Below, one piece after another: positions 1 through 64,000 of a DNA stretch of 64,000 nt. Within the stretch, counting starts at the first letter, position 1. Each line of letters starts with the position of its first letter. Source of the DNA: Candidatus Thorarchaeota archaeon. Its GTDB lineage: Archaea; Asgardarchaeota; Thorarchaeia; Thorarchaeales; Thorarchaeaceae. Made by a program: the position numbers and the translations under genes. The DNA lies in contig JBHLQM010000002.1 in the NCBI GenBank assembly GCA_048884785.1, forward strand, positions 33,044 to 97,043, given 5' to 3'. The notes below the pieces were generated by a model that saw only the letters and a program-made list of their open reading frames with translations, did not search any database and was not told the origin of the DNA.

Positions 1-10001: not shown

Positions 10002-11019
10002 GTCAGTGGATACTCTCCTAGACCTATGCTTCAATGGATCCGAGGAAGAACTTGAGATTCTCTTTGAGCGTGCATATCGTATAGCTCGAGATACTTTCTC
10101 CAACACGCTAGGATTTCATGCACCTGGAATGGTTCATTACAGTACGGATTTTTACACAGCCACAGATCCATATCGGTTTCCAAGTGTTTCTGTTTCTGGC
10201 ACTGGATGTGCTCTCAACTGCGAACATTGTAGCGGCCAGCTACTCGAAACAATGATTCCTGCTTTGACTCCTGAGGCGCTATGGGAAACCTGCGTCAAAG
10301 TCAAAGAGCGAAATGGAAAGGGAGTCCTAGTCAGTGGCGGATCCACAATTTACGGAAATACACCGCTTTTAGATTTCATTCCAACGATCAAACGAGTCAA
10401 AGAAGATTTGGAACTTGATATGGTCGTGCATACTGGAATTGTATATCCCGAGATTGCCCGGGCTCTAGGCGATGCTGGTATTGATGGAGCTATGCTGGAT
10501 ATCATCGGTGACAATGAAACAATTCGAGAAGTCTATCATCTTGACGTATCTGTGGACGCTTTTGATGATTCTATGACATACCTGGAGGATCATGGAGTGC
10601 CAATCATGCCTCACATAGTTGTTGGACTATACTATGGAAAAATTGCAGGAGAACCAAATGCTATCCGTATGATTGCAAAACATAACCCTGCGTCCGTCAT
10701 TGTTGTTGCATTCAAACCTCTCGAAAAGACTCCTATGCAAGATGTTACTCCCGCAACTCCTCTAGATATCGCAAGAGTATTACTCGCATCTCGCTTGATT
10801 CTACCTACAAAACCAATCATTCTTGGTTGTGCAAGACCTCATGGTGAACACAGAATGGAAACAGATCGATTAGCAATAAGAGCTGGTATCAATGGTATTG
10901 CATATCCAACAGAAGTCGGTTATGAGTTTGCTATGAAACTTGGTTTACAACTGAAGATGTCTGACAAGTGTTGCTCTTTGATAGACGAGGTACTACCCAA
11001 AAATCGGGAGATGAACTGA
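9994..11019 (+). CDS. lipS1: Radical SAM lipoyl synthase subunit, LipS1-like
   Basis: CALNCEHC; GCAR motif and C-terminal CC; overlaps upstream gene. Confidence 0.75.
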   Translation: MNESVDTLLDLCFNGSEEELEILFERAYRIARDTFSNTLGFHAPGMVHYSTDFYTATDPYRFPSVSVSGTGCALNCEHCSGQLLETMIPALTPEALWETCVKVKERNGKGVLVSGGSTIYGNTPLLDFIPTIKRVKEDLELDMVVHTGIVYPEIARALGDAGIDGAMLDIIGDNETIREVYHLDVSVDAFDDSMTYLEDHGVPIMPHIVVGLYYGKIAGEPNAIRMIAKHNPASVIVVAFKPLEKTPMQDVTPATPLDIARVLLASRLILPTKPIILGCARPHGEHRMETDRLAIRAGINGIAYPTEVGYEFAMKLGLQLKMSDKCCSLIDEVLPKNREMN

Positions 11020-11023
11020 CACC

Positions 11024-12637
11024 ATGTCCAAGTGGAGATTGCTGGACACAGGAGTTATGACGGGTGCTGAGAACATGGCGCTTGATGATGCAATTCTCGA
11101 ATGTCGCGCTTATGGTCGTTCTCCAAATACCTTGAGGTTTCTGCAATTTAGACCAGCAACTGTTCTTGTAGGATTTCACCAATCTATATCGCAAGAAGTG
11201 CGAATAGAATACTGCAAGCAACATAATGTAGAAGTAAACAGAAGAATCACTGGAGGAGGTGCAATTCTCTTTACTCCTTCTTGTCTTGGCTGGGAAATAT
11301 TTGCAGAGAAGTCAGCTCAGGGCATAGAAGAGATGCGATACGATTTAGATAAACTTGCACGCCTCATCTGTTCTGGAACAGTAAGGGGTCTAAAGAAACT
11401 GGGAGTGGATGCTGAGTTTAGACCCAAGAATGACATAGAAGTGAATGGTCGTAAGATATCTGGCACCGGAGGCACTGAACGCGGTGGCGCCTTTTTGTAT
11501 CAAGGTACTTTGTTGATTGACTTCGATGTAGACCTGATGCTTCGTACACTTAGAATTCCAATTGAGAAGCTAGCTGATAAAGAGATTGATAGTGTGAAAG
11601 AAAGGGTTACGTGTCTCAAATGGGAGCTAGGATATGTTCCCCCCCTCAATGATATAAAAGACGCCATAAAAGAGGGATTTCAAGAAGTCCTATCTGTTGA
11701 ATTTGAAAGGGGCGAGTTAACATCTGAGGAAACAAAAGAATTCGTAGAATTGCTCCCTGAGTACCTATCAGAAGATTGGATAGATATGGTAAATCCCCCG
11801 AAAGATCATGCTGGCCATGTGACTGCAATCAGAAAAACTCCTGGAGGTCTCATCCGAGTTTCAATGTCTCTCAACACAGCTGGGAATTTTATCGAAAGTA
11901 GTTACATCACAGGTGACTTCCAAATATTTCCTCAAAGAGCAATTATGGATTTAGAAGCTAAGTTGAAGAATATTGCAGCAGATGAGGATACTATTCGAAA
12001 GAATGTTCTTGAATTCTTTGAGGAATCAGGAGCCAGAATCTTTGGTGTGGAACCAGAAGAGTTGGTTCAACTAATGCTTGAAGGTGCAAAGAAGGTTTCC
12101 TTCAAGGATATCGGAATTTCGCTTGAGGACTCAAATCACCTAATGACTGTGAATTTCCTGCCTGATGAGGTTCTCACCCAGCATTTTGATTATATTCTAC
12201 TTCCTTACTGTGCGAAACTTGTTGGATGTGACTATAGGTATATTGAAGGTTGCATAGAGTGTGGTGAATGCACTATAGGAACAGTGTACACACTCGCCAA
12301 CGATCTTGGCATCCCTGTTAGAACCGTCCAGAATTTTGAGCATCTTATTGAAACCATAAGTGAGTTCAAAGAAAAGGGTGCTCGAGGGTACATTGGTTCT
12401 TGCTGCGAGGCCTTCTATAACAAGCATCATCGAGATTTCTTGGAAACCGAAGTTCCAGGTCTCTTGGTAGATGTTGATGACTCAACATGTTATGAGCTAG
12501 GAGAACAACATGAAGCTTACGTGGGAGAATTTGAGGGTCAGACCGTCCTGAAATTAGACTTGATAATGCGCCTATTGGCAGCACTAAAGGAAAAGGGTAG
12601 ACTGGAGAACAAGGTGGCAGCAAATGCAAAACTATGA
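11024..12637 (+). CDS. lplA: Lipoate:protein ligase (LplA catalytic + LplB-like domain) fused to Cys-rich DUF116-like domain
   Basis: NMALDDA, RRITGGGAI, KNDIEVNGRKISGTG, KTPGGLIRV, ITGDF; tail LPYCAK...CIECGEC...SCC. Confidence 0.85.
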   Translation: MSKWRLLDTGVMTGAENMALDDAILECRAYGRSPNTLRFLQFRPATVLVGFHQSISQEVRIEYCKQHNVEVNRRITGGGAILFTPSCLGWEIFAEKSAQGIEEMRYDLDKLARLICSGTVRGLKKLGVDAEFRPKNDIEVNGRKISGTGGTERGGAFLYQGTLLIDFDVDLMLRTLRIPIEKLADKEIDSVKERVTCLKWELGYVPPLNDIKDAIKEGFQEVLSVEFERGELTSEETKEFVELLPEYLSEDWIDMVNPPKDHAGHVTAIRKTPGGLIRVSMSLNTAGNFIESSYITGDFQIFPQRAIMDLEAKLKNIAADEDTIRKNVLEFFEESGARIFGVEPEELVQLMLEGAKKVSFKDIGISLEDSNHLMTVNFLPDEVLTQHFDYILLPYCAKLVGCDYRYIEGCIECGECTIGTVYTLANDLGIPVRTVQNFEHLIETISEFKEKGARGYIGSCCEAFYNKHHRDFLETEVPGLLVDVDDSTCYELGEQHEAYVGEFEGQTVLKLDLIMRLLAALKEKGRLENKVAANAKL

Positions 12638-13691
12638 TGTTGTGGTCATTGGAGGTGGCCCAGCCGGCTGCAGCACTGCTATAAATTGCGCTAGTCTAGG
12701 TATGGACGTTCTTCTGCTTGAGAAGGGTCCTCGAGGAAGACGGAAGCCCTGTGGCGGAGTTCTGCCATGGATAACATCAGAGGTGATTGAAGACATTATA
12801 GGTGAAGAGATGCCCCCTCATATTTACGATTCCCCTTCGGAGCTAGGACTATACTACGTTCCTCCAAGCGGTAGAAAGAACTCAGGTATAGTGTCAAACT
12901 ATAGAATTCATAATATTGTTCGAGAGCGATTTGATGAATGGCTCCTAAGTGTTGCAATCGATTCCGGAGTTGAAGTCATTACGGAAACGCGATTCACTAA
13001 TTTATCATTAGAAACCCACAACAAGGTTTCTGCTATCAGAGGAGATGAAGTGATTGAAGTTTCATCGGATTATATAGTTGGAGCTGATGGTGTTAGATCG
13101 CAGATTCGAAGAATCATAGAACCGGAGAGCTTTGCTCCAGTATTGCTTGTGGCACAAGAGTTGTGGAGTGGGTGGAAGAAGAGCGACATTGAGGATTGCT
13201 TTTACGGGTTCTTCCGAGGAGATATTTCTATTTCCTATTCGTATATCATACCTAAAGGTGGCAATCTTCTGATAGGTTCAGGCGTTCAGCAGAAAAAATC
13301 GCCCAATCTAATTGAAGGTTTGAGATTGTTTAAAACATGGCTAAAGGAAGAATTCAATTTTCAAGAAGAAACCTTGGTATCAAAAGAAGTATGGGGCATT
13401 CCCTTTGGGTACACTATTCTTGGTCACGGTGATGTAGTACTGGTTGGAGACGCCGCTGGTTTATGTAATCCGTTGTCAGGCGAGGGTATCAGACTTGGAA
13501 TTGAATCAGGAGAATCTGCAGCCGTAGCTATCTCTCGTAGCAAAAAAGGTTCAAATTTGATAGATGCATTCCAGCAGGAAGTGGAAGGACTTGTCGGTAT
13601 GGTTCAAAGGATATTCAATTTTGTACTCTCCCTAGACGATGCAGGACGAGAAAGATTTGTCCAAGAAGAATTATCTCGAGGAATTATCTAA
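12624..13691 (+). CDS. FAD-dependent geranylgeranyl-reductase-family oxidoreductase (LipT-like by context)
   Basis: GGGPAG, KPCGG, GADG, LVGDAAG-x6-GEGI; overlaps ligase gene. Confidence 0.75.
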   Translation: MQNYDVVVIGGGPAGCSTAINCASLGMDVLLLEKGPRGRRKPCGGVLPWITSEVIEDIIGEEMPPHIYDSPSELGLYYVPPSGRKNSGIVSNYRIHNIVRERFDEWLLSVAIDSGVEVITETRFTNLSLETHNKVSAIRGDEVIEVSSDYIVGADGVRSQIRRIIEPESFAPVLLVAQELWSGWKKSDIEDCFYGFFRGDISISYSYIIPKGGNLLIGSGVQQKKSPNLIEGLRLFKTWLKEEFNFQEETLVSKEVWGIPFGYTILGHGDVVLVGDAAGLCNPLSGEGIRLGIESGESAAVAISRSKKGSNLIDAFQQEVEGLVGMVQRIFNFVLSLDDAGRERFVQEELSRGII

Positions 13692-13751
13692 AAAATGCTG
13701 CAGTACTAATAGGATTTGTCAAAACCGATTAACTAGTTGCCTGTGTAGAAT

Positions 13752-13859
13752 CCTCCATTCAATGATGACAAAGAAACTTGGGAAAAAGTACGGAGTAACA
13801 TAAAAGAAGTGAAGGACCGGATTTTCAAATTGCATGGGTTGGATGAGTCACATGATTGA
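13752..13859 (+). pseudogene. Remnant 3' end of a second HDAC/AcuC paralog
   Basis: Translates PPFNDDKETWEKVRSNIKEVKDRIFKLHGLD, matching PPFDDDEETWDIVRKNVEEIEESAFRILGID at the end of 7709..8815; in-frame TAG just upstream, no start. Confidence 0.8.
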
Positions 13860-13920
13860 AGCACCTCATCACAATTGATTAATGCACCTTCACTCTGAAC
13901 AGCAAAAGTTTGGTGAGACA

Positions 13921-15282
13921 ATGCAAATAGAGCAATCTCTTTGCCACCCCGAAAAATGCAACCTCGAATGTCGCGGAGCTTGCATTTCAACACATGGCGA
14001 AGAGCCTCCGATAATATTTGGCGGCGGTAGCCCCTATCCAACAATTGACAAAGAAAGCTGCACACAATGCTTGATGTGCATCCGTGCTTGTCCATATAAT
14101 GCAATTACTGCTGATGAAACTGCTGGGAAAAAGAGAACAAAGGATTACAAGGTAAGAGACGACAAACCAACCTATGTGCCATACAGTGTATCCGATGATC
14201 TAGCAGAATTTTCTGAAGCGGATATGATTTTCGCTCGTGTTCGGAATGATCCTGATTTCAAGAATTATCAGCAAGATGAGTGGTATGGCGCGGAAACTAT
14301 GATTTCGAAGCAAATACAGGGTTATGGCAAATTTGAGCTTGAAATGGCCAAGGCCGGATGGACATTATACGATTACCGTGGGGAGATTAATCCAAAGGAA
14401 ACGGATTTTGCAGACTTAGATTCTGAAATCAATTCCAATGAATACAGAAGCCCAGAATTAACTCGCGAAATCAAGCGGGCTGCGCTATTCTATGGTGCAA
14501 GTCTCGTCGGTATAGCAAATCTTGATCGACGGTGGCTTTACTCATCTAATAGACAACGAGAGCAATACAACATCCCTGAACCAATAAGTAATGTGATCGT
14601 GATGGCCATTGAGATGGACTATACTGGAATAGCAACTTCTCCTGCTTTTACAAGTGCCGCAAATACAGCTTTAGGTTATTCCCGAATGGCATTCCTGGAA
14701 ATTGAATTGTCTGCTCTCATAAGGAAGCTTGGATACACTGCAATTCCTTGTGGCAATGATATATCCTTGAGTATCCCTCAGGCCATCGACGCTGGACTAG
14801 GAATGATAGGCAGAAACGGGCTTCTGATAACGAAGGAATTTGGCCCTCGTGTCAGAATCGCAAAGGTTCTTACTGATATGCCGCTTCAACCAGATTCTCC
14901 TGACAACGAGTTCTGTGAGTCTGTTACTCGATTCTGTGAGGCATGTGAGAAGTGTGCGAAATCTTGCCCATCTCAGTCAATACCGTACGGGAATGAACGT
15001 ACTTGGAATGGCGAAACTCGTTCAAACAATCCTGGCGTAGAGAAGTGGTATGTAAATCCAGAAGGTTGCTATTCATTTTGGGTGCAAAACGGTTCTGACT
15101 GTTCAAACTGCATTCGTTCATGCCCGTATAATAAACGGAACAATTCCTTTCATCGCTTCATCCTTTGGCTAATAGAACATATGCCTTGGATAAACAGACT
15201 CATTGTCAGATTAGATGATTTGATGGGATACGGCAAACAGAAGAACCCGACAAAGTATATGAGTACATTTGAAAAGAATTGA
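13921..15282 (+). CDS. Reductive dehalogenase-like cobalamin/Fe-S protein with extra N-terminal 2x[4Fe-4S] domain
   Basis: GASLVGIA, VIVMAIEMDY, LGY, AIDAGLGMIGRNGLLITKEFGPRVRIAKVLTD, FCEACEKCAKSCP, CYSFW-x6-CSNCIRSCP; no TAT peptide; ATG 13921 preferred over 13882. Confidence 0.85.
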   Translation: MQIEQSLCHPEKCNLECRGACISTHGEEPPIIFGGGSPYPTIDKESCTQCLMCIRACPYNAITADETAGKKRTKDYKVRDDKPTYVPYSVSDDLAEFSEADMIFARVRNDPDFKNYQQDEWYGAETMISKQIQGYGKFELEMAKAGWTLYDYRGEINPKETDFADLDSEINSNEYRSPELTREIKRAALFYGASLVGIANLDRRWLYSSNRQREQYNIPEPISNVIVMAIEMDYTGIATSPAFTSAANTALGYSRMAFLEIELSALIRKLGYTAIPCGNDISLSIPQAIDAGLGMIGRNGLLITKEFGPRVRIAKVLTDMPLQPDSPDNEFCESVTRFCEACEKCAKSCPSQSIPYGNERTWNGETRSNNPGVEKWYVNPEGCYSFWVQNGSDCSNCIRSCPYNKRNNSFHRFILWLIEHMPWINRLIVRLDDLMGYGKQKNPTKYMSTFEKN

Positions 15283-15369
15283 TGAGGTAATAATACAATC
15301 TACTTTATGATAGATATTGGTTCTATCAGGTGCCCTTTATGGCTATGATCTATATAAGGGGAATATTTA

Positions 15370-16821
15370 ATGAGTAAGAAGACAAGGGTCAAGCGCGATT
15401 CAAGTGGTGATCAATCAAGTCAGTTTACTCTTGGGCCTATAAAACTAGATGGCAATACACTCAGCCAAGTCATATCGGACAGCCACGATGCGACACTCAT
15501 TTTGAGCAAGGATCTAGTATTTGAGTATGTTAGCGAAGCTGGCTATCGTATCTTTGGTGGCACTGAAGATGATCTTGTTGGCCACTCTGTCACCGAATTT
15601 ATGGATGAGGATACCGCAAAAACCGTAACAGAGAATTTCTCTAAAAGGTTGAAAGGAAAGGAAATTCCCAGCAGCTATCCCATTACAATATTAGCAAAAG
15701 ATGGCCTCCCCAGATATGTCAATATTAGAGTCCTATTAATAAAAACAGTCGATGGCGAACCGAAAGGATTGGTACATGTCCAGAATCGAACCGATGAAAA
15801 AATCAGCCAAACTCTTCTTGAAGAGTCGGAGAAGCGATACCGAACGCTAGTTGAATCAATGAATGATGGTCTTGCCATTGATGATGCCAATGGAATTCTA
15901 CTATATGCGAATGAAGCGTTCTGCAAAATGCTTGAATATACACCCAATGAAATTATTGGAAAGAATTGGATTGAATTTACGAAGACAAAGGACTACCAGC
16001 TAATTAAAGCAAAAATGGAAGAGAGAAAATCTGGTAAGTCAGACAGATATGAGCTCGAGTGGGTCACGAAATCAGGACGACTGCTACCAACTATCATTTC
16101 TGCATCTCCCATATATAGATCTGATGGCATCTTCAATGGAACATTTGCTGTAGTGACGGAAATAACTGCACAAAAAGAAGCCGAGGATACCGTCCAATTC
16201 TATCTTGACCTGCTAACACATGACATTTCTAATCAACTTCAAGTTATAATGACTTCAGGTGGCCTCCTAGATCAAGAGCTGCCAAAATCATATCTCGAGG
16301 ATGCCAAAAAGGACATCCATGATGCAGTTGAGAGATGTCACAGATTAATAACAAAGGTGAAACGTGCGGGGCAGATGCGGCACCTGCCACGAACAAAAAT
16401 GGATTTGACCACCGTAGTAAAGGAAAAAGTTGCAGTCTTGGAAAGGGTCTATGGTGCTAAAGTCACATTAAAGAATCTAGATGACCCTCACTTGGTTTGG
16501 GCGGATGCACTCCTTGGGGAACTCATTTGGAATATAATGGAGAACGCTGCAAGACACAATCCTACAGAGGACAAGAGGGTTTGGATATCTGTCAAGAAGA
16601 AGAATGGCATATGTGAATTGGACATAGCTGATAATGGACCTGGAATATCAGAAGCGAGAAAGGAATTACTCTTTGATAAGACCAAGCGAATGGGCGGGGT
16701 TGGATTGACTCTTGTTTCGCAGATGGCAAGGAAGTATGGTGGTGCCATTGAAATCTCCGATAGAGTGAAGGACAATCCATCCGAAGGTGCGAAATTCATT
16801 CTCAAACTCATATTGGTCTGA
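15370..16821 (+). CDS. Cytoplasmic PAS-PAS sensor histidine kinase
   Basis: Two PAS/PAC domains, THDISNQL H-box, ENAARH, DNGPGI, GVGL. Confidence 0.9.
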   Translation: MSKKTRVKRDSSGDQSSQFTLGPIKLDGNTLSQVISDSHDATLILSKDLVFEYVSEAGYRIFGGTEDDLVGHSVTEFMDEDTAKTVTENFSKRLKGKEIPSSYPITILAKDGLPRYVNIRVLLIKTVDGEPKGLVHVQNRTDEKISQTLLEESEKRYRTLVESMNDGLAIDDANGILLYANEAFCKMLEYTPNEIIGKNWIEFTKTKDYQLIKAKMEERKSGKSDRYELEWVTKSGRLLPTIISASPIYRSDGIFNGTFAVVTEITAQKEAEDTVQFYLDLLTHDISNQLQVIMTSGGLLDQELPKSYLEDAKKDIHDAVERCHRLITKVKRAGQMRHLPRTKMDLTTVVKEKVAVLERVYGAKVTLKNLDDPHLVWADALLGELIWNIMENAARHNPTEDKRVWISVKKKNGICELDIADNGPGISEARKELLFDKTKRMGGVGLTLVSQMARKYGGAIEISDRVKDNPSEGAKFILKLILV

Positions 16822-16869
16822 ACGTCAATATTGCGTTTGAAATCAGATTTGGCTTTTTAAGCCACCCGC

Positions 16870-17145
16870 CTAATTCTGAGTTTTTTTCTTTATCCGCTCA
16901 TAGAGCCCGAGAAAGAAGTCTCTTTTCTTTATCTTGTCGCTGTTTATGTCAAAGAAGTTTGTCTTTATCCTGTAGAGGCGATTCTTCAAAGCATCGTACG
17001 ACCTTAGTTTCTTCCCTCTGAGGTTTGATTCAAAGACATCTGTCACTGCTTCAGGAAAATTATCAATATATTGACAGCACTTCAGCTGGATATGAAATAG
17101 AGTACTCCTAAGAATATCGTCACGTGTAACGTACACTTCCGTCAT
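16870..17145 (-). CDS. Small basic hypothetical protein
   Basis: 91-aa ORF filling an otherwise empty gap; no recognisable motif. Confidence 0.55.
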   Translation of the reverse strand: MTEVYVTRDDILRSTLFHIQLKCCQYIDNFPEAVTDVFESNLRGKKLRSYDALKNRLYRIKTNFFDINSDKIKKRDFFLGLYERIKKKTQN

Positions 17146-17314
17146 ACAACGGTCCCCAAATGCGAATATTTGATAATACTAAATAAGAGTTCTGGTAGAA
17201 TCCTTCGAGAGTAGTGAATTGTATTAGATTGGGGGGTTCAAATTGTGCCTGTAGAACAGATAGTTGAACATTTATCATAGGAATTCTATGCTCTGAAGCA
17301 GGACAGTATGAGAA

Positions 17315-18010
17315 TTGAGGATAGCATCAATAATTGACATTAGTCTTGTAGATGTTCCAGGAATACCCGTCACTGTAATCTTTACAGGCGGATGCAATTT
17401 TGACTGTCCATACTGCCAAAACGCCTCGTTAATTCCGTTCTCCTCTGGCGAAGAGATCTCTCCTTCTGATATCGTATCTAAAGTGACAAGCTTCCTCACG
17501 GATGGATTCTGTATAACCGGCGGAGAGCCAACTGTTCACAAGGATTTGCCTGAGCTTCTCAAGATACTTAAAACCGAAGTAGGAGGGCACATCAATCTGA
17601 ATACACAGGGGTCGATGCCTTCTGCTCTCAAAGACTGTTTGCCATTTCTCGATTCTGTGTGGTTTGACTTGAAGACAGCACCAGCGAATTATCAAAAAAT
17701 ATGCAGAACGAAAACCGACTTCTGGCCAAAAATATACGAAAGCATGAAACTGCTGATATCTTCTGATGTTGCCTTCTGGCCTCGTACAACATATGTAAAG
17801 AATCTCATTAATCTGCAAGATATCGAGGAGATTTTGAGGGTATTGGACTCTTGTGGGTTTGAGGGTGATTATGTTATTCAGAACTATGTTCAGACATCAG
17901 GCGTTCGGGAAACAGAAGCAAAGCACCTTGAGCGGCCATCACTTGATGAGATAAAAGATGTTTATCAAAATGCTCCTGCCGGAATACGAGTCAAGTTTGA
18001 TTGGCGATAA
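17315..18010 (+). CDS. Glycyl-radical activating enzyme, anaerobic RNR activase (NrdG)-like
   Basis: SLVDVPG...IFTGGCNFDCPYCQN, ITGGEPT; TTG start; no nrdD in the window. Confidence 0.8.
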   Translation: MRIASIIDISLVDVPGIPVTVIFTGGCNFDCPYCQNASLIPFSSGEEISPSDIVSKVTSFLTDGFCITGGEPTVHKDLPELLKILKTEVGGHINLNTQGSMPSALKDCLPFLDSVWFDLKTAPANYQKICRTKTDFWPKIYESMKLLISSDVAFWPRTTYVKNLINLQDIEEILRVLDSCGFEGDYVIQNYVQTSGVRETEAKHLERPSLDEIKDVYQNAPAGIRVKFDWR

Positions 18011-18126
18011 TTCCCCTGAAGAAGAACCCGTTTTGATGTATGTAGAAATAACTTTTTAAACGCCATTCGAGTGACCTTTGTTTGACCTGATTGGTAAACA
18101 GGTCTAAACGTTTGGAAGGCTAAATC

Positions 18127-18867
18127 ATGTTTCCCACTCAGAGCATGGGTTATGACAGGGCAATCACAGTTTTTAGTCCTGAGGGTCGTCTCTATCAAGT
18201 GGAGTATGCCACAGAGGCTGTCCGACACGGTCCGCTTGCTGTAGGTGTCAAGGGGAAAAACGGGGTTGTTCTTGTTGGTGAAAAAAGAACACCAAACAAG
18301 CTTGTTGACCTATCAACTCTGAAGAAGATTCTTCTAATTGATGATCATGTGGGAACAGCTATCGCAGGCCTTCATGCAGACGCAAGAAAGCTCATTGACC
18401 AGGCAAGAGTCAGGGCTCAGATAAATAGACTGAGCTACGATGAGCCAATAACAGTTCAAGCTCTTGTTGTTGATATCTGCGATACAAAACAGATGCATAC
18501 ACAATATGGTGGTGTTCGACCTTTCGGTGTATCATTGCTATTGGCTGGAATTGATGACAATGGAGTCCAGCTATATACAACAGATCCATCTGGGTCGTTT
18601 TGGGGATGGAAAGCGGCAGCGATTGGAAAGGACTCTGATGCAGTCCGGGATTTCTTCGCGGATAATTACAGTCCCAACTTGGATTTGAATGGAGCTTTGA
18701 ACCTTGCTCTCGATGGTATTGAAAAGGTTAGTAGTGATGCGTCAACCGACCCCAAGGAACGCGCTCAGACTCTAGAGATTGGCATGATAGGTGATGATGA
18801 CCTCAAATTCAAAATCCTAACAAATGATGAAGTAGAGGCCATTCTTGAAGCCAGAAAACCAGCTTAG
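18127..18867 (+). CDS. psmA: Proteasome subunit alpha
   Basis: GYDRAITVFSPEGRLYQVEYA, GVRPFGVSLL. Confidence 0.97.
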   Translation: MFPTQSMGYDRAITVFSPEGRLYQVEYATEAVRHGPLAVGVKGKNGVVLVGEKRTPNKLVDLSTLKKILLIDDHVGTAIAGLHADARKLIDQARVRAQINRLSYDEPITVQALVVDICDTKQMHTQYGGVRPFGVSLLLAGIDDNGVQLYTTDPSGSFWGWKAAAIGKDSDAVRDFFADNYSPNLDLNGALNLALDGIEKVSSDASTDPKERAQTLEIGMIGDDDLKFKILTNDEVEAILEARKPA

Positions 18868-18880
18868 AATTAATCGAAAT

Positions 18881-19219
18881 CTAGACCATCTCTGACGAGA
18901 AGCAATTCATTGTGGCAGCTCTGCGAAGTGAATTTCTCATTCTTTCATCATCAGGAATTCCTGTCATAACTGTTTCACACACTCTAATCGCAGGTCTCGA
19001 GCGAATCTCATCAAGTGTTGGCTCTTCTGAAGCTGCAAGCTCATCGATGATTTTGATGATACTCTCCGAGAGACCTTCCTCCTTCATTAATTCCTTGAGG
19101 TATTCACCAGCAACATCACAGAGGTGGCAATCTTCAGCCCTGTAGATTGCAACACATCCTGTTCTTCCGCAAGAAGATCTTGGCAATTCATGAAAGGTTT
19201 TTGTCTTGGAGTATTTCAT
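18881..19219 (-). CDS. Small thioredoxin/glutaredoxin-like protein
   Basis: DCHLC CxxC motif, cis-Pro-like SRPAIRV...GIP. Confidence 0.55.
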   Translation of the reverse strand: MKYSKTKTFHELPRSSCGRTGCVAIYRAEDCHLCDVAGEYLKELMKEEGLSESIIKIIDELAASEEPTLDEIRSRPAIRVCETVMTGIPDDERMRNSLRRAATMNCFSSEMV

Positions 19220-19304
19220 CGAAGAGTCAGTAGATTAGCCTTAATTTTCCATATCAAATGGTGTATTCGTTGGATAGTATTCACCATACTATTGCTTCTC
19301 GTGA

Positions 19305-20189
19305 TTACTTTTTGGCGCTTTCAACAAGTTTGTCTACAATCAAGCCTGCCACATCAATCTTTGCCACTCGTGATAAAGCGCTCCAAGAGGGTGATGCATT
19401 GGCTTCAATAACGCAGGGTCCGTTAGGAGATTCAATAATATCAACGCCCGTATAGTCCAGTTTCAGAGTCTTAGCCGTTTTGATTGCACATTCGCTGTAC
19501 TCCTCATCGAGCTCGGCAAGTTCAGCACGCCCTCCTCCATGAACATTTGTTCTCCACTCTCCGTTCTTGCCTTCAGGCAGGTATCTGTACATTGCTCCGA
19601 TTAATTCATCTCCCACCACGAAAGCTCTAATGTCTCGGTCTGGTTTTTCTATAACTTCCTGGACATAAAGAATCTGACCAAGCTGGTGAATGAATTTCAT
19701 TGCGCGATAGGTGAGCTCTGGATGTTCGGCCCTAATCGCTCCCATTCCTCTTGCACCAATCATCGGTTTGATGATAACATCCCCCACTTCTTGGACAAAT
19801 TCAATTGCCGCTTCAAGATTCTCTCCGACAAATGTCCTCGGAACACGAATCCCTGCTTTATGAAGTGCAGTGAGAGTGGCATACTTGTCTTTAGCCCTTC
19901 GAAAGGAGTATGCAGGATTCATGACATAAATGCCAGCATCCTCAAGATGCTCCAGTAGGCTAATCCTGTAGGTTATTTGGTCTCCAGTTCCGAACCCAAT
20001 TGTTCTGACAATCATCCCTGCCATGTGAGAGATATCCTCATCAATATGTGTGAACTTGTGAGGAATCTCAGATGCGACATCAGAGAGACGAAGTGGATGC
20101 ACATCATGACCCTTTTTCTTCATGGCTTCAATTAGGCTTGCAGTTGCCCAATTGTTGATGTTCTCATGGTAACTGATCCCGAGGAGCAT
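19305..20189 (-). CDS. RimK-family ATP-grasp alpha-L-glutamate ligase (MptN/CofF-like)
   Basis: AKDK, VPRT, IIKPMIGARGMG, YVQE, DIRAFVVG, WRTNVHGGG, GVDII, EANASP. Confidence 0.88.
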   Translation of the reverse strand: MLLGISYHENINNWATASLIEAMKKKGHDVHPLRLSDVASEIPHKFTHIDEDISHMAGMIVRTIGFGTGDQITYRISLLEHLEDAGIYVMNPAYSFRRAKDKYATLTALHKAGIRVPRTFVGENLEAAIEFVQEVGDVIIKPMIGARGMGAIRAEHPELTYRAMKFIHQLGQILYVQEVIEKPDRDIRAFVVGDELIGAMYRYLPEGKNGEWRTNVHGGGRAELAELDEEYSECAIKTAKTLKLDYTGVDIIESPNGPCVIEANASPSWSALSRVAKIDVAGLIVDKLVESAKK

Positions 20190-20243
20190 GAATGAGTCGT
20201 ATCCCAGTGTGCATAAAAGGGCGTCGAAGAAGATTCTAATAAT

Positions 20244-21395
20244 CTAATCAGACCAAATTTCCTCGTCATGAATCTTTTCAGTTTCTAGTTTGATTTGAGA
20301 CGATTTCACGTTTGCACGTAGTCCTCGTAGTTTGGATAATATCAAATACCTGAGAGGAACTTTTACAATAACCAATCCTTCTTCTTCCATGACTCTTGAA
20401 TCCTCAAACCATTTTTGCTGAGGCTCTTCGTCCCAAATAGAGATTTCATGTTTTACAACAGGAATTCTCTTCATCAGAATGAATCCAGTGAAAATGAGAA
20501 ACGGCAATGGAATGTTTACGACACCTATAGAAAAGAGAAATTGAATTAAATTATAGATCGAGGGCAAAAACGCGACCGACAGTCCAATTGCAACCACTGT
20601 ATTTCTTTTTACCCTGCCCTTGAAATACCTCAGAAGATAAACAATGAAACAAATGTGCGTAGGGAAGAGTAATGAACTCGAGAGATTTGAAACATAATTC
20701 TGCGTATAAAATATGATTCTGTTTTGAAGAATTGGACCACTGAATGTGTGACGTTCTAGTATCTGATTGAAAATGAGCGAATTTGACACTAAGGCTATAT
20801 TATGTCCTTGAGTCAGGTCGAAAACAAAGAGTGAATATGGTACAATCGAAGCCACGATGCCAAGGATATATCCAAGAATCGTATAATTACTAGGTCTTCT
20901 TCTTTTTGGCGGATATGAGGGATCTCCTTTGTGCAGATGAAGTTCAAGTAGTTTACTTTCTCTCACGATTATGGGTATTGCAAGAAACAAGATACAAGAC
21001 CAGGTGAAGGCTGTAATCATGTCAGGCAACATCCAGTCATACGGAGTGTAATAACTCACGAAATTACTTAGTATGATCGAAAATGCCGTCGAAATAGATA
21101 TGGTTCCAAAAGCAAATGACTGTATGGAATTCTCTGGTGGCACACCTCTCAATTCTAATTCGAAGAACATCAGTGGGGCAGAAATTAATACCACGCAACC
21201 AAGAAACAATAATGACGACATTGTAGCGTCAGTGACATAATAGTAGTCTTGTGAAATAACAAATCTGGATAATATGCAATGATACGAAAAATAATCCATA
21301 TCTTCTCCTCTATAATAGGCCTCACCATTTAGAGGAAGTAGCAGGACGATGAATAATCTGATAGCACTCAATGATAAGGGATCCCAATTCTTCAT
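20244..21395 (-). CDS. Multi-pass membrane hypothetical protein
   Basis: About 8 hydrophobic segments; no motif recognised. Confidence 0.65.
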   Translation of the reverse strand: MKNWDPLSLSAIRLFIVLLLPLNGEAYYRGEDMDYFSYHCILSRFVISQDYYYVTDATMSSLLFLGCVVLISAPLMFFELELRGVPPENSIQSFAFGTISISTAFSIILSNFVSYYTPYDWMLPDMITAFTWSCILFLAIPIIVRESKLLELHLHKGDPSYPPKRRRPSNYTILGYILGIVASIVPYSLFVFDLTQGHNIALVSNSLIFNQILERHTFSGPILQNRIIFYTQNYVSNLSSSLLFPTHICFIVYLLRYFKGRVKRNTVVAIGLSVAFLPSIYNLIQFLFSIGVVNIPLPFLIFTGFILMKRIPVVKHEISIWDEEPQQKWFEDSRVMEEEGLVIVKVPLRYLILSKLRGLRANVKSSQIKLETEKIHDEEIWSD

Positions 21396-21612
21396 CTCCT
21401 CTCCCAGCCTTATATGGAATTCTTCCTGATAAGCTTAAATCACCGATGATAATGCAACTGTTATAGGCTTTTTGGGTTCAAAAATGCAACATCTACTATG
21501 AACAATGTTAATCACAAGATACAAATAATATACTTGTTTAACCTTTTTAGTTATACAATGTAACAGTCTGTTGTTTTCATTGTATACACACTCTTCAAGA
21601 GGAGTTGTAGAA

Positions 21613-23283
21613 ATGCATGTACACAAAACAGTAGCACTATCAATGATGTTGATTCTTTTTCTACTTCCACATCCAACATCCCTGCCATTTGAGCAGGTAC
21701 AAGAGCAAGACATATTCAAACCTTCATCGATAGTTTTTGCAACAGACCTGGCGGAGGAGGTCTATAATGCAGTATCGGAATCTTCAATTCTATACTTTGT
21801 TAAGAAGCTCACAGAAAATGGATCGAGGGTTGCAGATAATTCGATTACACAACAGGCTCGATCCTGGATTACATCTGAGCTAGACAACGTTTCCGACGGA
21901 AAGATAGAGGTGTCCTATCATGGCGAAGTGTGGGGTAATCCCGCAAACAACATTTTGGGAAGGCTTCCTGGAATTCTTGGTGACTCTGGTCCTGTTGTGA
22001 TGATTGGAGGTCATTATGACTCTGTTGCAAGTGCGCCAGGTGCAAACGACGATGCCATTGGATGTGCAGTCACGTTAGAATTGGCTCGCATTCTTTCGAA
22101 TTACGAATGGCCTCTTGACATCTACTTCTGCTTCTGGAATTATGAGGAACCAGGGATGTATGGAAGTGAATCGTCGGCTGAGCTATTTGTAGAAGATGAA
22201 ATGGATATCTTGGTATACTTCAATATAGATTCTCTACTTGTTCAGAATCCGGCTAATCCTCCCGATGAGCGCGTTCTTATGATATATCGACTCCCCACAG
22301 GTGCGCTTTTCCACGATGCGCAATACTGGGCAGAGTTAACGCGAGTAATGAACAACAACTATGATACACCAATCATCAAACTTGTTCTTGGAGGGTCGCT
22401 GGGAAATACAGATCTCGCATCATTTGCTATAGCTGGCTATAAATCGGGTGTTGGAATTGGAGAAACTGGTTTTTCAATTGATACTTCATACCATGATCTA
22501 TCTGATACTTGGGATAATCCTCTGTTCAACTATTCTCTTGCCACCTCAACCACTTCAAGCATTGGGGCCAGTATAGCCTATTCCCTTGCCAGGAATTCAG
22601 GTGAAATTACCCAGTCAAAATATGGTCTTGAAATTGGTGCCGGAGAAACAAGAGAACTTCTACTTGAGGTTTCTATGTTGTCAGACCTTCAGATTGAAGG
22701 CACTTGGCCTAGCGCTGGTGGTCTCGAGTTTACGCTCACAGACAGTTCTAGCAATGAACTTGACACACATACTTCTAGTGCATCATCTGCTAATTCGCTG
22801 GTGATAATGAATGTCACTCCTACCGAGTTTGGTATACACAAGCTATCAATTGAGAACGCAGGCGGTAGCTCAGTCGCACTTGAGCTTACAATAATTCAAG
22901 ACACTGATATCGAAGGAAATGGCGTCCCAGATAGTGAGGAGGAGTGGTTCAATGACTTCGCTGTTGATTCTGATAAAGACTTACTAACTGATGGTTTTGA
23001 GGAAATCAATGGCCTTGAACGATACAACAATGATACAGATTCCGATCTTATGCCAGATGGTTGGGAGTACAACAACGACTTGGATCCACTAAGCGACGAT
23101 GCCTCCTTGGATGGAGATTCAGATGGTTTATCAAACCTAAACGAGTTTCTGACAGGACATGATCCACAGGTCGCTGACTGGAATCCATTTCCAGACATGT
23201 TTCTAATCGTCGGAATTGGAGGTTCAATTGTAGTCATTGCTGTTGTTGCATTGTTGATAGTGAAACGCCGCAAATCAGGCTGA
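21613..23283 (+). CDS. Secreted, membrane-anchored M28 metallopeptidase with Ca-binding DxDxD repeats
   Basis: Signal-like N-terminus, GGHYDS, PGANDDAIG, EEPG, YH; DTDSDLMPDGWE-type repeats; C-terminal TM plus KRRK. Confidence 0.85.
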   Translation: MHVHKTVALSMMLILFLLPHPTSLPFEQVQEQDIFKPSSIVFATDLAEEVYNAVSESSILYFVKKLTENGSRVADNSITQQARSWITSELDNVSDGKIEVSYHGEVWGNPANNILGRLPGILGDSGPVVMIGGHYDSVASAPGANDDAIGCAVTLELARILSNYEWPLDIYFCFWNYEEPGMYGSESSAELFVEDEMDILVYFNIDSLLVQNPANPPDERVLMIYRLPTGALFHDAQYWAELTRVMNNNYDTPIIKLVLGGSLGNTDLASFAIAGYKSGVGIGETGFSIDTSYHDLSDTWDNPLFNYSLATSTTSSIGASIAYSLARNSGEITQSKYGLEIGAGETRELLLEVSMLSDLQIEGTWPSAGGLEFTLTDSSSNELDTHTSSASSANSLVIMNVTPTEFGIHKLSIENAGGSSVALELTIIQDTDIEGNGVPDSEEEWFNDFAVDSDKDLLTDGFEEINGLERYNNDTDSDLMPDGWEYNNDLDPLSDDASLDGDSDGLSNLNEFLTGHDPQVADWNPFPDMFLIVGIGGSIVVIAVVALLIVKRRKSG

Positions 23284-23382
23284 AAATTGCCGCTTAGTGA
23301 TTTGGTTGGTAGGGTGCACACAAACTGCACCTTTCCAACATATTTAGAGCATTCATGTGAGTTGTCAGATAGTGAGTTGTCA

Positions 23383-23784
23383 ATGAAACTATCTGAAAAG
23401 GAATGGAAACTAAGATTGGACTCTGACCAGTTCAAGGTGCTTAGGCAATGTGGCACAGAGCCTCCATTTAGTGGGAAGTATGTACATCACAAAGCAAATG
23501 GTATGTATGTTTGCGCTGGGTGCGGAAATGAGCTCTTCTCATCCAGTACAAAATACGAATCAGGCAGTGGCTGGCCAGCCTTCTGGGATAAAGTATCAGA
23601 AGACAGCGTCGAAACACGAATCGATACCAGTCATGGGATGAGAAGAATAGAGGTCCTATGCAAGAACTGTGGCGGTCACCTCGGCCATGTCTTTGATGAC
23701 GGACCGAATCCGACAGGACTCAGATATTGCATAAATTCGGCTGCGCTTGATTTCAGCCTAAAGGATGAAGACTCGAAAGAATAG
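23383..23784 (+). CDS. msrB: Peptide methionine-R-sulfoxide reductase (Cys form)
   Basis: [42 protein letters not shown]. Confidence 0.96.
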
Positions 23785-23808
23785 TCTTGCTGATAGTATG
23801 AAAGAAGA

Positions 23809-23844
23809 GGTGAAAAAGAAGGCTGGGAGGGTGTGCAACCCTCC
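23809..23844 (-). terminator. Hairpin plus U-rich tail after 23854..25128
   Basis: Stem GGAGGGT/ACCCTCC (23826-23844) followed on the minus strand by CAGCCTTCTTTTTC. Confidence 0.6.
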
Positions 23845-23853
23845 GAGTTCATA

Positions 23854-25128
23854 TTATGCTGTGAATCGTACTCCACAGCTTTGACATTCTACTGTGTCGC
23901 CAATGATAAATGTACCAGACAATGGAGCACCACAGTTCGGACATCTAGGAATGCCCATTCCACTGCTATCTCTCAAGTCTCGCCCTACATCTGAGGCCTG
24001 TTTAGACAAGAATTCATCAGTGTCCTTGCTAAATGTTCCAGAGATCTCACCAGATGCAATGAGTTGTAGCGTTGCTCTCCTAACATCATCCTCCGGTATC
24101 TCAAGTATCTCTGCCAATTCATCCATACTCACACGCGGATATGACTTGAGTGCACCTAGAACCAGTTCACGTGTGTGTGCAGTTGTCTGAGGACCTGGTG
24201 GCGGTGTTGGCCGAGTCACGTAAGTAGGTGTTGGACCAGAAGGCCCACGGCGTTTACTACGGTTAACCATCACGCAAATGAAGATCAATGCCACAAATGA
24301 GACCGCTCCGAGTCCGATGATGATTGTTTGGAAATCTGTTCCTCCTGTTGTAGCTGCACCTGATGTATCAATGATTACACCAAGCGACAAAGTGACTGTA
24401 TCTGCCTGGCCTATGGCTGAAAAGACAAGATACCAGGTTCCGGTTGTAGGGACAGTGAAAGGTCCGATGTTGGCTTGATGGTAGTCTTCTTTCAAGTCAA
24501 AGACATCAGCCGTTCCGCCGGTAGTCCAAATGTTAAAGTTTGCTTGGTCGCAGATAAAGTAGTCTACCCCATCGCTAGGGAAAAACGTAGAGAAATGCCC
24601 TGAGAATTCAGCTCCTGCACCATAGGTTCCATAGACATAATAATATTCATCATCTTCCAGAACCTCTCCATATGCAGTGACATCATACGTGCTCGTGGAG
24701 TAGTATGGAGTATTATCGTTATTCTTGTCAACCCCAAGATCCAGCGTTATGGAGCTCGAACCGCCATAGTTACTGAATACTACATACCATGTATCAGTGG
24801 TAGTGACCGTGAATGAGAATTCAAGAGTGTGCATGTTCTCTTCAAGATTGTAAACATCGGCAGTTCCTCCCGAATCCCAAATGGCATAATTCGCCGCGTC
24901 ACATATGAAGAAATCGGCGAGACCCTGAGTTGATGCATGGGTTTCAAAATATCCTGAGATTGTGTCTCCAGATACATATGAATCCCAGACAAAATACCAT
25001 TCATCAGTGGCTAGGGTTTGATTTGTGATCTGATAATCAAACGGCAGTGCCTCAACTGGTTCCGATTGGAACGCAATCACTGACAGCGTTAGAAGCATGA
25101 ATAGCAAGACGAGCTTTGTTTTCATCAT
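23854..25128 (-). CDS. Single-pass membrane protein: two GOLD/PPC-like beta domains, TM, Pro-rich linker, PCI-like winged helix, zinc ribbon
   Basis: Signal peptide; internal duplication (DFFICDAANYAIW...WYVVFS / DYFICDQANFNIW...WYLVFS); TM; LIASGEISGTFS; CPNCG...CQSCG. Confidence 0.7.
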   Translation of the reverse strand: MMKTKLVLLFMLLTLSVIAFQSEPVEALPFDYQITNQTLATDEWYFVWDSYVSGDTISGYFETHASTQGLADFFICDAANYAIWDSGGTADVYNLEENMHTLEFSFTVTTTDTWYVVFSNYGGSSSITLDLGVDKNNDNTPYYSTSTYDVTAYGEVLEDDEYYYVYGTYGAGAEFSGHFSTFFPSDGVDYFICDQANFNIWTTGGTADVFDLKEDYHQANIGPFTVPTTGTWYLVFSAIGQADTVTLSLGVIIDTSGAATTGGTDFQTIIIGLGAVSFVALIFICVMVNRSKRRGPSGPTPTYVTRPTPPPGPQTTAHTRELVLGALKSYPRVSMDELAEILEIPEDDVRRATLQLIASGEISGTFSKDTDEFLSKQASDVGRDLRDSSGMGIPRCPNCGAPLSGTFIIGDTVECQSCGVRFTA

Positions 25129-25290
25129 ATCGCCCCAATGTCTCCGCAGGGGAATGTTATTGTTGCCCTATCATCTCTATCGAAATATACTTTACTCTGA
25201 CATCGATACTTCCAGAGTCCTCCTTTTTGTACGAAATCATACATTGTTCTTATATTGCCCTCTTTGTATAGATTTCAAAGGTGTTCTTGC

Positions 25291-25452
25291 ATGAGTCTAA
25301 TCTCAAAAATCGGTTACAGTTCAGGAAGTCTAACAGCTGCACTCCCGCAGTACGCGATTCGGACATTCCTATTCTTTTACTATGCAGTCGTCTTGCATAT
25401 GAATGAATTCTGGCGATTATCTCACGCTATCCATTCCATTGAGATTCTCTGA
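25291..25452 (+). pseudogene. N-terminal fragment of a GPH/MelB-type MFS transporter
   Basis: MSLISKIGYSSGSLTAALPQYAIRTFLFFYYAVVLHM resembles GPH TM1; preceded by AAGGTG; stops after 53 codons. Confidence 0.6.
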
Positions 25453-25551
25453 TTACTTTGCAGAAAAACATTGAACGCAAGCATGAATCATCAAGAACGC
25501 AATAGTTCGCAAATCCCTTTAACGATGGTGTGGAAGAATAAGTGGTTGAGA

Positions 25552-26574
25552 ATGATTCGCAAAATCACAGAACTGTCAAAGAAACATGCAGATATATCAA
25601 AACATGATCCCGACCAGATAGAAAGACACGCGGCTGCAGTAAGAGGACAAGCACCCAAATTCCTGATAGTTTCTCCAATACATCGTGCCTCTCAGAATCA
25701 GCAACTCCTGCAATTTGGACAGGGTGATGCTTTTCACGCTACTAGAATACCAGGAGCTCCTCTTTCTCCTCCCAATTCCTCACCATACCTATTTGGAGGT
25801 CCTGCTGCATATAACAAACTCTTTCCAAAGGAAACCGGGATAATTCTTACATTTGATCTGGATGAGGCGCCTGATGTAATCTCAACTTCCCTTGATAATG
25901 TTGTAAAACATCCTGACCTTGTTGGGATTCCTATCATTGCCCTAAGAGTTGATTATGATGCCGGACGAGCAAGGTTGATCCCTCATAGATATGGCCGAAC
26001 ATATGAGATTGAGAATTACATTCTAAAGCGGATTAATCGGCCCGATGTCCTTGATGAGAGCACACTTGTCATAATATGCTCAGATTCGAGGATTGCACCT
26101 CCGGAAACACCCCTTGGTGTACCGATGGCAATCCAGCTTCTGGGGGCATATCTGCCGCCCTACGATCAGAGCCTAGTAGAATTGGTTCAGCTTGATGAGT
26201 TTCTAAGAGGATGGCTAGCTGCTGATATCCAGAAAAGAGGAATCATTGTTGTGGCACATGGCAACTTCGAGGGTGACGGACCATCCTGCGGAGCCGCAGA
26301 GGCATCGCTAAGTTCAGAAGAGTCATCAGACAACTATCTGAAATCTGTAGTCAGCAGAATTAGTTCTGATGTATTGGGGCTAGAGGGAAAACCAGTTTCC
26401 ACCCCTGAGGAGAGGGCAATTTCCATAGGGACAATGACAGTCAATAACCTTCGAACCTACCCCTCAATTTTAGATGTCTTTCGACGTAATCTTGTTGACG
26501 ACAAATTCATAGGATTTCTTAAAATGGATACGGTTACAAATGTCGTTTCTCCCTACGAGATCGATCCATTATAG
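25552..26574 (+). CDS. Beta-carbonic-anhydrase-like protein
   Basis: VIICSDSR and VAHGNFEGDGPSCGAA supply Cys/His/Cys ligands; N-half has degenerate GQAPKFLIVS. Confidence 0.55.
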   Translation: MIRKITELSKKHADISKHDPDQIERHAAAVRGQAPKFLIVSPIHRASQNQQLLQFGQGDAFHATRIPGAPLSPPNSSPYLFGGPAAYNKLFPKETGIILTFDLDEAPDVISTSLDNVVKHPDLVGIPIIALRVDYDAGRARLIPHRYGRTYEIENYILKRINRPDVLDESTLVIICSDSRIAPPETPLGVPMAIQLLGAYLPPYDQSLVELVQLDEFLRGWLAADIQKRGIIVVAHGNFEGDGPSCGAAEASLSSEESSDNYLKSVVSRISSDVLGLEGKPVSTPEERAISIGTMTVNNLRTYPSILDVFRRNLVDDKFIGFLKMDTVTNVVSPYEIDPL

Positions 26575-27282
26575 CTCTGTCTGCAACAATCGGGATTCAA
26601 GAACTCCCTCATAAGAAACCAAGAGGTCTTCATATCTTCCCAAGTCAAGTAGAAATGAATTGAGCTTGAAAATTGGAACCACCGGAACTCCGTCACAGAA
26701 TTGGATTTCCTCCACAAGCCATGTAACCATGATTGGTGTAAGTGAGTACACACCTGGTTTCATTCTTTCAATCTTATGAGACAATCTCTCTATTTGATTG
26801 GATAGTTTCTCTGTACGAATTGCCTGCTTCTTTGCAGCTTCAACAAGAGTAGACGATTTTCCTGTTCTCAAGCCCCACATTTTCGCATCAATAGACAGAA
26901 TGGAAAATCCCTTCACTCCGATAACATCAATTTCCATTCCCTCAACCAGTCTATTCCCGCGACGTCTGAAGCTCTCAACGCATCTATACTCATTCTCAGT
27001 GAGTATGCGTGCTACAAACCCCTCAAAGTCCTTCCAAGTCAGATGTTGGATCACGGTCTCTATATTCGCATCCGCGGCAATTGCAATAACCGCCAAGTCA
27101 ATCCGATTATCCCTGCTAAGAATCCAAGACTTGTCAATCATTCGATTGGGCATGAGTTCGAATAGAATCTGGTTTATTGCTCCGGATGTAGTTTGGAACG
27201 GCTCCCCGTTTTTAGATAGTCTGAGTATCTCTATTAGAGTATCGGCATTCTCTTGCTTCATTGTTAGTTCTACAATATTCAA
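26569..27282 (-). CDS. PD-(D/E)xK restriction-endonuclease-like (Mrr/NERD-like) protein
   Basis: LTWKDFEGFVARIL, EIDVIG, IDAKMW. Confidence 0.75.
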   Translation of the reverse strand: MNIVELTMKQENADTLIEILRLSKNGEPFQTTSGAINQILFELMPNRMIDKSWILSRDNRIDLAVIAIAADANIETVIQHLTWKDFEGFVARILTENEYRCVESFRRRGNRLVEGMEIDVIGVKGFSILSIDAKMWGLRTGKSSTLVEAAKKQAIRTEKLSNQIERLSHKIERMKPGVYSLTPIMVTWLVEEIQFCDGVPVVPIFKLNSFLLDLGRYEDLLVSYEGVLESRLLQTEL

Positions 27283-27328
27283 GTTACTTTATAACACTCA
27301 TTGCTGACATATGCGTAAGGTCGATGCC

Positions 27329-27823
27329 ATGTCAGAAACTGCCGAAGGATGGCGACGCGTCCTAGCCGCTTTTGATGAATGGATTACATATGAGAGTACA
27401 GAGTTCATGCCTTGGACTGGGTATTTCTCTATGGATGGACTCAGAAGTCTCACCAATGAGGAGCGACTAGGCTGGATGAACAATATGATTGATGAGATTA
27501 TTCCAGGCAGAGTTGCAAAATGCAGAGAGGCCGGTGTTGCTTTGGAAGACTTCCTGCCATACATGCCAAATTCAGATGCAATCAGTACAGTCCAATCTAT
27601 GATTGATTTGAATACTAGGATTCAAGATTCCATGCTCAGTATGAGTGACACCATAAGTTCAATGCTGGATGAGTACAAAACCGGAGGATTGGATGAGCTT
27701 CATACCTTTATTGAATCCTTGGCTACTAATGAAGAGGACATTAGGCATCATATGAGTCTGTATTCACAGGGATTTGGGAAACTACAGGCTCTTGGTCTTG
27801 AAATGCCTGATGAATTCATGTAA
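27329..27823 (+). CDS. Hypothetical acidic helical protein
   Basis: Clean ORF with AAGGT upstream of ATG 27329. Confidence 0.7.
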   Translation: MSETAEGWRRVLAAFDEWITYESTEFMPWTGYFSMDGLRSLTNEERLGWMNNMIDEIIPGRVAKCREAGVALEDFLPYMPNSDAISTVQSMIDLNTRIQDSMLSMSDTISSMLDEYKTGGLDELHTFIESLATNEEDIRHHMSLYSQGFGKLQALGLEMPDEFM

Positions 27824-27959
27824 TTAACTTCGTTACAAATACTTAAGTACACAGATTTTGCTTCATAATCTCGACCCAAAGCAAAAGAGGTGAAAAGTGA
27901 AATGGGTGTAGATACAACTGCATCAGACGCCCATCGATGTCGGGTCAGAAGTCCAACAG

Positions 27960-28352
27960 GTGAGCACCAAATTACCTCTCGAGGTGAATGTGTTCTCAGA
28001 TGGGCCTAAGGCCTGCTCGATGTGTGAGATAACTCCCTATGGACCTGTTTTTCAAAGTCTATTATCAGCTTTCCTGAGTCTAGCAAAAAATAGGATGAGT
28101 ACTACTCAGAAGGTGATACTACAGTGCTGTGTCAGCATTTTACGATTCAGAGAAGTAACTCTGACAGCATTAGCTGATTTAGTTTCTCGCAAAACAGGAG
28201 TACCATATAGTACAGTGAAATGGAATATACGCTCGCTAGTAGCGATTGGTTTCCTAGTTGGCGGAAATGCCGACAGTAAAGGGGAACTGGCATCATTCAC
28301 GGAGGTCGCAGCGATGCTTGTCGAGAATCTGGAAGAAATCGGGATTAAATGA
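27960..28352 (+). CDS. Winged helix-turn-helix protein (start uncertain; ATG 28020 possible)
   Basis: TLTALADLVSRKTGVPYSTVKWNIRSLVAIGFL. Confidence 0.65.
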   Translation: MSTKLPLEVNVFSDGPKACSMCEITPYGPVFQSLLSAFLSLAKNRMSTTQKVILQCCVSILRFREVTLTALADLVSRKTGVPYSTVKWNIRSLVAIGFLVGGNADSKGELASFTEVAAMLVENLEEIGIK

Positions 28353-28384
28353 TAACATCGAAGCCGAATGTGCCTATGATGTTT

Positions 28385-28442
28385 AGAGGTGATCGACAGA
28401 AGAGCAGGGTGCTTCCCTGTGCTCCAGTGTCAGAGTTCCTTT
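28385..28442 (-). promoter_or_regulatory. Candidate SECIS element in the 3' UTR of 28453..29253
   Basis: UGAC (28432-28429) / CGAU (28395-28392) quartet, 14-position helix with 11 pairs, apical loop AAGCA, basal AGG/CCU. Confidence 0.65.
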
Positions 28443-28452
28443 CGTGACAATG

Positions 28453-29253
28453 TCATTGCATCTTCTTGTCGAAAAGATTCCATGAACCATTCATGGAATC
28501 ACTCACCTCTTCAAGACTTGTGCCCGCAGACAGCAGTACATCAATTGAGGCTTTATCATTAGGCTGAACATCATCCAGGTTCCATTGAAGTCCCACGACA
28601 ATATCTCTTGGTCCAATCTCGAGGTTCTTGTTTAGATCGCGAATGGTTTCATTGATTGTAAGCTTGACCGGTGTTGATACATCCCACGAATCCGGCTTTG
28701 GCATCGAACCTATCTGGGCGAATAGATCAGTTTTGTCCCAAACTGTCATTATCCCAGTTTCAGGTTGATATCTAGCCATATCATCCTTGTAGCTTCTAGG
28801 CCCTCCAAGATCAAAATCCATCAGAAGATACATTCTGAGGTCTTTTATCACTTGGTCCGTGGTATTCCTCACTCCATGACGCCAAAGAAGAACCGGTACA
28901 TTCTTGCTCCAGAGGATATCTTCAACTCGTACCAGAGGGTTTCTCTCTCTGGAGTTGTATTCCCCTGTTATATGTACAGACCCTTGTTCTTTGATAGCTG
29001 ACATCACCATTTTGCTTGCTGGTTCAGTTGAACTGATGGCATGAGGTCTTCCCTCGAATACGAAGGTGGTCCAAAAACCAGCTTTGTAGTTCGATGGGTT
29101 TCGAAGCAATAGCCTATCATAGCCTTCGCGGTCGATCAAGCTCAGCCTCTTGATGAAGAGTCCGTTGCGGCCCTGTCCTCATGAAGCACATTCAATTGAA
29201 TAGGCCGCATCAAGTCTCGGAGTCCGGTTTCCTGTTTCCAAGATTTCAGACAT
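28453..29253 (-). CDS. Candidate selenoprotein, 266 aa, with N-terminal CASU motif (TGA at 29181-29179)
   Basis: ATG 29253 is in frame with track ORF 28453..29139; the only interruption is TGA in ...IECAS*GQGRNG...; SECIS-like hairpin downstream. Confidence 0.7.
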
Positions 29254-29399
29254 GATTCATCACGTGACCTTTGCATTGGTAGCTATCAATGATTTCAATA
29301 TAAACACTGAGCTTTGTGACCCTTGGAGATTTCGTATCGTCTTTCATAAAGTCTATAAAGTCGACCACGATTTTCGCTGTCGTTTGGGTGTGTTCTGCG

Positions 29400-30638
29400 A
29401 TGAAGACTCTTACAATATCCGAGCTCGAAAATTGGTATCTGAAGAAACTTTCTGACAGAACCAAGGATTTTAGGAAACAGGCTGAGAAGAGCTATAAAAT
29501 TGTTGAACAAGCCCTCCGTGATATCAAAGACATTTCTGCAACGCTAAAGGAAGCTAGTGATGAAGAAGATGCAGAGTCACAGGGAACAGCTACGCGTTTT
29601 GCCAACAAAATTGATGACATCGTTGCCAGGTTTGATGTCAAGACTGAAATTACCTATCATGGCACAGAAGAATTGCAGGAAGCTATCCAGTATTTCATTC
29701 AGGAGATTTGGGGTGCGGGGGCTCGATGGATTAGACGAATGGACAAAAAATACAAGGGCACAATTAAGCAACTAGATGTCTATATGAAGGAGCTAATCAA
29801 TGAAATGAAAAAGATTGGGAAGCTTCTGTATGAGAACAATTGGATAAAGGACCTAGAGCGGATTCAGGGTCGAATTGAAACAATGCGAGAAATCTCCTAT
29901 GGGACTGAGCTGTACGAAGAGAAGATTCGCCAGGTGAAGCTCAAAATTGAACAGGCTCAGAAAGAGCATTTACATGCACTACAGGCCTATGATGAATACA
30001 AGGACACTTCCAATGTTGCTGAGCTGCTATCTCTAGATGAGGAATCAGAGCGCATTGGAGGACTTCTGAGAATGAAATTGAACATATTGAAGAAAACCGT
30101 CAAGAAATTCATGCAAGTTGATACCGGTGTGAGGATTAGTCCATCTGGTCAAAAGGCTTTGACAGAATATTTCGAGAATCCATACGCTGCCATCGCCGCA
30201 GAGCCTAATGGTTATCCAGCATTGATTGAGGGCTTGGAGGGACTGCAAAAGGGAATAGAAAATGGATCGCTTAAGATTAAGGATCGACTAGCAAGGCGAT
30301 CAATAGAGGAGATTCAGCTACTTAAGAAAGGATCACTTCAGGATCTCCAGGACAAGGCCAAAGACATCGAAAATAAGAGAGTTCAGTACGCAGGTTCTGA
30401 TGTTTATGCAAAGAATAGAGAGTTAGCGGCTGCTCTCGACGAGGCCAAAAGGAATCTAGAATACCATCGAAATGACCTACTTAAAATCCGAGATGATATC
30501 CGGAGAGAGATTGAGAAGTTTGAAGACTTCAAGAGTAGAGTAGCTTCTGAGATTCTAGAAGCATTTGCGGAGGCTGTTGAAATAAAGGTTGAGACCCTAG
30601 GGCTTACCCCGCTTCTTGAGAAGTGCTCAGTTCCGTAG
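29400..30638 (+). CDS. Long coiled-coil hypothetical protein
   Basis: K/E/L-rich heptads throughout; ATG 29400 preferred. Confidence 0.75.
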   Translation: MKTLTISELENWYLKKLSDRTKDFRKQAEKSYKIVEQALRDIKDISATLKEASDEEDAESQGTATRFANKIDDIVARFDVKTEITYHGTEELQEAIQYFIQEIWGAGARWIRRMDKKYKGTIKQLDVYMKELINEMKKIGKLLYENNWIKDLERIQGRIETMREISYGTELYEEKIRQVKLKIEQAQKEHLHALQAYDEYKDTSNVAELLSLDEESERIGGLLRMKLNILKKTVKKFMQVDTGVRISPSGQKALTEYFENPYAAIAAEPNGYPALIEGLEGLQKGIENGSLKIKDRLARRSIEEIQLLKKGSLQDLQDKAKDIENKRVQYAGSDVYAKNRELAAALDEAKRNLEYHRNDLLKIRDDIRREIEKFEDFKSRVASEILEAFAEAVEIKVETLGLTPLLEKCSVP

Positions 30639-30655
30639 CATTGGAGTTTTTATGC

Positions 30656-31480
30656 ATGAGAGTGTTTGTGACATCCGAACGCGACCCTGCAAGTCTATCG
30701 ATTAAAGACGTTCTTGTTTCAGACTACGGATTCGAAGAAACCGGTGCAGTTTTTGATGGAAATCCCATTTTATCAAACGGGACGGGAATACAGCTGATCA
30801 CATCTTCTAGAGATATGGTGGATACAAATCATCTTGAGGAGCAAATCAAGGCGGATGTTTACATTTTCTGTTCTCGTCATCGGGCGGAATCTGGCAAGCC
30901 TGCTCTCTTGGTTCATAGTACTGGCAATTTAGGCTCTGAAGCGATATTTGGCGGAAATCCACACGAGGTATCAATTGCCTGTGCATCACTAGTCGCAATC
31001 GCATTAAGGGCATTGTATAGGGAGAGAGAAGACAGAAACCTACACGAATTTGACGTAACAATGGAAGCCACACATCATGGTCCTACTTCAATGAATACAC
31101 CACTTCTATTTATTGAACTTGGTAGCAGCGAAGAGTATTGGCGGCATAGTGAAGCATCGAAGGCAGTGGCAGCCGCAGCAATGGAGTGTTCAAAGGCTGA
31201 ATTTCAGTCAGAATGTCTTGTAGGCTTTGGAGGAACTCATTATGTTTCCAAGTTCAACAAATTAGTTCTTGAGAAGGATAGTCTGATTGGACATATTGCA
31301 CCAAAGTATGCTCTAACAGACATACCTGAAAATGTGATTAAACAGATGTTCTCTCGTTGCGTTGAAAAAGCAAAGCAAGCAGTGATTGACTGGAAGGGTA
31401 CAAATCAGGATCAAAGAGAGCATCTAATCCCAATTCTTGAAAATATCGGCGTGGAGATTGTTAGAGCTCGAGACATCTAA
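30656..31480 (+). CDS. dtdA: Archaeal D-aminoacyl-tRNA deacylase
   Basis: DPAS, FCSRH, VHSTGN, EATHHGPT, FIELGS, GFGGTHY. Confidence 0.93.
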   Translation: MRVFVTSERDPASLSIKDVLVSDYGFEETGAVFDGNPILSNGTGIQLITSSRDMVDTNHLEEQIKADVYIFCSRHRAESGKPALLVHSTGNLGSEAIFGGNPHEVSIACASLVAIALRALYREREDRNLHEFDVTMEATHHGPTSMNTPLLFIELGSSEEYWRHSEASKAVAAAAMECSKAEFQSECLVGFGGTHYVSKFNKLVLEKDSLIGHIAPKYALTDIPENVIKQMFSRCVEKAKQAVIDWKGTNQDQREHLIPILENIGVEIVRARDI

Positions 31481-31553
31481 CACCATCAAGAATTCATAGG
31501 GCCATCTGCAAAAGCCTAAATACTTGCATTTGTCTTAGTTTTTTCAAATCATC

Positions 31554-32615
31554 ATGGCAGGGGAGAAGATGCCTTCACAGAATAAGAACGATTCAATAGC
31601 TGACTTAGAAGAAAAGGTGGACAGTCTTTCAGCTGAGATTACAAGGATATCCGAATTCCTGGAGGCAATCCCTTCAATTGCCGCAAAGGTCGATGAACTT
31701 CGCGAAGAAGTAGACGGAATCAAAGAGACCATTGAAGGTGTTGACGGCAAGTTTGAAAATATTATCACTGGAACTGACCTAGACACTCTGGACAAGAAGG
31801 TAGATGATATTTCATCCAAGATAGAAGAGGTGTCTGAGAGTACAACTGAGATTAAAAAATCCAAGGAAACTGAAGTCCTATTCAAGAAAGTCGATGATTT
31901 GCTAATTGCAATTAAAGACGTAGAAGAACAAATCGAAGACTTGGGTAAGTCCTCAGCTATGGATGAAAAACTCGATGAATTGAAGGAAAGCATCTCATCC
32001 CTTGTTACAACAGTTGAAACTCTCGGTGGCTCTGACTCCAATGAGGTAATTGGAAAGAAAATTGATGATCTTCAGCAATATGTCGCGGGGCTCTCAGCGC
32101 TTGAAGAAAAGGTTGATGAAATGGCAACAGCTTTTTCCGAAACAAAAGAGATTGTTGGCATCATTGTAAGGCAGCTAGACGATATTGAGCGGAAATACAA
32201 CAAGGCATCTGAAGACATAACTGAAGCTGCAGAATTAGTGAGATCTGTTCTTGAGGCTGGAGGTGTTCCTGCTAATTCTACTCAAACAAGAACACCAAGC
32301 AAAGGAAAAACAGAAGAAGATGAAGCTGTCCTGGAGGCATCTGCCGCAACTGTAGACGAACTCATGAGTGCATTACTCTCAAAGGTCCGACCCCAAACAG
32401 AAGCCCAAATGATGGCAAAAGCGCTCGAAGATGTTCGTGACAAACTCACAGGTATGATAGATGGCCATACACCTATCATATTTCAATTTGGAAAACGGGC
32501 AAGAGAGCTGAAATCATACCCTCCAACTGCCACACTCAACGAGAATGACATCGCTCGGCTAAACAAAGAGATACGAGATTGGTCTGCAAAACTCAAAAAG
32601 ATTGCATCTGAGTGA
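31554..32615 (+). CDS. Acidic coiled-coil protein with C-terminal helical bundle
   Basis: Heptads over about 230 aa, low-complexity linker, about 85-aa helical C-domain. Confidence 0.75.
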   Translation: MAGEKMPSQNKNDSIADLEEKVDSLSAEITRISEFLEAIPSIAAKVDELREEVDGIKETIEGVDGKFENIITGTDLDTLDKKVDDISSKIEEVSESTTEIKKSKETEVLFKKVDDLLIAIKDVEEQIEDLGKSSAMDEKLDELKESISSLVTTVETLGGSDSNEVIGKKIDDLQQYVAGLSALEEKVDEMATAFSETKEIVGIIVRQLDDIERKYNKASEDITEAAELVRSVLEAGGVPANSTQTRTPSKGKTEEDEAVLEASAATVDELMSALLSKVRPQTEAQMMAKALEDVRDKLTGMIDGHTPIIFQFGKRARELKSYPPTATLNENDIARLNKEIRDWSAKLKKIASE

Positions 32616-32793
32616 AGAAGAGATTTTTGAGTTAGTTCACCTCAAAATGGGCCTTTGTGTTGAATACATTTATCTCATTCAGCGACAGTCCTGCCTATGG
32701 AAGCCTATGCAAAGACAAAGAGTCCACTAACTCTAGGTGTCGAGCGTAATTTATGGTTTCCATGAGAACTAGTATTTCAGAGTTGATAGTGAT

Positions 32794-33597
32794 ATGGAGC
32801 TACAGAAGCATAATCGAGAACTTGCGGAAAGAATCCGCCTTCTGAATATTCCCGCGGACAGTCAGCTAGCCAAGGAGCTCATGCAACTGCATGAAGCAAA
32901 ATGTGTGTCTTGTCAAGAAGACCGCTTGAGCTGCACAGTCCGTCCTGCGTGTAAAGAACGTAATTTTCTAAACATGCTAATCGAGCTTGGCGTGGAACCG
33001 CAAGATCTTCCCAGTTTCTGTTACTCTGTTTATCTTGATCAGCTAGGTCGATACATACTAGAAAAGAAAGGGCGAGGTATGATTAACCGACGATTACCAA
33101 TCAAAGATCTATTGTCAACTCTAAAAGTCAGCTCAATAAGACATTTCAACTCTAGATTTACCAAGGAATGGGATAATTACCATTCATCAAGTATAAAGAA
33201 TCAGCTCCTCGTTTCGGGAAATGATTACTTGTTCCATTTTGATTTCACTAGGGGTGTAGTAATAATCAATCCTTATGAAACTCCGATATTAGATTTTGAT
33301 CATTTGAAACTCTTTGTAGAGGTTCTTTCAAATAGATATGGCGTTGCTTGTGAACTCAAGGACATTACATCAAATTGGTGGGAACTACGATTCTCCCTGA
33401 GTACTAATATCGACAATGAGAAAATACAAACAGCTAGTCAGAAATTCTCCAAACGTTTCCATTCCCATCAGAGTATACTATCTCGAGAATTGCCCGAGAT
33501 TCGTGCTGAGATTATAGCTGACGCAACCCAAGATCCCATTGTGGTAGAGGATCTAATCCAGACTTTCAAAATGGTGGCTGATCTAAAATCAGCATAA
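32794..33597 (+). CDS. Hypothetical protein with N-terminal Cys cluster
   Basis: HEAKCVSCQEDRLSCTVRPAC...SFCY. Confidence 0.7.
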   Translation: MELQKHNRELAERIRLLNIPADSQLAKELMQLHEAKCVSCQEDRLSCTVRPACKERNFLNMLIELGVEPQDLPSFCYSVYLDQLGRYILEKKGRGMINRRLPIKDLLSTLKVSSIRHFNSRFTKEWDNYHSSSIKNQLLVSGNDYLFHFDFTRGVVIINPYETPILDFDHLKLFVEVLSNRYGVACELKDITSNWWELRFSLSTNIDNEKIQTASQKFSKRFHSHQSILSRELPEIRAEIIADATQDPIVVEDLIQTFKMVADLKSA

Positions 33598-33629
33598 AGA
33601 GCATTCTATGAATGCGTTTCGAATAGGCG

Positions 33630-36600
33630 GTGAGTAAATTGAGCAAATCTGCAACTGCAATAGCAATTCCGAAATTAACTGAGAGCCTATCCCTCACCAA
33701 GAGTGAGGCATCAGTGCTTCTCCCAGTAATCCGAGGCGGTAATATGACCGCTGGTGCAATATCTCTGGTTCTTGATGCAAGCCCTGCGACTGTAGCAACA
33801 GCATTGAAGGGTCTAGAAGAAAAAGGTTTGATCGAAAAAATAGAGGGGATTGTGCCCCTATATCGGGCGCTACCTCCAGTTATTCCAATGATAGATGTAC
33901 TTACTTCTCTCTTCAAGGAAGCAGAAATAGCAGAAGGGAAAATCACAGGTGCAACCGAAAAATCACAGAAATCTATAGACGGCGCTTCCTCCAAGCTTAC
34001 AAAAGCCACTGAAGCAATGTCCTCAGAACTTGAAACAGCATTTGACAAATACGAGGCAAATACTGTTGAATCTGTTAAGACTCATATTAATACAATGACC
34101 TCTTTGACATCTCAGGTCCTGCAGGATTATTCTCAAAATATCCAGACCGCCCTGGAGAAACTCAATGACACACTTGAGAGTGACCTCGGAGAAAAACTTG
34201 TTTCGTTGCAGAAGGAATTGGACATTAGCCAGAATCAGTTGCTAAAAGAATCCAAGAAGATTTCTCGGGAGTTTGATAAATGGCTAAAGACTGAGAAGGA
34301 CTCTACCGCCTTATCAATTGCAGAACTGGATAAGAAGGCAAAACAGCTCGTAGTAGCCTCGAAATCTGTGATTACACAGGCCTTGAAAGCTTCTGAAGAT
34401 GCACTAGTTGCAGGTACACAACAACTAGCCACTGCTCTAAACTCCAGCGCATTGGATTCCTCAAACACAATATCGGAGATGCTTACTGCTCTCGCAGAAA
34501 CATTGAAGCAAAAGACCCGTCAATTGGAATCTGGCATAGGTCAAACCCTTGCTACATCGCACTCAACCCTCAAGGAAACTTATGCACAGGCCAGAGTGAA
34601 TGCTGATCTTCATTCTGAAAATACAAGAAAGAAGTTGGATGAAGTTCTATCTTCAACAAAAATATTCAGTGATAATGTTGCGGCTTGGATGGATGAAGTC
34701 AATTCCTTCATGGAAACCGCCGCTCAGTCAGTTCTTGCCCAGCTTGAGCAGATATCCAGCTCAGAGAATGCATTCATTGAATTCATACGAATCGCCCTAT
34801 CTGGATATATAGAGAAGCTGAATGTTTCCCTGAGTGAAGAGTACAAACAATTGAGAGCTATCTCTCGAGGGCTGAGTACAGATACTGAGAATTTCATGAA
34901 CGAATCAAAAACATCAGTCGTTTCTCTTTTGCAGAATGAAGTTGAGGCAGAGCAACTTCGCTTGAAAACCGCCAGCGAGAAGCTTCAGATTCACCTTGAG
35001 AAATGGAATGAAAAGGCGATAAAAAATATCGACAAAAAAGCGGCATCTACTATAGAGAATATTACAAGTGTACTAGATACTGAGATTGAGGAGCTCAACT
35101 CGCTTGCTGAAAACATAGCTAGTCGTCTAAAGTCATCTTTTGCAAATGTGAGATCAACGACAGGAACGAAAAACGATGCAGTTCTTTCGAACCTCAAGAG
35201 AACTACTCGTGAATACGAGTCAAGTCTAGAAACGATACTAGCAGAGGTTGCTGCTCAGCATATAGACGTAATTCAAAAGCAAGTTGTGGAAGCCAAGGTG
35301 CTTTATGACAGCCTGAGCACTCGACTTAGCACAAGGCTTTCAGAAGGTGTTAGCGCACTTGGAGCGCATGTAACACGAGCTCAGAAGGAGATTGAAGCAA
35401 CAATTGAAGATCAGGTTTCACGAATTGATCGACATGCAGAAGAGATGAGTGAGGAGTTTCATATTAGAATTGAGGATATAACAAGACAGTTCCTAACGCT
35501 CACGCAAAGCTTGGAATCAACGTTCAATGGACTTCTTTCAAGTCAGGCAGTAGAGGCACGCGACCTCATTGCATCTGCACATACTGAATACAAGAATGCG
35601 CTGAAGACTGAGATGGGCTTGCTGGACGAGGATTCTCTCAAGCTGCAGCAGGAATTCGCCTCAGAGATTGGGATGCGCGTTGATCGAGTAGTTGAAACAA
35701 CCAGTACACTCAAGCAAACGCTTGATGAATTTACAGCCGTGAAAAAGAATGAGATTGCTGAGAGTACGGAGAACACCATTAACGGCATAGAAGCTAATCT
35801 AAAAGCATCTCAAGCAGCACTTGCCGAGCTTGAAACAGGAACAGTTGGACAATTTGTGGAGAATATTCAGCAGGTCTCCAAGGAATTCAGTAGTTCCATA
35901 TTCGGAGCACGTGATAATATTTCTGAGAATCTGGCTGCAATTCGAAATGAGAGCTCTGATATTCTCCTGAAGAATTCAGCTGGTGTGAGAGCAACTGTTG
36001 AAAACTACATATCAGAAGAGAAGGAAGCTTTGCATCGTGTTCTGAGCGGAGCTAGTACAAAGCTGGATCGAATTGCATCAGGCAATCTGAAAAAGTCAAA
36101 TGAAAAAATCGAAGGATTCCAGAACGCACTTCAACAAACCCAAACTGCCGCGACTGATGAAAGAGGAAAGGCTCTGTCTGCTGTCATGAAAACAATAGAT
36201 GATAGAAAGTCGGAGGCAGTTGTCGCTTTTGATGCGGCAAGTGTTTGGGTTGAATCAGCTATTAGTAATCTATCATCCTCTGTAGAAACACTTGGTACAA
36301 AACTTAGCAATGAAGTCTTGCATGCTGAGAATGCAATGACCAAGGCAGCTGAAACTTCTTCCCTGACGTTGAAAGAAGGAAATGAAGAGCTGCTAAGACA
36401 ACTTGAAGAGGTTGGTGGAACATTTCTAAACCATTCTGAGAGCCAATTGAAAGCAGGAATCGCGGCATTCGATAAGGCAAAAGAGAATACGTTGAATTCA
36501 AGTATTGATTCATTAGCTGAATTTCCTGAAAAACTCGCAGCAGCTACTGAAAACTCTAATCAGGAGGCCCTTGAAGATTGCAGGGGACGTTTAGAGTCCT

Positions 36601-37532
36601 TAGGAACCTCTACTGCTGAGAAAATTGCAGAGTTTGAGAGTGCGGCTAAATCATCATCTCAGGAAACAGTATCTCTAATTGAGAAAGTTGCGGATCAGTT
36701 GAGTCGTTTCAGAGAATCTGCCTTTGATCAGATGCAGCAATCAACCAATCTGTCGAATCAGCACGCCTCTAGAAAATTCGAATCGCTCGGAGTGAATCTT
36801 AAGGCTGCGCTCAGCAGCCTCGTATATGAGAATTCTGAGAGATCAAGAGGAATGGTAAACTCACAAACAGCAAACATCAAGGAAACGTCCGAATTGGCAT
36901 TAACCGAGATTTCCCAGTCGACAGCTAATTTGCGCAAGGAAAGAAGTGAAGCAATCACTTCTTCAGCGACTAGTTCTCAGGAAGCTCTTGGTAAATGGGC
37001 TGGTACTGCCAAGGACACTGCATCCAAATTTGCTGCAACAATTCAGGGTTTGCTAAATGGTATTAAAACATCCTCAGCTGATGTTATAGAAACACTCAAT
37101 GCCATTCAGGCAGCTTCCAAGGAACTTCTTATACTTCCATCTGAAAATACTTGGTACCTTTCCGGAGATGCAGAAACGTGCGGACATATTCAGGATATGG
37201 CTCAAAGAGCAAATGAATCAATACTCATATCTGTCAATTCATTGGACTGCTTGGATTACAAGAAGCTATCAAAGGTAAAAACGCCAGTAAGGCGAATTCT
37301 CATAGTTCCTCAATCCGATGAGCCTAATCCAGCCCTTGATGCATTGAAAGGCTGGAGGATATGGGAAACCGCATTACCGATGCTTCTAGCAGTGAGAGAT
37401 GACGAAGAGATAGTCATAGGAGGTCAGTCAGAAACTGATATGCCAATTTGCATCGTTTCTCGGGATAAGGCCTATCTCCAGCTTTACCATGATTCACTTG
37501 GTCCAAAACTGATTCAATCGTCCAAAAAGTAG
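33630..37532 (+). CDS. TrmB-type wHTH + about 1,050-aa helical repeat/coiled-coil + TrmB-like C-terminal domain
   Basis: N-term LSLTKSEASVL...MTAGAIS...LKGLEEKGLIEK...YRALPP; C-term IQDMAQRANESILIS...AVRDDEEIVIG. Confidence 0.75.
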   Translation: MSKLSKSATAIAIPKLTESLSLTKSEASVLLPVIRGGNMTAGAISLVLDASPATVATALKGLEEKGLIEKIEGIVPLYRALPPVIPMIDVLTSLFKEAEIAEGKITGATEKSQKSIDGASSKLTKATEAMSSELETAFDKYEANTVESVKTHINTMTSLTSQVLQDYSQNIQTALEKLNDTLESDLGEKLVSLQKELDISQNQLLKESKKISREFDKWLKTEKDSTALSIAELDKKAKQLVVASKSVITQALKASEDALVAGTQQLATALNSSALDSSNTISEMLTALAETLKQKTRQLESGIGQTLATSHSTLKETYAQARVNADLHSENTRKKLDEVLSSTKIFSDNVAAWMDEVNSFMETAAQSVLAQLEQISSSENAFIEFIRIALSGYIEKLNVSLSEEYKQLRAISRGLSTDTENFMNESKTSVVSLLQNEVEAEQLRLKTASEKLQIHLEKWNEKAIKNIDKKAASTIENITSVLDTEIEELNSLAENIASRLKSSFANVRSTTGTKNDAVLSNLKRTTREYESSLETILAEVAAQHIDVIQKQVVEAKVLYDSLSTRLSTRLSEGVSALGAHVTRAQKEIEATIEDQVSRIDRHAEEMSEEFHIRIEDITRQFLTLTQSLESTFNGLLSSQAVEARDLIASAHTEYKNALKTEMGLLDEDSLKLQQEFASEIGMRVDRVVETTSTLKQTLDEFTAVKKNEIAESTENTINGIEANLKASQAALAELETGTVGQFVENIQQVSKEFSSSIFGARDNISENLAAIRNESSDILLKNSAGVRATVENYISEEKEALHRVLSGASTKLDRIASGNLKKSNEKIEGFQNALQQTQTAATDERGKALSAVMKTIDDRKSEAVVAFDAASVWVESAISNLSSSVETLGTKLSNEVLHAENAMTKAAETSSLTLKEGNEELLRQLEEVGGTFLNHSESQLKAGIAAFDKAKENTLNSSIDSLAEFPEKLAAATENSNQEALEDCRGRLESLGTSTAEKIAEFESAAKSSSQETVSLIEKVADQLSRFRESAFDQMQQSTNLSNQHASRKFESLGVNLKAALSSLVYENSERSRGMVNSQTANIKETSELALTEISQSTANLRKERSEAITSSATSSQEALGKWAGTAKDTASKFAATIQGLLNGIKTSSADVIETLNAIQAASKELLILPSENTWYLSGDAETCGHIQDMAQRANESILISVNSLDCLDYKKLSKVKTPVRRILIVPQSDEPNPALDALKGWRIWETALPMLLAVRDDEEIVIGGQSETDMPICIVSRDKAYLQLYHDSLGPKLIQSSKK

Positions 37533-37533
37533 A

Positions 37534-37998
37534 CTACAGCTTGGCTTCGAAGATGATGCCATCTTCGTTGCCATAGTAGTTTACTTGCCGACCTATAGAT
37601 TTCATCCCTAGCTTGGTATAGAGTGCTTGCGCCGCAAGGTTGCTCTCTCGAACTTCTAAAATGCAGGATTTAGAATTCGCCCTTCGAAGAGAATTCAAAA
37701 TATGATGAATTAATAGACTAGCGTACCCTTTTCGCCGGTCACCTTCTTGAATAGCCAAGTTCAGAATATGACCTTTTTTTTTCTTGATATCAAACTCCCA
37801 GATGGCATATCCAATGACCTTTGAATGAAGCTCCCCGACAATCATTCTTACTTCCCCGTCCCTATCCATTAATTTCCCGTTATTTCTAGCCAAAAGCAGA
37901 AAGGGCGACGAGTCCCACGGATCACTGAAGCACTCTGATTCGATTCTCAAAATATTCGGGAGGTCCTTCATCATAGCCTGTCTAATAACTAGCTGCAC
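37534..37998 (-). CDS. rimI: RimI/Ard1-family N-acetyltransferase
   Basis: IESECFSDPW, HILNLAI, RRKGYA, LEVRESN, NYYGNEDG. Confidence 0.88.
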   Translation of the reverse strand: MQLVIRQAMMKDLPNILRIESECFSDPWDSSPFLLLARNNGKLMDRDGEVRMIVGELHSKVIGYAIWEFDIKKKKGHILNLAIQEGDRRKGYASLLIHHILNSLRRANSKSCILEVRESNLAAQALYTKLGMKSIGRQVNYYGNEDGIIFEAKL

Positions 37999-38022
37999 TT
38001 AAGGCACCTCAAAATAGCATAG

Positions 38023-38376
38023 TCACTCTCTTTCAAGTGATACTCTTGACCCACAACGGTGACAATATTCTGAATTGTAAAGAAGGGGAGAGCCACAAAT
38101 CTGACATTCAATGGTCCTTGCGTTTCTTGAATCAGTTTCGATTCTCATCGGCCCGAAAACACCTCTACTCATTTGCCAAATGCACATCATCATCATGAAG
38201 AGAGCAACACCCAGAATCACAATTCCAAATGGTCCTGGATTTCCAAAGAAGAAAAAGGGAAAGATAAAGAAGAAGCCTGATGAAACACCATCCATAGCAA
38301 GCACAAGAAGAATGGCTCCAGTAATAACGAGCAGGAAACCAGCCAATATGAGAATCTCGCTCTTTGAATTCAACAT
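38023..38376 (-). CDS. Small membrane protein with C-terminal zinc ribbon
   Basis: Two TMs; CQICG...CHRCG. Confidence 0.65.
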   Translation of the reverse strand: MLNSKSEILILAGFLLVITGAILLVLAMDGVSSGFFFIFPFFFFGNPGPFGIVILGVALFMMMMCIWQMSRGVFGPMRIETDSRNARTIECQICGSPLLYNSEYCHRCGSRVSLERE

Positions 38377-38536
38377 CTAATTTTCTTTCCTTCACAGAGC
38401 GACTAACTCCAGCTTAACTTAATACTTTGTATTCAATATCTGAAATGACCTCGCACAAGACATATCAATGTCTTGAGCAACAATTGAAAAGCAAGATAGT
38501 TACCAGTTCTTCTCAGAATCAAAGAGGGTTGTCAGA

Positions 38537-38992
38537 ATGGGCGGAAAGAAAAACGTTGAGGCAAAGACCAAGAAGAGGAAAAGATACCTCTTCAAAGTAG
38601 CAGTGGTTGGACCTGATGATTCCTTGCTCGAGGATGTTATGACAGTTGTGAATCAAGGAGCAGTATCCGTAGATGGAATAAGAATTGGCACGACAAAGAT
38701 GGAAACAGACGATTCTACCGTACGAGCCGTGACATGGTCTCCACGCCATTCTGCATTAGATGTTCTACTTGATGTCACCTATGCTGGTGCCAATGGGGCG
38801 GTGATAGTCCTACGGGATGCTGATCCGGAAATTGAAGTAATCTATAGGAATGAGATAAGAGAGCATCTTGGAAGTGGAACGCCCACGCGAGTTCTTTGTG
38901 TGGGCACTGAAATTGATAGATTTAAGCAGCACGAAATTCAGAACATGCTTGAAGAACTATTCAAAGAGATTCTCGAATCAAAAAGAAAATAG
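38537..38992 (+). CDS. Rab-like small GTPase fold with degenerate nucleotide-binding motifs
   Basis: YLFKVAVVG, DSTVRAVTW, TYAGANGAVIV, LCVGTEID align with Rab strands; no GKS or DxxG. Confidence 0.65.
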   Translation: MGGKKNVEAKTKKRKRYLFKVAVVGPDDSLLEDVMTVVNQGAVSVDGIRIGTTKMETDDSTVRAVTWSPRHSALDVLLDVTYAGANGAVIVLRDADPEIEVIYRNEIREHLGSGTPTRVLCVGTEIDRFKQHEIQNMLEELFKEILESKRK

Positions 38993-39067
38993 GCCAAAAA
39001 TCCATAATACCATGGTGATGGAAAGGCTTTTCTCCAAAAACTGATTGCTCGACAGCAGGTGCGAAGA

Positions 39068-40066
39068 ATGAGCTCAGAGCAGAATAGGCACGAGGAGCAT
39101 CAGAGGTCTGATGAGTACTGGATGGGCGTTCGTGATGCCCTAAGAATGGTTGACTCATTTATCAAATGGGCGAAAACCAACAGAGAACGGGCAAAGACCT
39201 TGGAGGAATTTCTCCACGAGGGATTAATTGCTGCTGCTAAGCGCTGTGAGAGCTGCCTCTCCAAGCAACTTGGAGTGAAATTTGCATCTGATGAGCCCCT
39301 TCCTGACATTGATTCGGTAGAGGAAACGGGGCCTTCTGAAACAGCACCTACTGAGCCAATTGAACCCGAGGAATCTCTAGAAGCAGCACCTCCAGAGATT
39401 GTCTTAGAGCCAGAGGGCAGCGAGGAATTCGAAGAGATTCCTATAGTTGTAGATATTGTGCCTGAATATGAGGCACCAAAGGATTCCTTTGATGATGCAG
39501 CTATTAGCATAGAATCAATTGGTTCCTCTGAAGGATCAATCTTAGATGAATCTCTAGATACTGGTGAGCCTCGAGAATTCAAAGATGATTTTAGCCTCTC
39601 AGAACCCGATTCATTGTTTGTTGAGCCGGTACCTGATGGAATAGACGTTACAGAATCAGAAGAAGAATCCGAATCTGATTTGGCTGATATCACAATTGAA
39701 GATGACAAAGAGGAAGAAGAGCCAATCCCGATAGAAGAAGATGAAGATGTTTTGGTGGATGACTCAGAAATCTCGCCTAGCAAAGCCGAAAGTGAACTTC
39801 CATATCCTCCGAGTTTTATTGAGCCTCCTGCACCTGAATTTCCTAAAGAAGAAGAAGCACATGACTATCCTTCTGAAAGAGCGAGAATCTGGAGTTCAAC
39901 GGATGAGCGACAACCGAGCGAGTTAATTCAGGACGAGGAGTCTGTGGATTTCAAGGATACAGAAACTGTCAAGTCGCCCCCTCCACCACCTCCCCCGCCT
40001 GTAGATGATGAGGAGAGTGAGGAAGAAAGAAGGCGGCGTGCAAGACGACTGTTCTTTGGAACCTAG
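39068..40066 (+). CDS. Acidic, disordered, proline-rich protein
   Basis: Small N-terminal helical domain with CESC, long E/D/P/S tract, P8, C-terminal EEERRRRARRLFFGT. Confidence 0.75.
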   Translation: MSSEQNRHEEHQRSDEYWMGVRDALRMVDSFIKWAKTNRERAKTLEEFLHEGLIAAAKRCESCLSKQLGVKFASDEPLPDIDSVEETGPSETAPTEPIEPEESLEAAPPEIVLEPEGSEEFEEIPIVVDIVPEYEAPKDSFDDAAISIESIGSSEGSILDESLDTGEPREFKDDFSLSEPDSLFVEPVPDGIDVTESEEESESDLADITIEDDKEEEEPIPIEEDEDVLVDDSEISPSKAESELPYPPSFIEPPAPEFPKEEEAHDYPSERARIWSSTDERQPSELIQDEESVDFKDTETVKSPPPPPPPPVDDEESEEERRRRARRLFFGT

Positions 40067-40178
40067 AGATTGATGATCTTGGGTTAGGCTATGGTCCAAA
40101 TCTCCTTTCGCCATTAATGGTTCTAGTGCTGGTCCCTCATTCGACTCACTTAAAGCCTTGTGACTACCACCTGAAACT

Positions 40179-41009
40179 ATGGACCAATTGTCATATGTTT
40201 CCGTGGCGATAAAGCGAACTCCAAAGGAGGCACTATCAACAGCTCTCTCAAAATTGCCTGTTCCTCTTTCAATATCGCCGGATGTGAAAAGAATTGTTTT
40301 GAAGCCGTCAATCTATGATCCAGAGCTTCCAGGAAACACTTCTTTCGATATGATGAGTGCAGTAGTTGACTTCTTCAAACAAGTCTCTCCAATCAGCATT
40401 GTTGAAAGCGACAATCCTGTTAGAACTGCTGAAGAAGCATATTCGAAATGCGGATACAAGGCGTTTCTGGAACAAGGAGTGGAATTGGTCAATCTCTCAA
40501 GTGCTACGGGAGGAATCCCCTTTGGAGGTATTCTCGAAAACGAATTGGTCCCGCCTATACTAGGCGCTAATAGATATCTGATCAATGTTGCAGCCCTAAA
40601 ACATTCAGATTCTACTCACATAGGAGCTGGTATCAAAAACCTATTTGGTTTAATCTCACGGAGAGATAAGGACCAATATCATAGTAGATTGGCGGATGTC
40701 CTAGTTTTATTACTACAGAAACTCCCTCCTGTTTTATCGATAGTCGACCTCACCAGGTATGTTGTTGGTGATCGAAGAAATGCTCAGGTGCATGAAGTAG
40801 GCGGAGTTGTAATAGGCACTGATGCCCTAGCAGTTGATTCGTATTGCTGTGAGCTTCTAGATATTGATCCATTGGAAGTTGATTATATCCAAAAAGCCTA
40901 TAGATTAGGGTTAGGGGAAGCCCTCTTGGAGCGAATCAGAGTGCTCGGAACGGAGCACCAAATTGAGAAACTCAAAACAATCTTTAGAAATATCCCTGTC
41001 CGCAAGTGA
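40179..41009 (+). CDS. DUF362-family protein
   Basis: IVLKP, INVAALKH, GIKNLFGL, IGTDALAVDS. Confidence 0.8.
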   Translation: MDQLSYVSVAIKRTPKEALSTALSKLPVPLSISPDVKRIVLKPSIYDPELPGNTSFDMMSAVVDFFKQVSPISIVESDNPVRTAEEAYSKCGYKAFLEQGVELVNLSSATGGIPFGGILENELVPPILGANRYLINVAALKHSDSTHIGAGIKNLFGLISRRDKDQYHSRLADVLVLLLQKLPPVLSIVDLTRYVVGDRRNAQVHEVGGVVIGTDALAVDSYCCELLDIDPLEVDYIQKAYRLGLGEALLERIRVLGTEHQIEKLKTIFRNIPVRK

Positions 41010-41080
41010 TATATTTAGAATGTTCGTGTGGAGCTCTCCCTGTCAACAGGGTATAATCCTTAAAGCAGGGTGCTGACAAA

Positions 41081-42247
41081 ATGGATTGGACATCACATCA
41101 TATGGAGGTAATTCCTCCCTCTGGCACACTTAGGTTATTTGATATTGCAAAGAGGATGGAGCGTGAGGGCAAAAAGGTCTACCACTTCGAAGTAGGCGAG
41201 CCAGATTTTCAGACACCTTTGCATATCATCGATGCGGCTATTGAGGCATTGAAACAGGGGAAAACCGGATACACTTCTTCGAGAGGGATTCCTGAACTCC
41301 TTCATGCCATTCAGCGACGGTATGCCAAGAGGCATATAGCAATAAATGGGTCAACTGATGTAATTGTTACTCCTGGGGCAAAGATGGCCCTATTTCAAGG
41401 AATCTTATCAGTTATAGACCAAGGAGATGACGTTTTGCTTCTGAGTCCAGCTTGGCCAACCTATAAGGTCATGATTCGAAACGCCGGAGGGAAACCTGTT
41501 GACGTTCCCACGAACCCAGGCTATGTCCTTAATGAGGAGGCCCTGAAAGGGCGTATGGGAAAAGAAGTATCGGCTTTAGTAATAAACTCCCCCAATAATC
41601 CAACTGGAGGAGTTCTGACCAAAGACCAGCTAAAATTCATCTATGATTTAGCAAGTGATCATAACTTCATGGTCTTCAGTGATGAGATTTATGAAGAATT
41701 GGTGTATGATGGATTCCGGCAGTCGTCTATGCTGGAAGTTGATCCTAGTATGGAAAGGACGCTTGTGATTAGCGGGTTTTCTAAGTCCTATGCAATGACA
41801 GGTTGGCGTCTTGGATATGCTATCGCCGCTCCCTCTGTAATTGAAAACATGGTTCGAGTTCAACAGAATACAACATCGTGCGCCACGTCCTTTGTTCAAT
41901 ATGCAGGGGTTGAGGCGCTTGAAGGCGATCAATCTCAAATTGAAAAGATGCGCAAATCCTATGAAGAAAGACGTAATCTTATTCTTAAATTACTCTCCGA
42001 AATTGATGGATTGGAGTGTTTGAATCCAATGGGTGCATTCTATGTTTTTCCTAATTTTCGAGAGTATGGTCTGAGCAGCTCGACTTTAGCTGAATTGCTA
42101 CTGAAAAAGACTGGAGTATCATCAATACCTGGTTTATCCTTTGGGGATCCCTTTGATCAGCATCTACGATTCTCCTATGCGGCATCAGCTCATGATATTC
42201 AAGATGGTATGACTAGAATGAAGGAATTTCTTCCGACAATTCGGTAG
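41081..42247 (+). CDS. Class I/II PLP aminotransferase (aspartate aminotransferase-like)
   Basis: GEPDF, NSPNNPTG, SDEIY, SGFSKSYAMTGWRLG. Confidence 0.95.
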   Translation: MDWTSHHMEVIPPSGTLRLFDIAKRMEREGKKVYHFEVGEPDFQTPLHIIDAAIEALKQGKTGYTSSRGIPELLHAIQRRYAKRHIAINGSTDVIVTPGAKMALFQGILSVIDQGDDVLLLSPAWPTYKVMIRNAGGKPVDVPTNPGYVLNEEALKGRMGKEVSALVINSPNNPTGGVLTKDQLKFIYDLASDHNFMVFSDEIYEELVYDGFRQSSMLEVDPSMERTLVISGFSKSYAMTGWRLGYAIAAPSVIENMVRVQQNTTSCATSFVQYAGVEALEGDQSQIEKMRKSYEERRNLILKLLSEIDGLECLNPMGAFYVFPNFREYGLSSSTLAELLLKKTGVSSIPGLSFGDPFDQHLRFSYAASAHDIQDGMTRMKEFLPTIR

Positions 42248-42255
42248 GTGATTGC

Positions 42256-42840
42256 TTGGTCGTGAATCCACTGGATGTGCGATTCAAGTGTACAATGTGT
42301 GGTGCTTGCTGCAAGCATACCAGTTTGGTTGTGACACTTACAGGACGAGACATTGTTCGAATAGCGAGAGCTATTGAATTTGATAGCAGCCAAATCCTAA
42401 AGATCATCGACTTCTATTTGCCAAAGAAGAGAGATGCTCTTCCTCAAGGTCTGAAACATATTCCTAGAGTATTAACAGAGAAAGGTCCTGCAATCATAGC
42501 TTTGAAAAAGAGAGAATCCGGAGCTTGTGTCTTTCTGACTGCTGACAATCTGTGCGCTATTCATCAGTTTCGACCTGGAGCTTGTGCTTCTTTTCCGTTT
42601 GTTTTCAAAGAGTCTAATGGCGATATCATGTGGGGCTTTAGTGCGATGAAAGAGATATGCCCTGGCATTGGAGATGGTCCAAAAATATCGGAACCGGAAT
42701 TGCATGATATAGCTAGAGATGTCCTTGAGGATCTCCAAATCTATGGTGATTTCACTAGCGATTGGAATTCTCTTGATTCTGAACATGATGTGAATATGCT
42801 GCTAGAAAGCATTCTTTCAGACATACGATTCAATGTGTGA
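42256..42840 (+). CDS. YkgJ-family cysteine-cluster (CxxCxxCC) protein
   Basis: FKCTMCGACC, CVFL, CAIHQFRPGACASFPF, CPG. Confidence 0.85.
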   Translation: MVVNPLDVRFKCTMCGACCKHTSLVVTLTGRDIVRIARAIEFDSSQILKIIDFYLPKKRDALPQGLKHIPRVLTEKGPAIIALKKRESGACVFLTADNLCAIHQFRPGACASFPFVFKESNGDIMWGFSAMKEICPGIGDGPKISEPELHDIARDVLEDLQIYGDFTSDWNSLDSEHDVNMLLESILSDIRFNV

Positions 42841-42887
42841 AAAGACTTATTCACGAGGTCATTCTGAAAAAGCCCGGGATTTGCACC

Positions 42888-43835
42888 TTGAAACGTGTAC
42901 TCATTACAGGCGGAGCCGGTTTCATCGGAAGTCATCTCGTGGATGCAATGATAAGATCACATGAGGTGTGTGTTCTTGACGACTTATCTGAAGGGTCCAT
43001 AGAGAATATCGAGAGCCATCTAGATAATGAACAACTCACGTTTGTAAAGGGCTCGATACTCTCCGTTGATGATGTTATGACGGCCTTGGAGAATGTTGAT
43101 ACTGTTTTTCATTTTGCAGCACAACCGGACGTACGTGTTAGCACAGAAAAGCCCTACTTCGATTTCCAAGTCAATGTAATCGGAAGCATGAACCTTCTAG
43201 AGGCTGTACGTTCAACTGGAATCAGAAGATTCGTTTTTGCTTCTTCCGGGGGTACAGTCTATGGAGAATCACAAGTACATCCAACGCCCGAATCGACATG
43301 TTTCCGACCAATTAGCAATTATGGCGCTGGAAAAGGTGCCTTTGAAATGTATCTTTCGTCATATTCCGAGCTATATGGAATTGACTCAGTAAGTATGCGT
43401 TTAGCCAATATTATTGGCCCCAGATCAAGACATGGCATCATCTATGACTTTTTCATGAAACTGAAAAATGATGCATCATCACTAGAGGTGCTGGGCAACG
43501 GGTCCCAAGAGAAGACCTATATGTATGTTACAGATACGGTCGCAGCGGCCATTCTTCTGGCTAACAATATTGGTAGGGGATTTCTGCCTATCAATGTAGG
43601 ATCCAGTGAGCGTCTGAGAGTTTCAAAGATTGCCCAATTGGTATTAGTGTACCTCGGCCTGCCTGATACAAAAATAAACTACACTGGCACTGCTCGTGGG
43701 TGGGTTGGTGACATCTCTCTGACTGATATGGATAATAAATTATTGAGATCCTATGGATGGGAGCAAAGAACACCTCTCGAGGAGGGTGTAAAACTCTACG
43801 TGGACTGGCTAAAGGAAACCTTTGGATTTCCATGA
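42888..43835 (+). CDS. NAD-dependent epimerase/dehydratase (GalE-like)
   Basis: ITGGAGFIGSH, YGAGK; TTG 42888 preferred start. Confidence 0.9.
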   Translation: MKRVLITGGAGFIGSHLVDAMIRSHEVCVLDDLSEGSIENIESHLDNEQLTFVKGSILSVDDVMTALENVDTVFHFAAQPDVRVSTEKPYFDFQVNVIGSMNLLEAVRSTGIRRFVFASSGGTVYGESQVHPTPESTCFRPISNYGAGKGAFEMYLSSYSELYGIDSVSMRLANIIGPRSRHGIIYDFFMKLKNDASSLEVLGNGSQEKTYMYVTDTVAAAILLANNIGRGFLPINVGSSERLRVSKIAQLVLVYLGLPDTKINYTGTARGWVGDISLTDMDNKLLRSYGWEQRTPLEEGVKLYVDWLKETFGFP

Positions 43836-43848
43836 AATTACTGCTTTT

Positions 43849-44823
43849 TCAGAGCTTGCTGAGAATCTGTAGGATATTTCCAAAGTTGTGTTCTACAGTT
43901 CTTGACTTAGAGGCATATGACGCGAGATGAGTCAAGCGCTCATCTGTTTTAGCAATTTCACAGAATTCACTTGACCTAATTATCGCATGGATTTTTTCAT
44001 TTGTCTGAAGGATTTCTGCTGAAGAGCTTAAAACATATTGCAGCATTTTTATCATTAGGTGAAAGTCTGCTATATCTCGAAGTTGTAGCGTTTGACTATA
44101 GAATTGAAATTCCAATCGAGCTAGCTTCTCTCTTAAAAACACAAGATCCAACAGCCACTGATCGCTTTCTGATGCTTTTAGTTCCTTATGCAAATCTGCG
44201 TATCTGTTCTGCTGATCAAGAAGCTGGACCAGGTATTCGCGTAGGAATGAGAAGTGGTCCACTCCTTCGTCAATTTGCTCTTCAGTCCCGATAGGATGCA
44301 TCATTTCATCCATTTGGCTATGTTTGACGGCAATCATTAGTGAGAATTTGTCAACATACCTCTTTACTTCATCTGTCTTTTCTTTCTTTGACATAAGATC
44401 TGCGAAGGTATCTCCAAGAGTCAGTATGAATTTGTAGAGGCACTCACTGCATATCTCAGCACTAGCCGTTAGGTCCTTCGTAGACAGGAATTGGAGAGCA
44501 TCCTCCAGGTCGTTTCCTGGTACATCCTTTCCGTGTATTCGCAATGCCCATCCCTGTGAGATACAATAGACTCTGTTATCTGGATAGTTGACATAGATTG
44601 CAGCATAACAGATGTTCCCTTCCTGAGCTCTTTCATCCTCCATGCTATCTTTGTCTGGATGAAAGGCGAATAGCGAAGGGTCTAAATCAATAACATCAAC
44701 TTCTAGGACATTGTCATCGTTGACGCAAAGATTCTCATCCCCAAATACCTTGTAGCATGGACACCCACGTACCACTTTGATGGATGCATCACCAATTTCA
44801 CTCTTGCTTCCTAGCACATCCAT
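43849..44823 (-). CDS. Hypothetical Cys-motif protein, paralog of 44901..45872
   Basis: VRGCPCYKVFGDENLCVN...YCISQ...CSECLYK. Confidence 0.8.
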   Translation of the reverse strand: MDVLGSKSEIGDASIKVVRGCPCYKVFGDENLCVNDDNVLEVDVIDLDPSLFAFHPDKDSMEDERAQEGNICYAAIYVNYPDNRVYCISQGWALRIHGKDVPGNDLEDALQFLSTKDLTASAEICSECLYKFILTLGDTFADLMSKKEKTDEVKRYVDKFSLMIAVKHSQMDEMMHPIGTEEQIDEGVDHFSFLREYLVQLLDQQNRYADLHKELKASESDQWLLDLVFLREKLARLEFQFYSQTLQLRDIADFHLMIKMLQYVLSSSAEILQTNEKIHAIIRSSEFCEIAKTDERLTHLASYASKSRTVEHNFGNILQILSKL

Positions 44824-44900
44824 ATCAGGGGGTCTCCAAGCGTTGCGTTTGTTTGAATAAACCAGTATGAATGATTCATCTTAGACTGTTATATCGGTTT

Positions 44901-45872
44901 TTATGAAGGCCTATTGCTGATTTGAGCGATTAGAGTCGCCAAATTTCGCAATCTTTGCTCTGCTTTTATCCGATTTTCTTCCTTTTGCTCCATTGCTTCC
45001 CCAAGATCTATGGACGCTTCTCCTTGGCCTATCAATCTCTGGCGTATTGAACGAATGTCATCATGAGTCTGAAGAATCCGTTTTGCAGTATCAAGCATCA
45101 ATTTCAGAAGTGTTATAGCTGTAAGCTCGTCCTCTGCCTGATTCAGAGATAGGACCTGAAAAAGGAAGATAGAATCAAGCTTGTATAGATTCGTGTGAGC
45201 AGATACCAATGACGAAAGAATCACATTTGCTTCTGGTGACTGCGTCAGATGTATAATATTGCCAAGGTTCTCTCTTTCCTTTGATATCTCCTTAATTCTT
45301 ACCTCAATTATCTCATCATTTGTGAGGTGAGCATTGGCATACCGCTGAATTACATTTTCACTCAGCTCGCTGGCAATCTTATTCACGAGTTCTTTCGAAT
45401 ACTGCAGAATCAATTCACTCTTTTCTTGGTCCGAGAGGAAATTTTCAAAGAGGTTAGTTAGAGTAATCAGATACTTGTAGAGACAGGATGAGCAGACTGC
45501 CTCATTGCTAGTATTGCTTGATATTAATGCGAAGTCCAATGCTTCTTCTACATGTGCTGCACTGACCGGCTTCGCGTTGATTTGAATCATCTTTGATTGA
45601 CTCACACAATATGTTGTGTCTTCTTCCATATCCAAGTTGATGAGTGTGTAGCAGAGATCTTCCCTATCACTCTTAAATTGACTCAAGTCATCGACTGAAC
45701 AGAGTTGCGCGAAGAATGTTGGGTCAATGCTCATGGTCTTTATCGGAAGGACATCATCCCCATTAATGCACACTCTTTCATTTCCAAACTCTTTCATGCA
45801 GGGGCATCCTCTGACCAGTCGAATTCGTTGGTCGTGGTCTCCCGTGATTACCGAAGAGTCTGGGATCATCAA
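44901..45872 (-). CDS. Hypothetical Cys-motif protein, paralog of 43849..44823
   Basis: VRGCPCMKEFGNERVCIN...YCVSQ...CSSCLYK. Confidence 0.8.
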   Translation of the reverse strand: MMIPDSSVITGDHDQRIRLVRGCPCMKEFGNERVCINGDDVLPIKTMSIDPTFFAQLCSVDDLSQFKSDREDLCYTLINLDMEEDTTYCVSQSKMIQINAKPVSAAHVEEALDFALISSNTSNEAVCSSCLYKYLITLTNLFENFLSDQEKSELILQYSKELVNKIASELSENVIQRYANAHLTNDEIIEVRIKEISKERENLGNIIHLTQSPEANVILSSLVSAHTNLYKLDSIFLFQVLSLNQAEDELTAITLLKLMLDTAKRILQTHDDIRSIRQRLIGQGEASIDLGEAMEQKEENRIKAEQRLRNLATLIAQISNRPS

Positions 45873-46011
45873 TGCAACCCTAGAGCTATAGATGTGCCTA
45901 AATTGACTATCAAGATGACGGGGGTAGGCACCTAATCATTTGGCTCAAAGAGCATTGATTAAGCTATCTTGCACATGTAGCTCGGGTTGAGAAACCGAGT
46001 TCGGCTTCTCA

Positions 46012-46152
46012 CTAACCCCAGAGCTCTCTCTTGAGTAAGTCCCTTATCGCAATCCTGATAGCCTCGGATCTATTGGGATACAAATTGCTCTCAACAAGTT
46101 TCTCAAGCCCATCTATGTACGTTTCCGGGACATGCAGTGTAACCAGCTTCAT
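46012..46152 (-). CDS. Ribbon-helix-helix (CopG/MetJ) regulator, CdrS-like, 46 aa
   Basis: Below ORF-track cutoff; MKLVTLHVPETYIDGLEKLVESNLYPNRSEAIRIAIRDLLKRELWG; GGTGA SD 7 nt upstream. Confidence 0.88.
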   Translation of the reverse strand: MKLVTLHVPETYIDGLEKLVESNLYPNRSEAIRIAIRDLLKRELWG

Positions 46153-46190
46153 TCGTTTTTCACCAACATATCTCTCTCATAGGCGGATAT

Positions 46191-46280
46191 TATTACCCTA
46201 CAACCTATGGCGGTATTCACCTGATTATTACCCACGTCATACATACATATGATACTGAGTATTACTCACTCAGTATTCAC
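46191..46280. promoter_or_regulatory. Direct repeats TATTACYC and 9-bp inverted repeat between divergent RHH and acd genes
   Basis: Copies at 46191, 46226, 46260; ATACTGAGT-N7-ACTCAGTAT at 46252-46276. Confidence 0.5.
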
Positions 46281-46388
46281 TCTTTGATTTTCGGATTAGT
46301 TTGGTCGTAATTTGCAGCCGTTACGATAGAAGTTAAAACTGAAATGATTCGAGGACCTCCTCAGTTCTTCAAAAGGTCGTGCGGCAAA

Positions 46389-48509
46389 GTGGATAGACAA
46401 GCAGGAATTGATGTTTTGTTCACACCAAAATCAATCGCTGTGATTGGCGCATCATCGACAAAAGGAAAGCTTGGTAATGACGTCATAAGGAATCTCATTG
46501 ACAGCGGTTATGAAGGCCGTATATACCCTGTCAATCCTAAAGGTGGAGAGATACTCGGGAAAAAGGTGTTCAAGTCGGTAGCTGATATATCTGGGGCTAT
46601 CGATGTCGCAGTAATAGTCATACCTGCGAAATATGTTCTGGAAGCCGTAGTAGACTGCGGGAAGAAGGGTGTAAGAGCTCTGGTGATAATTACTGCAGGT
46701 TTCAAAGAAGTCGGGCATGAAGGACAGAGTCTTGAACAAAAGATCATTGAACTTGCCGAGAAATACAACATGGTCGTGCAAGGCCCAAACTGCCTAGGTA
46801 TTATCAACACACATGCTCCCTATAATGCATCATTCTCTTCTGGCACACCATCCAAAGGTACCATTGCTTTTGCGTCACAGTCTGGTGCCTTAATGACCGG
46901 TATCCTAGATTGGAGTCTCATGGAGAAAATTGGGTTTTCAAAATTTGTGAGTCTTGGGAACAAGGCTCAGCTAGATGAAGCAGATTTCATAGAAGCCTTT
47001 GGTAGAGACCCTGATTCAACATTCATACTGTTATACATCGAATCAGTAGTTGATGGACCCAAGTTCATGAAAGCATGCAGGAATGTAGTGCAGCATAAGC
47101 CCATTTTTGTTGTAAAATCTGGAGTCAGCGCTGCAGGTGCTAGAGCCGCATCTTCACATACTGGGTCTCTTGCTGGAAGTGATATGGCATACGATGTTGC
47201 ATTTAGACAAAGTGGAGTAAGCCGAGCAAAAAGCATGGCTGCACTTTTTGATGTGGCCAATGTCTTTGATGATATGCATTTGCCGGCAGGAAACAGAGTC
47301 GCTATTGTTACGAATGCTGGAGGGCCTGGTATCATCACAACCGATGCATGCGAGGCCAATGGACTACAAGTGGCAACTCTGAGTCCAGCAACTGCCGAGC
47401 ATTTGAGAATGAATCTCCCTCCTGCAGCCTCGGTGTATAATCCGATTGATGCTCTTGGTACTGCATCTCCTGAAGACTATGCACTATGTATTGATGCAGC
47501 ATTTAGGGATGAGAATATTGATTCCATACTTGTCCTATTAACTCCTCAAGCCATGACTGATGAAACAGAAACTGCAAGAGTCATTGTAGAGGCTCATGCC
47601 AAGTATCCCAATAAACCAATAATCGCCGTATTTATGGGTGGCAACTCAATGGTCTATCCTAGAATTCTGCTAAATGAAGGTGGTGTCCCAATCTTTGATT
47701 TTCCCGAGAGGGCCGTCCACGCGCTTGCTGAACTCTACAAGTATACTGTTATCAGAGACAAGTTGTCAGATGAAGCGGTTCCTAAATTCAAGGTTGATAA
47801 GAAGAAGGTCGAGGATATTATCAAGAGGGTGCGAGAAGATGGGCGTCGTATTCTTTTGGGCAGTGAGGCTCATGCAATAGCTGAGGCATACAACATTCCA
47901 GTAGCTAAAATCAGACTTGCTACAAGCTCTGAAGAAGCCAAAAATCTGGCTAATGAACTTGGGTATCCCGTGGTCATGAAAATATCTAGTCCAGATATTG
48001 TGCATAAAACCGACATTGGGGGCATAAAGATTGGCCTCAAAACGCCTGAAGAAGTAGAATCAGCATTTGTTGAGATATTGGATAATGCAAGAAGGCATGT
48101 CCCTAAAGCAATGATCTATGGTGTTGATATTCAGGAGATGGCAGAGAAGGGAAAGGAGCTAATTATTGGTTGCTCACGAGACATCCAGTTTGGTCCTCTA
48201 ATTATGTTTGGTGCAGGAGGTATCTATGTGAATTACCTAAAAGATGTATCATTTCGTCTTGCGCCCATGACTCGTCAAGATGCCGCAGAGCTAGTTATGG
48301 AAACAAAAATCGGAACAATGCTTCAAGGCGTGAGAGGAGAGCTGCCAAGCGATATACCAATGATTGAGGATGCCATTCTCAGGATAAGTCAACTTGTAAC
48401 AGATTTCAAGGAAATTGTGGAATTGGATATAAATCCTGCATTTGCTTATGTGAAAGGGAAAGGCGTATCTGCTGTAGATGTGAAGATTACAATAGGAGGA
48501 GAAACCTAG
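46389..48509 (+). CDS. acd: Acetate--CoA ligase (ADP-forming), fused alpha-beta
   Basis: PKSIAVIGAS, GPNCLG, SQSGA, SHTGSLAG, NAGGPG, HKTDIGG, ELDINP. Confidence 0.93.
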   Translation: MDRQAGIDVLFTPKSIAVIGASSTKGKLGNDVIRNLIDSGYEGRIYPVNPKGGEILGKKVFKSVADISGAIDVAVIVIPAKYVLEAVVDCGKKGVRALVIITAGFKEVGHEGQSLEQKIIELAEKYNMVVQGPNCLGIINTHAPYNASFSSGTPSKGTIAFASQSGALMTGILDWSLMEKIGFSKFVSLGNKAQLDEADFIEAFGRDPDSTFILLYIESVVDGPKFMKACRNVVQHKPIFVVKSGVSAAGARAASSHTGSLAGSDMAYDVAFRQSGVSRAKSMAALFDVANVFDDMHLPAGNRVAIVTNAGGPGIITTDACEANGLQVATLSPATAEHLRMNLPPAASVYNPIDALGTASPEDYALCIDAAFRDENIDSILVLLTPQAMTDETETARVIVEAHAKYPNKPIIAVFMGGNSMVYPRILLNEGGVPIFDFPERAVHALAELYKYTVIRDKLSDEAVPKFKVDKKKVEDIIKRVREDGRRILLGSEAHAIAEAYNIPVAKIRLATSSEEAKNLANELGYPVVMKISSPDIVHKTDIGGIKIGLKTPEEVESAFVEILDNARRHVPKAMIYGVDIQEMAEKGKELIIGCSRDIQFGPLIMFGAGGIYVNYLKDVSFRLAPMTRQDAAELVMETKIGTMLQGVRGELPSDIPMIEDAILRISQLVTDFKEIVELDINPAFAYVKGKGVSAVDVKITIGGET

Positions 48510-49547
48510 ATGTCTAAGAATATCGTTATCAGCGGGGAAACACTCACTGGCAAAACATTGGTGGCCATTGGATTGGCTGCTTATTTGCGGCAAAAAGGAA
48601 AGAAAGTTGGTTATCTGAAGCCAGTCGGTAGTGCGAATGATGAGGACGCCGCTGTAATGAAGCAGGTATTAGATTTGGATCCTAATTTGGACGTCATTTG
48701 CCCAATCGTACAGACCCGTTCAAGCTACGACGAATTCATCAGAATTGGACATGATGAGCTTCTGGCTCGCATCAAAAAGGCCTATGATGAAATATCCAAG
48801 AGTGTAGATGTTGTTATTATTGAAGGTCCAAAGGCTCCTTGGTATCTCCTTCATGTTGGTCTTTCAACACCTCATCTTGCGTCCGAATTCAATGCTTCTG
48901 TTCTAGGCCTCGTAAACTTCCCGGATGTCACTGCAATTGACGAAATTCACCATTTGCATAACCTGTTCAAACTGCACGGGATTGATACGATGTATTTTGT
49001 TCTAAATATGGTCCCTCCAATACATCGTAAACTCGTTTCAGAGAAAATTGGCCCATATATTGAAAGCTTGGGACTTGGGTACTTAGGAGCAATCTATCAT
49101 CGCCGTGAACTCTTTAGTCCAACAGTTCGAGAGATCAAAAACATACTTGAGGGGGAGATGATTGAAGGACCGGAGAAACTCGATCTTCTCATTGATCAAT
49201 TTATGGTTGGTAGCATGGCTCCTGAGAACGCATTGAAATGGTTCCGACGGGCAAAAGACAAGGCTGTAATTACAAGCGGTGATCGTGCAGATATCTGTCT
49301 GGCTGCAATGGAGACTGATACAAATCTCCTAATCCTCACTGGAGGAATTGGTCCTGATGTTCGTACAGTCGCAAGAGCTAAGGAGCTCGGAATTCCCATA
49401 ATGATGACTGCGCACGATACGTATACTACCGGTCGACTTGTAGACACCCTAATTGGCACAGTATCTCGTGATGATCTTGAAAAGGTTGCAATTATTGAGC
49501 AAATCATTTTGGAGGCTCTAGATTTCAGAGTTCTTGGTATTGCATGA
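48510..49547 (+). CDS. BioD-like/DRTGG phosphotransacetylase N-terminal-family protein
   Basis: GETLTGKT, GYLKPVG, ITSGDR...LTGG; abuts acd. Confidence 0.88.
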   Translation: MSKNIVISGETLTGKTLVAIGLAAYLRQKGKKVGYLKPVGSANDEDAAVMKQVLDLDPNLDVICPIVQTRSSYDEFIRIGHDELLARIKKAYDEISKSVDVVIIEGPKAPWYLLHVGLSTPHLASEFNASVLGLVNFPDVTAIDEIHHLHNLFKLHGIDTMYFVLNMVPPIHRKLVSEKIGPYIESLGLGYLGAIYHRRELFSPTVREIKNILEGEMIEGPEKLDLLIDQFMVGSMAPENALKWFRRAKDKAVITSGDRADICLAAMETDTNLLILTGGIGPDVRTVARAKELGIPIMMTAHDTYTTGRLVDTLIGTVSRDDLEKVAIIEQIILEALDFRVLGIA

Positions 49548-49809
49548 GAGATGGTGAAAAGGAGCTTGAGCTCCTTCTCTAAGAATGAAGCCAGTGTCAC
49601 AGACTCCGGGAGAGAATGCAGGTGACACTATCACATGGATGAAATTCTACCATAAGTCACCTTGTATGTTAGAGCTATTACTCACCTAATACTGCTGTCC
49701 CATTTGGACAATACCTAGAACTATTCTACCGTAGTGTTCGCCGCAAATCCTTTTCTTCTTTCAAGAAGAGGTACAAGATGAGAAACTAGGTGAGTTTTCT
49801 GGTGGTAAT

Positions 49810-50553
49810 ATGGAGAAGAGAGATTCTTACTATGAAAAAGGGGTTGCCACATGTATCCTCTGTGGAGAACCCTTGAAGGGATTAGAGAAGGTTCGATACC
49901 GGGGGTGGTGGTGCCATGCTGAATGTGCACATAAATCACTTGAACAAAATGTGGATAATTTCAAGAAGTGGCCTTTCTGGATTGGGGTCTTGGGTACTCC
50001 AAGCGGGGCTTTCCTTGCACTAATGTTGTTGTCAATGTTCCTAGAATCGCCGCCCCTTCTGAACCCATGGCCAATAGCAATTCCTTTCTTCGGTATGGCC
50101 ATCGGGCTGGCGTTTCAGAGTGTTGGCTTTCTCGGATTTTATGTGAGTTATTTGGAAAATAATGGAGTCGTACTATCTGTCTTAGCTGCTACAAGTTCCA
50201 TATTTCATGCGCTCGTTGGATTTCTCCTAATTCTGAATGGATATAATCCGGCCTATTATGATCCCATATTAGGAACCTTGAATATTGCATTAATACCGGA
50301 ATTATCGCTTTCAATCATTGTTGCATACGCAACGCTTGCACTAGTCATGCTATTGACAGCCGTTGTTGTAATGATGCTTGAAGGCTCAATTGGAGTGGGT
50401 GTATTTAATCGCGCTTTGGCAATTCTCTTCGTAGGATTGATTGCGATTGTTCCCTTATCTCCAATCAATATCATTGTTGAATTCAGTGCTGTAACAATTC
50501 TCTTTCTTTCCGCAGGTCCACCCAAATCGTGGAAAGAGGTTTCCGTCGAATAA
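49810..50553 (+). CDS. Membrane protein with N-terminal CxxC...HxxC zinc finger
   Basis: CILC-x17-HAEC followed by about 6 TMs. Confidence 0.7.
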   Translation: MEKRDSYYEKGVATCILCGEPLKGLEKVRYRGWWCHAECAHKSLEQNVDNFKKWPFWIGVLGTPSGAFLALMLLSMFLESPPLLNPWPIAIPFFGMAIGLAFQSVGFLGFYVSYLENNGVVLSVLAATSSIFHALVGFLLILNGYNPAYYDPILGTLNIALIPELSLSIIVAYATLALVMLLTAVVVMMLEGSIGVGVFNRALAILFVGLIAIVPLSPINIIVEFSAVTILFLSAGPPKSWKEVSVE

Positions 50554-50649
50554 GGCATCGACTGATTCCAACGTGGCGATTTCCAGTAAAGGATTTATGT
50601 TGGCATCGACACAGGTCGATGTAGCGCTAAAAGTAATAGAGGTGTACAA

Positions 50650-51399
50650 ATGGCATCTGATGCAAAATCATCCGGTAAGGCCGAGGACACTGTGAAATCC
50701 GCTCAGGAACTTGAGTCCCTAAAGTGGATTCGCGAGAGAAGGTCCATACGGGAGTTTACCGGTGAAAAGATACCCGACGAGCATATTGAGCTGATTCTGG
50801 AGGCGGCACGGCATGCGCCAAGCCCAGAAAACATGCTCATGATGCGATTCATTGTGATTCGCGATGATCAGGAGACAAAGGAGTTTTTGGCAGATATTGC
50901 CCAAGAGATGGCACAGACAGCATTTGGTGGAGCTCCATTTGAGCTCACAAGTGGTCGTAACTGGTTCATTTCTGATCCATACCGGGCAGCAGTCTATGCA
51001 AGGCTCAGAGATGGAGAGTTATTCCGATACCCTGAGAAAAGCGATACTGTGATTATTGTATGTGCAAGCGATTCTTGGCATGATGCTGGATATCTGTATC
51101 CAAACGAGTTGTTTGGTTCGGTAGTTTGCGGCATGGCTATAATGAACATGTGGTTAACAGCAACTGAACTTGGCTACGGTTGTGGCTATGAGGCGTTGGT
51201 GTGTTCAGATCCTAGGCATGCAGAGCTAATCCGTGATAGGCTGGGAATTCCGCCAATTTGGCTACCAATAACTGCCTTCTGTATTGGTCAAAGAGTATCA
51301 GCAAGGGCTCTAGGTCCAAGCAGAGCTCCACTTGAGGGTCTAATGTACGATGAGAGATGGGGCAAACCATACAGACGTTTAGCATTCAGGGAGGAGTGA
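50650..51399 (+). CDS. Nitroreductase-family flavoprotein
   Basis: RRSIREF, ILEAARHAPS, NMWLTATELGYG. Confidence 0.9.
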   Translation: MASDAKSSGKAEDTVKSAQELESLKWIRERRSIREFTGEKIPDEHIELILEAARHAPSPENMLMMRFIVIRDDQETKEFLADIAQEMAQTAFGGAPFELTSGRNWFISDPYRAAVYARLRDGELFRYPEKSDTVIIVCASDSWHDAGYLYPNELFGSVVCGMAIMNMWLTATELGYGCGYEALVCSDPRHAELIRDRLGIPPIWLPITAFCIGQRVSARALGPSRAPLEGLMYDERWGKPYRRLAFREE

Positions 51400-51403
51400 A
51401 ACA

Positions 51404-51661
51404 ATGGAAGTAGATTTCAAACCAGAAACTATGGACAAGATGAAAGAATTAGCTGAGGAAGCCGGACTTTCCATTGAAGGACTTATTATGGTCGTTATGG
51501 AGCAGTTCTCCCTTAACAAAGGTGGACGAGTCTATACTGGCCGTTGGTCTGGTGGCGAGGAGGATGGAGTCAAGGGGTTCCGATATTGTGTCCAGTGGCC
51601 ATTCCGACCCGGTTTCAAAGAAGCCGTAGGTGCTGAAGTTAAGAAATGGAGGGCTGATTAA
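51404..51661 (+). CDS. Small protein with N-terminal RHH-like domain
   Basis: MEVDFKPETMDKMKELAEEAGLSIEGLI; GGAG SD; operonic. Confidence 0.7.
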   Translation: MEVDFKPETMDKMKELAEEAGLSIEGLIMVVMEQFSLNKGGRVYTGRWSGGEEDGVKGFRYCVQWPFRPGFKEAVGAEVKKWRAD

Positions 51662-51933
51662 TGGCGAAGTTCAGAAAACACCCAACCGGAGCATGGCCAT
51701 TCTACCCATTCCTGAAAGAAGGGGATATTGAACATGAGTATTGGAATTCCAAGAAGATGATTCACATGTCCTTTATCAATGACCGGAAAGGAAGAATTGT
51801 CACTCTGATGGAAAATGACAGGTATGAAGCTTTCATTGCAGAGATCAAGAAACGCAAAGGAAACTTCTGGGCAAGCACAATTGATGCAGTTATGCAAGAA
51901 GCAATTGACGATTGGATGAAAAAGGAGGAATAG
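51661..51933 (+). CDS. Small protein with C-terminal RHH-like domain
   Basis: TAATG overlap; ends IDAVMQEAIDDWM. Confidence 0.7.
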   Translation: MAKFRKHPTGAWPFYPFLKEGDIEHEYWNSKKMIHMSFINDRKGRIVTLMENDRYEAFIAEIKKRKGNFWASTIDAVMQEAIDDWMKKEE

Positions 51934-51935
51934 AA

Positions 51936-52295
51936 ATGAGTCAACTACAAGAGTTCTTCAAGTTTTTCATGCACCAGGTTAATACAAAATCTGATCTCAA
52001 GAAGAATCTGGAAACTTGGATTGGACCCTACCATGGCAAAATTTTGCAGGTTCATACGGAAGAAGGGGATCAATATCTAGTGGTCAAAAAGACTGGAATG
52101 TCATTGCATGACGGTGTCTACCCCAGTCCAGATGTTATCTACAAGTCTAACTCAGCCACACTCCTTGGAATATTCACTGGCGAAATTCCATTCAAGGATA
52201 CCATGAAGGATGGCAGTTTAGAAGTAATCGGAGCCGCCCATGAGAGCGACGCTCTTGCAAATCTAATACTAGTTGCAATGATGGGTGCAATGTAG
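51936..52295 (+). CDS. SCP2 sterol/lipid-binding domain protein
   Basis: PDVIYKS...LGIFTGEI...MKDGSLEVIG. Confidence 0.7.
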   Translation: MSQLQEFFKFFMHQVNTKSDLKKNLETWIGPYHGKILQVHTEEGDQYLVVKKTGMSLHDGVYPSPDVIYKSNSATLLGIFTGEIPFKDTMKDGSLEVIGAAHESDALANLILVAMMGAM

Positions 52296-52306
52296 GAGGG
52301 CTTAGA

Positions 52307-53431
52307 GTGGAGATAAACAAGATTGCAGTCATCGGAGCTGGCCTAATGGGTGCCGGAATCGCCTATGTATCTGCAGGGAAAGGATACCATGTTACAATGG
52401 TAGACATCACGGAAGCAGCCGTTGACGCCGGGATGGAGAGAATAAGGAACGACGTGATGACTGGAGTAGATAAAGGCAAGCTCTCACTTAATGATGCACA
52501 GAGTCTCATGGGGAACTTGAGAACAACCACTTCGAATGCTGAAGCCTGCAAAGATGCCGATCTGGTCATCGAGGCAATCTTTGAGAATATGGAGGTCAAG
52601 AAGAAGGTGTTTGCAGAACTGGACAAGGCAGCCCCGCCTCATGCCATTCTGGCGAGCAACACTTCAACACTAAGCATTGACGAGATTGCATCTGCAACAG
52701 GTCGTCCTGAGAAAGTTGTGGGTATGCACTACTTCTCTCCGGTTGCAGCTATGAAGCTACTTGAAATCGTTGTTGGCGAAAAAACCAACAATGATACGGT
52801 TGCAGCAGCAGTTGCCGTCGGACAGAAACAGGGAAAGACTACAGTAAAGGCGAAGAATAGTCCTGGATTCATCGTCAATAGAATTCTCATACCTGCCATG
52901 AGAGAAGCAGTACTCCTCTATGAGGGCGGAGCTGCCACGAAAGAGGAGATAGATAATGCCATGACAACCATTGCCAAGTATCCCGCAGGTCCATTTGCAC
53001 TTGGTGATTTTGTTGGACTGGATATCGCGTACAATAGTGCAAGCACACTCGAACGGGAACTTGGTGACTGCTTTAATGTTCCTGCAACTCTCAAGAAGCT
53101 AGTTGAATCAGGAGCACTTGGCACAAAGACCAAGAGAGGGTTCTATAGCTATGGTGGAGAACGAGATGAACCTGAACCTCCCAAAGGTGCAGATCCTCAG
53201 TGGATAGTTACTCAGCTTATGATGCCAACCCTTAGGACAGCTATGATTCTAGTCGATGAGGGAATTGCTGAGGAGAAGGATATTGATCTTGCGATGAAAC
53301 TAGGCGCATCATACCCGGAGGGACCGTTTGAAACACTCCACAGGATTGGCCGTGACAAGGTCAAAGCTGCGCTTGAGAAGTTGTATGAAGAGCGCGGCGA
53401 GTGTTATTCTGTCCCTAAGTACATAGGATAA
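52307..53431 (+). CDS. 3-hydroxyacyl-CoA dehydrogenase with duplicated C-terminal domain
   Basis: IGAGLMGAGIA, VIEAIFE, ASNTS, GMHYFSP, PGFIVNR. Confidence 0.93.
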   Translation: MEINKIAVIGAGLMGAGIAYVSAGKGYHVTMVDITEAAVDAGMERIRNDVMTGVDKGKLSLNDAQSLMGNLRTTTSNAEACKDADLVIEAIFENMEVKKKVFAELDKAAPPHAILASNTSTLSIDEIASATGRPEKVVGMHYFSPVAAMKLLEIVVGEKTNNDTVAAAVAVGQKQGKTTVKAKNSPGFIVNRILIPAMREAVLLYEGGAATKEEIDNAMTTIAKYPAGPFALGDFVGLDIAYNSASTLERELGDCFNVPATLKKLVESGALGTKTKRGFYSYGGERDEPEPPKGADPQWIVTQLMMPTLRTAMILVDEGIAEEKDIDLAMKLGASYPEGPFETLHRIGRDKVKAALEKLYEERGECYSVPKYIG

Positions 53432-53440
53432 GAGAAAACT

Positions 53441-53478
53441 GGCAAGGAAACCTCCTTGCCTTCCCCTTTCTTTTTCTT
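53441..53478 (+). terminator. Hairpin plus pyrimidine tail
   Basis: GGCAAGGA-AACC-TCCTTGCC then TTCCCCTTTCTTTTTCTT. Confidence 0.7.
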
Positions 53479-53569
53479 CACATCAAGTCGAAGAGAGAAT
53501 CGACATTCTGTTATGGTCTGGATTTATTAGGTGCATGTATCTCTCTCCTTGGTAGAATCTTCATAGAAG

Positions 53570-54391
53570 GTGATTAAAATTCCAGAGTATGCTACCATGC
53601 TTTATTCAAAGGAGGGCTCGTTTCTCTCTCCTGTGAAAAATGTCGCTGTCATAAAGATGAATCGAGTGGACGCCATGAACAGCATCAATGACCAATTTCT
53701 CAATGATCTTGTTGCTGCTCTGCAGGAGGCTGAAAGAGATCCTGACGTTCGTTCGATTGTTATAGCTTCTGCACATGATAAGGTATACTCGACTGGAGCT
53801 GACCTAAAGACAGCTCAAGGTTTTCTTGGAAAACCAGACGAGGTTAAACCCTTACTTGAAGAAGGCCAGCGAGCTATTGATACAATTGCTAGGCTAAGCA
53901 AGCCGGTAATTGCTGCGATTAATGGGCTATGTCTCGGAGGCGGTACAGAGATAGCACTTGCTGCAGATATTCGTATTTGTGAAACTGAAGCAAAGATCGG
54001 AACACCTGAAGTTAGTCTTGGACTAATACCTGCTTGGGGAGGTTGCACACGTCTTCCAAGAATTGTTGGTCTTGGCAAGGCGATGGAAATAATCCTTACA
54101 GGCGGCGCAATAACCGCGGAGGAAGCTCTGGCGATAGGTCTTGTCAGTAAAGTAGTAAACAAAGACGAGCTGCTGAGTCAGGCAATGTGGTATGGTGCAA
54201 AGCTTGGTGGGAACGCCCCAGTTGCTCTGAAATGGGCGAAAGAAGCTACACACAAAGCTTTCGAAGAATCATACGACAAGAATCACGAATTTCAGACTGA
54301 GGCTGGTGTTGCACTTTTCAATACCAAAGACCTTGGAGAGGGAATAGCTTCCGTTTTTGAAAAACGACGCGGAAAATTCACAGGTCAGTAG
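53570..54391 (+). CDS. Enoyl-CoA hydratase/isomerase
   Basis: STGADL, AAINGLCLGGGTE, PEVSLGLIPAWGG. Confidence 0.93.
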   Translation: MIKIPEYATMLYSKEGSFLSPVKNVAVIKMNRVDAMNSINDQFLNDLVAALQEAERDPDVRSIVIASAHDKVYSTGADLKTAQGFLGKPDEVKPLLEEGQRAIDTIARLSKPVIAAINGLCLGGGTEIALAADIRICETEAKIGTPEVSLGLIPAWGGCTRLPRIVGLGKAMEIILTGGAITAEEALAIGLVSKVVNKDELLSQAMWYGAKLGGNAPVALKWAKEATHKAFEESYDKNHEFQTEAGVALFNTKDLGEGIASVFEKRRGKFTGQ

Positions 54392-54398
54392 ACTCTTG

Positions 54399-54425
54399 TG
54401 TAGGTTGGGGGCAACCCCACCTACA
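54399..54425. terminator. GNRA-capped hairpin between convergent genes
   Basis: TGTAGG(T)TGGGG-GCAA-CCCCACCTACA. Confidence 0.55.
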
Positions 54426-54427
54426 TA

Positions 54428-55369
54428 CTATTTTTGCTCTGATTTTCTCCAAATATACATTGAATAATGCCTGACATCCTCATATCCAAGGGATTCGTAT
54501 AGTTGCTTTGCTACATTCTTCTTGGTAACATCAAGATTGATTCTCTCGAGTGCCTGTTCCTTTTCCATCATTTTCTTCATGGAATATATGAGTAGAGCTC
54601 TGCCCAACCCCATCCTGCGAAGCTCTTTTGAAATGCAAATATCAGGTATGTACCCTGTATCATCAGTAGTCATTGTTAGGAAGCAAACGCCTGCAGGTGA
54701 TTCATTATGCATCAATACTTGGGATAGTAGTGGCTTATAGACTCCGTATCTATTTTGTTCAATCCTCTCAATGAGAGCCAGGACATTACTAAAGCTTCCA
54801 AAGAAATCTGGGAAGACTTCAACATCGATATTTCCTATGTTTGAATAGAAAACCAAATCCGCGATTGCATCCCTCATGCTCTCCTCGTAAACTTGAAAAT
54901 AATAGCCATCAGGGAGAATTGGAGACTTCAGCTCATCTATTCTGTCACGTGTAAGAGTCATATGCTTTCGGTCATATTTCTTGAATCCCTTTTCCTCGAA
55001 ATACCCTCCAAGTGTATCACTGACAGCCCCGCCACTGGAGCCACTAAACTTAACGATAGAAGATGAATGTGATAGATATTCAAATCCATGTTCAAAGAGC
55101 ATTCGTTCCTCGTAGATGATATCATCAGCCATTTCATCAACAAACAGTGCATTGATAGTAGAGGATTGGTTGCCCAGAGCTATAAATCCAATAGGTTTGC
55201 CATTTTCATATTTCGCAAAGACCTTCAGGTTATTTGATACAATTGCTGATTTGATACGTTCTGTGAATGAGGATGATGATTGAAAGAAACCTATTTCTCT
55301 GCTCTTCTGAAATGAATCTATGAGGAACTCAAATTCGCCAAACGTGTCTATGGTAACTTCGCGAATCAT
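54428..55369 (-). CDS. Tandem GNAT acetyltransferase
   Basis: RRMGLGRALL, LDVTKKNVAKQLYESLGY. Confidence 0.85.
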   Translation of the reverse strand: MIREVTIDTFGEFEFLIDSFQKSREIGFFQSSSSFTERIKSAIVSNNLKVFAKYENGKPIGFIALGNQSSTINALFVDEMADDIIYEERMLFEHGFEYLSHSSSIVKFSGSSGGAVSDTLGGYFEEKGFKKYDRKHMTLTRDRIDELKSPILPDGYYFQVYEESMRDAIADLVFYSNIGNIDVEVFPDFFGSFSNVLALIERIEQNRYGVYKPLLSQVLMHNESPAGVCFLTMTTDDTGYIPDICISKELRRMGLGRALLIYSMKKMMEKEQALERINLDVTKKNVAKQLYESLGYEDVRHYSMYIWRKSEQK

Positions 55370-55590
55370 GAATCTTTATTGACATATTAGTATCAAAGCA
55401 GTTGAGTTTGACGCAATTGTTTCATCAAAGCCAAGTTTGATATACATTAGGGGCAAGATTATGACGAATTCAACTTCGTTGACCTTCAATCCGTCAACCT
55501 TAAGATGTGCTTCTCAGATGATTCTTATCGAATGTTGAAGTTTGAGAATCTTCTTCAATGAAACAGAAGGTTCCTCACGGAGGAAAAGAA

Positions 55591-56760
55591 ATGGCGAGAA
55601 AAGTCGCTGTTGTGGCTGGAGGCCACAGCAAGTTCGGAAAGCGGAAAGATGCCACGATGAGAGAGCTGTGTGCTGAAGCATACAAGCCTATCTACGATGA
55701 AGGCATCACACAAGACAAGATCGATGCCAGTGTCCTATCATATGCTGCTTCGCAGTTTACTGGGCAAGGCGCAGGTTCAGCCCTGATAGCGGACTATATC
55801 GGTATTCAGGACAAGCCACATCTTAGAGTGGAATCTGCGTGCACAACAGGAACTGCCTCACTTAGGGCTGCATGGGGAATGGTTGCTTCTGGTTTGTATG
55901 ATGTCATGTTGGTGCTGGGAGTCGAACAGATGAATAGAGTGTCATCAGCTACCGCTACAGAGTATATGTCTCAAGCAGGTGATATGCGGTGGGAATATCC
56001 TTACGGAATTTCATTCCCAGCTTTTTATGCGCTCATGGCTTCAAGATATATGCATGAATATGGAATGACACATGATACACTTGCGAAGATTGCTGTTAAA
56101 TCACATCACTACGGAGCACAAAATCCCAAGGCGCATTTACCAAAAGAGGTTTCATTTGAAGAGGCAAATAATGCAATTCCTATCTGTAGACCTCTCAACC
56201 TCTATGACTGTAGTCTAATTACAGATGGAGCAGCTGCTGTTGTGATTGCGGCTGAGGATAGAGTCAAAGAGTTCACTGACAGACCTATGTGGATCAAAGG
56301 AATCGGTGCAGGTGCTTCAGAGATGATGATTCAAGATAGGACAAGTTTAACTTCGATTCCAGGTGCAAAGAGGGCAGCAAAGGCAGCATACGAAATGGCT
56401 GGATTGAAACCTGAAGATATCAATATGGCGCAGGTTCATGATTGCTTCACTATCGCTGAATTAATTGCGTATGAAGACTTGGGATTTGTAGAGCCCGGAA
56501 AAGGTCCCGAATTTGTCGAAAACAAGGAGAACTACCACACAGGACGAATGCCCGTTAACTGTGATGGAGGTCTCAAGAGCAAGGGTCATCCATTGGGTGC
56601 AACAGGTGTGTCAATGACCTATGAGATTCTGAAACAGATGCGAGGTGAGGCTCAGAACCCATCTCGGCAAATCAAGGATGTAAAATATGGACTTGCGCAC
56701 AATGTTGGGCAATCTGGGCAATTTGTTAATATCTTCATTTTCGAAAGAGGGTGGTCATAA
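55591..56760 (+). CDS. Archaeal-type thiolase (acetyl-CoA C-acyltransferase)
   Basis: VESACTTG, VHDCFT, GGLKSKGHPLGATG. Confidence 0.93.
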   Translation: MARKVAVVAGGHSKFGKRKDATMRELCAEAYKPIYDEGITQDKIDASVLSYAASQFTGQGAGSALIADYIGIQDKPHLRVESACTTGTASLRAAWGMVASGLYDVMLVLGVEQMNRVSSATATEYMSQAGDMRWEYPYGISFPAFYALMASRYMHEYGMTHDTLAKIAVKSHHYGAQNPKAHLPKEVSFEEANNAIPICRPLNLYDCSLITDGAAAVVIAAEDRVKEFTDRPMWIKGIGAGASEMMIQDRTSLTSIPGAKRAAKAAYEMAGLKPEDINMAQVHDCFTIAELIAYEDLGFVEPGKGPEFVENKENYHTGRMPVNCDGGLKSKGHPLGATGVSMTYEILKQMRGEAQNPSRQIKDVKYGLAHNVGQSGQFVNIFIFERGWS

Positions 56761-57177
56761 ATGGCAGAACAGAAAGAACTCTATCTTGGATACGCCACTG
56801 ACAAGGCTGTAACACCTTTTATGCAGAAATTCCTTGAAGCTTTGGATAATGAAAATCTAATGATGAGTAAATGTACATCATGTGGCACTGAGTTTCTTCC
56901 CCCGCGGCAGCATTGTCAGAAGTGCTTGAGTGAATGTGAGCTCAAGCCCTTTACAGAAAAAGAAGCAAAGCTTAGATCATATGTTGTAGTTGACTTCGCA
57001 CCAGAGAGTCTCTCTGCAAGAGCGCCATATGTTGTTGCAATTGGTGAGTTTCCGTCAGGCAAGAGACTAACCGCTCATATCACAAATCTCATGAGCATGC
57101 CCGAAGTTGGGATGACTCTCAAGTTGGGCTTCGAGAAAGTTGACGACAAGAAAATAACATACAAGTGGCTCAGTTAG
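56761..57177 (+). CDS. DUF35 Zn-ribbon/OB-fold thiolase partner
   Basis: CTSCG...PPRQHCQKC, APYVVAIGE; abuts thiolase. Confidence 0.9.
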   Translation: MAEQKELYLGYATDKAVTPFMQKFLEALDNENLMMSKCTSCGTEFLPPRQHCQKCLSECELKPFTEKEAKLRSYVVVDFAPESLSARAPYVVAIGEFPSGKRLTAHITNLMSMPEVGMTLKLGFEKVDDKKITYKWLS

Positions 57178-57562
57178 CAGCTCTGAGGGCAGATTTGCCC
57201 TCAGCCTCCTTTTCTTTTGATTTATTGGACATTGCAGAGTACTCCAACACAGTCGCCATTTTGGATGTTCTCGCAACTGACTTCAGGGTTGAAAGGTAAA
57301 TTCTTGAGGGCTCTATACAATCGCTGTCTTCAAGCTCATGGACAGCTTCGTCTATGATTTCAACGGCATCTTGTATCCTTTTCTTTCCATCATTTCTGCG
57401 ATATCCTGAAAATACAATATAGTCCGGCACAGGATTCCTGATTGCCTTTAGGAGCAAATTCTCCTCTGTCACAGTTGTCTTCATTTCATAGGAGCTCACT
57501 AAGGAGTTTCTCATGGCAAGAAGAGATTCCACTAGTACACTATTTTTATCAGACCGCTGCAA
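57170..57562 (-). CDS. Small hypothetical protein, paralog of 57656..57988
   Basis: ESLLAMRNSLVSSYE...DYIVFSGYRRNDG; TTG 57562 after GGAGAG preferred. Confidence 0.7.
   Translation of the reverse strand: MQRSDKNSVLVESLLAMRNSLVSSYEMKTTVTEENLLLKAIRNPVPDYIVFSGYRRNDGKKRIQDAVEIIDEAVHELEDSDCIEPSRIYLSTLKSVARTSKMATVLEYSAMSNKSKEKEAEGKSALRAAN
57183..57218 (+). terminator. Hairpin plus U-rich tail after thiolase-DUF35
   Basis: CTGAGGGCA-GATT-TGCCCTCAG then CCTCCTTTTCTTTT. Confidence 0.7.
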
Positions 57563-57655
57563 ATACACTCTCTCTCCGATTGACCTCGGCGTGTGTGTGG
57601 TGGAAGAGCAAACGACTAGATAAATATGTATCATGAAATCTGATAATTCTTATTT

Positions 57656-57988
57656 CTAAGCAGATGCCTCAAGAATTCGCGCCCATTGCTTTACCATTGA
57701 TACCGATTTCATTGTTTTTGCATAGATTTCTGATGGCGACGGGTCTTCTCCTTCGTCAAGTAGCAGCAATGCATAGTCAATGACTTCTAGTACATCGCGA
57801 AGTCGTCGTATTCCTTCGTTTCTTCTATAATCCGAAAACACGAAGTAATCTGTCTTCTTCTCAGACCAAGCTTCAACAAATAGGGCTTCTTCTAGAAGAG
57901 CACTGCCAAATTCATATGAGCTCTCCAAGGATTGTCTTAGTGCCAGAAGAGACTCTCTACAGACCTCTCTTAGCATTCCTCCGCTCAT
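57656..57988 (-). CDS. Small hypothetical protein, paralog of 57170..57562
   Basis: ESLLALRQSLESSYE...DYFVFSDYRRNEG. Confidence 0.75.
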   Translation of the reverse strand: MSGGMLREVCRESLLALRQSLESSYEFGSALLEEALFVEAWSEKKTDYFVFSDYRRNEGIRRLRDVLEVIDYALLLLDEGEDPSPSEIYAKTMKSVSMVKQWARILEASA

Positions 57989-58117
57989 TATCCATCCCTA
58001 CCTAGGCTAGCCAATTAGTTGGCCAATCACGTAATGCTATCGTACTTAAAAGCCATTGCTAAGAATGCTTAATTAGGGGCCTTAATGGAGGTAGGGTGTA
58101 TTCAGGAGGAATATGTT

Positions 58118-58903
58118 ATGTCCGAAGAGATAGTACTCTATGAGGAAATTGGAAGCGTTGCTAAAATCACAATTAATCGGCCTAGCAAATACAACGCCCT
58201 GAATGTCAGTGTTGTTAACAGAATATCTGAAATGATGAAAAAAGCTGAGAACGACCCTAGGATCAGGGTGGTTGTCCTTACTGGAGCAGGTGACAAAGCG
58301 TTTGCAGCTGGAGCTGATATTTCAGAGTTTGTTGATAAGACAGGAGAAGAAGTGAAACCGTTAGTGCAGAATGGTCAGGGTCTTTGCACCTATATAGAAT
58401 CTATGTCTAAGCCTGTAGTCGCCGCCATCAATGGATTTGCCCTAGGAGGCGGCTGCGAGATTGCCATGGCATGTGATATTCGTTATGCTTCTGCAAATGC
58501 TAGGTTCGGTCAACCAGAGATTAATCTTGGGATTATTCCGGGATACGGTGGGACAGTACGTCTACCTCGTCTCGTAGGATTAGGAATGGCGAAAGAGCTT
58601 GTATATTCGGGAGATAATATCAAAGCAGACGAAGCACTCCGAATTGGATTGGTTAACAAGGTCTTTGCCACTATTGATGAACTTCACGCAGGAACAATGG
58701 AAATGGCAAATAAACTGGCAACAAAGCCAGGTGTAGCTTTAAAGCTAGCTAAGCAGTCCTTGAATAAGGCATGGGAAGTTCCTCTAGCAGAGAATCTTGG
58801 ATTTGAAGTTGATGTATTCTGTGTGACCTTTGACACAGAGGATAAAGTTGAAGGTGTCGATGCATTTCTCAACAAACGCGAAGCCAAGTTCTCTCACAAA
58901 TAA
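58118..58903 (+). CDS. Enoyl-CoA hydratase (crotonase)
   Basis: AFAAGADI, AINGFALGGGCE, QPEINLGIIPGYGG. Confidence 0.95.
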   Translation: MSEEIVLYEEIGSVAKITINRPSKYNALNVSVVNRISEMMKKAENDPRIRVVVLTGAGDKAFAAGADISEFVDKTGEEVKPLVQNGQGLCTYIESMSKPVVAAINGFALGGGCEIAMACDIRYASANARFGQPEINLGIIPGYGGTVRLPRLVGLGMAKELVYSGDNIKADEALRIGLVNKVFATIDELHAGTMEMANKLATKPGVALKLAKQSLNKAWEVPLAENLGFEVDVFCVTFDTEDKVEGVDAFLNKREAKFSHK

Positions 58904-58948
58904 GTAGTCATCAGGATTCTTCTCTTGAATTTGAGGAGAATCCCTTGC

Positions 58949-59881
58949 CTACTTGAGGTATATTGTTGTCCCATCAAAATCGATGATTCCCCTCTCTACC
59001 ATATCTTCAACATGCTTGAGCAGCATATATTCCTCAAAGATTACATACGGTGCATATGGTATGCGCGGATAAATAGTCGGGATGCTGGCCAACTTCTCAA
59101 TTGTGTCGAGTCCCTCGCCTATTGATTTTATAATCTTCTTTTCTCTAGTATCAATTACAGCAAGATAGTTCTGAAGTTTGTGGGGTATATCCTCCACCAC
59201 TGGATCTATGAGGTGACTACTAATTCCTACTTTGGGCTCAAAATCAATAACCTTCTTTATTGATTTGCGGAAATCAGAAATATTGCTCACAAGGTTTCCA
59301 TACCATGGTCCAAACTGTGTAAGATCGATGTCAACAAGAAGAAGGGTTTCATAGCCGTTAACACCGATAATGGTATGGTCATGTGTATGTCCAGGTGTGT
59401 GAATAGGAATGAGCCGTGTGTCGCCAATGCCTATTGATTCTCCATCGGCGAAAGTCCCTGTTACTTCGTAGTCGGCAAAGACGTGAGGCATAATGGATTC
59501 TATATATTGCCTCCATACATCATAGAGTCTATGCTCCTTGATTCCATAGACCTCAACGATGCCGCCAATCGTTTCTATGCCTTTCTTTGCCAGCGGATGA
59601 CAGATAATATCGCAGTTGGATTGAAGCTGAATTGATGCAGCGTGCCCTTTGTGATCAATGTGGAAATGTGTGAGGATAATCTGCTCTATATCAGCAATCG
59701 AATGTCCTAAGTCTGCAAGTGTTTTTGAAATGTTCTCAACGCTTGTACCCGCATCAACTAGTGTTAGTGGAGATTCATCAACTACAAGACTATTTGCCTC
59801 TGGAAACCTTGCTCGATTCTCTCCTCTAACAAGGTGAACATTCGGAGCGACTTCAATATGAATGGAATAATTCGCCGACAT
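58949..59881 (-). CDS. Metallo-beta-lactamase-fold hydrolase
   Basis: THFHIDH, TPGHT, SSH. Confidence 0.88.
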   Translation of the reverse strand: MSANYSIHIEVAPNVHLVRGENRARFPEANSLVVDESPLTLVDAGTSVENISKTLADLGHSIADIEQIILTHFHIDHKGHAASIQLQSNCDIICHPLAKKGIETIGGIVEVYGIKEHRLYDVWRQYIESIMPHVFADYEVTGTFADGESIGIGDTRLIPIHTPGHTHDHTIIGVNGYETLLLVDIDLTQFGPWYGNLVSNISDFRKSIKKVIDFEPKVGISSHLIDPVVEDIPHKLQNYLAVIDTREKKIIKSIGEGLDTIEKLASIPTIYPRIPYAPYVIFEEYMLLKHVEDMVERGIIDFDGTTIYLK

Positions 59882-59993
59882 TGCTAATGCGATTATTGGA
59901 TGGGTTTGATAACTGTGTCGGGGGAAATCCAATTAAGATGGATGGAGATTCATTTTGGACAATGGTCAGAAAAAAAGTCGCTACCATGAATAG

Positions 59994-61460
59994 GTGATGA
60001 GATTGAGCAGTCGTATCTTTGCAGTATTTGATATTGGAACCACCGGAGCTAGGTCAGTCCTTGTCGATGAAGAGGGGAGAGAGCTGTCTAAGGCATACGA
60101 AGAGTATCCTCCAATACCTCGAGAGCTTAATATTCACGAACAACTTTCTGATACCTTTTGGCGTACTGCCTGCAATACAATGCAAAGAGCAATCACGTCA
60201 CTAGATGCAGGAGCAGATGCTATTTCAGGCGTCATCGTCGCCACAACAAGAGATTGTCTCACTCCTGTTGACAAAATGGGCAACCCTTTGGGACCCACAG
60301 TCACATGGGTCGACAACAGGTCCACTGCAAAAAGCAAGGAGATGATGGCAGAAATAGGACCAAGAAAGAGCTGCAACAAACTCATGTGGTTTATTGAGAA
60401 CAAACCCACCCTCTTTGCCAAAGCATACAAGTTCATCCATCTTGATGCTTTCATTAATAACAGACTGTGTGGGGAAATGGTCAGCGAACCAGCAAACGCG
60501 CGATATGGTCCAATTGATCATGAAACACTTCAGTGGTCTGAGGAGCTCTGCCAAGCAACAGGCATTCCTATTGAGAAACTCGTTGAGATTGTTTCTCCGG
60601 GGCAAATCATTGGAGAGATCTCCAAAGAAGCAGCCAAGGTGACAGCACTACGTTCAGGAACCCCAGTGATAATGGGAAGCGGTGACCAGCAGTGTTCAGC
60701 ATTAGGAACTGGTACAATTAAGACTGGGCTCGTGAAAGCAACTACCGGCACTGGGACATTTGTGATTACTCACACAGAGGAACACATCGAGGACCCCTAT
60801 GTTATGTTCTCGAATCCTTCAGCAATGCCTGGAAAATGGATTCTTGAAGGTGCCATTCCCGGAACCGGCCTTGCCTATAAGTGGTACCGAGACAATTACT
60901 GTGAATCAGAAATTGCACAAGCGGCTAAATCCAACAGAGATGTCTATGATTTGATCGAATCTTCTGCTGCATCCGTCCCTGCAGGTAGTGATGGTCTCGT
61001 TGTGTTTCCTTTCATGGCATACAACAAAGGCATTTTCTATAACCTTGGCTTCAGACATACCAAAGGGCATGTTGCTAGGGCAATCATGGAAGCAAATGGA
61101 TTGGGTATACGCATGTATATAGAGATGCTTGAGGGAATGCTTGATGTTGAATTCGAAGAAATGAGAATTGATGGCGGAGGCTCGAATTCCCCATTGTGGA
61201 GGCAGATTCAGGCCGATTGTACGAATAAGACAGTTCTTCTTCCAAAATCAAAGGACTCGACTGCCATTGGAGCAGCAATGCTAGGAACGGTAGGCACAGG
61301 AATCTATGGCGATTTTGAGGAGGCGGTATCGAATATGTTTCAAGTTCAAGAGCGACGAAAGCCCATACCTGAGAATTATGATGTCTACACACAACTATAC
61401 ACTGTCTTCAACCAATTGCTAATAGCTGAACTACCTGCATTAATTGAACTAACATCATAG
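59994..61460 (+). CDS. FGGY-family carbohydrate kinase
   Basis: DIGTTG, GDQQC, TGTG, DGGGS, IQAD. Confidence 0.9.
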   Translation: MMRLSSRIFAVFDIGTTGARSVLVDEEGRELSKAYEEYPPIPRELNIHEQLSDTFWRTACNTMQRAITSLDAGADAISGVIVATTRDCLTPVDKMGNPLGPTVTWVDNRSTAKSKEMMAEIGPRKSCNKLMWFIENKPTLFAKAYKFIHLDAFINNRLCGEMVSEPANARYGPIDHETLQWSEELCQATGIPIEKLVEIVSPGQIIGEISKEAAKVTALRSGTPVIMGSGDQQCSALGTGTIKTGLVKATTGTGTFVITHTEEHIEDPYVMFSNPSAMPGKWILEGAIPGTGLAYKWYRDNYCESEIAQAAKSNRDVYDLIESSAASVPAGSDGLVVFPFMAYNKGIFYNLGFRHTKGHVARAIMEANGLGIRMYIEMLEGMLDVEFEEMRIDGGGSNSPLWRQIQADCTNKTVLLPKSKDSTAIGAAMLGTVGTGIYGDFEEAVSNMFQVQERRKPIPENYDVYTQLYTVFNQLLIAELPALIELTS

Positions 61461-61554
61461 GAAATGAATCCGAAAGCCTTCTATTGTCCTTGGTACTGAG
61501 TTCCCTTGTTCAGTCTAAAACAGAAAGGCCGAACTCATAGGAGATATCATCCCT

Positions 61555-63210
61555 TTGACAGAGTATGAAGTTATTGTCATAGGTGGCGGCAGTACAGGAA
61601 CTGCAGTGGCTAGAGATTGCGCAATGCGCGGAATGAGTACATTGCTACTTGAACGAGATGATATTGCATCAGGCACAGCTGGGACCTCTGCAGGCATGAT
61701 AAGCTCAGGTTTCAAGTATTATAGCGAACCAGAGGTTATGGATATCTGCTCACATGAAGTCATGCATCTGCGGCATATTGCCCGACATATTGCAGCCAAA
61801 CTACCAATTCTCTTCCCAATAATGGATCTTGGTGAGCTCGGATCAGCCAGAGGTGGGATGATGGAATATGAAAAGCGAGTAAAAGAACGAGGTGTCCCAC
61901 CTTTCTTGATTCTTACACCTGAAGACTCTCGGATGATTGAACCAATGTTGCACCCTGATATAATTGCGAGTGGGTATATTGAAGAGTTTTTCATTGATCC
62001 TTTCCGGCTCTGTATTCTGCAAGCAAAAGACGCCCAAGGACATGGTGCTGACATTCGGACATATTGCGAAGTTCTGGAAATCAATAGGGCGAATGGGAGA
62101 GTTGAGGGTGTTACATACTTCAATAGATTGACTGGCACAGTTGAAACCGCCAAATGCAAGGTCCTGGTAAATGCGGGTGGTCCTTGGGCCGATAGAATTG
62201 CTAAGCAGGCTGGACTTGATTTTGAATTGCGTCTAAACAAAGGCGCCCATATCATTCTTGACCGGCGTGTTGTAAATGTTGGAATTTCAACAAGGGCAGT
62301 AGATCGAAGATGGGCATACATGTTTCCACATGAAAACACCACTCTTATTGGTACTACGGCACTTGATACATGGGAAGACCCGGATCAGCTGACTACTACT
62401 CAAGATGAGATTGAATATCTTCTGAAAAGCCTAGAATTTGTTATTCCTTCTATTCGAGATGCGAGGATAATTCGTACAATGGAAGGCGTGCGTCCTATGG
62501 CTCCAATTTGGAAGGTGCCAGAGGATGAGGTTACTCGAGGATATGAAATAGTTGATCACGAGAAAGATGGTATAGATGGTTTTCTCTCATTTATCGGCGG
62601 CAAACTTGTAATGTGTCGCCACATGGCAGAAAGCGTCACAGACATGGTCGCCAAGAAACTTGGTAACACCTCTCCATGCAGAACACACTTGGAACCTCTC
62701 CCTGGGAACGAGGATGACATCGATGTCCTTTCGATTGCTAATGAATTTGGTATTTCGCAGCATGCAATTGAGCGATTACGGGCAAGACGAGGTACTGAGA
62801 TAGGAGAGATTCTCAAGTTGACCAACGACCATCCTTCATGGAAGTCGAACGTATGTACATGTGAACCTGTAATAGAAGCCGAGCTTAGATACGCGATTCG
62901 CAACGAATTTCCGCAGACTCTGAACGACTTAAGACGACGTGTTAGGCTTGGCACAGGTCCTTGTCAAGGCACATTCTGCACATACAAAGCCGCTTCAATC
63001 ATGGCAGAAGAGATGGAACTCAACGGACGGCAATTTCAGAATGATATCATGGATTTCCTGTCTGAAAGATGGAAAGGAAAACGTCCGCCCATTCGAGGTA
63101 TTGCACTTGCTCAAGAAGAACTTGTTCAAGGGATCTATGCATGTGTAGCAAATTTGGACCACACGAATATAGACTATGAACCTAAGCCTTGGGAGGACGC
63201 CTCTAAATGA
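61555..63210 (+). CDS. glpA: Anaerobic glycerol-3-phosphate dehydrogenase subunit A-like
   Basis: IGGGSTG...ARDCAMRG, GVRP, GGKL, BFD-like CTCE...CQGTFC. Confidence 0.85.
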   Translation: MTEYEVIVIGGGSTGTAVARDCAMRGMSTLLLERDDIASGTAGTSAGMISSGFKYYSEPEVMDICSHEVMHLRHIARHIAAKLPILFPIMDLGELGSARGGMMEYEKRVKERGVPPFLILTPEDSRMIEPMLHPDIIASGYIEEFFIDPFRLCILQAKDAQGHGADIRTYCEVLEINRANGRVEGVTYFNRLTGTVETAKCKVLVNAGGPWADRIAKQAGLDFELRLNKGAHIILDRRVVNVGISTRAVDRRWAYMFPHENTTLIGTTALDTWEDPDQLTTTQDEIEYLLKSLEFVIPSIRDARIIRTMEGVRPMAPIWKVPEDEVTRGYEIVDHEKDGIDGFLSFIGGKLVMCRHMAESVTDMVAKKLGNTSPCRTHLEPLPGNEDDIDVLSIANEFGISQHAIERLRARRGTEIGEILKLTNDHPSWKSNVCTCEPVIEAELRYAIRNEFPQTLNDLRRRVRLGTGPCQGTFCTYKAASIMAEEMELNGRQFQNDIMDFLSERWKGKRPPIRGIALAQEELVQGIYACVANLDHTNIDYEPKPWEDASK

Positions 63211-64000
63211 ATCTTGAAACAGATGTACTCGTAGTAGGAGGAGGAATGGCAGGGCTAGTTGCTGGCATAACTGCGTTACAGGAAGGAGCAAAGAGTATTG
63301 TTGTTCGCAAAGGTCAAGGAGCTACTGCAGACTCATCAGGTGCCATAGATGTTGCAGGGTATCTTCCTGGCGGTGAGGCACCATTTATCTCTCCTATTGA
63401 GGGTCTATCTGCATACGCGTCATTGCTTCCTTTTCATCCATACACAATTCTTGGCCGTACTGAATTTGGAGAAACAGATATCGAATTAATCGTTGATATT
63501 GTTCGCGAGGCTATCGATTGGCTCAAGAATAGTTTAGATAATTCTCACTCCTCTCTTATTGGATCGATTGACTCCAACATTGGTGCTCTATCCATCCTAG
63601 GTACTTGGAAACCTACGTGCCTTCTTCAGAAAACAATGCACACCGAGCATCTTGGGAATGAAGACGAAGTGCTTCTTTTTGCCGGAATTGCGGGTATGCC
63701 TAGTTTCGTTCCTTCATCCACAGCCAAGTCATTCATTGATTTGGTAATGTCTAGCGGAATTGGTACAAGAAAAGTTGTCCATACCATCATGGAAGATTTG
63801 AGCATTTCAAAACAGCCAAACCTCACAGAAATTGATGTGGCACGATTCATCGAAACCGAAGCAGGTCTCTTAGAAACTGCAAAATCATTGAAAAACCACG
63901 TTCAGAAATCGGGTGCAAGTCTTGTCGCTATTCCTGCAGTCATGGGAGTAGAAAATCCGCAAAAGGTGCGAGAATACCTGGAGAACGAAATCGGTGCAGA
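63207..64000 (+). CDS. glpB: Anaerobic glycerol-3-phosphate dehydrogenase subunit B-like; truncated by window end
   Basis: ATGA overlap; MNLETDVLVVGGGMAGL...SSGAIDV...LGTWKPT. Confidence 0.8.
   Translation, partial: MNLETDVLVVGGGMAGLVAGITALQEGAKSIVVRKGQGATADSSGAIDVAGYLPGGEAPFISPIEGLSAYASLLPFHPYTILGRTEFGETDIELIVDIVREAIDWLKNSLDNSHSSLIGSIDSNIGALSILGTWKPTCLLQKTMHTEHLGNEDEVLLFAGIAGMPSFVPSSTAKSFIDLVMSSGIGTRKVVHTIMEDLSISKQPNLTEIDVARFIETEAGLLETAKSLKNHVQKSGASLVAIPAVMGVENPQKVREYLENEIGA

What the first reader, a model, noticed from the sequence alone, without database searches (positions are those of the whole stretch)
28385..28442. Eukaryote-type SECIS-like hairpin 20 nt after the stop codon
Seen (minus-strand RNA): AGG-AACUC-UGAC-ACUGGAGCACAGGG-AAGCA-CCCUGCUCUUCUGU-CGAU-CA-CCU. 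This gives a UGAN/NGAN tandem G-A quartet, equal 14-nt arms with 11 pairs, unpaired AA opening the apical loop, and a short basal helix. Established: this is eukaryotic SECIS geometry, and eukaryote-like SECIS elements occur in Asgard archaea. Deviations: C instead of A before UGA, weak helix I, and a competing GACA/UGUC register.
Basis: partly seen in the sequence, partly recalled or inferred. Interest (0 to 1): 0.85.

Follow-up and report, generated by a model that had tools for sequence, protein, structure and literature searches.

The report
Accessory arm of a Thorarchaeal SECIS
The hairpin is real, but it is the side arm of a three-armed selenocysteine-insertion signal whose true kink-turn core lies 20 nt upstream on the gene's own UGA stop codon, and the gene it serves is an Asgard selenoprotein that public annotation truncates.

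Summary
In 29-43 related sequences only the inner 5 bp plus pentaloop (28405-28419, "H2") are conserved. The proposed UGAC/CGAU quartet, the 14-nt arms and the basal helix are not.

The real core is AUGA at 28453-28456, which contains the gene's UGA stop codon. It has a 3-bp C-stem, a 3-nt bulge, tandem G.A pairs, an 8-bp upper stem, a 12-nt A-rich loop and a 3' GA at 28423-28424. This fits the published Asgard type I eSECIS-like model.

H2 follows directly. The last codons pair with 28393-28403 and close a three-way junction.

The gene (28453-29253, minus strand, 266 aa) has a UGA at codon 25 in a CxxU motif, conserved in all 30 Thorarchaeal copies examined. The genome holds tRNA-Sec, SepSecS, EFSec and a Sec-type selD. 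The selD SECIS has the same three arms, here and in five other Asgard families.

The kind is known. The conserved side arm is not mentioned in the main texts I could search.

This scan had already noted the protein family, and three-armed SECIS elements, in other genomes.

The parts
28453..29253 (-). Selenoprotein gene, 266 codons plus UGA stop. ATG at 29253. All-beta galactose-mutarotase-like fold.
   Evidence: Translation with TGA=U. About 30 orthologs each have one in-frame TGA and match residues 1-265. AlphaFold2 pLDDT 93.4, and Foldseek hits to GH94 N-domains and aldose 1-epimerases at about 1e-8. No Pfam or NCBIfam hit.
29179..29181 (-). In-frame UGA, codon 25, read as Sec in the motif C-A-S-U. 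It lies 724 nt 5' of the SECIS core.
   Evidence: UGA at the same codon in all 30 copies, with invariant residues on both sides: C22, R29, G31.
28461..28472 (-). Helix I, 5' strand. These are the last sense codons (F-D-K-K region).
   Evidence: It pairs with 28393-28403 in the unconstrained minimum-energy fold. Across 42 elements, mean duplex energy is -11.2 kcal/mol against -4.4 for shuffled 3' strands. 9 of 11 pairs show double changes.
28458..28460 (-). Kink-turn C-stem, 5' strand (UGC).
   Evidence: It pairs with GCA at 28420-28422. The closing C-G pair is invariant in 43 of 43 sequences. The middle pair covaries: GC, CG, AU, UA.
28453..28457 (-). Kink-turn bulge (A28457, A28456, U28455) and the 5' G-A (28454, 28453). 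This is the AUGA core, and UGA is also the stop codon.
   Evidence: UGA is invariant in 29 of 29 sequences. It is preceded by A in 26 and by G in 3. It is the stop codon in 28 of 29.
28445..28452 (-). Upper stem H1, 5' strand.
   Evidence: All 9 consensus pairs have changes on both sides and 86% of cells are paired.
28433..28444 (-). H1 apical loop, 12 nt, with AAA at positions 3-5.
   Evidence: Most genera have a 13-nt loop starting GUAAAGC. The loop has diverged within the genus of this genome.
28425..28432 (-). Upper stem H1, 3' strand.
   Evidence: It covaries with 28445-28452.
28423..28424 (-). 3' G-A of the tandem sheared pairs.
   Evidence: The A is invariant. The G is G in 25, U in 3 and A in 1 of 29. 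The next base, G28422, is invariant.
28420..28422 (-). Kink-turn C-stem, 3' strand (GCA).
28405..28419 (-). It is the third arm of the junction.
   Evidence: On the alignment fitted to the model, 88% of cells are paired and 5 of 5 pairs have double changes. On the plain MAFFT alignment the figures are 82% and 4 of 5. An arm in the same position is found in selD of 28 Thorarchaeal genomes and 13 other Asgard genomes.
28393..28403 (-). Helix I, 3' strand.

Best explanation
Bases 28393-28472 of the minus-strand RNA fold into one three-way junction. This junction is the SECIS of the gene at 28453-29253.

Anatomy:
- Arm 1 (helix I): the last codons paired with the 3' UTR.
- Arm 2: a textbook kink-turn. 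It has a 3-bp C-stem, a 3-nt bulge, and tandem G.A/A.G pairs whose 5' strand is the gene's own UGA stop within AUGA. An 8-bp stem and a 12-nt A-rich loop follow.
It sits between the C-stem and the return strand of helix I.

Inferred mechanism:
- While ribosomes are far upstream, the folded element recruits EFSec with Sec-tRNASec to the ribosome. It probably acts through a kink-turn-binding protein; L7Ae is the only obvious candidate, and no SBP2 is known in archaea.
- UGA codon 25, 724 nt upstream, is then read as selenocysteine.
- When the ribosome reaches the last codons it melts helix I and the kink-turn, so the terminal UGA acts as a stop.
- H2 most likely braces the very short C-stem by stacking at the junction, and may add a contact surface.

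Shown here: the conservation and covariation of all four helices, the conserved UGA, and the Sec machinery. Inferred: the binding partners, the role of H2 and the termination logic.
For: 1. The gene is a selenoprotein gene. TGA sits at codon 25 in a CxxU motif in all 30 copies (31-66% identity, about 16 genera), with conserved residues on both sides. The residues flanking the UGA form a beta-hairpin inside a confident fold.
2. The genome has tRNA-Sec, SepSecS and EFSec, clustered on contig C35. Its selD has an in-frame TGA.
3. Structure. The unconstrained fold of 28390-28475 gives exactly this junction: -25.8 kcal/mol, z = -2.86.
4. Covariation. On a plain MAFFT alignment of 29 orthologs, the covariation score is 0.451 against 0.207 shuffled (0 of 500 shuffles reach it) and 0.10-0.17 when slid. 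H1 shows double changes in 9 of 9 pairs and H2 in 4 of 5. The C-stem closing pair is invariant.
5. On 43 sequences aligned to the model, the score is 0.506 against 0.223, and H2 shows double changes in 5 of 5 pairs. Helix I duplex energy is -11.2 against -4.4 kcal/mol.
6. H1 meets the published type I criteria: a GA_[G/A]A core, a 7-15 bp stem with at most 2 mismatches, and an 8-20 nt loop (PMC11227280). It also resembles lokiSECIS: AUGA, a 9-bp stem, an A-rich loop and a 3' GA (PMC4989117).
7. selD of this genome has the same architecture: AUGA on its stop codon, the upper hairpin, GA followed by the C-stem, H2, and helix I formed with the coding end. So do 27 further Thorarchaeal selD genes and 13 selD genes from five other Asgard families.
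8. The covariance models find the same element behind a second UGA-containing gene family.
Against: There is no experimental evidence for Sec insertion, for the fold or for any binding partner.

No homolog with Cys in place of Sec was found, so the classical Sec/Cys pair criterion is unmet.

Rfam SECIS models give no match even at E <= 10. The literature reports the same failure for all Asgard SECIS elements.

Helix I is absent or weak in a few orthologs (L022, L023, L037). Three orthologs have UA instead of GA at the 3' core.

The sequences are related, so shuffle statistics overstate significance.

H2 plus its pyrimidine-rich tail also fits a bacterial-style terminator pattern.
Confidence: 0.85

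Rival explanations
1. The hairpin at 28387-28440 is itself the SECIS, with a UGAC/CGAU quartet, 14-nt arms and an AA-opened pentaloop.
For: The letters fit in this one genome, with 11 of 14 pairs. Folded alone the hairpin has z = -2.27.
Against: The 3' GA is missing in all five congeners. UGAC covaries as the partner of 28445-28452. The outer pairs and the basal helix are not kept (33% paired for the basal helix, no double changes). The 5-nt loop and 4 mismatches fail the published type I model. The minimum-energy fold pairs both quartet strands.
Confidence: 0.03
2. The hairpin is a transcription terminator, or a hairpin protecting the transcript 3' end, placed between two convergent genes and unrelated to Sec insertion.
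For: It lies in a 100-nt gap between convergent ORFs. The consensus scan flags 28405-28419 plus its tail as terminator-like.
Against: The tail is not a U-run in many orthologs, and it pairs with the coding end with compensatory changes. The same arm sits at the same place relative to the kink-turn in three unrelated gene families and in six Asgard families. From established knowledge, archaeal termination relies on oligo-U tracts and aCPSF1 rather than on hairpins.
Confidence: 0.05
3. H2 is not just a brace. It is a separate recognition site for archaeal EFSec or an unknown SECIS-binding protein, which would make the Asgard SECIS bipartite.
For: The top of H2 and its loop are more conserved than a brace would need. 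The two pairs next to the loop are G-C in 35 and 39 of 43 sequences, and loops are mostly NAGCA. selD H2 loops are also conserved, mostly CGCAA or AGCAA. The motif AAGCA recurs in the H1 loop consensus. No SBP2 is known in archaea (PMC11227280). Only two L7Ae-family genes are found in this genome.
Against: Loop sequences differ between gene families and lineages. Nothing here bears on binding.
Confidence: 0.2

Closest known systems
Asgard eSECIS-like type I element / lokiSECIS (Mariotti 2016, PMC4989117; Huang, Xiao and Zhang 2024, PMC11227280)
   Same: An [A/G]UGA ... GA core, an upper stem of 8-9 bp, an 11-13 nt A-rich apical loop, a position at the very end of the gene, and AUGA doubling as the stop codon (reported for Loki VhuU.1). 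The loop start GUAAA matches what Huang reports for Thorarchaeial frhA.
   Different: It serves a protein family not in the published lists. The published models cover only the core, upper stem and loop. The main texts I searched contain no 'hairpin', 'junction' or 'three-way' description of a third arm. Three orthologs use UA at the 3' core, which lies outside the published pattern.
selD SECIS of the same genome and of other Asgard archaea (type II)
   Same: The same three-way junction: helix I with upstream sequence, a kink-turn hairpin, then a GC-rich 4-8 bp hairpin before the return strand. In Thorarchaeia, AUGA or GUGA is the selD stop codon.
   Different: The selD upper hairpin is longer and has an apical ministem. 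Its H2 loop is mostly CGCAA rather than NAGCA. The covariance model of the present element does not detect selD.
Eukaryotic SECIS (Rfam SECIS_1 and relatives; bound by SBP2)
   Same: An AUGA/GA kink-turn core, unpaired A's in the apical loop, a lower helix, and action at a distance from the 3' end of the message.
   Different: No Rfam match even at E <= 10. The upper stem is shorter. There is an extra arm on the 3' side of the internal loop. It overlaps the coding end and the stop codon. No SBP2 is present.
Euryarchaeal SECIS (GAA_A bulge, Methanococcales)
   Same: A 3' UTR position close to the stop codon and a short GC-rich distal stem.
   Different: Neither arm has a conserved GAA/A asymmetric bulge. 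H2 is a continuous 5-bp stem.
Kink-turns elaborated into three-way junctions (k-junction; Wang et al. 2014, cited in PMC11227280)
   Same: A kink-turn joined to a three-way junction.
   Different: Here the junction lies three base pairs below the kink, at the end of the C-stem, not at the kink itself. This comparison rests on my own knowledge of that paper, which I did not read here.

Membership tests
Asgard eSECIS-like type I / lokiSECIS | Lies at or just after the 3' end of a gene with a conserved in-frame UGA | tested here: met
   UGA at codon 25 in 30 of 30 copies. The element starts on the stop codon.
Asgard eSECIS-like type I / lokiSECIS | Core of 5' [A/G]UGA and 3' [G/A]A flanking the upper stem | tested here: met
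   AUGA at 28453-28456 and GA at 28423-28424. UGA in 29 of 29. At the 3' core: GA in 25, AA in 1, UA in 3.
Asgard eSECIS-like type I / lokiSECIS | Upper stem of 7-15 bp with at most 2 mismatches, and an apical loop of 8-20 nt with A's near its start | tested here: met
   8 positions with 1 mismatch and a 12-nt loop with AAA. The orthologs have 9 bp and a 13-nt loop. All 9 pairs covary.
Asgard eSECIS-like type I / lokiSECIS | The host genome has tRNA-Sec, SepSecS, EFSec and SelD | tested here: met
Asgard eSECIS-like type I / lokiSECIS | Directs Sec insertion at the upstream UGA | not testable with these tools
   Needs a reporter assay, 75Se labelling or proteomics.
   4 mismatches in 15 positions, a 5-nt loop, and the 3' GA absent in the congeners.
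Eukaryotic SECIS (Rfam) | Match to a curated SECIS covariance model | tested here: not met
   No match at gathering score in the window, and none at E <= 10 in 28000-28900.
Kink-turn motif | C-stem, 3-nt bulge, tandem G.A/A.G, then a non-canonical stem, with a C-G pair closing the C-stem | tested here: met
   The sequence pattern is met. The closing C-G is invariant in 43 of 43 and the C-stem middle pair covaries. The kinked 3D geometry itself is not testable here.
Euryarchaeal SECIS | An invariant GAA / A asymmetric bulge between two stems | tested here: not met
   No such bulge in H1 or H2 in the alignments.
Hairpin terminator | A GC-rich hairpin followed by a conserved, unpaired U-run | tested here: not met
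   The pattern matches in this genome only. In the orthologs the tail is not U-rich, and it pairs with the coding end.
Selenoprotein gene (the upstream ORF) | Homologs with Cys aligned to the UGA position | tested here: not met
   All 46 database relatives are N-terminally truncated gene calls of 161-238 aa. No full-length Cys form was found. The UGA and both its flanks are nevertheless conserved.

The most novel reading that the evidence does not exclude
Asgard SECIS elements may in general be bipartite three-way junctions. That would give a mechanistic intermediate between the bacterial mode (SelB binds a hairpin loop) and the eukaryotic mode (SBP2 binds a kink-turn).
Probability: 0.2. Interest if true: 0.8.

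Novelty: new variant of a known kind. Interest (0 to 1): 0.6.

Why it matters
Asgard SECIS elements are the proposed link between archaeal and eukaryotic selenocysteine decoding, and how they are read is unknown because archaea have no SBP2.

Four things follow from this locus:
- Published search patterns model only the core, upper stem and loop. Behind selD in six Asgard families, and behind two further gene families in Thorarchaeia, the element is a three-way junction. Its third arm covaries and has a conserved loop.
- That arm gives a concrete, mutable target for finding what recognises the signal.
- It also gives a sharper descriptor for finding hidden selenoproteins.
- The element marks a selenoprotein family that homology-based surveys missed and that gene callers truncate. 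The family has a CxxU motif on a galactose-mutarotase-like beta-sandwich, not a thioredoxin fold. The same model led to a second, small membrane-anchored family.

If the third arm turns out to be only a brace, the result is still a corrected annotation and a better SECIS model.

Tried and rejected
- Rfam, at gathering score and at E <= 10, gave nothing.
- I scanned the genome for further copies. A hand-written kink-turn descriptor gave only this element and selD as convincing hits. A looser version was too noisy to use.
- Covariance model R1 found only this element in the genome. Its two hits at E of about 2-3 were inspected. One lies inside an ordinary coding sequence. The other (contig C10) was later confirmed with the full model R2 at E = 2e-6.
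- MvhD/FrhD and NiFe-hydrogenase genes of this genome show no in-frame stops in the matched parts. They therefore offered no further SECIS for comparison.
- The euryarchaeal SECIS reading of H2 was rejected because there is no GAA/A bulge.
- The terminator reading was rejected on ortholog evidence, despite a pattern match.
- No extra L7Ae-domain (SBP2-like) gene was found, only two L7Ae-family genes.
- Liu et al. 2018 on Thorarchaeota (PMC5864231) is not held.
- Complex prediction was not used, because RNA cannot be a partner there.

Full report
**Observation.** The quoted RNA is on the minus strand at 28440-28387. It lies in a 100-nt gap between two convergent ORFs, 28453..29139 (minus) and 27960..28352 (plus). 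Folded alone, the 58 nt give -18.8 kcal/mol with z = -2.27. In 101 nt of context z is -0.91. The minimum-energy fold pairs GACA with UGUC, so both strands of the proposed quartet are in Watson-Crick pairs. Rfam gives no match in the window at gathering score, and none at E <= 10 around the site.

**The gene.** Reading the upstream ORF through TGA extends it to an ATG at 29253 and gives 266 codons. A single in-frame UGA sits at codon 25 (29179-29181), in a C-x-x-U motif. A TTTATATT box lies at 29297-29304, 44 nt before that ATG.

A six-frame search of 60 relatives found the gene in 30 of 36 genomes of the same family (about 16 genera, 31-66% identity). Every copy has exactly one in-frame TGA, and the match covers residues 1-265. 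In the 30 copies I extracted, the TGA is always at the same codon. Invariant residues lie on both sides: M1, G8, P12, R13, D15, Y18, C22, R29, G31.

Public protein collections hold only N-terminally truncated gene calls of 161-238 aa, named hypothetical proteins of Thorarchaeota. No full-length Cys form was found. Pfam and NCBIfam give nothing.

An AlphaFold2 model from 27 orthologs is confident (pLDDT 93.4, pTM 0.91). Residues 13-22 and 29-40 form a beta-hairpin around the Sec position. Foldseek places the fold with the galactose-mutarotase-like supersandwich: N-domains of GH94 phosphorylases and aldose 1-epimerases, at E of about 1e-8.

**Sec machinery.** The assembly (3.6 Mb, 158 contigs, 91% complete) has four components:
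- tRNA-Sec at C35 12547-12637
- SepSecS next to it
- EFSec next to that
- a selD with an in-frame TGA

A close relative's contig is titled Candidatus Thorarchaeota archaeon.

**Where the SECIS core really is.** 28 of the 29 full-length orthologs end in TGA; the exception, L035, stops at a UAA inside the H1 loop. The base before the UGA is A in 26 and G in 3 of the 29. Directly after this [A/G]UGA comes a stem of typically 9 bp. A loop follows that in most genera is 13 nt and starts GUAAAGC. Then come the return strand, then GA, then an invariant G. RNAalifold on a plain MAFFT alignment recovers this stem, with 6-10 double changes per pair.

In the window the parts are:
- AUGA at 28456-28453
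- stem 28452-28445 with 28432-28425 (one mismatch)
- loop 28444-28433
- GA at 28424-28423

The three bases before the bulge (UGC, 28460-28458) pair with the three after the GA (GCA, 28422-28420). The motif is therefore a consensus kink-turn: C-stem, 3-nt bulge, tandem G.A/A.G, then the non-canonical stem. The C-G pair closing the C-stem is invariant in 43 of 43 sequences, and the middle pair covaries.

This arm meets the published type I model and resembles lokiSECIS. AUGA doubling as the stop codon is already reported for Loki VhuU.1.

- Its 'UGAC' is the 3' strand of the upper stem.
- Its 'CGAU' lies in a lower helix in which 28403-28393 pair with the last codons, 28472-28461.
- Only its inner five pairs and pentaloop (28419-28405, H2) are an independent hairpin.

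The unconstrained fold of 28390-28475 gives exactly this three-way junction: -25.8 kcal/mol, z = -2.86. Minimally constrained folds of most orthologs give the same.

Counted on an alignment not fitted to any structure, the three-way model compares with its controls as follows:

| Measure | Three-way model | Shuffled | Slid |
|---|---|---|---|
| Cells paired | 74.8% | 60.5% | - |
| Covariation score | 0.451 | 0.207 (0 of 500 reach it) | 0.10-0.17 |

In the same count H1 has double changes in 9 of 9 pairs, and H2 is 82% paired with double changes in 4 of 5.

Its basal helix is 33% paired and its outer pairs show no double changes.

On 43 sequences aligned to covariance model R2, the covariation score is 0.506 against 0.223. 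H2 is 88% paired, with double changes in 5 of 5 pairs. That alignment leans toward the model.

Helix I changes register between lineages, so I scored it per sequence. Mean duplex energy is -11.2 kcal/mol against -4.4 for shuffled 3' strands, and 30 of 42 sequences beat at least 95% of shuffles. It is missing in L022 and L023.

selD of this genome ends CCA-UGA, so AUGA again contains the stop codon. A longer upper hairpin follows, then GA and a C-stem (UCC with GGA). Next comes a 5-bp hairpin with loop CGCAA, then a strand that pairs with the coding end. The same layout holds in 27 further Thorarchaeal selD genes, and the H2 stems covary.

By eye, the layout also holds in 13 selD genes from five other families of the phylum. 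There the element lies a few bases after a UAA, UAG or UGA stop. Every one shows a 4-7 bp GC-rich hairpin between the kink-turn arm and the closing helix.

MvhD/FrhD and hydrogenase large-subunit genes of this genome have no in-frame stops in the matched parts.

**Other copies.** Model R1 (kink-turn arm plus H2) finds only this element in the genome. In 40 family genomes it finds one element per ortholog and second hits in nine genomes. Those second hits lie behind a small gene with an N-terminal hydrophobic helix and a conserved in-frame UGA in a motif of the form D-N-R-T-U-x-[DE]-Y-E-Y. The full model R2 also recovers a copy on contig C10 of this genome, at E = 2e-6. The three-armed element therefore serves at least three gene families in this lineage.

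**Rivals.** A bacterial-style terminator scan flags H2 with its tail. In the orthologs, however, the tail is not a U-run, it pairs with the coding end, and the arm recurs at a fixed place relative to the kink-turn in unrelated genes. A euryarchaeal-type SECIS is excluded because there is no GAA/A bulge. Only two L7Ae-family genes are found, and the literature reports no SBP2 in Asgard archaea.

**Mechanism.**
- Shown: a conserved UGA codon, complete Sec machinery, and a covarying three-way junction with a kink-turn consensus.
- Inferred: the folded element recruits EFSec with Sec-tRNASec to decode codon 25. The terminal UGA is not recoded because the ribosome has melted helix I and the kink-turn by the time it arrives; Mariotti et al. 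made the same argument for nearby stops. H2 stabilises the 3-bp C-stem at the junction and may add a contact surface.

**Novelty.** Eukaryote-like SECIS elements in Asgard archaea, and their overlap with the stop codon, are published. The 2026 review lists 11 archaeal selenoprotein families, none like this one.

The main texts of the two key papers do not describe a third arm. The word 'hairpin' occurs once in Mariotti 2016, in a cited title on E. coli mRNA hairpins, and not at all in Huang 2024. 'Junction' occurs only in a cited title. 'Three-way' is absent from Mariotti, the only one of the two papers searched for it. No paper in the library links the Asgard SECIS with a three-way junction. 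I could not see figures or supplements.

Earlier notes of this scan, read after my own analysis, report the same protein family with a SECIS on its stop codon in other genomes. They also report three-armed SECIS elements in Loki-type genomes.

Noticed in passing
G000 contig C10, locus L071:1480-1573 (minus); relatives L103, L106, L109: A second apparently unlisted selenoprotein family. It is a small protein with an N-terminal hydrophobic helix and an in-frame UGA in a conserved D-N-R-T-U-x-[DE]-Y-E-Y motif. The same three-armed SECIS follows it, but not in frame with the stop codon.
   Followed up: partly
L035 (genome G010), 3' end of the ortholog: In this one ortholog the reading frame runs through the GUGA core and stops at a UAA inside the upper-stem loop (GUAAAGC). 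The SECIS is kept although its UGA is not the stop codon.
   Followed up: no
Genomes G012, G027, G036 (genus g7) and G017, G031, G063 (genus g12): These genomes keep the UGA-containing gene and its SECIS, but a Sec-type selD was not found at E <= 1e-40. G017 and G063, among others, have only a SelD-like domain without stops inside ORFs of 532-782 aa, possibly a fusion.
   Followed up: no
window 28386-28394 (minus strand): The nine bases after helix I (GAUCACCUC) resemble, from memory, the 3' end of 16S rRNA (the anti-Shine-Dalgarno region). CACCUC is kept in all six genomes of the genus. In the folds it pairs weakly with the conserved Trp codon region upstream. It may be chance.
   Followed up: no
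G000 contig C35, 12547-16040: tRNA-Sec, SepSecS and EFSec lie side by side as a Sec-machinery cluster.
   Followed up: partly
window 29297-29304 (minus strand): A TTTATATT box lies 44 nt upstream of the ATG at 29253. This fits an archaeal promoter for the extended, UGA-containing reading frame.
   Followed up: no
window 28453-29139: Every public gene call for this family starts after the UGA (161-238 aa, 'hypothetical protein'). The family is systematically mis-annotated.
   Followed up: yes

Follow-up and report, generated by a model that had tools for sequence, protein, structure and literature searches.

A Rab-derived pseudo-GTPase with lost GTP-binding motifs and a conserved partner gene in Thorarchaeota

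We describe a small Thorarchaeota protein that keeps a Rab-like fold, has lost all five GTP-binding motifs and is encoded directly ahead of a second conserved gene. What is new is an archaeal pseudo-GTPase that occurs throughout a lineage, carries two deletions and has a dedicated partner. Taken together, the evidence makes it quite probable that the protein is a nucleotide-independent, Rab-derived pseudo-GTPase, a constitutive binder that is paired with the downstream gene product and possibly tethered to a membrane. The gene lies in a stretch of 64,000 nucleotides from a Candidatus Thorarchaeota archaeon (contig JBHLQM010000002.1), which we call the window. It is an ATG-initiated frame encoding 151 aa, with an SD-like AGAGGGT 7 nt upstream. 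A first-pass annotation of the window had read this frame as a Rab-like protein, and all the strings it quoted are found there (Table 1). In the protein, a basic tail (residues 1–16) is followed by YLFKVAVVGPDD (17–28), VDGIRIG (45–51), WSPRHSALD (67–75), TYAGANGAVIV (81–91) and CVGTEID (121–127). Scanning 38300–40300 for promoters and terminators gave nothing informative with the bacterial-type models used, whose scope does not extend to archaeal promoters.

Table 1. Features of the pseudo-GTPase gene, its partner and their surroundings (window coordinates unless a locus is named).
Feature	Position	Strand	Basis or remark
CDS, Rab-fold pseudo-GTPase, 151 aa	38537..38992	+	ORF, fold and family evidence
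Polybasic disordered N-tail, residues 1–16, 8 K/R	38537..38584	+	pLDDT <50 for residues 1–11
beta1 and degenerate, shortened P-loop, YLFKVAVVG-PDD-SLLE	38585..38632	+	GP invariant, without GK[ST]
Switch I / RabF1 equivalent, VDGIRIG	38669..38689	+	G2 Thr replaced by Val45; D46 and G47 invariant
G3 / switch II equivalent, WSPRHSALDVLL	38735..38770	+	SP-RH vs DxxGQ, 1-residue deletion
beta5 and former G4 site (PTRVLCVGTEID)	38882..38917	+	without NKxD
Lone C-terminal helix, superposing on the end of the Rab G domain (~alpha5)	38918..38989	+	alpha4, beta6, G5 (SAK) absent; from predicted secondary structure, aligned ranges (model 14..151 vs Rab 5..175) and sequence alignment
Conserved partner CDS, 332 aa	39068..40066	+	78 nt downstream, same frame, own SD-like AGGTG
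Partner N-terminal domain, residues 17–69, two long helices predicted	39116..39274	+	most conserved part, 63–78% identity
Octa-proline run ending the acidic disordered linker	39977..40000	+	linker residues 76–303: 78 D/E, 11 K/R, 28 P
Invariant C-terminal motif EEERRRRARRLFFGT, predicted helix	40019..40063	+	pLDDT 70–75
353-aa coiled-coil protein	31554..32615	+	weak BLOC1_2, HAUS1 and COG6-type coiled-coil matches
267-aa protein	32794..33597	+	no Pfam match
1300-aa protein, N-terminal TrmB/MarR-type winged helix	33630..37532	+	~1000 aa of apolipoprotein-like coiled coil
GNAT acetyltransferase	37534..37998	-	
Small membrane protein with C-terminal zinc ribbon	38023..38376	-	
Borrarchaeum tandem paralogs	L007 4291–4731 and 5001–5441; L065, L066		

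The Rab resemblance noted at first reading goes beyond chance. Compared as a single sequence with all PDB chains, the protein was matched by phmmer to 22 Rab11 chains (E 0.014–0.04, aligned residues 16–125), and HMMER set a gap of 4 residues exactly at the P-loop, opposite the Rab11 G-V-G-K. The family profile found Rab23 in the PDB with E 0.007, and Ypt32 was also matched. An hhalign comparison with 12 canonical Ras-family proteins encoded in the same genome gave E 5.7e-5 over 91 columns (probability 66%) and paired S-P-(gap)-R-H with D-x-x-G-Q, with no N/K/D opposite NKxD. When we ran the profile over a survey of 400 genomes of the phylum, frames of ~185 aa were matched as well (E 1e-6 to 1e-12); the best such frame, at E 7e-13, is a canonical Asgard GTPase with GDGGVGKTS, WDIAGQ, GNKIDL and TSAK. 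Another Asgard family contributes a bridging protein of 316 aa: its P-loop (VVGPRE) is shortened in the same way, the profile matches it at E ~1e-13, and it passes the Pfam cut-offs for both Ras (26.1 vs 21.6 bits) and Roc (32.5 vs 27). For the 151-aa protein itself, Pfam gives nothing above threshold and DUF7382 only below it, and the gene goes undetected by Pfam Ras in the genome scan. On the strength of these alignments, we regard descent from Rab-like small GTPases as secure.

The predicted structure agrees. AlphaFold2 with the family alignment gave a model of pLDDT 73 and pTM 0.70 with the element order beta1-alpha1-beta2-beta3-alpha2-beta4-alpha3-beta5-helix. The Ras-type scaffold proposed by the first-pass annotation is strongly matched: Foldseek returned at least 500 PDB matches at E<=1e-3, the best all Rab/Ypt proteins (Ypt32 with 1.1e-7, then Rab8, Rab1 and Rab11), and exhaustive VIA alignment to 48,161 representative chains gave Z 15.6 for Ypt32 and Rab23 with an rmsd of 2.5–3.0 A over 134–139 residues. 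Rabs fill the first five VIA rows; MglA, Ras, Rho, Ran and Arf come next. A structural search with the fused pseudo-GTPase–partner model described below reproduced the Rab-fold match. Model residues 14–151 span Rab residues 5–175, and the lone C-terminal helix lies where alpha5 sits. About 35 Rab residues have no counterpart, an assignment that comes from aligned ranges and the alignment rather than from coordinates; they comprise the P-loop insert, one switch II residue, and alpha4 and beta6 with G5. The Ras superfamily has a six-stranded mixed sheet in the order beta1-alpha1-beta2-beta3-alpha2-beta4-alpha3-beta5-alpha4-beta6-alpha5. Of this topology, the core through beta5 and one terminal helix match Rabs; since alpha4 and beta6 are absent, the fold is a truncated version of it, a truncation that goes beyond the initial reading. 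By its motifs the protein is not a Rab, yet its best sequence and structure matches are Rabs, and it is therefore Rab-derived or Rab-like.

Directly downstream and on the same strand, a partner gene encoding 270–400 aa was found in 50 of 51 assessable loci. Counted over all 53 loci it was seen in 50, two of the misses being contig ends and the third a MAG of 0.57x coverage in which the frame is broken and a TnpB-like gene inserted. The gap between the two genes has a median of 58 nt (range 0–151), and the NCBI locus tags of both families are consecutive in many MAGs. The N-terminal segment of the partner, with its invariant YW.GV.D.L...F...L...LG, is better conserved than the pseudo-GTPase; a polyproline run is present in most members, and the C-terminus carries an invariant E..R.R.LFF (...RRLFFG). 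In a divergent lineage (38% identity), a partner of 141 aa retains only the N-terminal segment and a C-terminal RRRRLFF, and it is still adjacent although the pseudo-GTPase gene is inverted. That so short a partner keeps both ends, and its place despite the inversion, argues for the two ends as the functional core and for selection on the gene linkage. The gene order of the region is conserved throughout Thorarchaeota, so the adjacency partly reflects shared ancestry. Searches with the partner gave no Pfam domain and no relative of solved structure; all that matched were huntingtin constructs, through polyproline, and CHD5 below threshold. No fused pseudo-GTPase–partner protein was found among proteins of 266–2000 aa, which counts as weak evidence. 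Arg makes up most of the C-terminal motif, and its amphipathicity is weak. We rejected it as a PIP box by sequence, the spacing Qxx[LIM]xx[FY][FY] being absent. The low-coverage MAG is locus L028, the only one to lack the partner apart from the contig ends; here a 728-aa TnpB/IS605 OrfB-like gene (3548–5734, minus strand) lies just downstream of a frame-broken pseudo-GTPase.

The surroundings of the pair are conserved as well. In every Thorarchaeota locus examined, the giant TrmB coiled-coil protein is encoded upstream of the two genes at a constant position, and the 353-aa and 267-aa genes that precede it are syntenic in other Thorarchaeota. The zinc-ribbon and GNAT genes run divergently from the pseudo-GTPase and are still beside it in the rearranged locus L009. 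Borrarchaeum-type genomes have two tandem pseudo-GTPase paralogs beside rpl15e (ribosomal protein L15e) and RNase P subunit genes, with no partner gene nearby. In other Asgard families, the P-loop-deleted domain bears an extra C-terminal extension of 60–170 aa. Extensions of 60–100 aa (L079, L080, proteins P0132 and P0135) share a conserved (F/Y)Y(I/V)D..G...G.(I/V)PL(F/Y) and a Lys-rich tail, and Pfam finds no match in them; some of the C-terminally extended forms have ...PLF... and a K-rich tail at their end. A variant of 316–333 aa, seen in six genomes of one Asgard family (L083 325–1275), has VVGPREE for its P-loop, keeps IWD, still reaches the Pfam thresholds for Ras and Roc and carries a Cys-containing C-terminal domain of unknown kind.

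The polybasic N-terminus pointed out at first reading is conserved in its basic character, not in its sequence: among 40 orthologs, the up to 16 residues ahead of the core hold a median of 7 K/R and 1 D/E. Orthologs with a weak N-tail carry a K-rich C-tail instead. An N-terminal MGG as a myristoylation signal was rejected, Gly2 varying among orthologs (MSPK, MAPK, MTPT); myristoylation of this kind is a eukaryotic modification. A nucleic-acid- or ribosome-associated protein, with the Rab fold as a mere scaffold for a basic tail that binds RNA or DNA, would explain why a K/R-rich tail is conserved at one or the other end. It would also suit the Borrarchaeum paralogs, which adjoin rpl15e, RNA-binding protein and RNase P subunit genes, and the TrmB-HTH coiled-coil protein conserved nearby. 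We consider it unlikely all the same, because strong acidity marks the folded core (median net charge -11), the partner with its D/E-rich linker is very acidic too and thus ill suited to RNA as to DNA, and the Thorarchaeota neighbourhood is without translation genes.

The pseudo-GTPase contains none of GK[ST], DxxG, NKxD and SAK. Instead of the GxxxxGK[ST] of G1 there is GPDD, in a P-loop that is 4–6 residues shorter. Val45 aligns with the G2 Thr of switch I in Rab11 and in the genome's own GTPases, S68-P69-(gap)-R70-H71 stands opposite the D-x-x-G-Q of G3, the end of beta5 is without N/K/D for G4, and the protein stops before the beta6/SAK element of G5. Only remnants of the RabF motifs are left (the G of IGVDF, the W and Y.GA). 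This is a GTPase fold whose G motifs are lost, that is, a pseudo-GTPase. The protein most likely cannot bind or hydrolyse GTP, a nucleotide-free state that we infer from the motif loss. With all five nucleotide-binding motifs and alpha4/beta6 gone, it is most likely a constitutive protein-binding module, and it probably acts as a fixed scaffold, not as a molecular switch.

Some atypical GTPases tolerate the loss of a single motif, and the protein could in principle still bind nucleotide through a non-canonical pocket. Its language-model neighbours include the atypical GTPases RabL5/IFT22 and Arl16, IFT22 and RABL3 are among the structural matches of the fused-model search, and invariant acidic residues (D28) are found at the former P-loop. 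Such a pocket is nevertheless very unlikely here, as five motifs are lost together, the shortened P-loop is without Lys or Ser/Thr, and the base-recognition element beta6/G5 is deleted; we know of no GTPase that binds guanine nucleotide without any of these elements. Still less credence can be given to a convergent fold, that is, to a generic Rossmann- or flavodoxin-like alpha/beta protein without GTPase kinship. Three-layer alpha/beta sandwiches are common and the pLDDT of the model is moderate, but the best structural matches are exclusively TRAFAC GTPases with an antiparallel beta2-beta3 hairpin, sequence-only searches find Rab11, Rab23, Ypt32 and canonical Asgard GTPases independently, and a sister form passes the Pfam Ras threshold.

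The family comprises more than 150 clusters (90% identity) with 48–76% identity to the query. Nearly all members are Thorarchaeota proteins named 'hypothetical protein', and none has a Pfam domain. Across an alignment of 43 members, 23 residues are invariant, and they concentrate in YLFK.TVVGPDD.LLE, VDGIRIG, SPRHSALD.LL, GA.G..IVL, DPE.E..YRNE.RE..G and PTR. The motif replacements are invariant or nearly so in the 43 orthologs and in 25 wider members. The 'degenerate' motifs are thus the most conserved parts, the opposite of what is expected under recent decay. SP.H takes the place of DxxG in the Thorarchaeota orthologs and W.P in distant members; the latter (23–45% identity) all keep G-P at the P-loop and have W/M-x-P-x instead of DxxG. 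The first-pass annotation had claimed the loss of the G1 GKS, the G3 DxxG and the G4 NK and had named orthologs with intact motifs as the sign of recent decay. The loss is borne out, with substitutions that are family-wide, and no ortholog has intact motifs, GP being invariant in all aligned members down to 23% identity. Its reading as an archaeal small pseudoGTPase is supported by this motif loss together with the Ras fold.

One pseudo-GTPase copy faces 34 Pfam-Ras matches in the source genome (3.6 Mb, 91% complete). Of the 85 genomes in its taxonomic family, 74 contain a strong match, in nearly all cases one per genome, and the 11 genomes without one are 62–93% complete. Among species-level genomes there are 53 loci labelled Thorarchaeota or close, plus Borrarchaeum at 32–35% identity. 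The P-loop deletion is common to Borrarchaeum and three other Asgard families, and this deletion therefore predates their radiation. As judged from the aligned sequences, the motifs were lost long ago and their replacements are under selection, so that recent decay does not apply. The idea of a chance ORF or of a GTPase pseudogene that decayed recently, for which the missing Pfam match might speak, is refuted by conservation and has practically no chance of being right: the frames are intact across the family with its invariant residues, the gene is single copy in most related genomes, and members down to 23% identity share the substitutions.

The two genes share a frame in the window and in 11 other loci; with the stops read as Gly, they give a chain of 509 residues that we co-folded. 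For residues 41–80 of the pseudo-GTPase (switch I, interswitch, switch II), the pLDDT went from 54/61/60/53 to 68/76/83/65, an uncontrolled rise obtained with 12 paired rows, a shallower alignment than the 43 used for the pseudo-GTPase alone. The gain in confidence for the switch-equivalent region is suggestive. The N-domain of the partner is predicted as two long helices (pLDDT 53–73) and its C-terminal motif as a helix (pLDDT 70–75) within an otherwise disordered tail. We also considered the LFF peptide of the partner as a beta6 strand supplied in trans and rejected it: it is a helix in the co-fold, and the Rab superposition stops short of the partner, so that the terminal helix is no substitute for the missing alpha4/beta6.

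Rabs bind effectors via their switch/interswitch surface and hold helical Rab-binding domains. In the pseudo-GTPase, conservation peaks along what used to be switch I, the interswitch and switch II, and on the alpha3 face. The protein descends from the Rab-like small GTPases expanded in Asgard archaea and has kept the core from beta1 to beta5 and the terminal helix. We propose that the invariant two-helix N-domain of the partner binds the frozen 'effector face' in the manner of a Rab-binding helical hairpin. More speculatively, the basic tail of the pseudo-GTPase and the basic-hydrophobic C-terminal helix of the partner may anchor the two proteins on an anionic surface, a membrane being the likeliest, and the acidic, proline-rich linker could be a flexible spacer or a recruitment arm. 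One may go further and imagine a permanently 'on' Rab-effector module, with the hairpin on the switch face, the basic ends on the membrane and the polyproline arm recruiting profilin-actin or another cytoskeletal factor. We hold this full picture to be rather unlikely. If it were true, membrane-cytoskeleton adaptors would have a prokaryotic forerunner, and a pseudo-GTPase scaffold would be described for the first time outside eukaryotes.

No known organisms are more closely related to eukaryotes than Asgard archaea, whose expanded sets of small GTPases are read as precursors of membrane trafficking. From such a set, one Asgard lineage evolved a stable pseudo-GTPase and kept it as a near-universal single-copy gene, with a dedicated partner that has eukaryote-style linear motifs (acidic disorder, polyproline and a terminal basic-hydrophobic helix). 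Two families of more than 150 and 234 clusters, now called 'hypothetical protein', become recognisable to annotators, and the pair is small and soluble-looking, hence directly testable in vitro. Our literature search for pseudoGTPases with Asgard or archaea found no description of the family, and inactivated GTPases are not mentioned in the Thor-Rab structural work and the asCOG survey (Tran 2024; Liu 2020). In the literature searched, pseudo-GTPase innovation of this kind is documented for eukaryotes only (CENP-M, p190RhoGAP).

Compared with the Asgard Rab-like GTPases (Thor-Rab, Thorarchaeota SMTZ1-45, PMC10933270) and with Rab11/Ypt32, Rab23 and Rab8, the pseudo-GTPase has the same fold and strand order. 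It shares with Rabs the YLFK start of beta1, the G of T-I-G (RabF1), the W before G3, the Y-x-G-A (RabF4-like) and the I-P before beta5. The 151-aa protein has no C-terminal Cys that could be prenylated, as is the case for Thor-Rab (PMC10933270). Unlike Rabs, it has lost G1–G5, its P-loop is 4–6 residues and its switch II one residue shorter, and alpha4/beta6 are deleted; the core is ~135 aa vs ~170 in Rabs, and Pfam Ras misses it. The partner invites a comparison with the membrane anchor of B. subtilis MinD, KGMMAKIKSFFG (PMC13537761): it ends in basic residues followed by LFFG (...RRLFFG vs ...KSFFG), in a stretch predicted to be helical. The likeness is only one of a short pattern; the partner's motif is rich in Arg and of weak amphipathicity, and the protein is no ATPase. 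Among eukaryotic proteins, CENP-M is a kinetochore pseudo-GTPase (Basilico 2014, cited in PMC10211241). Both are small, stand-alone Ras-superfamily folds, non-binding by their motifs, and CENP-M serves as scaffold for a dedicated partner complex, the kind of mechanism that we propose for the archaeal protein; CENP-M differs in belonging to the CENP-HIKM complex of eukaryotes. It is absent from the matches listed in the sequence (phmmer, profile) or structure (Foldseek, VIA, fused model) searches. As no sequence or specific structural link was detected among these matches, the motif loss is most likely independent of that in CENP-M, and no relation to CENP-M or to the p190RhoGAP pG domains is detectable beyond the superfamily. 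The latter domains, pG1 and pG2 (Stiegler and Boggon 2017, cited in PMC10211241), are GTPase folds that lack G motifs and do not bind nucleotide. They sit inside a large eukaryotic multidomain protein, whereas the pseudo-GTPase described here is a stand-alone archaeal protein with an operon partner.
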